The notes under the pieces were generated by a model. It was given only the letters and a program-made list of their open reading frames with translations, did no database searches and was not told where the DNA came from. Both the position numbers and the translations under genes were made by a program. Positions 1 to 37,680 of a DNA stretch of 37,680 bases are shown here, piece after piece. This DNA comes from Promethearchaeota archaeon (GTDB taxonomy: Archaea; Asgardarchaeota; Lokiarchaeia; Sigyniarchaeales; SOKP01). The stretch covers positions 21,763 through 59,442 of the forward strand of contig JBHLNS010000015.1 in the NCBI GenBank assembly GCA_048941285.1, in the 5' to 3' direction. Each line of letters begins with the position of its first letter. Position 1 is the stretch's first letter.

Positions 1-44
1 AATAACAAATAAATCATTGATCTGAAGAAATTGGTGAAGAGAGT

Positions 45-1118
45 TTGAACCGCGTTTTTATGGTAATTGAAAAACATACAAAAGATCATTATTTTATTAA
101 TCTAATAAATGAATTAAAACGTCAAGAAATAGAAGTAATTTTTCCGAGAAAAGAATATAAGAATCTATTTTTATTTAGAAATTTACTATTTTCCAAGACT
201 AGAATCCTTCATATACATTTTCTATATTCGGCGGGATTCTATGCAAAAACTTTGTTACAATTCATCCTAAAATATTTTATTTTTATTATCGATATCTACT
301 TAGTTAAATATATTTTAAAAACAAAAATAATTTGGACTGTTCATAATCTTTATAGTCATAAGGCTTTCTTTCCAAAAATAGAGAAATTAGGTAAAAACTT
401 TTTTTCTAAAAAAGTAAATTATATTATTTGTCATTGTAAAAATGCTAAGAGATTAGTTCAAAAAGAATTTGGGGTTAATCCAGCAAAAATCCACATAATT
501 CCACATGGTAATTATATTAATAGCTATAAAAATTCTATTTCAAGAGAGGTGGCAAGAAAAAAATTGAATTTACATAACGACGATTTTATTTTCTTATTCT
601 TTGGTCGGATTAGGCCTTATAAAGGAGTAGGAAACCTTATAAAAAGCTTTAAATCAATTCATGTAAATGAAAATCTTAAATTATTAATTGTTGGGAAAGT
701 TTTCAAACCTCAGATAAGCAAAATATTAATTGAAAATACGCTGGATGATGAAAGGATTATTCTTAATTTAAAAAGAATACCTGACGATGCTATTCAAATT
801 TATATGAATGCTTCTGATGTAGTAGTAACGCCTTATATTGATGTACTCACTTCTGGGCAAGTGCTTTTAGCTATGTCATTCGGCAAGCCAATTATCGCAC
901 CAAAACTTGGATGTATAATTGATATTTTAGATGAAAAGGGTTCATTTATTTACAATCCAGACGTATCTAATTCTTTACTCCAATCATTAGAAAAAGCTAT
1001 AACTCTCAGAACTAATCTACTACAAATGGGTAATTATAATTTAGAATTAGTAAAAAAATTCGATTGGAAAAGAATTGTTGTTGAAACAATAGAAATTTAT
1101 CTTAAAAGTTTTAAATAA
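45..1118 (+). CDS. Glycosyltransferase family 4 (GT-B fold)
   Basis: 357-aa ORF with GT4 motifs WTVHN, IPHG, FFGRIRPYKG, SGQVLLAMSFGKPII and C-terminal FDW. TTG start is preceded by GGTGA. Confidence 0.9.
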   Translation: MNRVFMVIEKHTKDHYFINLINELKRQEIEVIFPRKEYKNLFLFRNLLFSKTRILHIHFLYSAGFYAKTLLQFILKYFIFIIDIYLVKYILKTKIIWTVHNLYSHKAFFPKIEKLGKNFFSKKVNYIICHCKNAKRLVQKEFGVNPAKIHIIPHGNYINSYKNSISREVARKKLNLHNDDFIFLFFGRIRPYKGVGNLIKSFKSIHVNENLKLLIVGKVFKPQISKILIENTLDDERIILNLKRIPDDAIQIYMNASDVVVTPYIDVLTSGQVLLAMSFGKPIIAPKLGCIIDILDEKGSFIYNPDVSNSLLQSLEKAITLRTNLLQMGNYNLELVKKFDWKRIVVETIEIYLKSFK

Positions 1119-1136
1119 CGTGTAGTATTATGCCAT

Positions 1137-2048
1137 TCATTTTATTTTTTGTATCCAAAAGCTTTTAGGGTACTTTCTACCTCCCATTAATAAACTTAAT
1201 TCCCTTTCCAATGTCTTTTTGTGTTTCAAGTACATATAACTTCCTGCCCATAATATTTTAAAACTATCATTAAAAGCTAAAAATGCTTGAAGTAAGTACT
1301 GTTCATTAAAGAAGTGATGATCCTTTAGTATTACCTTTTTTGAATACTCAGCGGGTAAAAAAATGTCATGAAAGTGAATAATTACACCTTTTTTTAGACG
1401 AGGTAATATTTCTAGAAATTCATAATATACATCGCTTCCAATTGTTAAAATATGAGAAGAATCAATAAATAAAAAATCATTTTCGTTAAGATTATTAAAG
1501 AATGATATAGGCACTTCTTGTACTTTTTTTTGAATTAATCGTTTTAAACCAGGAAAGCCAATTTTTAGGAAATCTCTTGGATAAGGTTCAATCGCAATTA
1601 ATTCACATTGACTATTGTATGTTTCTTCATTTTTACGTATTGCTTGAGCAGCTAAGAGGGTTGAAAAGCCCGCACCAATCTCAATAATTTTAGATGGTTT
1701 AAAAAATCTTATCATTGAATAATAAAACTTCCCATCTGCTGGATTAAATGATGAATTTGTTAAAAAATACTGAAAAGGATTTAGGGTTCTATGCTTTGGT
1801 AATTTGTCGTATTCTTCCTTAAAATTTGATGATAATTGGGATAATAGATTTAATTGATATTCTTCATTCATGTCAATCCCGACTAGTTCTGAGTTTTTTT
1901 GCCATAGATCATTCTTTAAGGAGCTTATATCAGGGATAGGTTGATAGAAGTGTTTTGGAGTTATATGAAAGCCTAAACTCTCCCAAAATTCAAATAATTT
2001 ATCGTTAATATTCCAGATCTTTCTATTAATAAATTTTTTAAATTTCAT
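1137..2048 (-). CDS. Class I SAM-dependent methyltransferase (Methyltransf_24-like)
   Basis: Motif I IIEIGAGFST, plus AIEPYP, LFIDSSH, GVIIHFHDIF and NEQYLL, typical of glycan-locus methyltransferases. Confidence 0.85.
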   Translation of the reverse strand: MKFKKFINRKIWNINDKLFEFWESLGFHITPKHFYQPIPDISSLKNDLWQKNSELVGIDMNEEYQLNLLSQLSSNFKEEYDKLPKHRTLNPFQYFLTNSSFNPADGKFYYSMIRFFKPSKIIEIGAGFSTLLAAQAIRKNEETYNSQCELIAIEPYPRDFLKIGFPGLKRLIQKKVQEVPISFFNNLNENDFLFIDSSHILTIGSDVYYEFLEILPRLKKGVIIHFHDIFLPAEYSKKVILKDHHFFNEQYLLQAFLAFNDSFKILWAGSYMYLKHKKTLERELSLLMGGRKYPKSFWIQKIK

Positions 2049-2198
2049 TTTAATTTTCTCAAAAACAATTTTATGTTACCAAATTATAAAAGCTATTTTT
2101 AAACTGAAGATGAAAAAAAATAATAATTTTAATATTTTTTCATTTGATATTAGCTCAAAGAAAATTTATTATATTCCTTTTATTTTAATAGTTAATCG

Positions 2199-2954
2199 AT
2201 GGTGATAATATCACATAAGCATAAATTTATATATATAAAAACTAAAAAAACAGCAAGCTCCTCAATTCAAGTTCTATTGGAAAATTATTGTGGAAAAGAC
2301 GATATAATAACTCCTTTAAATAAGCCAACTACGAATAAGGGATTTTTATATAATGAAAGGGCGAGAAATTATAGAGGTATAAAAAGTATCATAAAAATAC
2401 TTAAACATAAATTACTTAATTTTTTACTATTTCCTAATCGTTTTAATTACCTTATGACCTACCTGCTACATTTAAAAATTCCTAAAAAAAAAGAAATAAG
2501 AATAATTTTTGGTAGATTTGTAAGTCATATGAGTGCAGAAGAAGTTAAAATAAAGGTTGGAAATCTAATATGGAAAAATTATTTTAAATTTACATTTGAA
2601 AGAAATCCATGGGATAAAGTAGTTTCTGCATATCATCATCTTAAACCAAATTTACCATTTGATGAATGGATTAAAAATTTTTCTCCAAATCTTAAATCTC
2701 AACCTGTTAATTATTCACTTTATTGTATAAATGGAAAATTAGAATTAGATTTAATTGGCAAGTTTGAGAATTTAAAAAAAGACTTAAAAATTATTTTTAA
2801 TAAACTGAGTTTACCATATAATGATTTGCCCAATGAAAAAAAAGTTTATCGCAAGAATGGAAAAGATTACAGAGATTACTATAATGAAAACAGTAAGAAT
2901 ATAGTTGAAAAAAATTATAATGAAGAAATAAAGTTGTTTGGATATAAATTCTAA
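2199..2954 (+). CDS. Sulfotransferase, Sulfotransfer_2-like (HNK-1/chondroitin-4-ST type)
   Basis: 5'-PSB-like ISHKHKFIYIKTKKTASSS, 3'-PB FERNPWDKVVSAY, IGKFENL and C-terminal YRDYY...FGYKF. Confidence 0.85.
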   Translation: MVIISHKHKFIYIKTKKTASSSIQVLLENYCGKDDIITPLNKPTTNKGFLYNERARNYRGIKSIIKILKHKLLNFLLFPNRFNYLMTYLLHLKIPKKKEIRIIFGRFVSHMSAEEVKIKVGNLIWKNYFKFTFERNPWDKVVSAYHHLKPNLPFDEWIKNFSPNLKSQPVNYSLYCINGKLELDLIGKFENLKKDLKIIFNKLSLPYNDLPNEKKVYRKNGKDYRDYYNENSKNIVEKNYNEEIKLFGYKF

Positions 2955-3060
2955 AAACAGGCTCTTTGTATAATAGAAATGGGTTTTTAAATAAATTTTG
3001 AGAAATCTATTAATTAATTAAGATTTATAATAATTAGAACAGGCTTGCGAATTAATAAAA

Positions 3061-3996
3061 TTGAAGAAAAAAAATATTTTCAAAATAATAAAAAATTGGA
3101 AAAATCCAATCCTACTTCGGGATGCTTTTATAAATAAATTTGCATCTATTATATATAGAAGAAATAAAGGGACATTTATTGTTAATGAGCAATGGGAAAA
3201 TTTAATTATATTAGATGCTTGTAGATATGATTTTTTTAAAGATCAATTTATTCCACGGAATATTCAAGGAAATTTATCATTTAAAATTTCAAGAGGTTCT
3301 CACACAGTTTCTTTTCTCCTTGAGAATTTTAATAAAAGTAAATATGATGATATTATATATATAACAGCAAATCCATATGTAAATCAATTTTTAAGAAATA
3401 AGTTTTATAAAATTATTTCTGTATGGAAAGATGGATGGGATGAAAAAGAAAAAACTGTATTGCCTGAAACAATGTTAAAATACGCTATTGAAGCAAAAAT
3501 GAAATATCCTAAGAAGAAACTTGTAATTCATTTTATGCAACCGCATTATCCCTACATCAGTTATAAATTTGAGCATAAAAAGTCAGAGAGTTTAAGAAAA
3601 TCTAGTGATTTTCCTCGGTTATCCAAAATTATTAAAAATAAAAATTTTTTTACATTATATTCTGCTAGTATTTATTCTTCAATTGAAAAACAAATTCATA
3701 TTAAAGCTTATAAAGATAATTTAAATTTAGCATTAGACATTGTTGAAAAATTGTTAAAATTCTTGCCGGGAACTACGATAATTACATCTGATCATGGGGA
3801 GTCATTTGGTGAAAGAATTTTCCCCTTTTTTCCCTTTAAATTATTTGGTCATCATAGAAGATTCAAAATACCTGTCTTATTAAGAGTTCCGTGGTTTGAA
3901 TTTAAATCTCCTTATGAAGATACGCAATTCTCAATTGATACTGATGAGAAACTTAAAATAAAAGAAATTGCTCAAAATATTGGAAAAAAAACTTAA
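3061..3996 (+). CDS. Alkaline phosphatase/sulfatase superfamily protein (LDACRYD family), paralog 1
   Basis: Metal-site motifs LIILDACRYD, SRGSHT, HFMQPHYP, TSDHGE, FGH and VPW. No CxPxR motif. Confidence 0.75.
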   Translation: MKKKNIFKIIKNWKNPILLRDAFINKFASIIYRRNKGTFIVNEQWENLIILDACRYDFFKDQFIPRNIQGNLSFKISRGSHTVSFLLENFNKSKYDDIIYITANPYVNQFLRNKFYKIISVWKDGWDEKEKTVLPETMLKYAIEAKMKYPKKKLVIHFMQPHYPYISYKFEHKKSESLRKSSDFPRLSKIIKNKNFFTLYSASIYSSIEKQIHIKAYKDNLNLALDIVEKLLKFLPGTTIITSDHGESFGERIFPFFPFKLFGHHRRFKIPVLLRVPWFEFKSPYEDTQFSIDTDEKLKIKEIAQNIGKKT

Positions 3997-4016
3997 TCAG
4001 ATTTAATAAAAACGCA

Positions 4017-4979
4017 TCAGATTAAATCTTTTTTAATAAGGATATTTATTTTTTCATTAATTAAATTTTCTTCAACAACCTTGTCTTCTTTAATGAAATT
4101 ATCATTCTTTTCCTGAACTTTTTTCACTTCATCTTTTATTACAAACCAAGGAACTTTCACTAATTCTTTTGTCCTAAGATGGCTTATATGACCAAAAATC
4201 ATGTATTCTCCTAAGTGATTACCATGATCAGAAGTAATGATAATTTTTCCGGATAATTCTTGCACTAATTTATAGACTTCATTCATCACAATTTTTAAAT
4301 TTTTAATATAGCCTTTCCATAGGGTTTTTATAGAAATAATCCCTGATTCAGCAGCTTCAAATATTGAAATTTTTTTATTTCTCCAATTTGATTTATCCAA
4401 TTTATACCACGTACCATCATCATATTTTAGCAAATCTTTATTACCCAAGAATGGATGATGAGGTTGGTTATAATGGATTATCATTCTTTTATTAGGATAA
4501 GTTTTTAATGCTTCTAAGGTAGATTCAGTAACTCTATTAGGTGGGACCGTCTTTAAATCCTTATCCCATCCAAAATCCCAAACATCAATAACCTTATAGA
4601 ATGGGTTTCTTCCAAAAGTTTTAGATAAATTATAGTTAGAAAGATGAGGATTACCGGCGATGTACACTACATCAAAATAAATATCTTTAAAATTCCACCG
4701 TAGCCATTCTTGTGTTACACTACCTCCTGAAATGATAAAATCAGAGTCTTTATTAACCACTATTTTAAACATATCATATCTACATGCATCAAGAACAATA
4801 AGATAATCCCATTCCCTATCTAGCACTCTTGTTGCTTTTTTTTTTGAAAGACTTTTGTATCTAAAAGTAATATATTTTTGCAAAAAATACAGATATGCTT
4901 TTTTAGGCTTCCACAATCGTGTATACATTCTAATTCTTTTAACTTTGAATGCGACCATTTTTCTATAATAATCTCCCAT
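4017..4979 (-). CDS. Alkaline phosphatase/sulfatase superfamily protein (LDACRYD family), paralog 2
   Basis: LIVLDACRYD, SGGSVT, HYNQPHHP, TSDHGN, FGH and VPW. Confidence 0.75.
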   Translation of the reverse strand: MGDYYRKMVAFKVKRIRMYTRLWKPKKAYLYFLQKYITFRYKSLSKKKATRVLDREWDYLIVLDACRYDMFKIVVNKDSDFIISGGSVTQEWLRWNFKDIYFDVVYIAGNPHLSNYNLSKTFGRNPFYKVIDVWDFGWDKDLKTVPPNRVTESTLEALKTYPNKRMIIHYNQPHHPFLGNKDLLKYDDGTWYKLDKSNWRNKKISIFEAAESGIISIKTLWKGYIKNLKIVMNEVYKLVQELSGKIIITSDHGNHLGEYMIFGHISHLRTKELVKVPWFVIKDEVKKVQEKNDNFIKEDKVVEENLINEKINILIKKDLI

Positions 4980-4994
4980 TTAACTTACGATTTT

Positions 4995-6641
4995 TTATCT
5001 AGCAATAGTTTTCAGCTTTTGTAATACTTTTCTAACAATTTTATATCGTAATTTCTCTTTTGTAAGAATTGACTCAATATTTTCAATGTCATTTCTTGTT
5101 ATTATTTTGAAGAAGAAATTTAAGAAAAGAAATAACACTAAAAAGATCCCTAAAGTAAATAAATTAATATAACTGAAGTAAGATAAGTTAAAGAATTCCA
5201 AAATATTAAAGTAAAGCTCATTCAATAACAAATCTCCAATAATTAAAGCTCCGAATAATGAACTAAAGAATATTAAAAATTGAAAGAATATTTTAACTAA
5301 ATCTAGTTTTATGTTAAGAATTTTCCAACTAAAGTAATATAACAATAAAAAAATAATGAATCTACTAATAATTAAACCAATCAATGCACCATAAATGCCA
5401 AAAAATATTATACCTATAAGAAATGCTGTAATTCTAATTGAAAACAAAATCATATCGATAACTGGGATTAATTTTACTTTATTAATCGATTTCAAACCAA
5501 CAAGGAACAAATTTCCTATTGGATTAAATATCAATGTAAATATAAACAGCTTTAAAAGAAATGAAAAAACCAAAAAATCTTCACCATATACAAAGAATAA
5601 GAAGAAGTCTGCTAGAACAAACAAAATCCCCGAAACTATAGATATTAGGAAAAATGAATATTTGAAATAGAGCTTATAAATTTTAGAAATTTTTGTAGTT
5701 TCATTTTTAGAACTTAAACTTGAAAACGAAACCAATAATGGAGTAGTAAATGAACTTATTGAAAGTGTAACTACTTCAGTATACCGTTTTGCGATACTAT
5801 ACCCTAATGTCATCTCTTCACTCACAAAGACATTTGTTACTACTTTTTTTGCCTCCCCCCAGATATTACTAGATAGGGTATCAATACTTACAAATCCACC
5901 GTATTTTACTGCAGTAGAAAAAAATTCTTTATATTTTAGGGGGCTCTCATCTGTTTTTTTTATTTTTAAAAAACCAAAATAAAAGACAAGAAAACTAATT
6001 AACAGGGGATAAAAAACAGTAAGAATATTAATGACAGCGATTTTTTCAATAGTCACATTCTCATCAAATAAGAATAGAAGAAATAGTAGCCCCGCGTTTA
6101 TTATGAATTTTATTATTGATATTATGTAATTGAATTTAAATCGCCCAAATCCGATATGAATACTTCTGAGAAAATTAAATAAATTAGTAATTAACATTAA
6201 TGGAGCCAAAATAAATAAAACATGTACAAAGCCATTCAGACTTATCATGAAAAATCCAGAAAAACAAATAAAGATGGTAATAATTACAAAAAAGACAACC
6301 AATTCTATTAATAATTTAGTATATACGCTGTATAAAATAAATGACCTTAAAATATTCATTTGTTTTAAGGTTTTATATCGGGGAATATAGTAATTTAAGG
6401 AATCAGTCAATCCAGGAGGTAAATATCCTAAAATAAACGTAAAAATAGAAATAATCGCAGTTGCAGTGACTAAATACCCCCATGATGATATAGAAATCAT
6501 CCTTGCTAAAAGAAAGGATGTTACTAGGGCGAGAATATAATTACTATAACTTCCTAAATAGGAATAAAATGAATTTTTTGCTAAGGTGCGTTGATCTTTA
6601 ACAGATTTTTTTTTGATCTGGTTTTTTTCTTCCGAAGTCAT
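4995..6641 (-). CDS. Oligosaccharide flippase (Wzx/MOP superfamily)
   Basis: 548 aa with many hydrophobic segments. N-terminal LAKNSFYS...FLLARMI...WG and GYSIAKR patterns are typical of polysaccharide export proteins; lies among glycosyltransferases. Confidence 0.8.
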   Translation of the reverse strand: MTSEEKNQIKKKSVKDQRTLAKNSFYSYLGSYSNYILALVTSFLLARMISISSWGYLVTATAIISIFTFILGYLPPGLTDSLNYYIPRYKTLKQMNILRSFILYSVYTKLLIELVVFFVIITIFICFSGFFMISLNGFVHVLFILAPLMLITNLFNFLRSIHIGFGRFKFNYIISIIKFIINAGLLFLLFLFDENVTIEKIAVINILTVFYPLLISFLVFYFGFLKIKKTDESPLKYKEFFSTAVKYGGFVSIDTLSSNIWGEAKKVVTNVFVSEEMTLGYSIAKRYTEVVTLSISSFTTPLLVSFSSLSSKNETTKISKIYKLYFKYSFFLISIVSGILFVLADFFLFFVYGEDFLVFSFLLKLFIFTLIFNPIGNLFLVGLKSINKVKLIPVIDMILFSIRITAFLIGIIFFGIYGALIGLIISRFIIFLLLYYFSWKILNIKLDLVKIFFQFLIFFSSLFGALIIGDLLLNELYFNILEFFNLSYFSYINLFTLGIFLVLFLFLNFFFKIITRNDIENIESILTKEKLRYKIVRKVLQKLKTIAR

Positions 6642-6815
6642 TGTTCTTTAATATATCACAAAGAAATACTTGATTAACTCAGATAGATGTAAAATTGTGG
6701 AATTAAAATTAAACTTTAAGTTTCATTTTAGCATTTGTCAAGTGTTAAATTTTATGGAGTAATTTAAATTTAATAAAGATTTTACCATAATAGAATAATT
6801 AATATTGAGTTCCAA

Positions 6816-7709
6816 ATGCCCAAACCAATTTTTATTGTAGGTAATCAAAGATCAGGTACAACTTGGTTAGCTAATATATTATGCCAGCATAGTAAAATAG
6901 TAGGAGTTCAATCTAAACCTTATGGAATTCGAGAAAGTAGGTACTTTAACTGGATTGAGGGATTATTTGGTGATCTAAAAAACAATAATAACTTTATTCA
7001 TTTTATCGAAACTTATGGAACTAGTGATTATTTTAGATTGACAGGTATTAGTAAAGATCTTTTTTATCAACAAAGACCTAAAACTTATTTTCAGGTTTTT
7101 CGTTTATTAATGGATACTTTTGCTAATAACAAGAAAGCAGAATATTGGCTTGAAAAAAGCCCCGGCCATACTTTATTTTTATATAAAATTTCAAATTACT
7201 TCAAAACCGCTAAATTTATTGGTATTAAAAGGAATGCTATAGATACTATAAAATCTGCTGTTAGAAGAACTGCTATACGAAATAATGTTGTTAAGAAATT
7301 ATTCATTTTAAGAAGACTAATACAATATTATAAATATGATAAGCATTTAAATAAATTTCTTGTACACTCAAATAGAACAATAATATTAAATTATGAAGAT
7401 TTAAGAAAAAAACCTCAGGAAGTAATTAAAAAAGTGATAATTTTTTTGGGATTAAACTTTGAATTTACAGTTTTAAAGGATAAATACACACCGAATACGA
7501 GTTTCTCAAATTTTAACAAAGAAGCAGAAAGAGCAACGATTTTAACGCCTTTTGAAATTAAAATGATAAAATGGTTTTCTATCCTATTTAAAAATCTCCC
7601 TTACAGATTTTATAGAATTTTATATTTTTTTCAGCTTAATGTAAAAAAAAGAACAATACCTCCTGATTTTTGGAAGGATTACATACAAGAAAAATTTCAA
7701 CAATCATAA
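6816..7709 (+). CDS. Sulfotransferase (Sulfotransfer_3-like, P-loop)
   Basis: PIFIVGNQRSGTTWL (5'-PSB), WLEKSPGH, KRNAIDTIKS and YEDLRKKP. Confidence 0.85.
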   Translation: MPKPIFIVGNQRSGTTWLANILCQHSKIVGVQSKPYGIRESRYFNWIEGLFGDLKNNNNFIHFIETYGTSDYFRLTGISKDLFYQQRPKTYFQVFRLLMDTFANNKKAEYWLEKSPGHTLFLYKISNYFKTAKFIGIKRNAIDTIKSAVRRTAIRNNVVKKLFILRRLIQYYKYDKHLNKFLVHSNRTIILNYEDLRKKPQEVIKKVIIFLGLNFEFTVLKDKYTPNTSFSNFNKEAERATILTPFEIKMIKWFSILFKNLPYRFYRILYFFQLNVKKRTIPPDFWKDYIQEKFQQS

Positions 7710-7878
7710 AAATATTCAAATTGAAGATTTATAATTTATTATTAAAACTTTCAATTACTAATTCTTTAGTATCAATTAAAAAATTGCATCGAATACGAAA
7801 ATTCTTATGAAAAATTTAATAAAGGAATTTAATTTAATTCCTAATAAGTAGATTTCTTGAGTTAGGCCATCTATATAG

Positions 7879-9120
7879 ATGTTCTTAATAATGATGATTT
7901 TCTTTTCTAATTTTTTGGATATATTCTATAAATTTCTAAGTCTAGAATGGATATTCTACTTTTTTTTAATTTTTATTTTCTTAATAACGATTTACAACAT
8001 AATTCTATTAATTTTATATAATAAACGAATAAAAGAGTTTAAAAAACATCACGATCCAGAAAAAATTGGAATTTCTGATTTCAAATCTTTACCTATTGTG
8101 AATATTATAATTCCAGCATGGAAAGAGGGAGAAATTTTTAAAAATCTATTATTATCAATAACAAAATTGGATTACCCTAAAATCAAAGTTATTACCAATG
8201 CGGGAGGCAGTATTGAAACCTTAGAAATTGTAAATTCCTTTAAAAGTAATGAAAATTTTATTATTCTCCATCAAAAAGATGGTTCAGATAGACCATCATT
8301 AGGAAAAATAAATGCAATAAATGAATGTTTTAATCATGTTATTGAAGGCATCATCTATTTTATTGATGCTGATAGCTATTTAAATAACGAAATTTTACTG
8401 AGAATGATATATCCAATAATAAATCTTAATGAAGATGTAGTAATAGGAGGTGTAAGACCTCTTATAAACCAAATGAAAAAGCCTCTTGTTAAATATTTAC
8501 AATTTGACAGATTTAAAGCGCTTTATAAAAAATTCGAAAGACATTCTCAGACAAGCGTAATTACAGGCCAAAATTTTTGTATTAATTATAATGTGTTAAA
8601 AGCCATTAAAAGATTTACTTTTCAAAAACTTATACCTACAGATGGTTTAATGGGAAAAGATATTTATCGTAAAGGATTTAAACCATATAGATTAGTAGAT
8701 TATCGTCACAGAATTTTTGTTGATTATTCAGCTAATTTAACAGAGTATTTTCATCAAAGATTAATATGGAATGAAAATTATTTATATAAGAGTTTAAAAT
8801 TACACCATATTATAAATATAATTAAATTTATTTTTCTTTGGTTAATTTCAACATATTTAATTATCTTTCCTATACTAATTTTCTTTGATCTACGTTTTTT
8901 GTTTCCTGGACTTTTGATTTTTTTAACCGTGTATTTTAAAAAAATAAGCAGACTCATTGTTTTTACGAGGACAGTAGATAAAAAATATTATGAACCATAT
9001 AGAGTTCCTTTTTTCTTTATCTTAATATTTTATATATTTTTTGACACTCTTATTACAGTTTATGTTGCATTTCATTTTTTATATTTTTTAAAAAAACTAG
9101 AAAAATCAAACAGTCAATAA
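7879..9120 (+). CDS. Membrane-bound glycosyltransferase family 2 (synthase-like architecture)
   Basis: N-terminal TM, IIIPAWKE, GKINAIN, DxD (FIDAD), GQNF, QRLIW (QxxRW-like) and several C-terminal TMs. Exact start is uncertain (several Met codons). Confidence 0.8.
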   Translation: MFLIMMIFFSNFLDIFYKFLSLEWIFYFFLIFIFLITIYNIILLILYNKRIKEFKKHHDPEKIGISDFKSLPIVNIIIPAWKEGEIFKNLLLSITKLDYPKIKVITNAGGSIETLEIVNSFKSNENFIILHQKDGSDRPSLGKINAINECFNHVIEGIIYFIDADSYLNNEILLRMIYPIINLNEDVVIGGVRPLINQMKKPLVKYLQFDRFKALYKKFERHSQTSVITGQNFCINYNVLKAIKRFTFQKLIPTDGLMGKDIYRKGFKPYRLVDYRHRIFVDYSANLTEYFHQRLIWNENYLYKSLKLHHIINIIKFIFLWLISTYLIIFPILIFFDLRFLFPGLLIFLTVYFKKISRLIVFTRTVDKKYYEPYRVPFFFILIFYIFFDTLITVYVAFHFLYFLKKLEKSNSQ

Positions 9121-9133
9121 TTAATAATTTTTT

Positions 9134-10081
9134 TTATATAGAACGAAATGATTTTAATTTCTCAACTGAATCAAAAATTTTTTCTCTTTCTAACAAGTAG
9201 TTAGTTCGTTTTGGATCTTTTTCCTTTACTTCTATTACTAACCAAGGGACATTAATTAATACTGGAATTCTTACATTTTCTCTATGTCCATAGAATCTTA
9301 TTGGGATTAATGGGTGGATAAACTCGCCAATTGATTCTCCATGATCTGCGGTTACGATAGTCTTACCTGGTAATATGTTTATTAAATCTTCAATAAACGG
9401 TATTACAAGATTTAAATTATCTTTATAAATATTTAAATGATCTTTTCGTTTTAAAACTGCATAAAGATCTAATGTATATAAACTAAATAGCCCATCTTTA
9501 CAAACTTTCTTTAATTTAATCTTTTGATTATGAAGAACTGTATTTTTTAACATTTCAGACGCCCCACCCCCAATTTTATATCCAATATAAGGAAAATGAG
9601 GTTGCATAAAGTGGAATATTAATTTTTTTTCAGGGTACTTTATAATAGCATCAATGCCATATTCATACATAGTTTTAGGTAATACAGTTTTTTCTTTATT
9701 ATCCCATCCTTCCTTCCATACTGAAATAATTTTATAAAATTTATCTTTTAATAACAAATCTACATGTGGATTTGCTGTGATATAGATAATTTCAGGATAT
9801 TTTCCATTTTTGAAATTTTCAAGAAGAAAAGAAATTGTATGGCTACCTCGTGATTTTTTTTTTTTAAGAGTTCCCCTCATAGATCTATTTCTATATGTCT
9901 CTTCAAAAATGTCATATCTACACGCATCTAGAATGATCAAATTGTCCCAAGATTCATCAAATATGTAAGAACCTTTATTTTTTCGATAAAATAGAGAAAC
10001 AAGCTTATAAATAAAAGTATTCCTCAAAAAGATTGGGTCTTTCCAGTGGTTTAATATTTTAAGAATACTTTCTCTTTTCAA
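9134..10081 (-). CDS. Alkaline phosphatase/sulfatase superfamily protein (LDACRYD family), paralog 3
   Basis: LIILDACRYD, SRGSHT, HFMQPHFP, TADHGE, YGH and VPW; closely similar to 3061..3996. Confidence 0.75.
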   Translation of the reverse strand: MKRESILKILNHWKDPIFLRNTFIYKLVSLFYRKNKGSYIFDESWDNLIILDACRYDIFEETYRNRSMRGTLKKKKSRGSHTISFLLENFKNGKYPEIIYITANPHVDLLLKDKFYKIISVWKEGWDNKEKTVLPKTMYEYGIDAIIKYPEKKLIFHFMQPHFPYIGYKIGGGASEMLKNTVLHNQKIKLKKVCKDGLFSLYTLDLYAVLKRKDHLNIYKDNLNLVIPFIEDLINILPGKTIVTADHGESIGEFIHPLIPIRFYGHRENVRIPVLINVPWLVIEVKEKDPKRTNYLLEREKIFDSVEKLKSFRSI

Positions 10082-10176
10082 AATATAACCTAAAATTTTA
10101 TTTTACAATTAAAATCATTAAATGTATTATACTAATTCTTTTTTTTTTACTTTACGTTATAAAGATAGTACATATT

Positions 10177-11448
10177 TTAATCTAATTTAAGATCTAAAAG
10201 TTTGCGAAAAATATCAATATAATCGTTTACAATTATATCCCAATTGAAATCCTTTATGATTCTTTGATACCCATTAACGCCCATCTCCTTTGCAATTTCT
10301 TTGTTATTATAAATAAATAGGATTTTTTTCAGTAAATCTTCAAAATCATTTTCTTTAACCAATAATCCTGTTACATTATTTATTATAGCTTCACTTATAC
10401 CTCCCGAATAAGTGCCAATTACAGGACATTTAAAATAATTAGCCTCAATAAAAACAATACCAAAGCCTTCAATAGATTCTTTTTCTCTGGAAGAAGGCAT
10501 TAAAAATAAATCTGATAGTTTAAAAAATGAGTTTCTTACCAATTTAGAAACAAAACCTAGAAAAATTACACTATCTTCCAAATTTAATTCTTTAGTTAGT
10601 TCTTTGAGATTTGAAGTTGCATCTCCTTCACCAATCAAATAATATTTGATGTTGGTAATTTTTAATCCATTCTTCATAAAATTTATTGCCTTAATCACCA
10701 TATCAAAATTTTTTCTTGAAACGTGCCGCCCAACACTCAACAAAATAAAGTCATTTTCAGAAATATTGTATTTTTCCCTTAATTCTGATTTTGAAGCATT
10801 AACATTATAATCATCAAAGTTTAAACCATATCGAATTACAACTAATTGTTCTTCATTTAAAGGATGGATTTTTTTAATAAGATTCTTCATACTATACGTT
10901 CCAAGTATTATTAAATCTAAATTTCTGATATAAAAACTTTGAAATGAGAATCTGGATTTTACAAGAAAATCATTACCGTATGTTAATGAACATACTTTTT
11001 TATTTAATAGTATTGATAAAATATAAATCAATGGTAGGATATATTCAGTCGTTGCTCCACCTAAGATAACGTCTAAATTTAAAAATTGCACAATAGGTAG
11101 GATTTTTTCAAGATTGAGAAACGTACTAATGAATATTTGAGGTTTAATAACCAAAAATGAAATTATTCTAATCTTATCAGAAAATTTGGTTTTTTTATCA
11201 ATTAAAATCTTCCAAAAAGTTTTTAGAATAACTTTCAATGATTTTTTATGAATTAGAATTGAAATTAAAGTTTTTAAACTATATTTCTGTATTTCTTGAA
11301 TTTTAAATGAATTTTTTCCATTATCATATGGATTAAAAAAATACAATTTCTCAGATTTGTTATGCAATGCTTCTATTAAGCACTTTAAAACATAACCAGT
11401 CCCTCCTTCCTTTGGAATATACCCTGGATAAAATAATCCTATTCTCAT
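10177..11448 (-). CDS. Glycosyltransferase family 4
   Basis: LSVGRHVSRKNF, LIGEG, FLGFV, EGFGIVFIEA, SGGISEAI and FNW. Confidence 0.9.
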   Translation of the reverse strand: MRIGLFYPGYIPKEGGTGYVLKCLIEALHNKSEKLYFFNPYDNGKNSFKIQEIQKYSLKTLISILIHKKSLKVILKTFWKILIDKKTKFSDKIRIISFLVIKPQIFISTFLNLEKILPIVQFLNLDVILGGATTEYILPLIYILSILLNKKVCSLTYGNDFLVKSRFSFQSFYIRNLDLIILGTYSMKNLIKKIHPLNEEQLVVIRYGLNFDDYNVNASKSELREKYNISENDFILLSVGRHVSRKNFDMVIKAINFMKNGLKITNIKYYLIGEGDATSNLKELTKELNLEDSVIFLGFVSKLVRNSFFKLSDLFLMPSSREKESIEGFGIVFIEANYFKCPVIGTYSGGISEAIINNVTGLLVKENDFEDLLKKILFIYNNKEIAKEMGVNGYQRIIKDFNWDIIVNDYIDIFRKLLDLKLD

Positions 11449-11579
11449 TTTAAGTTAGGTCATATAATCTTAAATAATGTAAAATTTAGCTTTAAAATAA
11501 GTTTTTCTTTATTTACTAATCCACTTAAACTTATGCCTCATCTTTTTACACTTAAAAAGGGTAGTATAGAATCATATTT

Positions 11580-12512
11580 TTAATTAATTGATTTTGAAAA
11601 ATTCATTAATTCCTTATACGCATTTTTTATACTATTTCGATAAGATTCAGGAACAATCCAATTAATTAGCCATGGGAAAGCCTTGATAATGTAATAATTA
11701 ATTAACTTTTTTCGTAGAAAATATTTGTATTTTATCCTATTATTTTTATTTATTTTACTCTGATATAAAAAGAATGCTTTTCTTAGAAAACGAGAATTAT
11801 TTGGAATCTTTAATACTCCTTTATTTGGAAACCAATATCTTTCTTCTTCACCACGATTAAGATTATTAATAAATAATTGCCTTTTTTTATCATTAATAAG
11901 AGATAACTTATGATCATGAAATATTTTTATTTTTCCTATAATATAGGAGGCAAATGGGGATCTAAAATTATAATTTGGGGGGAAAGTGAAGAAAGAAATG
12001 GGTAATTTAAACACCATTCGGCGGAAGGAAGGTTGGTCATTGCCATCATTAATTCTATCATAGGATTCATTCCATAATTTTAAAAATTTCTTAACAATTT
12101 CATTTTTTTTATAAAATACTATACCTGCTTGATATGAATCAGGTTGATAATTTTTATTTTTAAAAGGAGGATTTGAGGCAGCTAAATCATATTTTTCTAG
12201 CATCTCAAATATTTCTGAAATATTATCAGCAACTATTGTATCACAATCCAAATAAATAGTCTTTTGATAGGGTGTATTTATCATAGCATAAATTTTATCA
12301 CCAAACCCATACTCTGGGCTCTGTACATAATGAATTGAATCAAATATATTTTCGTTATCTTGGAATTTATTTTTATTGTCAACAAATATAGATATTCCAA
12401 TATCCTTATTATATTTTCTCACTGATTTCGCAGAAATTTTTGCTTCTTTTAAGAATAACGCTTTACCTGTTGCAATATAAATTACTCCATTCTTAGGGAA
12501 GGTTTTTCTAAT
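11580..12512 (-). CDS. GT8-like nucleotide-diphospho-sugar transferase (GT-A); start extended to a probable ATT
   Basis: DxD motif TIYLDCDT, NDQPSFR and YNFR. The frame is open upstream of the track's GTG (12422) through KNGVIYIATGKALFLKEAKISAKS, a GT-A first strand and helix, up to ATT 12512 / ATA 12515; in-frame TGA at 12519-12521. Confidence 0.7.
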   Translation of the reverse strand: MRKTFPKNGVIYIATGKALFLKEAKISAKSVRKYNKDIGISIFVDNKNKFQDNENIFDSIHYVQSPEYGFGDKIYAMINTPYQKTIYLDCDTIVADNISEIFEMLEKYDLAASNPPFKNKNYQPDSYQAGIVFYKKNEIVKKFLKLWNESYDRINDGNDQPSFRRMVFKLPISFFTFPPNYNFRSPFASYIIGKIKIFHDHKLSLINDKKRQLFINNLNRGEEERYWFPNKGVLKIPNNSRFLRKAFFLYQSKINKNNRIKYKYFLRKKLINYYIIKAFPWLINWIVPESYRNSIKNAYKELMNFSKSIN

Positions 12513-12647
12513 TATTAATCACATTTACCAGAATTTAGTGCTATTATTTATATATAAAAAGAAATAATCTATTTTTATCTTTTTTAATTAGTTCTATAAA
12601 GATTTTTCGATGGAATTCTGAGCTTAAATTTGGAAAAAATTTTAGCT

Positions 12648-13538
12648 TTAACTTTCCCAATTAAAATTCATTCCTAAATAATCATAAAGTTGCTCATTAT
12701 ATGGCTTAAAATATTCCTTTAATTCTATTTTTATTTTTGTATCTAATTTATTATAATTTCCTTGATTAGATCTTTTAAACGTAATATTTTCATTAGGACT
12801 TAGGCCTAGAAAATCAAAAGTTTTTTTTAATATTACTTTAGGATTCTTGAAGAGTTCTTCACTTTTAATTATCAAGAATTGGCTTTTAGGAAAAAGTTCT
12901 ATCCACTTCTTAATTTGATTTATGTAAATACCTCTCGTTATATAAGAATAATTTCTAAATATGCGACTGTAATAATATTTATGTTCTAATATTTTTTTCA
13001 TTTCATTATCCATTTTTTCCTGTTCTCTTTTTATAGCTTTTTCAAATGAGAGTTTTTCTATCCCACGCCGAACTTCATGATTATAATGAGAATAAGCTCT
13101 GTTTACAGGATTTCTTAATAAAATTATTATTTTTACATTCGGAATAATTGATTTAACTCTACTAGGCACACGTGGATGTAAAATATAATAAGGAGATGCT
13201 TCTCCTGTAATAATCTTTTGAGATAAAATATATTTATTAAAATATTTAGAAATTAAAGTTGGAAAGTAAGATTTATACCATAAAATCCCTCTACGAAAAT
13301 TATTATCAAAGAAATGAATTTCTTTTCTTCTAAGAGAAATTTTTACATTAGGATGTTGTTTAAGGCAATTATAGAAAAAAGTTGTTCCACATCTCTGACC
13401 CCCAATAATCAAAAAATCAGGCAATAATCTTATTGGTGCTGTTAGAATTTTAATAACTTTGCCAATTGGTTTACGTCTATCTAATTCAATTGATGTTATA
13501 TTCGAAAAAAAACCATATTTTATAGAGGAGGTTTTCAT
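12648..13538 (-). CDS. Sulfotransferase, heparan-sulfate 3-O/N-sulfotransferase-like (Sulfotransfer_1)
   Basis: LPDFLIIGGQRCGTT, KEIHFFD, GEASPYY, LLRNPVNRAYSHY, RGIY and FKPYNEQL. Confidence 0.88.
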   Translation of the reverse strand: MKTSSIKYGFFSNITSIELDRRKPIGKVIKILTAPIRLLPDFLIIGGQRCGTTFFYNCLKQHPNVKISLRRKEIHFFDNNFRRGILWYKSYFPTLISKYFNKYILSQKIITGEASPYYILHPRVPSRVKSIIPNVKIIILLRNPVNRAYSHYNHEVRRGIEKLSFEKAIKREQEKMDNEMKKILEHKYYYSRIFRNYSYITRGIYINQIKKWIELFPKSQFLIIKSEELFKNPKVILKKTFDFLGLSPNENITFKRSNQGNYNKLDTKIKIELKEYFKPYNEQLYDYLGMNFNWES

Positions 13539-13611
13539 AATTATTCAATATGACAAATAATTTATTACTTTTATTTATCAATAATTCCCTTTCTTATCTA
13601 GGATAGAAAAA

Positions 13612-14376
13612 CTAATTTTGTAAAAACTTTTTGATTGTTTTCATTAAGTATCTTGGAATTTTCCATGGGCTTTTTATCCCCCTTGTTATTAAGTGTTTGA
13701 TTAGCAGTCTATTCTTGATTTTATTTCTTTTTACTTTTGGAAGAACAAATTCTATTGCTTTTTGGTATTGTTTCGATTTTACTTTAATATCTAAAAAGTC
13801 TATAATCTCGTTAATATTTTCTTTTGGATTAGAAATAACATCATTATAATTTAAATCAATTTTTCTTAAATTTGGATAATCCTTGAAAAAATTTACAATT
13901 TCTTCTTGATAAATTTCATATAATTTTATTGCTTTATCACGAGGCATCCTACTTCTTTTATATAATGAATTAGCAATTGATTCCGGTTCTCTATGACAAA
14001 CTATGAAATAGGCATTAATTAAATATGGAAGATACAATCTAATTGTTAAACACGTTCGAGGATCTTTCCAACCCCACAATTGAGGTTTTTCCTTAACTAA
14101 TTTCTTTATACTATTTTCAAATTTACTCCTTTGATATAGAATTTGTTCCAGTTTAGGGGGATTTTCCCAAGAACCTCCAGCTTCTCTCAAAATATCATTA
14201 TTTAAATTTAAGAATTTTATATCCTCATAAAAGCCCAGAGGATTTGATATTATTCTATCTTCACGAAAATTTTCACCCATAGTTACCCCTAATCTGGTTA
14301 AAACCCCTCCAACCATGGAAGTTCCACTTCTATGCATACCTAAAATTACTACTACTTTACTTTTATTCTTATTCAT
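13612..14376 (-). CDS. Sulfotransferase family protein
   Basis: VVILGMHRSGTS, NPLGFYED, WGWKDPRT and HREPESIANSL. Confidence 0.85.
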   Translation of the reverse strand: MNKNKSKVVVILGMHRSGTSMVGGVLTRLGVTMGENFREDRIISNPLGFYEDIKFLNLNNDILREAGGSWENPPKLEQILYQRSKFENSIKKLVKEKPQLWGWKDPRTCLTIRLYLPYLINAYFIVCHREPESIANSLYKRSRMPRDKAIKLYEIYQEEIVNFFKDYPNLRKIDLNYNDVISNPKENINEIIDFLDIKVKSKQYQKAIEFVLPKVKRNKIKNRLLIKHLITRGIKSPWKIPRYLMKTIKKFLQN

Positions 14377-14658
14377 TCTCTTTATTTGGTGTATATGAAT
14401 TTCATAGTAGGGAAAAAATTACTCTATTAAATCAAATCATTATTTTAAATATCCTTAAATGTATATCAAGTCCTTAGAATATATTAATTATATGATTGAA
14501 TAAATAAAACTCTTTTTTATAATAAAATCGAAATAATTAAAAAATTTGATTTATGGAAAAAGAAAAAATAATAAGTTATTCTAGAAGGCTATTAGAAGGA
14601 AGCTTTATTAAAAATTTGAAAGAAAAATAATAATTAACTTAAAAATAAATCAAGAATA

Positions 14659-15819
14659 TTGCTAACTATGGATGAATTAATACCAATTGAAAAGGTCTAT
14701 GAGGAAAATCCGAGAGTTAAGGAACTTCAAAAACAATGTTTTATTTTAAATCCGGAAAATATTGAAGTATATTTAGAAGAAATCAAAAAAAGAAAAACAA
14801 CTTTTCCAAGTGAAAAATTTTGGAAAAATAAGAGAGTTTTAATAACAGGTATTAGTGGATTTGCTGGAAGTCATTTAGCAGAACAATTATTGGATTTAGG
14901 CAGCGAAATTCATGGAACTATTCGCAGACATGCTGTACCTATGCATGAAAATATTGAGCATTTACGAGGTAAAATTACATTACACGAAGCAGACATAACA
15001 AGTGCTGAAAGAATATTAGAAATTTTCGAAGAAATTCAACCTAATGCTGTGTTTCATCTTGCTGCTGAATCATTTGTCCCAACATCTTTTAGGGAACCAG
15101 TAAGAGTGAGTCATAATAATATTGTAGGAACAATTAAAATATTTGAAGCTGCAAGAAGATTTGATGATGAATTAGAGAGCATTCATGTTGCATGTAGCAG
15201 TGAACAATATGGTCTCGTTGATCCTAAAGAGGTGCCAGTTACCGAAGATCTTAAGCAGAATCCTTTTCGTCCAAGAAGTATTTATGGTATTACAAAAGTT
15301 GCAACTGAACAAATTGCTTGGCTCTATCATAATTCATATGGAGTCCCTAGTGTAATAACTCGCGGTTTTAATCATGAGGGTCCACGAAGAGGAATTCAAT
15401 TCGTTACAAGTGTAATACATCGTCAGATTGTTGAGATTTTGAAAAAGAAAAGGGATTACATTGTTGTAGGAAATCCAAATGCCATTCGTGATTTCACACA
15501 CGTAAAAGACACCGTTAACGCTTATATTTTAACAAGTGAGAAAAAAAAATATGGGGAACCTTATAATGTTTGCTCTGGAATAGGGATTACTATAGGTGAT
15601 TATGTAAAGTTATCAAAAAAAATATATAATCTCTCAACAAAAGTATTTGTAGATCCCCAGAGAATGCGACCTAGTGAAGTTCCTTTACTAATCGGAAGAA
15701 ATGATAAAATCTTTAAAGATATAGGATGGAGGCCCATAAGATCTATCATTGATATTATACAAGAAGGGGTTAAATATTTTCAGGAGCATCCAGAGCAATT
15801 AGGAATTGAAGCTCATTGA
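14659..15819 (+). CDS. gmd: GDP-mannose 4,6-dehydratase-like extended SDR
   Basis: VLITGISGFAGSHL, HLAAESFV, SSEQYG, YxxxK (YGITK), FNHEGPRRG, GNPNAIRDF and RPSEV. About 55 aa of N-terminal extension; the start may be ATG 14668. Confidence 0.8.
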   Translation: MLTMDELIPIEKVYEENPRVKELQKQCFILNPENIEVYLEEIKKRKTTFPSEKFWKNKRVLITGISGFAGSHLAEQLLDLGSEIHGTIRRHAVPMHENIEHLRGKITLHEADITSAERILEIFEEIQPNAVFHLAAESFVPTSFREPVRVSHNNIVGTIKIFEAARRFDDELESIHVACSSEQYGLVDPKEVPVTEDLKQNPFRPRSIYGITKVATEQIAWLYHNSYGVPSVITRGFNHEGPRRGIQFVTSVIHRQIVEILKKKRDYIVVGNPNAIRDFTHVKDTVNAYILTSEKKKYGEPYNVCSGIGITIGDYVKLSKKIYNLSTKVFVDPQRMRPSEVPLLIGRNDKIFKDIGWRPIRSIIDIIQEGVKYFQEHPEQLGIEAH

Positions 15820-15903
15820 TACTCTTAATAAAATCTAAACATAACAATAAGCTAATCGGTTTAATTCAAAAATTTTATTTAATCATCTTTATTATTTATT
15901 TTA

Positions 15904-17373
15904 ATGAGTAAAGACTTACAAAGAAAAGCAGTAATATTAATAACAATTGATGCTTTAAGACCTGATCATTTAAAGTCTTATGGATATAATCGAAATACTG
16001 CTCCAAATTTAGAAGAATTTGCGAAGAATGGTATAATTTTTTCAAATGCGATTACAAATGGGCCTGAAACACCTACTGCTTTTTCATCATTATTTACATC
16101 AGTTTTGCCTTTTTTAGATGGAGGTTATAGTCCATTACCATCACAAAAGATTTCATTTCCTCAACTCCTACAAGAAAATAATATATTCACATATTCTGTA
16201 CATAGCAATCCTAATTTAGGGAGTTATTTTAACTATGATAGAGGATTCGATGTTTTTTTGGATGGAGTTAGGTATAAAAAAGATTCTACTGACCACAAAC
16301 GACTTAATTTCAAACAAATTTTAAGTTTTTACATTAAAAAAATAATCAATTATAAAAATATTTTTAAATTCTTATTATTTCGACTTAAAGGATTCAATAT
16401 TATAAAATCTTGGTTTCGAAGTAAAATTCCATTTATTACTGATATTTTGTTACCTTTTACACCAATAGCTTACAATGCTCCTTATATAAGTAATAAATTA
16501 AAATCATTATTAGCCACAATTAAAAAGCCTTTTTTTGTTTGGGCTCACTTCATGGACGTTCACAGCCCATATAACCCTCCAACTCAGAACGTTTTACGCT
16601 TCAGAAAAAAAGATTTTAATATTTCTGAAAGAGAATTTTTAACAAAAAAAGTATATTCAAATCTTACTAAAATCAATAAAACAAATCGGATGATAGAAGA
16701 TCTCAAAATTCTCTATGATAGTGAAATCAATTTTGTAGATGAAAATTTACAAATAATCTTTGATATTATTAACCACCGATTCAAAAATGGTTGTTTGATT
16801 ATCATAACTGCCGATCACGGAGAGAGTTTTTTTGAACATAAAATTTCTGGTCATCAAGGAAGCGTTTATGAGGAAGTATTGAAAATTCCTTTAATAATAG
16901 TAGAATTAGGTAAAAAAATTATTAAAAAAAAAATTGAAGATACTGTTGAATTAATGGATCTTGCCCCTACAATTTTAGATTATTTTGGACTTGAAATTCC
17001 TGACACGTACCAAGGAAAAAGTCTTCTCAATTTAATTCAAGGTCATAAATTAGAAAGAAAAAATATTATTATTTCAGAATGTCATCAAAAAAAAGGATTT
17101 ATGAAAAGGAATCGAAATGAGGGGTATATTTTGATGGCAATTCGCAATGAAGAATGGAAATATATATTTGATGAAGAAAAAAATATTGAATTTCTTTTTA
17201 ATTTGAATGAAGATTCCATGGAAAAAAATAATTTAGTAGAAGAATTTCCAGAAAAGATAAATGAATTTAGAGTAATAAAAGAGTTCCATCTTAAGAAATC
17301 TTATGAATTAATTGAAGAGAGATCAAAAATTGTTAAAGCTATTGATTTATTGGATGGTAATCAATCAAATTAA
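15904..17373 (+). CDS. Sulfatase-like hydrolase/transferase (AlkP superfamily)
   Basis: ITIDALRPDHL, GPETPTAFSSLFT (Thr at the presumed nucleophile site, no CxPxR), HFMDVHSPY, YDSEI, TADHGE, GH, DLAPTILD and WKYI. Confidence 0.85.
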   Translation: MSKDLQRKAVILITIDALRPDHLKSYGYNRNTAPNLEEFAKNGIIFSNAITNGPETPTAFSSLFTSVLPFLDGGYSPLPSQKISFPQLLQENNIFTYSVHSNPNLGSYFNYDRGFDVFLDGVRYKKDSTDHKRLNFKQILSFYIKKIINYKNIFKFLLFRLKGFNIIKSWFRSKIPFITDILLPFTPIAYNAPYISNKLKSLLATIKKPFFVWAHFMDVHSPYNPPTQNVLRFRKKDFNISEREFLTKKVYSNLTKINKTNRMIEDLKILYDSEINFVDENLQIIFDIINHRFKNGCLIIITADHGESFFEHKISGHQGSVYEEVLKIPLIIVELGKKIIKKKIEDTVELMDLAPTILDYFGLEIPDTYQGKSLLNLIQGHKLERKNIIISECHQKKGFMKRNRNEGYILMAIRNEEWKYIFDEEKNIEFLFNLNEDSMEKNNLVEEFPEKINEFRVIKEFHLKKSYELIEERSKIVKAIDLLDGNQSN

Positions 17374-17412
17374 GAATAAAATATTTAAAATCCAATAAAA
17401 TTATTTAAAGAG

Positions 17413-18129
17413 TTATAAGTTTAGTTCTCGTTTTTGAATTTTAATTAAATCCAAAATACCTTTTTCTCCAACATTTATTATTTCTTTTAGTTTATCTTTG
17501 CTAAAAGTGGCACCTTCGGCTGTTCCTTGTATTTCAATAATTTCAGAATCTTCATTCATAACCAAATTAAAATCTACATCAACTTTAGAGTCTTCATTAT
17601 AATCTAAATCCAATAAAGTTTGACTATTCTTCAACCCTAAAGATATTGCAGCTACAACTTTATAATCAGGAAACTCAAATATCTGCTGTTTATTATATAG
17701 ATAATTAATTGCATCAAAAACCGCAACAAATGCTCCCGTAATTGAAGCACATCTTGTTCCTCCATCTGCTTGAATCACATCGCAATCTATTTTAATAGTT
17801 CGTTCTCCCAGTTTTTCATAATTGAAAGCAGCTCGTATACTGCGCCCAATTAATCTTTGAATCTCAATCGTTCTACCTCTATAGAGCTCTCTTTGATTTC
17901 TTACTTGAGTAGCTCTCGGTAACATCGAATATTCAGCTGTAATCCACCCAGTTCCAGTATCTACTAAAAATCGTGGTACAGACTCTATGATCGAAGCGGT
18001 AACAATAACTTTTGTATTTCCTTGAGTTATTAAAACAGATCCCTCGGGGTATTTAAGATAAGCTCTTTCTATTGTCGTTTTTCTTATCTCATCATATTTC
18101 CTTCCATCAAATCTTATATTTCCAGGCAT
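17413..18129 (-). CDS. rph: Ribonuclease PH (bacterial type)
   Basis: RFDGR, EGSVL, GWITAEYSMLPRAT, GRTIEIQRLIGRSIR, DCDVIQADGGTRCASITG, DLDYNED and EIQGTAEG. ATG 18129 preferred over TTG 18147. Confidence 0.92.
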   Translation of the reverse strand: MPGNIRFDGRKYDEIRKTTIERAYLKYPEGSVLITQGNTKVIVTASIIESVPRFLVDTGTGWITAEYSMLPRATQVRNQRELYRGRTIEIQRLIGRSIRAAFNYEKLGERTIKIDCDVIQADGGTRCASITGAFVAVFDAINYLYNKQQIFEFPDYKVVAAISLGLKNSQTLLDLDYNEDSKVDVDFNLVMNEDSEIIEIQGTAEGATFSKDKLKEIINVGEKGILDLIKIQKRELNL

Positions 18130-18282
18130 ATTAAGTTTCTCTTGCAATAAATGATAAAAAAATTAAAGTAAAGACTATTCGATTTTGTATTTTAATTTTA
18201 AAAAAGTATAATAATAAATCTTTTGAAAAGTAAAAAAGTTTCTAAAATTAGAATCTTTGGAATAAACTTTATAACTTAACTT

Positions 18283-18543
18283 TTATTTTTGGACAAGTTT
18301 ACAAGCATTTAAAATTTCCTTCCATATTGCTTCAACACTTATCCCTTTTATTATATTAGATTTCTTAATCATTCGCTCCAGAATTTCTTTTTCTCTCTGT
18401 GGTTGAGACACATCAATATTCAATTTTTTTTTCAGAATTCCAATTTCTAAAACAACTTTTGCTCGTTTATCTAATAAATCGACGAGTCTATCGTCAATTT
18501 CATCAATATTTTTCCTTAATTTCTCAATTTTTTCCATTGACAA
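18283..18543 (-). CDS. Monofunctional chorismate mutase (AroQ / CM_2)
   Basis: LRKNIDEIDDRLVDLLDKRAKVVLEIGILK and QREKEIL. The start may be ATG 18537. Confidence 0.85.
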   Translation of the reverse strand: MSMEKIEKLRKNIDEIDDRLVDLLDKRAKVVLEIGILKKKLNIDVSQPQREKEILERMIKKSNIIKGISVEAIWKEILNACKLVQK

Positions 18544-18623
18544 TACTTTTAATATTTTTTTAAAATCTTATTAACAGCTTTTCTAAATTTTATCTATTTA
18601 CAACTATCTGATATTTTTTTAGT

Positions 18624-20318
18624 TTATGAATTATTTAATTCATCCAATAAATATTGAAAATTTAGTTCTAATGCCGCAACTGGAAATTCTAATTTGAAAT
18701 TTAATAATACTTCTGGATGGATTTCACCAATTTCCCCAATAATAGAATTTTTCAGGCAAATTTTACCGCATCGACCCTCTATATAGGTTGGATTTTTTTC
18801 AGATTTAACTTCATAATCTTCATAATATCCAAGCGAAGTCATTATAAAGTCAAGAGTAGATCTAATCTCTGTAAAATCGGCATTCTCATGATAAGTAGCA
18901 GCTGAAAGATGTACTTCCCTTCTTGCACCTGTCTCTTCTCTTTTATCCAGTAAAATTATATCACCAATTTCAAAGATTTTTATTGGTTTTTCCTCAGAGC
19001 GATTGTTTAGTAATGATTCTAATAGTTTTGGTAAAATACTTGTTCTTGTTGTATTATATTCTTTTGAAACTGGATTTAATATCTGGACATTATCTTTCTC
19101 TTTAAATTCTTGTCTCATATAATCGTATTGTTTCTCAGAGTTAGATAAGATCAAGTTCAAGACTTCTAAATATCCCGCACCAATCATGATAGTTCGAATT
19201 TTATTTGAAAAAGATTGAATTGGATGATACTCTCCTATACCCCCTTCTCTAATAGTTCTTGGTAATTTATCATATCCATATCCAATAGCACAATCTTCAG
19301 TGAAATCAACGATATGCATAATATCTCCTCTAAATGCTGGAATCCAGACATCTAAATAACCCTTTTTATTAGATTGTTTAGCATCAAATCTAACTTTATT
19401 AAAACATTTTATCATCTCTTCAGGCGATAAATTTAGTCCTATATAATCGTTAATATAATCAATCCCTACCTCCCACTTAATAGGATTCAAATTTGGGGTT
19501 ATAATTTCTTTTCCTCTCTTATAATTCACTTTAACACTTTCAACCTTTGCACCCATATCTGCTAAAGTTGTTGATAAAATGTTTAACGCTAAATTAACAG
19601 CTTTGAAATCTGTTCCAGTTAAATCTAAGAATAAATTTTTTGTATCGTCAGTTACTGTAGTTAAAACTCCATTAATCACAGGTGGAAACGACAAGACTTC
19701 ATTATTCTTATCATAAATTATTGGATATAACTCTTTTCCTTCTAAGATATGAGCATATTCAATACCTTTCTCATGTAAAAGTAATATTTCTTCTAAATTC
19801 ATAGAATAACCATCACCATGTAATGGAATAAAACTTACAGAATCCGGTTTAACTGCTGTATATCGATAGGGTGGTGTAATTTTATCAAGATCGTGAACAC
19901 CAATAGCTACTTTTTTTCTATCTCGTCCAACTGCCCAGTGTAAGTGTTCTTGGATGTTCATTAAAGTTGCGACTTCATCCTCATCTAAATCAATATCTCT
20001 AATAACACCACAGACAATATAGGGTCGGACGTTATCAACACTTGGATCCACATTTAATTCAATTTTTCCTGGAATAATTTCGAATGAAGGCATTCCTAAT
20101 TCTATTTCATAATATCCTTTAAGAGCTCTAGCAATCCCTTCAGGACTAGAAAAATCGGGTCTATTTGGATCATATTCAACTTTAATTTTTTGCTCTTCCT
20201 CATTTATATCTTCTAAATCTAAACCTATCCACTGTAAATCATATTCTAATTCTTTAATCTCTAATTTTTTACCGACTAACCTTTCCAATCTTTCAATTTT
20301 TAATTCTAAGGTTGGCAT
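18624..20318 (-). CDS. pheT: Phenylalanine--tRNA ligase beta subunit (archaeal/eukaryotic type)
   Basis: NRPDFSSPEGIARAL, QEHLH, AIGVHDLD, LSFPPVING, RGDIMHIVD and GEIHP; SD GGAGGT upstream. Confidence 0.96.
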   Translation of the reverse strand: MPTLELKIERLERLVGKKLEIKELEYDLQWIGLDLEDINEEEQKIKVEYDPNRPDFSSPEGIARALKGYYEIELGMPSFEIIPGKIELNVDPSVDNVRPYIVCGVIRDIDLDEDEVATLMNIQEHLHWAVGRDRKKVAIGVHDLDKITPPYRYTAVKPDSVSFIPLHGDGYSMNLEEILLLHEKGIEYAHILEGKELYPIIYDKNNEVLSFPPVINGVLTTVTDDTKNLFLDLTGTDFKAVNLALNILSTTLADMGAKVESVKVNYKRGKEIITPNLNPIKWEVGIDYINDYIGLNLSPEEMIKCFNKVRFDAKQSNKKGYLDVWIPAFRGDIMHIVDFTEDCAIGYGYDKLPRTIREGGIGEYHPIQSFSNKIRTIMIGAGYLEVLNLILSNSEKQYDYMRQEFKEKDNVQILNPVSKEYNTTRTSILPKLLESLLNNRSEEKPIKIFEIGDIILLDKREETGARREVHLSAATYHENADFTEIRSTLDFIMTSLGYYEDYEVKSEKNPTYIEGRCGKICLKNSIIGEIGEIHPEVLLNFKLEFPVAALELNFQYLLDELNNS

Positions 20319-20336
20319 CTCTCTTAAACCTCCATT

Positions 20337-21872
20337 TTAATATGATTGATTCCTCAACCATTTAATTGGATTAATATATAAATCTCTAATATCTTTCCGA
20401 TCAAAATATAACATCGCAATTCTCTCAAGTCCTTGACCCCATGCTAAAACACGAGTTGGATCTTTAATGCCCCAAGGGTATGTAACTTCAGGTCTAAAAA
20501 TTCCTGAACCTCCAAATTCTAACCATTCACCTAATTTCTCGAAATATACAGAAAATTCCATACTGGGCTCTGTATAGGGAAAGAATCCAGGTCTTGTTAT
20601 AATTTTTTCAAATCCTAATTTTTTATAAAACTCTAATAACAAGCCAATTAAATCACACAGATTTAAATGATCATCAATGACGATACCCTCAACTTGAGTA
20701 AATTCTGCTAAATGTGATTTATCTAGTTTTTCATTTCGAAATACTCTATCAATACAAAATACCTTTACCGGTACCTTTTCATTATTTCTATAAAATTGCG
20801 CTAATCTTCTTATTGTAGTGGCTGTTGTGTGTGTTCTTAAAACAGTTTTTTTTGCGGTATCGATATCCCATTCATAACCCCATCCAAGAGAACCTGAATC
20901 ACCACCATTTTCATGAGTTTCCCTGACTGCTTTTACTCTATCACTTTCAGGTAAATTAGCAGTTTTTGGATTGCTTAAATAAAATGTATCTTGCATTTCT
21001 CGTGCTGGATGATCTTGTGGCTGAAATAAGGCATCAAAGTTATAAAATGCACTTTCAACGATAGGCCCCCTTATTTCTGTAAATCCCATTGATAAGAAAA
21101 TTTCTCTAATCTCATTTATTAATCTGATCATAGGGTGAATTTTTCCCGCTTTCATTAGTGGTCCAGGCTTAGAAACATCAAAAGGCTTTAATTCATAATT
21201 TTTCCAAATTCCCGAACTTAGCATTTCAGATGTAATCCTACTAATTTGTTTTAGCTCTTGAATTTTAGAAATTGGAATTTTTTTACCTTTTTCTGTCAAA
21301 TATATAATCCTTTGAATCTTGCGTGTTCTTTTAATTAATTTCCTTTTATTCAGTAGATCTAATTGCTTTAATTCATCTTTTGATAGAGTAGAATAATCAA
21401 CCATATTATTTTCTTTGAAATTTTGAAGAAATAATTCAATTCCTGTTTGTGGAAATTTTTCAGTGATAATATATATTCTATTTTCACCAGAAGCTTTACT
21501 TTGAGCAACCCATTTGTTTTTTTTTAAATTTGAGATACCAACATAAAATAAATCTTCACTCATGCCCGATTTTTTAAAAAAATCATCTAAACTTATTTCT
21601 TTAACTTTATTTTCCAATAAAAAATTGATTAATTGGCGTTCAGGAAGTCCCTTTTTTAAGTATTCGATTCCTTCCTCGTTTAAATAAACTTGGTCCACAT
21701 TTTCTTCCTTGAAACCTCCTAAACCAAATTCAATTAAATCATTAACTGCTGACATAAGGATTATATAGTCGATATTTAATTCTCTTGCCAAATCATTCGC
21801 TAAAACTATACTAGCTTTTTTCTTTAATACTTTAAAAATTTCAATAGTTTGCTTTTTAAGTTTGATCGCCAT
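20337..21872 (-). CDS. pheS: Phenylalanine--tRNA ligase alpha subunit (archaeal/eukaryotic long type)
   Basis: NFDALFQPQDHPAREMQDTFY, LRTHTT, FRNE, HLAEFTQVEG, FPYTEPS, GSGIFRPE and GLER. Confidence 0.97.
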   Translation of the reverse strand: MAIKLKKQTIEIFKVLKKKASIVLANDLARELNIDYIILMSAVNDLIEFGLGGFKEENVDQVYLNEEGIEYLKKGLPERQLINFLLENKVKEISLDDFFKKSGMSEDLFYVGISNLKKNKWVAQSKASGENRIYIITEKFPQTGIELFLQNFKENNMVDYSTLSKDELKQLDLLNKRKLIKRTRKIQRIIYLTEKGKKIPISKIQELKQISRITSEMLSSGIWKNYELKPFDVSKPGPLMKAGKIHPMIRLINEIREIFLSMGFTEIRGPIVESAFYNFDALFQPQDHPAREMQDTFYLSNPKTANLPESDRVKAVRETHENGGDSGSLGWGYEWDIDTAKKTVLRTHTTATTIRRLAQFYRNNEKVPVKVFCIDRVFRNEKLDKSHLAEFTQVEGIVIDDHLNLCDLIGLLLEFYKKLGFEKIITRPGFFPYTEPSMEFSVYFEKLGEWLEFGGSGIFRPEVTYPWGIKDPTRVLAWGQGLERIAMLYFDRKDIRDLYINPIKWLRNQSY

Positions 21873-22023
21873 AATATTCAGCTATTTTATTTTAATTTTC
21901 CATTATATCTTTTAAAATCTCTAATCTATTTAAATCTTTTGTGAATAGAGTCTTTCTAAATCACCCGATCTTGAATTAGACTGATTATTTATTATTATAA
22001 ATATTAAAAAATTGAATCTTGAC

Positions 22024-22087
22024 AAAAAAACTAAAGAAATCCGCAGCCAAGAGAGTAATTTTTGTTTAGATTATATTATCTCTTGGC
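22024..22087 (-). terminator. Imperfect inverted repeat followed by a U-tract on the minus strand (candidate attenuator/terminator upstream of pheS)
   Basis: Minus strand GCCAAGAGATAAT-(15 nt)-ATTACTCTCTTGGC (22087..22046; 9 bp, a bulge, then 4 bp), followed by TTTCTTTAGTTTTTTT ending at 22024. Confidence 0.45.
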
Positions 22088-22090
22088 AAG

Positions 22091-22135
22091 TTAAAGAAGT
22101 CTAATAAAAATGAATCTTGGAAATTGAGTTCTAAT
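22091..22135 (-). CDS. Candidate Phe-rich leader peptide (M)RTQFPRFIFIRLL, ATT start
   Basis: AAAGGTG (22150..22144) lies 8 nt before ATT, the same spacing as coaD and aor. 14 codons include 3 Phe; the stop is 3 nt before the hairpin; located upstream of pheS. Confidence 0.35.
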   Translation of the reverse strand: MRTQFPRFIFIRLL

Positions 22136-22339
22136 AAATTATACACCTTTAAATATACTTTAGTTCCGATCAAATACAAAGAATTCATTTTCTATTTAAA
22201 TTAAATAAATATTATGTAAAAAAATTTTCTATTTTATCTTAATAAATATCTCAAAACAGGCAGCGCTTCTTTTAATTAAAAAACGAAAATTAAAAAAATC
22301 TTTAAAATAATTAAGTAAATCTTTGAAAATGGTATTGTC

Positions 22340-22783
22340 CTATAATCTTTTTCTTATCGATGTTGAGCTAATTTTTATATTATCTTTATTTTTTAGGATA
22401 GGGATAACAATTAAAACAAGAGGATTTAAACCTTTCTTTTCTCTATTCTCATTTAATTTTAAAGCATTCTCATACGTTTCCTGACTGACAATTAATCCTT
22501 CATATTCAGGATCTTGAGCATACTTGTCCATATCTGCCCAGTTTTGTATCTCAACAATATTTACTCGGCTTAAATCAGCAATAGATTTAATAAAAGTTTT
22601 CAAGTTTTCTTTTCTTATAACATAATCTTCTAATTCTGAAGCATATTGCTTATTTTTTAATAAGTCTTGAGAAGTTAATCCTATCTCTACAAATTCAGCT
22701 AAAGATAATGCTGTCTTCAAAAGGTATTTATGTCCTTCATGGAGATGATCGAAAGTTCCACCTAATCCAACTTTCTTAAGAAT
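22340..22783 (-). CDS. coaD: Phosphopantetheine adenylyltransferase (archaeal type), ATT start
   Basis: Extending the frame past the track's TTG (22720) recovers ILKKVGLGGTFDHLHEGHKYL with the HxGH motif. ATT at 22783 directly follows an in-frame TAG, with GGTG 8 nt upstream. Also GLTS, VSQET and ISSTSIR. Confidence 0.88.
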   Translation of the reverse strand: MLKKVGLGGTFDHLHEGHKYLLKTALSLAEFVEIGLTSQDLLKNKQYASELEDYVIRKENLKTFIKSIADLSRVNIVEIQNWADMDKYAQDPEYEGLIVSQETYENALKLNENREKKGLNPLVLIVIPILKNKDNIKISSTSIRKRL

Positions 22784-22825
22784 CTAAAAAACACCACACA
22801 AAATAGAAAATGATATTAAATAAGT

Positions 22826-23260
22826 TTATTTTTTAGCTTTTAAATTTTCTTTCTTAGCTTCTTGTATTTTCGTTTTTTCAGTAGGGCTTTTTAATCTTAC
22901 AGAATAAATTTGCTTTATCTCCATTAAGTCCTCACATTTTTCACATTTATCTAACCTTTTAAATACGAAATCTCCTTTTTCATAGTTTCGAACTTTTGTT
23001 AGTCCACATAATTTACAGATCAAAATTGTTAAAGTCTGTCTAATTGGTTCAGGAGGGCTTTTTTGAAATTGAATTAATGTAGCTCCAAAACAAATTAACA
23101 TAAAACCAATCGACCAACTTGTTAATTGGTCAAAACCAAAATCCATATATATGAGTAAAACACCGATTACAATTAAAATAATTAGAAGAATGTTTTTTAA
23201 AACACTTTTTAAGGTGATTCCTTTTTTTAATATTTCCTCATCGTCTTCTTCGTCAATCAT
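22826..23260 (-). CDS. Two-TM membrane protein with C-terminal Zn-ribbon
   Basis: Two hydrophobic helices, then CKLC...GDFVFK...CEKC. Confidence 0.7.
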   Translation of the reverse strand: MIDEEDDEEILKKGITLKSVLKNILLIILIVIGVLLIYMDFGFDQLTSWSIGFMLICFGATLIQFQKSPPEPIRQTLTILICKLCGLTKVRNYEKGDFVFKRLDKCEKCEDLMEIKQIYSVRLKSPTEKTKIQEAKKENLKAKK

Positions 23261-23379
23261 AAAGCATGTTATAATATCTTCTTTTCTATGCTTTATAATA
23301 GAAAAGAATAAATAAATTTTTTTATTATAAAAGTTTAGAAGGTTAATTTTTTCAATAAACCTTTAATTTTAACAAAGAG

Positions 23380-24519
23380 ATGAATATTATTTATCAAACA
23401 ACCACAGGCACTGATCCCATTTCTCTAATCATATCTTTATTGTGGTTCTTGCTTATTTTTATTTCTATGTTCTATGGGCAAAAATTACAAGCATGGAAAG
23501 CATCTAAAGAAATTCAAGCTGCATTAGAGAAATTAAAAAAATGGAATGATGAATGCAAAGAAATTTTAACCACAAATTTTAAAGAGTTTGCAGACAAAAA
23601 AAAGACACAGAAAGATTTAATGTTACAAATTGAAGATTTCCTTACTTTCGTAACTATTTCTCCAGTTTCTCTCGATCCTTATGGAATTATTCCTAAATTT
23701 GATCATATTGTAGATGTAAGAGATAATAGATTCAAAGAAGAAGTGGAATCATTAGCACCAAATGCAGATACTGTTCAAAGATCCAATTTGGAAAATCTAT
23801 TAGAAGCAACTATGGCAATTGACTTTATTTATAGACTAATTCGGCATTACCTAATACTAGGAAAGAAATCAAAATCAATGATATTATTATTACAAATTTC
23901 ATACCAATTAGGATTGATTATGACTATGGCTAAAGCTTACTTTCATGCTGCCAAAGCTTTCTCGGAGGGAAGTCCAATTGGAGATGGACTAGGACCGTTA
24001 GTTGCTGCAAGTTTTATAAGAGCTGTTTCAAATAATGATGTTTCTGCCAATGAAATTGAAAGAGATACAATTGTACAAGAATTAGATTTCGAAGACAGAA
24101 CAATTTATATTGTTCGTGCTAAAGGTCCAGGCGGTACTGTTGGAAAACCGGGTAAAGCGATCAAGAATTTAATTGAACAATATGGCGATTCAATATCCAG
24201 GATTATTATGATAGATGCAGGTTTGAAACTTACAGGAGATAAGACAGGTTCAATGGCTATAGGCGTTGGAGCTGCGATAGGAGGTATCGGAATTGAGAAA
24301 CATTATATTGAAGAATCAACTACAGGTAAAGCAATTCCAATAGATGCTCTAATTTGTAAACAATCTTTAGAAGATGCAATAACAACAATGAAGCGACCTA
24401 TAACTCAGTCTGTACCAAAATTTGTTGACAATATAAAGATGGCTATCCGAAAACGAACGCAAAAAGGCTCAAAAATCATTATTGCGGGTATTGGAAATAC
24501 GATTGGAATTGGGATTTAA
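23380..24519 (+). CDS. DUF1512-family membrane-anchored protein
   Basis: N-terminal TM, PVSLDPYGII, PIGDGLGPLVA, AKGPGGTVGKPG, IMIDAG, GVGAAIGG and C-terminal GIGNTIGIG. Confidence 0.75.
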   Translation: MNIIYQTTTGTDPISLIISLLWFLLIFISMFYGQKLQAWKASKEIQAALEKLKKWNDECKEILTTNFKEFADKKKTQKDLMLQIEDFLTFVTISPVSLDPYGIIPKFDHIVDVRDNRFKEEVESLAPNADTVQRSNLENLLEATMAIDFIYRLIRHYLILGKKSKSMILLLQISYQLGLIMTMAKAYFHAAKAFSEGSPIGDGLGPLVAASFIRAVSNNDVSANEIERDTIVQELDFEDRTIYIVRAKGPGGTVGKPGKAIKNLIEQYGDSISRIIMIDAGLKLTGDKTGSMAIGVGAAIGGIGIEKHYIEESTTGKAIPIDALICKQSLEDAITTMKRPITQSVPKFVDNIKMAIRKRTQKGSKIIIAGIGNTIGIGI

Positions 24520-24730
24520 TTTCTATTTGTTTTTTTAAAATTTATTTCTTTTTCTTTTCAAATTTCATAATTATTGTTTAAATCCTAAAAGTAAATGATT
24601 ATAATTAGTTTTTTAGAAAAATAGAAATCATTTTATAATTGAAGGAATAAAATTAATTAATTGAATTTTTTAATTATTAGAAAACAAAAATAGGTAATAA
24701 ATTAAAAATTTATTTTGAGGTGTAAAGAAA

Positions 24731-26599
24731 ATTTACGGTTATATGGGAAAAATTCTAAGAGTTAATTTAACTAGCGGTAAAATTACTGAAGAATTTCCTG
24801 ATGATGAAACATTAAAATTATATTTAGGAGGAGCAGGATTAGCGACTAAATTTTTATTAGAAGAGGTACCAAAAGGAATAGATCCATTAGGACCTGATAA
24901 TAAATTACTTTTTATGACAGGGCCATTAACAGGAACGCCTTCACCCAGTACAGGAAGATATGCTGTTGTTACAAAATCTCCTCTTACTGGTATTTGGGGA
25001 GAAGCAAATTCTGCAGGTTTTTGGGGACGTGATCTAAAGAGATCCGGCTTTGATGGAGTTATATTCGAAGGAATTTCTCCAAAACCTGTTTATCTAGTTA
25101 CAGAAGATGGAAAAGCTGAATTGAAAGATGCTTCACATCTTTGGGGTAAAAATACATCTGAAACAACAAAATTAATTAAAGAAGAATTAGGAGCAAAATT
25201 TAATGTCTCTTGTATTGGCATTTCAGGCGAAAATCTTGTTAAGTATGCTGCTATAATGAATGATTGCGATAAACCTTATTGGGGACGTGCCGCGGGAAGA
25301 TGTGGCGTAGGTGCTGTAATGGGGTCAAAAAGAGTAAAAGCTCTTGCTGCTAAAGGAAGTTCTAAAATTCAAGTGGCAAAACCAGAGGAATATAAAGAAG
25401 AAGCTAAACAACGCTACGATTGGGTAAATCAGAGTTTATTAAAAATGACTCTTGAGGTATATGGGACAGCAACAATGGTTGATTTAGTTGGTGTTAAAGG
25501 GGGTTTACCAACAAAAAATTGGCAAACTGGAGTTTTTCCTAATATGGAAAAAATAAATGGAACAGCAATTAATGAAACAATTCTGACTGATCGAAAACCT
25601 TGTTTTGCTTGTCCTATTGCTTGTGGTCGTCTTGCCGAAATTAAAGAAGGAAAATATAAAAGCGAAGGAGAAGGGCCAGAATATGAGTCAATAGGCTCTC
25701 TTGGTACTATGTGTGGTATTGATAATTTAGAGGCGATTACTTTTGCCCATTTTCTATGTAATGAGTATGGGCTTGACACAATTTCTGCTGGAAACGTAAT
25801 AGGTTTTGCAATGGAATGTTATGAAAAAGGGATAATAACAATTGAACAAACTGAAGGAATTGAATTTAATTTTGGAGATGCGGACCTTGTCATAGATCTT
25901 ATTCCTAAAATTAGTAAAAGGGAAGGTATTGGTGATTTACTAGCAGAAGGAACAAGAATAATGGCGCAGAAATTAGATAAAGATTCAATCAAATTTGCTA
26001 TGCAAGTGAAAGGTTTAGAACTTCCCGCCTATGACAGTAGAGCTGCTAAAATCACAGGATTAGCATATGCCACGGCAAATCGAGGTGGTGATCACATAAC
26101 TGCGTGGATTGAGGGCCCTGCTTTTTTATCAATGCCATTTATGCTTGTTGATGATGCCGACGTAGGGGATCCACTTAAGGAAATACCAGAAAAAACTTTC
26201 ATTCTAAAGGATTTAGAGGATGGATTCGGAGTATTTGATGCAATTGGAGGATGTAAATTTATGGGTATAGTTTTAACTGCAGATGATTGGGCATCATTAA
26301 TATCTAAATTATTAGGCTATGAATTTACAGCATCAGATTTTAGAAAAACTGGTGAAAGACTTTATAATCTTGCTAGAGTTTTTAATGTAAGAGAAGGAAT
26401 AACTAGAAAAGATGATACTCTTCCAGCTCGTTTATTGGAAGAACCACTTCCTGAAGGTCCAGCTGAGGGCCAGACAGTAAATCTGGATCCACTTCTAGAC
26501 GCATACTATCAATTTCGTGGTTGGGATAAAAATGGAATCCCTACTAAAGAGAAACTTAAAGAACTAGATTTAGATTGGACTATTGACATAATTTACTAA
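24731..26599 (+). CDS. aor: Tungsten-dependent aldehyde:ferredoxin oxidoreductase family protein; probable ATT start
   Basis: (M)YGYMGKILRVNL, YLGGAGL, KSPLTG, RAAGRCGVGAVMGSK, Fe-S cysteines CFACPIAC, GPEYE, YGLDTIS and YYQFRGWD. GAGGTG lies 8 nt before ATT 24731; the track start is ATG 24743. Confidence 0.92.
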   Translation: MYGYMGKILRVNLTSGKITEEFPDDETLKLYLGGAGLATKFLLEEVPKGIDPLGPDNKLLFMTGPLTGTPSPSTGRYAVVTKSPLTGIWGEANSAGFWGRDLKRSGFDGVIFEGISPKPVYLVTEDGKAELKDASHLWGKNTSETTKLIKEELGAKFNVSCIGISGENLVKYAAIMNDCDKPYWGRAAGRCGVGAVMGSKRVKALAAKGSSKIQVAKPEEYKEEAKQRYDWVNQSLLKMTLEVYGTATMVDLVGVKGGLPTKNWQTGVFPNMEKINGTAINETILTDRKPCFACPIACGRLAEIKEGKYKSEGEGPEYESIGSLGTMCGIDNLEAITFAHFLCNEYGLDTISAGNVIGFAMECYEKGIITIEQTEGIEFNFGDADLVIDLIPKISKREGIGDLLAEGTRIMAQKLDKDSIKFAMQVKGLELPAYDSRAAKITGLAYATANRGGDHITAWIEGPAFLSMPFMLVDDADVGDPLKEIPEKTFILKDLEDGFGVFDAIGGCKFMGIVLTADDWASLISKLLGYEFTASDFRKTGERLYNLARVFNVREGITRKDDTLPARLLEEPLPEGPAEGQTVNLDPLLDAYYQFRGWDKNGIPTKEKLKELDLDWTIDIIY

Positions 26600-26637
26600 T
26601 TAAATTAATTCAATTTTTTTATTTATTGGTGAGAGTA

Positions 26638-28350
26638 ATGGGTGATGAAAAAAAGAATTCTTATGCGGATAAACCTTGGTTAAAATCTTATTTTGTTGGG
26701 CCTTTTAAGCTCAAACATTCAATGGAACCTTATCCGAAGATTAATTTGTATCAATTTCTTGAAGATAGTGCTAAAAATTATCCTGATAATATATCATGCG
26801 TTTATGTTGATGATGAAATCACATACACAGAACTAAAATTGAAGGTAGATAAATTAGCAAATGCATATTTAGATTTAGGTTTAAGAAAAGGAGATAAAAT
26901 TGTATCTGTATTACCTTCTTGCCCGGAATTTATTTTGGTAGACTATGCAGCTCTTAAAATCGGAGCTGTTCATGTTCCATTAAGTATTCTGCACAAGACT
27001 GATGATTTAGTTCATGAAATAAAAGAAAGTGGAGCAAAAACAGTTGTTTGTTCCTATAGACGTCTTAAACGTATTGATGAAGTAAAAAATGAAGTTGAAA
27101 TTGACACTGTAATTTACACACCAACAAAAATATTTCCTGATTATAAATTACCTGACATGGAAGAAATCTCAACAGAAGGATATTATTCTCTCGGGAATTT
27201 ATTAGAGAAATATGATCCTCTTGAAAAGACCGTAGAGGTGAACCCCATTGAAGATATTGCTCTTTTACCTTTTACGGGTGGTACAACGGGGCTTCCAAAG
27301 GGTACTATGCTAACTCATTATAACATTACAACTAATGTGATTCAAGTGATTCATTGGATGATGGATCCGATAAAAGCTGGTATAATTGGAAAAGCTGCTG
27401 CGGTAGTTTGTGTTCCTATTTTCCATGCTTACGGCCATATTGCTATTCATGCTTGTATTTCATGGGGTCTCAAAATATTTTTAATGGATCCAAGAGATAT
27501 GATCAGAATTGTAGCATCGATAAAGAAATATCGTCCTTTTATGGTAACTGCAGTTCCAGCTCATTATATAAGATTCTTGCAATTAGATATACCTAAAGCG
27601 CCGATTTTTTATTTATCTGGGGCCGCACCTATACCTGAAGATGTTGTCGGTCATTTTGAGAATAAAACCGGCATTCCAATGGGTGAAGGATACGGTGCTA
27701 CAGAGACTACAGCTGTGGCAACAGTTAATATATCACCCCTTTCGAAAGTTACTGGTATTATGCTAAAAAAGAAAACTGGTGTAGGTGTACCATTACCTGA
27801 TACGGAAGTAAAAATAGTAGATCCAGAAACAGAAGAAGAGGTTCCATTTGGAGAATCTGGGGAAATTTGGGTTCGTGGTCCCCAACTAATGAAAGGATAT
27901 TGGCCCACACCAAAAAAGGGTTTAACTGAAGATGGTTGGCTAAGGATGGGTGATATTGGGAGAATGGACGAAGATGGCTATTTTTACATAGAAGATCGTA
28001 TAAAAGATATGATTAATGTATCTGGTAATAAAGTGTATTCTAGAGTTCTTGATGATATTTTACATGAACATCCAGCTGTTAGAGTCGCAGGAGTAATTGG
28101 GATCCCTGATCCAGAACGTCCCGGCAGTGAAAGAGTAAAAGCATTCATATCACTCAATAGAGAATATGAAGGCAAAATTTCTGAACAGGATATAATTGAT
28201 TATTTGAAAGATAAAGTTAAACCTTATGCAGTACCAAAGAGTGTAGAATTTAAAAATGATCTACCTCTAACAATGGTTATGAAACTTTTTAAGAGAAAGC
28301 TTAGAGATGAAGAAATCGCCAAGATGAAAGAAAGAGGAGAAATTAAGTAA
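26638..28350 (+). CDS. Long-chain fatty-acid--CoA ligase (AMP-forming)
   Basis: FTGGTTGLPKG, EGYGATE, GEIWVRGPQLMKGYW, GDIG, DRIKDMI and PKSVEF. ATG 26638 follows GGTGA (track start TTG 26626). Confidence 0.9.
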   Translation: MGDEKKNSYADKPWLKSYFVGPFKLKHSMEPYPKINLYQFLEDSAKNYPDNISCVYVDDEITYTELKLKVDKLANAYLDLGLRKGDKIVSVLPSCPEFILVDYAALKIGAVHVPLSILHKTDDLVHEIKESGAKTVVCSYRRLKRIDEVKNEVEIDTVIYTPTKIFPDYKLPDMEEISTEGYYSLGNLLEKYDPLEKTVEVNPIEDIALLPFTGGTTGLPKGTMLTHYNITTNVIQVIHWMMDPIKAGIIGKAAAVVCVPIFHAYGHIAIHACISWGLKIFLMDPRDMIRIVASIKKYRPFMVTAVPAHYIRFLQLDIPKAPIFYLSGAAPIPEDVVGHFENKTGIPMGEGYGATETTAVATVNISPLSKVTGIMLKKKTGVGVPLPDTEVKIVDPETEEEVPFGESGEIWVRGPQLMKGYWPTPKKGLTEDGWLRMGDIGRMDEDGYFYIEDRIKDMINVSGNKVYSRVLDDILHEHPAVRVAGVIGIPDPERPGSERVKAFISLNREYEGKISEQDIIDYLKDKVKPYAVPKSVEFKNDLPLTMVMKLFKRKLRDEEIAKMKERGEIK

Positions 28351-28484
28351 AAATCAAAAATTATAAAACATTTTTTATTTTTAAAAGAAAAACGAAGTAT
28401 TTATTGAAATCTTAATTAAAAAAAATATACAATTAAAAACCAAATAAAATAATAAGTAAATAAAATTTTTCAAAAGTGATAAAA

Positions 28485-28907
28485 ATGAAATTTGGATCAC
28501 CAGAATGGGCTAAAGCGTATTGTAAAGCAATTAACGAAAATCCAAATTATAAAGATGCAGCTGGACCCGAAGGATTTCCACCTAATGGATGGGAAGGTGA
28601 TTTTCTCTTTATTGTAGAACCGTCTGGAAACCTAGATCATGAACTTAGAATGTTTGTAGGTCTTTACCATGGTGAATGCACAGGAGCTAGAGTAGTTGAA
28701 AAGGGAGAAGAAGTTGACGTAGAATACGTTTATTCAGGACCTTATGATGCTTGGGTGCAAGTTCTAAAGAAGGAATTGGATCCGATTCGTGGCTTACTCG
28801 CCGGAAAATTTAAACTTCAAGGTGATATGTCTAAAGTTTTAAAAGCTACAAGGGCAGCACAAGAACTAGTTGTTTCTACAACAATGATAGACACTGAATT
28901 TTATTAA
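28485..28907 (+). CDS. SCP2 sterol/lipid-binding domain protein
   Basis: FGSPEW..., HGECTGA and GPYDAWVQVLKKELDPIRGLLAGKFKLQGDM. ATG 28485 follows AGTGA. Confidence 0.85.
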   Translation: MKFGSPEWAKAYCKAINENPNYKDAAGPEGFPPNGWEGDFLFIVEPSGNLDHELRMFVGLYHGECTGARVVEKGEEVDVEYVYSGPYDAWVQVLKKELDPIRGLLAGKFKLQGDMSKVLKATRAAQELVVSTTMIDTEFY

Positions 28908-28972
28908 AATAATGAACTTCTAATTAATTTTTTTCTTTTTAATTAATACTTAAATATTATATAAAATTAAAA

Positions 28973-29782
28973 ATGGTTAGAAATACTACTAATTTATTCG
29001 AATTAACAAGGAAACAAGCCTATTTTTTTGATTTAGATGGTACAGTTTATTTAGGAGATTCACTATTTCAAGGAGTTCCTAAATTAATTGAAGTATTAAA
29101 AAAATATAAGAAATATTTTTTTTTTCTTTCAAATAATTCAAGTATGTCCACAGAAGACTACTTAAAAAAATTAAATAAATTTAATCTTCCCGTAAATCGA
29201 GAAAATCTTATTTTATCGCAACATCCTACAATAGATTATCTTAAAAAAAATGACTTTCATAAACTATTTTTGTTAGGTACTCAATCTCTTAAAAATGAAT
29301 TTAGATTTGAAGGATTTGAATTAACAGAAGAAGATCCGGAGATAATAGTTCTTGCATTTGACCAAGAACTAACTTATAACCGTTTAATGAAAGCTGCTTA
29401 CATAATTCAAAAGAAGAATTTTCCATATATCGCTACGCATCTTGACAACAGATGCCCTACTGAACATGGATATATTCCAGACGCAGGAGGGATAGCTGCA
29501 CTTCTTTACAAAGCTACCGAAAGAATGCCTAAGGTATTTGGAAAACCAAATAAAGAAATGCTTCTTTTTAAGTTAAAAAGTTTAAATATATCACCTAAGA
29601 ATGCTATTATTTTTGGAGACCGTCTTTATACAGACATAAAAATGGGGATCGAAGCGGGAATAACTACATGTTGTGTTTTATCGGGAGAAACAACCATAGA
29701 AGCTATAAGGATGAGTAAATTTAAACCAAATTTTATTATAAATGGAATTTGGGAGTTAATTGATGTTTTTAATAAGAAATAA
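28973..29782 (+). CDS. HAD-IIA family hydrolase (NagD-like phosphatase)
   Basis: DLDGT, LSNNS, GKP, GDRLYTDI and VLSGET. Confidence 0.92.
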   Translation: MVRNTTNLFELTRKQAYFFDLDGTVYLGDSLFQGVPKLIEVLKKYKKYFFFLSNNSSMSTEDYLKKLNKFNLPVNRENLILSQHPTIDYLKKNDFHKLFLLGTQSLKNEFRFEGFELTEEDPEIIVLAFDQELTYNRLMKAAYIIQKKNFPYIATHLDNRCPTEHGYIPDAGGIAALLYKATERMPKVFGKPNKEMLLFKLKSLNISPKNAIIFGDRLYTDIKMGIEAGITTCCVLSGETTIEAIRMSKFKPNFIINGIWELIDVFNKK

Positions 29783-29948
29783 ATGAATTAAACTTTAGTC
29801 TTTATCTATTTTTCGAAAATTTTATTTCAATAGAGAAACTTTACTATTATAAGAAATGTATTACAAGTCATCTAAGTAAAATATAAAAATTAAGAGTGTT
29901 GTTTTTATTTTATCTAGTTGATGATTATTAAGATTTTGGTATAGAAAC

Positions 29949-32642
29949 ATGACTACTACTGAAAATAAAAAATATGTCTATGATTTTAAAGAGGGAAACA
30001 AAGATCTTAAAAATCTGCTTGGTGGAAAGGGAGCCAATCTGGCAGAAATGACCCAATTAGGCCTTAGTATACCACCCGGCTTCACAATAACAACTGAAGC
30101 TTGTTTAATCTATTTTGTAAAGCCAAAGAAAATAATGGAAGATTTGAAACCTTCTATTATGGGACACCTAAAGAACTTAGAGGAAAATACAGGGAAGAAG
30201 TTCGGTGATAATAAAAACCCTTTATTAGTATCTGTTCGCTCCGGAGCACCCATGAGTATGCCTGGTATGATGGACACAGTTCTCAATTTGGGTTTAAATG
30301 ATGATAGCGTCTTAGGATTAGCTGAACAAACGGGAAATCCCCGATTTGCGTACGATTCTTATCGTAGATTCATCCAAATGTTTGGAGATGTAGTAATGGG
30401 AATTGGGGATGAAAAATTCGAGAGAGTATTGGATAAATATAAAAGAGCAATAGGACGTAAAGCTCAAGATACCGATTTAGAAGTAACAGATTTACAAAAA
30501 ATAATTGCTGATTACAAAGCATTATACGAAAAAGAGATTGGAAAACCTTTTCCTCAAGATCCATTAAATCAACTTTTTCTTGCGATAGAAGCAGTATTTA
30601 AATCTTGGAATAATAGAAGAGCTATAACGTATAGAAAAATAAATAATATTCCCGATTTTGGGACTGCCGTCAATATTCAAGCAATGGTGTTTGGAAATAA
30701 AGGTTGGAATTCTGCTACTGGAGTTGCGTTTACTAGAGATCCATCGACGGGAGAAAATATTAAATTCGGGGAATATTTAGCAAACGCTCAAGGAGAAGAT
30801 GTTGTTGCAGGTATAAGAACTCCTAAAAAGCTTGAAGAAATGAAGGATGAATTCCCGAAGATCTATAAGCAATTGATTAAAACAATGGATAATTTAGAAA
30901 AACACTACAGAGATATGCAAGATATTGAATTTACGATTGAAGACGGAAAACTAAATATTTTACAAACACGCAATGGAAAAAGGACACCTTCAGCAGCAGT
31001 TAAAATTGCAGTTGATATGGTTAAAGAAGGTCTAATTTCTAAAGAAGAAGCAATCATGAGTATAGATCCAAAAAAGGTTTCTAAACTGTTGTTTAAGAGT
31101 ATTGATGAAAATTCAATTGTTCATGTTTTAGCTCACGGTATTAATGCATCTCCAGGAGCTGTTTCTGGAATAGCTGTTTTTGATTCTGATAGAGCTGAAG
31201 CGATGGCAAATCAAGAGCATAAGGAGATAATTCTTGTTCGACCTCAAACAAAACCTGAAGATGTACATGGTCTGTATGCTTCAAGTGGTGTATTAACTCA
31301 ATTTGGTGGAAAAACATCACATGCAGCAGTAGTAGCAAGAGGGATGGGTAAACCCGCTGTTGTAGGTGCTCAAGATGTTGAAATAGATGAGGAAAATAAA
31401 GAATTTAGGGTAGCTGAAATGGTGGTACAAGAAGGTGACTGGATCACTATAGATGGAACGACTGGACGTATTATTGAAGGAAAGGTTCCATTAGTTGAGC
31501 CGGTAATTAAAGGTGAGTTTCTAGAATTGTTAAAGATGGCGGATGACATGAAAACTTTGGGTGTAAGAGCTAATGCAGATACTCCAATTGATGCTCGAAA
31601 AGCAATAGAATTTGGTGCCGAGGGAATTGGGCTTACTAGAACAGAACATATGTTCATGGCCCAAGAGAGATTGCCGGTTGTGCAGAATATGATAATGGCG
31701 AGAACAACCGAGGAACGTCAGGATGCTCTTAATAAGATATTGCCAATGCAAAAAGGGGATTTTATGGAAATATTTAAAATCATGGAAGGAAAGCCAGTGA
31801 CCATTCGATTATTAGATCCTCCATTACATGAGTTTCTACCTGAGTTATCTACAGTATTATTAGAAAGTCAAGAGCTTAAGATGACAAATGCATTATCAAG
31901 ATCTTTATTAGAAACAAGCCCTTTAGATGATGAAATTAAGAAAAAGAGTAAAGTCATCTCTTTAATTAGGTCTTTATCAGAAGAAAATCCAATGATGGGT
32001 TTAAGAGGTTGCCGACTTGGAATTGTCTGGCCTGAAATCAATGAAATGCAGGTCAAGGCAATATTTCAGGCGGCTTGTGAACTTAAACTCAAAGGTATTA
32101 ATGTCATTCCCGAAGTTATGATTCCTCTTGTGGGAATGATATCTGAATTACAATATGTAAAGGCACAATTAATGGAGGTAGCTTTAGATACGATTAAAAA
32201 TTACAAAGTAGATTTAGAGTATAAATTCGGTACAATGATAGAAATTCCCAGAGCTGCATTAACAGCAGATGAAATTGCTATTGAAGCAGAATTTTTCTCT
32301 TTTGGTACAAATGATTTAACTCAGATGACATATGGTTTCTCACGAGACGATGCTGAAGGAAAGTTTCTTCCAATCTACTTGAATAAAGAAATTCTAGAAA
32401 ATAATCCCTTTGAGATTCTCGACCAAGACGGTGTTGGAAAGTTAATGAAATTAGCTATTGAATTAGGTAAAAAAACTAGACCTGATTTGAAATTAGGAGT
32501 TTGCGGAGAACATGGAGGTGAACCTAGCTCAATTAAATTTGCACATTCCATTGGACTTGATTATGTATCATGCTCTCCTTTCAGAATACCAGTTGCCCGT
32601 ATTGCAGCTGCTCAAGCTGCTATTGAAGAAAAAGCAAAATAA
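29949..32642 (+). CDS. ppdK: Pyruvate, phosphate dikinase
   Basis: LGGKGANLAEM, SVRSGA, MPGMMDT, NAQGEDVVAG, phospho-His motif GGKTSHAAVVARG, RTEHMF, GTNDLTQ and CGEHGG. Confidence 0.97.
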   Translation: MTTTENKKYVYDFKEGNKDLKNLLGGKGANLAEMTQLGLSIPPGFTITTEACLIYFVKPKKIMEDLKPSIMGHLKNLEENTGKKFGDNKNPLLVSVRSGAPMSMPGMMDTVLNLGLNDDSVLGLAEQTGNPRFAYDSYRRFIQMFGDVVMGIGDEKFERVLDKYKRAIGRKAQDTDLEVTDLQKIIADYKALYEKEIGKPFPQDPLNQLFLAIEAVFKSWNNRRAITYRKINNIPDFGTAVNIQAMVFGNKGWNSATGVAFTRDPSTGENIKFGEYLANAQGEDVVAGIRTPKKLEEMKDEFPKIYKQLIKTMDNLEKHYRDMQDIEFTIEDGKLNILQTRNGKRTPSAAVKIAVDMVKEGLISKEEAIMSIDPKKVSKLLFKSIDENSIVHVLAHGINASPGAVSGIAVFDSDRAEAMANQEHKEIILVRPQTKPEDVHGLYASSGVLTQFGGKTSHAAVVARGMGKPAVVGAQDVEIDEENKEFRVAEMVVQEGDWITIDGTTGRIIEGKVPLVEPVIKGEFLELLKMADDMKTLGVRANADTPIDARKAIEFGAEGIGLTRTEHMFMAQERLPVVQNMIMARTTEERQDALNKILPMQKGDFMEIFKIMEGKPVTIRLLDPPLHEFLPELSTVLLESQELKMTNALSRSLLETSPLDDEIKKKSKVISLIRSLSEENPMMGLRGCRLGIVWPEINEMQVKAIFQAACELKLKGINVIPEVMIPLVGMISELQYVKAQLMEVALDTIKNYKVDLEYKFGTMIEIPRAALTADEIAIEAEFFSFGTNDLTQMTYGFSRDDAEGKFLPIYLNKEILENNPFEILDQDGVGKLMKLAIELGKKTRPDLKLGVCGEHGGEPSSIKFAHSIGLDYVSCSPFRIPVARIAAAQAAIEEKAK

Positions 32643-32800
32643 GCATTATCATTAATTGTATTTAAAATTCACTTTATTACCTTCTCGTATTTTAAATTTA
32701 ATACGTTATAATCTTAAAAAATATTTAAAAAAAGTTTGAAGCCCTATGGAATAAATTAAGAATGTAGATAAATTGTAATCTTTTATAATAATCTTTCATT

Positions 32801-33349
32801 ATGAGAGACGTGTTATCCAAATTAAAACCTTCAATGAGGGAAATCCTTATAGTTTATGGAACAGGATTAATAATCACTATTCTATCAATAACATTTTTCT
32901 CTATTAGAGGTTATCCCTTAGTTAGTACTGCTATTGAAATATTACCATTCTCCACACCTCCAATTTATATGATTCCAATCTTTCTTCCTTATGGAATTTT
33001 AGTAGGAGAGGTAATTTGGCTTTGGAATGAGCAAAAAGATAAATATTTTTACATATTATTATTTATTGAAACCATTATCATCGGAGTATTTTCTTTTTTT
33101 CGTTATATTATAAACATACCACTTAGTGGTCATGCGATAATATTGCTTTTTTATTTATTTCATCAAATTGTGAATAATCGATTTAGCTATTCGATAAGAA
33201 TTTTGATTGGAATAGGGGTTCTTATTATAACAATGATCTATAAATTATATCTGTGGAACGATCCTGTTACTTTTTTACTTGGTGCTCTATTAGGGATCTT
33301 GTTATGGTTTCCAGGATTTTTGTATCGATTAAAAATTGTTAAAAGGTAA
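32801..33349 (+). CDS. Multi-pass membrane protein, possibly a degenerate PAP2-like fold
   Basis: About 6 hydrophobic segments; PLSGHA and KLYLWNDPVTFLLGALLG resemble the PAP2 C2 and C3 regions. Confidence 0.55.
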   Translation: MRDVLSKLKPSMREILIVYGTGLIITILSITFFSIRGYPLVSTAIEILPFSTPPIYMIPIFLPYGILVGEVIWLWNEQKDKYFYILLFIETIIIGVFSFFRYIINIPLSGHAIILLFYLFHQIVNNRFSYSIRILIGIGVLIITMIYKLYLWNDPVTFLLGALLGILLWFPGFLYRLKIVKR

Positions 33350-33489
33350 TGGTATAAATTCTGATATTTATCGTAAGGAATTTCAATATAAATTATATTA
33401 CTCTTTATTAAAAGTGAATTTCTAAAATCCATAAATGTTATATCAATCTAATAATTACCTAATTTATATATTATTTAGTGAATGATAAT

Positions 33490-34593
33490 ATGGCTTTAAC
33501 TTTAGATGAAAAAGTCTCTTTATTAGAGGAAGTCGGCGAAGAAATTATCAATTTAGATGAGTTAAGAGAAATGATTAATTGGAAAGTTGATCATAATAAG
33601 AAGATTTATGCTTATGATGGTTTTGAACCTTCGGGAAATATTCACATTGCTCAAGGACTTTTAAGATCTATTAATGTAAATAAAATAACAAAAGCAGGGA
33701 TTTTTTTTAAGTTTCTGGTGGCTGATTGGCATGCTGCTGCTAATAAGAAGTTTGGTGGTAATTTAGAAGTTATTAAAAAAGTAGGAGACTTTTTCATAGA
33801 AGTTTGGAAAGTATGTGGAATGGATTTAAGTAAGATTGAATTTATTTATGCTTCAGATCTTGTGAAGGAAGATAAATATTGGGAGCTAGTCCTTAAGATA
33901 GGAATAGAAACAACTCTAAAAAGAGTTAAAAGATGTACTCAAATAATGGGGAGAAGTGAATCTGATAAACTCTATGCTTCACAAATTTTATACCCATTGA
34001 TGCAGTGCGCTGACATTTTTTATCTTCCTGCTGATATCTGTCAACTTGGTTTAGATCAAAGAAAGGTAAATATGTTGGCAAGAGAGGTTGCAAAAAAACT
34101 TAATAAACCTAAACCAGTAGCGATTCATCATCATATGTTAATGGGTTTGAATAAACCACCATCTACCGATTTGACAGGAGTTGATAGAACGATAGAAATT
34201 AAAATGTCTAAATCTGATCCAGATTCTTCAATATTTATGCTAGATTCTCCTGAAGATGTAAAACGTAAGATAAATAAAGCATATTGTCCCCCTAAACAGA
34301 TTAAAGAAAACCCTATTTTAGAATACTGTAGATATATCATATTTGAACTCGTAGATGTTGTTGAAATTGAACGTTCTGAAAAGTATGGTGGAAATATTAA
34401 ATACAATTCTTATGAAGAATTAGAAAGAGACTATGCCAATGGGAGCTTGAATCCACCGGATTTAAAACCTTCAGTTGTTAAATATCTTAACCAATTCTTA
34501 GCTCCCGTCATAATTCATTTTAAAAAAGATGAAGTGGCTAAAAAATTATACCAATTTGTTCAAAAAGAATATAAAAAATATAATGAATTTTAA
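33490..34593 (+). CDS. tyrS: Tyrosine--tRNA ligase (archaeal/eukaryotic type)
   Basis: YDGFEPSGNIHIAQG (HIGH-like), ADWHA, YPLMQCAD, DQRK, KMSKS and KAYCPP. ATG 33490 follows AGTGA (track start GTG 33478). Confidence 0.96.
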   Translation: MALTLDEKVSLLEEVGEEIINLDELREMINWKVDHNKKIYAYDGFEPSGNIHIAQGLLRSINVNKITKAGIFFKFLVADWHAAANKKFGGNLEVIKKVGDFFIEVWKVCGMDLSKIEFIYASDLVKEDKYWELVLKIGIETTLKRVKRCTQIMGRSESDKLYASQILYPLMQCADIFYLPADICQLGLDQRKVNMLAREVAKKLNKPKPVAIHHHMLMGLNKPPSTDLTGVDRTIEIKMSKSDPDSSIFMLDSPEDVKRKINKAYCPPKQIKENPILEYCRYIIFELVDVVEIERSEKYGGNIKYNSYEELERDYANGSLNPPDLKPSVVKYLNQFLAPVIIHFKKDEVAKKLYQFVQKEYKKYNEF

Positions 34594-34621
34594 ATAAGAA
34601 GACAAAGAAACAGGTATAACC

Positions 34622-36100
34622 TTGTCAAATAAAGAAGTGATTGATTTATTTTTAAATCCCAAATCTGTTGCTGTAATTGGTGCATCTAAAAATCTAACAA
34701 AAGGCGGCCATCGGATTGTTGATAACCTTGTTACAAATAATTTTAAAGGAAAAATTTATCCTATAAATCCTAACTCAGATGGAGAATTATTTGGTTTAGA
34801 GTTCAAGAAATCTGTTTTAGATATCGAAGAAGAAGTGGATCTTGCGGTATTTTATGTACCAAATATAAAAATTCCAACTATATTAGAAGAGTGTATTCAA
34901 AAAGGAATTAAAGGTGTTATTATTGAGGCTTCTGGATTTGAAGAAGTGGGGGAAAAAGGACTTGAGTTAAAAAACCAGATTTTACACATCACAGATAATT
35001 TCTCAAAAATTCGCATCCTCGGACCAAATTGCATGGGCCTTACAAGAATTGAAGAAAGCAGTGATTCAGAAGATAATAAAAAAGGTGGATTTTTCACTAG
35101 TTTTGCTGTTTTTAACAAATATAAGAGGGGAAATATTGCTATAATTAGCCAATCCGGTATGTTGAATGGTGGATATTTATTATATATGATGGAAAAATAT
35201 CCAGATTTAGGTATTAGATATTCATGCTCAATAGGTAACAAAATGGATCTAAGCGAAATTGAATTTCTAGAATACTTTTTGGAGGATCCTTCAGTTAATG
35301 TAATTGCAATATACCTTGAATCTTTTAAGAATCCAAGGAAATTCATTGAATTATGCAGAAAAACAAGAGATAAACCTGATAAGACAATTATATTTCTAAA
35401 AGGTGGTATAACTCTACAAGGTCAGAAAGCTACTTTAAGCCATACGGGAGCATTAGGAGAGAATTCTCAATTGATTAAAGCTATTATAAAACAAGCTGCA
35501 ATAATTCAAGCTAAAAGTTTTCATGAATTATTTCAGTTTGCTAGAACCTTTTCATTGACATATAATGAAAATAAACTTATGCCAAAAGAAGGAAATCTTT
35601 CTTTAATTACAGGTTCAGGTGGAGCAGGTACAATTGTAGCCGATATAACTTCAGAATTTGGCATGAAGTTCCCTATTTTTGGAGATAAAATATATGAGGC
35701 ACTTATAGAAATTTTTCCTAAATGGATGCCTCCAAACCGTTTTGCTCTTATCGATATTTGGCCAGCAATGGAGAAAGCAATGATGGATAATAAGAATCCT
35801 GGAGAAATCACCATTTCAGTTTATAAACTATTATTGAATGATGAAAAAATTGAAGGAATTCTGAATATGATGTTTTGCTCAAAACAATTTAGAGGTTTTA
35901 CCAATTATAAACTGGTGGTTGATAGCATCAATCATGTATCTAAACCAATATTTTTTTGGCTAATCGGGGAAGAAAAAGAAGTTCAAAAAGTATCACGATA
36001 CATGGCTGAACACAACATCCCAACATTTCCTAATTTAGAAGATATGATTAAAAACTTCTGGATTTTAGTTCAAGATTCAAAAAATAAGAATACTAGCTAA
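34622..36100 (+). CDS. NDP-forming acyl-CoA synthetase alpha subunit (CoA-binding protein)
   Basis: PKSVAVIGAS, YPINP, LGPNCMG, ISQSG, GNKMD, YLES, phospho-His motif SHTGAL and GSGGAG. No ATP-grasp domain. Confidence 0.85.
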   Translation: MSNKEVIDLFLNPKSVAVIGASKNLTKGGHRIVDNLVTNNFKGKIYPINPNSDGELFGLEFKKSVLDIEEEVDLAVFYVPNIKIPTILEECIQKGIKGVIIEASGFEEVGEKGLELKNQILHITDNFSKIRILGPNCMGLTRIEESSDSEDNKKGGFFTSFAVFNKYKRGNIAIISQSGMLNGGYLLYMMEKYPDLGIRYSCSIGNKMDLSEIEFLEYFLEDPSVNVIAIYLESFKNPRKFIELCRKTRDKPDKTIIFLKGGITLQGQKATLSHTGALGENSQLIKAIIKQAAIIQAKSFHELFQFARTFSLTYNENKLMPKEGNLSLITGSGGAGTIVADITSEFGMKFPIFGDKIYEALIEIFPKWMPPNRFALIDIWPAMEKAMMDNKNPGEITISVYKLLLNDEKIEGILNMMFCSKQFRGFTNYKLVVDSINHVSKPIFFWLIGEEKEVQKVSRYMAEHNIPTFPNLEDMIKNFWILVQDSKNKNTS

Positions 36101-36103
36101 TTT

Positions 36104-36739
36104 ATGATGATTAGAATATTATGCATTGGAGATGCTCACGTACCTGTTCGTGCCAAAGATCTATCTTTACTAATATATGATAAACTAAACGACTTAACAA
36201 AGAAAGAACTTTTTCATTATACTCTATTTACAGGGGATTTAATTAATTTTCCAAAATTAATTGATTTCTTGAACCAAAAAACTAAAGGAAGTCTATTTAA
36301 AGTAATTGGAAATATGGATTATTATTATGGTTATCGCGATTCACCTAATTATCAAAAATTAGAAATATCTTTCCAAGATAATGAAAAAATTACCTTAGGT
36401 CTAACACATGGAGCACAAGTAAGTCCTCGAGGGGACCACGATCAATTAGAACTTTTAGCTCTAGAGAAAAGCTATAATATTTTGGTTTCTGGCCACACAC
36501 ATAAAGAAGATATCTTTATAACAAAAAAGGGGGTACTATTAGTAAATCCTGGGAGTGTGACAGGTGCATGGTCTTTTGTAGCAAGTGGAATCCCTTCTTT
36601 TATTGAATTAGGTATAAATAATACAGAAAAGGAGATTATCATTAATCTTTTTCAAATTAATAAACAAAAAAGAGAAATTGAAGTTTTAAATTCTAATTTC
36701 TTTTTTAAAAATAACCAAGTTTATAAAAAAATTAATTGA
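36104..36739 (+). CDS. Vps29-like metallophosphoesterase (YfcE/MJ0936 family)
   Basis: GDAHVPVR, TGDL, GNMD, THGAQVSPRGD, SGHTHK, NPGSVTGAW and IPSF. Confidence 0.85.
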   Translation: MMIRILCIGDAHVPVRAKDLSLLIYDKLNDLTKKELFHYTLFTGDLINFPKLIDFLNQKTKGSLFKVIGNMDYYYGYRDSPNYQKLEISFQDNEKITLGLTHGAQVSPRGDHDQLELLALEKSYNILVSGHTHKEDIFITKKGVLLVNPGSVTGAWSFVASGIPSFIELGINNTEKEIIINLFQINKQKREIEVLNSNFFFKNNQVYKKIN

Positions 36740-36755
36740 ATATTGAAAAAATAAT

Positions 36756-37163
36756 TTAATCTAAAACTAGAATTTTTGATAGCTTTAATAAAATTCCCAA
36801 ATTGCGTTTCCCTGTTGATCCCTTCGAGAATCTTAATTTCTTATAACCAAATTGACTTTTTTTAAATATCATATTAAGAACGGAATTTTCTCCATTTACA
36901 AAAAAGACTAAATCCTCGGGTGCTGCTCTTAGTTCTAAATCATATTCCTCTAATTTCTCTCTTCCTAAAGTATAGTTTCCATTGTTTGCAACTAAATTAA
37001 CCCAAAAATAATAATCTTCTTCAATTTGTAAACCTATAATTATTCTTGCATTGAACTTTTCTAGCATTTTTTTATTTTTAGGGTTTTTTTTCTTTTCATT
37101 TATTACACTTTCAATAGTTTGCTCAAAAGTAATAAATAAATTTTCTTTTTCTGATTCTTCCAT
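36756..37163 (-). CDS. Putative SCP2-like lipid-binding protein
   Basis: 135 aa; the pattern ..YDLELRAAPEDLVFFVNGENSVLNMI..KLRFSKG..NLGILLKL resembles an SCP2 C-terminus. SD AGGATGA upstream. Confidence 0.55.
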   Translation of the reverse strand: MEESEKENLFITFEQTIESVINEKKKNPKNKKMLEKFNARIIIGLQIEEDYYFWVNLVANNGNYTLGREKLEEYDLELRAAPEDLVFFVNGENSVLNMIFKKSQFGYKKLRFSKGSTGKRNLGILLKLSKILVLD

Positions 37164-37339
37164 ATTTTAATCATCCTTCTTAATTTCTTAATTATTTTAA
37201 AATGAAACTTGTATATTATAAAATTATTGTTTTAATTTTAGATTGAATATAAAATTTAATAAAACCATAAATATTATTACCCAATTAAAAGAATGTTACA
37301 AATTTCAAATTAAATTAACAAAATTGAAGGTTAAAGTAT

Positions 37340-37680
37340 ATGATGTGGCACTTTTTTAGTCCAAAAGTATTTTATGGTGAGGGCGCCTTAGCGGCTTTTG
37401 AAAATATACACGGGAAAAAATGTTTTATAGTTACTGATAATATAATAGAAGAAATAGGATTTTTAAAAATCCTTACTGATACACTAAAAAAATATGGAAA
37501 AGATTTCAGTATATTTAAAGACGTTATACCAGATCCTCATGAAGATGATGTAATGAAGGGTAAGAAGCAATGCATTGAATATGCTCCAGATTTAATCATC
37601 GCTTTAGGGGGTGGATCTGTAATAGATACTGCTAAAGTTATTTGGGCTATGTATGAATATCCTAATTTCACTCTTGACGA
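37340..37680 (+). CDS. Iron-containing alcohol dehydrogenase, partial (runs off the window end)
   Basis: Manual translation: MMWHFFSPKVFYGEGAL...CFIVTD...DVIPDP...PDLIIALGGGSVIDTAK. SD GAAGGT lies 8 nt upstream. Confidence 0.9.
   Translation, partial: MMWHFFSPKVFYGEGALAAFENIHGKKCFIVTDNIIEEIGFLKILTDTLKKYGKDFSIFKDVIPDPHEDDVMKGKKQCIEYAPDLIIALGGGSVIDTAKVIWAMYEYPNFTLD

Follow-up and report, generated by a model that had tools for sequence, protein, structure and literature searches.

A conserved leader ORF with clustered phenylalanine codons and a hairpin precedes pheS-pheT-chorismate mutase in a family of Asgard archaea: a candidate translation-coupled sensor

The leader of the pheS-pheT-chorismate mutase genes of a Promethearchaeota archaeon contains a short open reading frame (ORF) with clustered phenylalanine (Phe) codons and, at its end, a hairpin. 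A leader of this kind was first proposed in an earlier note made from the letters of the DNA alone, and the arrangement is strongly conserved in relatives. On the strength of the comparisons described here, we consider it moderately probable that the element is a cis-acting, translation-coupled Phe sensor placed before these three genes. The closest known systems are the pheM-pheST and pheL-pheA attenuators and, for the logic of hairpin occlusion, the pyrBI leader.

The stretch of DNA that we analysed, 37,680 nucleotides in length and hereafter called the window, has a G+C content of about 27%. On its minus strand pheS is followed by pheT, a gene for a type II chorismate mutase and a gene of the RNase PH type (Table 1). 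Upstream of pheS a cytidylyltransferase-like gene has its end at 22340, leaving a gap of 467 nt with about 25% G+C. No Rfam family reached its gathering score anywhere in the window, and ARAGORN identified no tRNA there. The close relatives of this PheS in named public genomes come from MAGs, mostly labelled Promethearchaeota (the Asgard phylum). We retrieved pheS loci from 41 relatives and extended the search over 54 genomes of the genus. Within the genus the gap before pheS is conserved block by block, and this includes two loci (L004 and L005) in which the upstream gene is a different one and the leader element has nonetheless remained with pheS. Between the hairpin, which we call P2, and the pheS ATG there are always 178-184 nt (16 loci). 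The genome contains one copy of the element: an nhmmer search returned it with an E value of 1e-15, and the next match had an E value of 0.066.

Table 1. Features of the pheS leader region and of the genes that follow it, in positions of the window.
Feature	Position	Strand	Basis or remark
Putative leader promoter: BRE/TATA-like block (A-rich, then T7-A)	22217..22230	minus	about 60 nt before the conserved uORF ATG position
P1, 5' strand; contains an ATG in frame with the leader ORF in the window	22177..22190	minus	MFE pairing with 22120..22108
Leader ORF (P0001), 40 codons and stop	22066..22188	minus	translation; ATG 22188, TAA 22068..22066
Phe-codon region, also the U-rich linker between P1 and P2	22093..22122	minus	Phe codons 22122..22120, 22110..22108, 22098..22093
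P1, 3' strand; inside the ORF, up to and including the first consensus Phe codon	22108..22120	minus	helix pairing, MFE fold
Hairpin P2; 5' arm encodes L-P-R-D..., in the last codons of the ORF	22046..22087	minus	dG -14.1, z -4.15
3' tail of P2, T-G-C-G-G-A, nearly invariant columns	22040..22045	minus	genus alignment
T7 run, candidate archaeal oligo-T termination signal	22024..22030	minus	T-run counts
Second copy of the CAAGATTCA..T-run repeat	22006..22021	minus	exact only in this genome (39-genome alignment)
Highly conserved block: upstream element and BRE/TATA-like site (TATA 21934..21927)	21903..21980	minus	39-genome alignment
pheS, PheRS alpha, 511 aa	20337..21872	minus	PF01409, E 4e-87
pheT, PheRS beta, 564 aa	18624..20318	minus	PF17759, B5, B3_4 and B1 domains
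Chorismate mutase type II, 86 aa	18283..18543	minus	PF01817, E 2e-19

The leader ORF lies upstream of pheS in the same orientation. The earlier note had read the leader in another frame, as 14 codons with three Phe that start at an ATT (22135) and run to a TAA at 22093..22091, behind a Shine-Dalgarno-like AAAGGTG at 22150..22144. All of these letters are present on the minus strand, as are those of the hairpin and the T7 run, but we rejected the ATT-started frame as an ORF because relatives show stop codons a few codons upstream in it and offer no start. The ORF that is conserved occupies the +1 frame and differs from the earlier proposal in frame, start codon and length (Table 1). Its frame is open in all 39 genus genomes with enough sequence, and an in-frame ATG is found in 37 of the 39; one of the remaining two is N-masked, and the other (G047) is the only one among the 38 readable genomes that lacks the ATG. 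When stop codons were counted in the final 87 nt of the ORF (38 genomes), the leader frame had none, against 89 in one of the alternative frames and 87 in the other. The genomes of the genus, like those of the family, are related, and such conservation counts overstate their independence. The leader ORF is under selection to stay open.

Conservation is concentrated at the C-terminal end of the encoded peptide, which in the 39 genus genomes follows the consensus Q-D-S-F-F-F-x-F-F-I-L-P-R-E-stop; the N-terminal half shows no conservation. The five consensus Phe positions hold Phe in 32, 27, 27, 29 and 39 of the 39 genomes, or in 154 of 195 cells (79%), against a background of 9.6% Phe in 3,572 intergenic upstream ORFs (uORFs) of the same genome. 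Variation within the ORF includes synonymous changes (TTT/TTC and CTG/TTG), and the codon between the Phe runs is unconstrained. The copy in the window is poorer in Phe than those of its relatives, with four Phe in 40 codons; it keeps Phe at three of the five consensus positions and has Leu at the other two. Its stop comes three codons later than usual and its start is an upstream in-frame ATG, where the modal length among genus genomes is 29 codons. The stop codon falls inside the 5' arm of P2, and the last Phe codon ends 6 nt before the hairpin. Tested against the features of leader-peptide attenuators, the element presents a co-oriented upstream ORF, a cluster of cognate codons, and an ORF that is selected while its peptide varies.

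To follow the element beyond the genus, we surveyed 20 loci from 10 other genera of the family, which together with the genus of the window makes 11 sampled genera. The combination of ORF and hairpin recurs in 9 of the 10 other genera. Seventeen of the 20 loci keep the hairpin together with a frame that is open for 26-65 codons and whose last residues ahead of the stop are P-R-E or P-R-N, and most of these carry F-F just upstream of that end; an in-frame ATG is present in 14 of the 17 and absent in three. An eighteenth locus (G086) has a variant hairpin and, by eye, can be read as F-F-K-F-F-I-P-P-R-D. The two loci of one further genus (g12) retain only a diverged hairpin. Of 12 loci from other families of the order, 8 leave just 29-129 nt before pheS, and none of the 12 has a comparable Phe-rich uORF.

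Two helices accompany the ORF. In P1, a segment that precedes the usual start codon is paired with the codons leading up to the Phe run, and P2 is the hairpin at the end of the ORF. In the minimum free energy fold of the window's leader both helices are present, with the Phe codons in an 18-nt linker between them. Across 38 genomes P1 is 84.6% paired, with changes on both sides in 6 of 13 pairs, and P2 is 90.7% paired, with changes on both sides in two pairs. The two-helix structure as a whole reaches 87.7% pairing; shuffles average 84.8%, none of 500 attains the observed value, and sliding the partners by 1-3 columns lowers pairing to 28.8-55.4%. The earlier note had suggested aligning relatives in search of a short Phe-rich ORF with covarying stems. 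The alignment bears this out for the ORF, for P1 and for the upper part of P2, but not for the lower 6 bp of P2, which are invariant in 38 genomes except for one G-U. RNAalifold, run on the 38-sequence leader alignment, recovered only seven invariant P2 pairs. By thermodynamic measure, P2 alone folds better than chance (none of 200 shuffles folds equally well; energy and z score in Table 1), but the entire 161 nt delimited by the earlier note does not (z = -0.22).

Averaged over 40 genomes, P2 has a folding energy of -15.9 kcal/mol, which falls to -6.5 or -1.6 when the first 4 or 7 nt are masked. A passage of PMC7261190 gives 27 nt as the length protected by elongating archaeal ribosomes. With a footprint of that size and the last Phe codon 6 nt before P2, a ribosome waiting at this codon would cover the G+C-rich base of the hairpin.

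We found no conserved pairing that would exclude P2 in the manner of a bacterial antiterminator; among the 38 genomes the candidate duplexes are weak or at the level of shuffles. Two alternative pairings were evaluated. Pairing of the Phe region with the 3' arm of the hairpin has a mean energy of -4.9 kcal/mol, compared with -15.9 for the hairpin itself (38 genomes). Pairing of the P1 5' strand with the region after the T-run has a mean of -5.4, close to the -5.0 of shuffles, and only 3 of 38 genomes beat 95% of their shuffles. The near-direct repeat CAAGATTCA... in which the earlier note placed the alternative partners of the hairpin's 3' arm can be found at both 22119 and 22021, but its second copy is exact only in this genome.

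Behind P2 a T-rich tract starts after about 5-25 nt. The longest T-run within 45 nt of the hairpin measures 3 nt in five genomes, 4 in 16, 5 in seven, 6 in eight and 7 in two (n = 38); it is thus at least 4 nt long in 33 of the 38, where such a run comes only after 5-23 nt, and at least 5 in 17, and in 21 it is 3-4 nt long. The supposition that hairpin and T-run form a bacterial intrinsic terminator did not hold, as a scan for that pattern returned no sites. Oligo-T termination in archaea is not known to need a hairpin, and the bacterial pattern may not apply; the T7 run of the window is a candidate archaeal signal.

Promoter-like sequences are found at two places in the gap. The putative leader promoter is conserved in 17 loci, among them L004 and L005 with their different upstream gene. 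Closer to pheS lies a second, highly conserved block that contains a BRE/TATA-like site some 65 nt ahead of the pheS ATG; the block loses its conservation about 35 nt short of that codon. Across 1,844 genes of this genome, motifs of the type AAA.TTTWWA are most frequent 60-80 nt ahead of ATGs, and the peak for Shine-Dalgarno-like motifs lies at -20 to -11. As the position of the second block fits this genome-wide TATA-to-ATG distance, pheS probably also has its own promoter, with a predicted start near 21908, which suggests that pheS can be transcribed on its own. The earlier note had counted a pheS start downstream of 22020 as evidence against its proposal; the start predicted here from the conserved BRE/TATA-like block would lie there. 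Among 20 listed sequencing runs that contain this stretch, none was of RNA. RNAalifold on 39 sequences returned no consensus fold in the 220 nt from P2 to pheS.

We scanned 1,565 gaps of this genome, containing 3,572 uORFs, for ORFs biased to one amino acid. A uORF of 16 codons with four Trp lies 199 nt before a gene for a TrpB-like PLP enzyme (NF009057, E 4e-188). Each of the 30 genus loci retrieved for this gene has the uORF, with the peptide M-A-T-V-R-x3-W-Q-W-P-W-x-W-Q-stop or minor variants of it; a small hairpin lies over the stop codon, and a T6 run and a conserved block follow before the gene begins. That a single genome has cognate pairings for both Phe and Trp is very unlikely by chance, and this supports amino-acid sensing through leader translation. 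Further candidates of the scan were set aside. A second Trp-rich uORF (G000 C68) is the antisense of a Pro-rich ORF of 80 aa, and the gene downstream of it encodes a regulator-like protein; uORFs rich in Val, Arg, Thr or Met stand before unrelated genes. The genome yields 24 tRNA hits, with tRNA-Trp not identified among them.

We infer the following course of events from these data; translation of the ORF, stalling of the ribosome, the ending of transcripts at P2 and the T-run, the sign of the response and a transcript shared by leader and pheS are all part of the inference. The leader transcript would start at its own BRE/TATA-like promoter and encode a short ORF that is conserved only in its four to five Phe codons and in its final codons, those that make up the 5' arm of P2. 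When charged tRNA-Phe is plentiful, the ribosome would reach the stop codon inside P2 and depart, whereupon P2 (about -16 kcal/mol) would fold and, with the T-rich tract downstream, end or destabilise the transcript. When Phe-tRNA-Phe is scarce, the ribosome would wait at the two invariant Phe codons, 6 nt short of P2, its footprint of about 27 nt would cover the G+C-rich base and keep P2 unfolded, and transcription, or the RNA, would continue into pheS. A ribosome at the stop codon would also mask P2, and the sensor model therefore needs fast release.

The E. coli pheM-pheST and pheL-pheA leaders are transcription attenuators that act through a leader peptide. The archaeal leader resembles them in having an ORF with Phe codons directly upstream, on the same strand, of genes for Phe-tRNA synthetase and the Phe pathway, in the hairpin followed by a U-rich tract, and in combining a variable N-terminus with conserved regulatory codons. 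It differs from them in its archaeal host, in matching no Rfam family by sequence or structure, in offering no antiterminator alternative, in an ORF that ends inside the hairpin and in a second promoter-like block before pheS. Its hairpin loop of 15-20 nt and a T-run set apart from the hairpin also distinguish it from a bacterial intrinsic terminator. The leader therefore agrees with attenuators of the E. coli type on the side of the ORF and departs from them on the side of the bacterial terminator and antiterminator. In the E. coli pyrBI leader, the translating ribosome physically blocks the terminator hairpin. There, as here, the ORF extends into the hairpin, so that where the ribosome stands can by itself decide folding, with no third strand; pyrBI senses UTP via pausing of RNA polymerase, whereas the Phe leader would sense an amino acid via hungry codons. 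Attenuation of E. coli pheST is mentioned in PMC1262725. A preprint on mycobacteria (bioRxiv 10.1101/834739) describes Cys-responsive polycysteine short ORFs at the heads of operons, which are similar to the Phe leader in that short ORFs rich in one amino acid head metabolic operons for that amino acid outside the enterobacterial design; as described there, they differ in being bacterial, leaderless and Cys-specific.

The P2 hairpin has a further property. Its 7-bp base is identical to the acceptor stem of tRNA-Phe(GAA) in most relatives, with six of seven pairs matching in the window. The tRNA-Phe(GAA) gene, which contains two introns (G000 C24), was located by a search with the hairpin base and had been missed by both ARAGORN and the Rfam tRNA model. 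We retrieved 30 tRNA-Phe loci, 28 of them with both gene ends present. This resemblance could be a relic of origin, could mark a recognition site (for PheRS, RNase P or tRNase Z) or could be a coincidence that a need for G+C-rich stems favours. One explanation of the whole element builds on it, with P2 as a site at which PheRS binds for feedback, or at which RNase P or tRNase Z cleaves, and the ORF as secondary; we consider this rather improbable. The stem is identical in 20 of the 28 genomes, its 13 bp come near the length of an acceptor/T-arm minihelix, and the lower 6 bp, unlike the upper stem, never covary, which suggests that their sequence matters as such. That invariance may, however, just reflect double duty, since the same nucleotides code for L-P-R-E and pair. 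In the remaining 8 of the 28, one or two pairs of the tRNA-Phe stem are different and P2 is unchanged, so the two do not co-vary. P2 has no conserved T-loop-like loop and is followed by U-GCGGA rather than A-CCA. Its distance of at least 178 nt from the pheS start codon leaves no room for overlap between a tRNA mimic and the translation start. A search with 20 distinct tRNA acceptor stems, that of Phe included, detected no look-alike hairpins for the 19 others, the matches being tRNA genes and a few coding coincidences. PheRS, moreover, recognises mainly the anticodon, position 20 and A73. In the E. coli thrS operator, which is tRNA-like, ThrRS binds for feedback. That operator and the Phe leader share a piece of leader RNA that resembles the cognate tRNA, but the Phe leader copies the acceptor stem instead of the anticodon arm, its hairpin lies at a great distance from the start codon, and there is no co-variation with the tRNA.

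Cis control of pheS is also what separates the Phe sensor from an arrangement in which the leader is an independent unit, a gene for a small protein or a small RNA, and pheS is transcribed only from its own promoter, so that any link would act in trans or by transcriptional interference. That the uORF and pheS are each preceded, at the usual distance, by a promoter-like block speaks for such independence, as do the end of conservation of the pheS-proximal block at about the expected start site, the T-rich tract after P2 and the lack of a conserved RNA fold between P2 and pheS. We nevertheless regard it as unlikely. A variable N-terminal half and a length that ranges from 20 to 40 aa make a functional protein improbable, the hairpin keeps its fixed distance to the pheS ATG, the element follows pheS when the upstream neighbour changes, and the cognate pairings of Phe with PheRS and of Trp with the TrpB-like gene argue for control in cis. 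Another possibility is that the conserved C-terminal peptide is what acts, as a nascent-chain arrest peptide in the manner of TnaC and the fungal arginine attenuator peptide, sensing free Phe or stalling at termination independently of hungry codons. Across the family, F-F-x-L-P-R-E/D and the place of the stop codon hardly vary, and the Trp leader likewise has a Pro a few residues before its stop. The P-R-E codons, however, form the invariant hairpin arm, which makes conservation of peptide and RNA inseparable; the Phe positions shift, with Leu, Ile, Ser, Tyr or Val replacing Phe in several lineages; and the stop in the window comes late. We judge an arrest peptide quite improbable. That the element has no function, Phe codons and small hairpins being common in DNA of 25% G+C, is scarcely credible. 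The base composition of the window agrees with such an origin, and 11 rows among the 3,572 uORFs of the genome have at least five Phe in seven codons, several of them nested starts of one ORF, but conservation of the ORF, the helices and their spacing across the 11 sampled genera contradicts it.

Leader-peptide attenuation is the textbook case of coupled transcription and translation in bacteria. In the open full-text literature we found no report of it in archaea. Returning to a translation-coupled sensor, and more tentatively than for the Phe leader itself, we put forward a wider view, which we hold as possible at less than even confidence: Asgard archaea may have amino-acid gauges read by the ribosome, for Phe and for Trp, that work without an antiterminator. 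In these, a stalled ribosome would itself conceal the base of a single hairpin. That hairpin, which in the Phe leader copies the acceptor stem of tRNA-Phe, would serve as a signal for termination or for tRNA-type processing.

Taken together, the Phe and Trp leaders would show that archaea, too, gauge amino-acid supply by the speed of the ribosome on a leader. They would do so with a leader design that dispenses with the bacterial pair of terminator and antiterminator, and at a position near the root of eukaryotic uORF control. The Phe leader offers a small and precise target for study in the few cultured Asgard strains or in metatranscriptomes.

The 5' strand of P1, the helix that precedes the Phe codons of the Phe-rich leader ORF upstream of pheS, carries a conserved ATG. 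In most relatives, this ATG starts a mini-ORF of three codons (M-N-S-stop). In the genome that holds the window, as in 6 further genomes of the genus, the ATG lies in frame with the leader ORF, extending it to 37-40 codons. The T-rich run directly after P1 consists of the Phe codons themselves, reading T5-C-T3 in most relatives and only T5 in the window; an archaeal RNA polymerase could pause there, or partly terminate, while still within the leader ORF. Closer to pheS lies a strongly conserved element of 35 nt that might be bound by a transcription factor; the CAAGAT motif occurs in it for the third time.

The base of P2, the hairpin that follows the Phe codons (window 22046-22087), is identical over 6-7 bp to the acceptor stem of tRNA-Phe(GAA) from the same genome. 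The tRNA stem is altered in 8 of 28 genomes, and there the P2 base does not track the change. Neither ARAGORN nor the Rfam tRNA model detected this tRNA gene, which is interrupted by two introns, in the D-loop and T-loop regions; its orthologues in the genus carry 0 to 3 insertions at differing positions.

Positions of features in the window, in contigs or loci of its genome (G000) and in related loci
Feature	Location	Strand
P1 5' strand with conserved ATG	window 22177-22190; columns 40-53 of the leader alignment A1	minus
T-rich run of Phe codons	window 22093-22113	minus
Conserved 35-nt element	window 21945-21980, immediately 5' of the pheS-proximal BRE/TATA-like site	minus
tRNA-Phe(GAA) gene, two introns	contig C24:42911-43044 (locus L066)	minus
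Trp-rich uORF, 16 codons, 4 Trp	contig C70, L097:420-470	
TrpB-like PLP enzyme gene	contig C70, L097:619-2034	
ATG-repeat/Met-rich uORF	contig C68 (L098), 188 nt upstream of flavin-reductase-like gene at 36843-37328	
7-bp hairpin	loci L111-L140, ~25-45 nt upstream of TrpB-like start	

Elsewhere in the genome, on contig C68, a stretch of ATG repeats can be read as a Met-rich uORF with 7 consecutive Met codons, and may be a simple repeat.

A Trp-rich uORF precedes the gene for a TrpB-like PLP enzyme with a spacing of 199 nt, and is conserved in all 30 genus loci. Its stop codon is covered by a hairpin, after which come a T6 run and, further downstream, a conserved block. Near the TrpB-like start we also noted a separate 7-bp hairpin, CACATCT/AGATGTG, which shows compensatory changes (CACATTT/AAATGTG) among the genus loci and could act as a gate on translation start.
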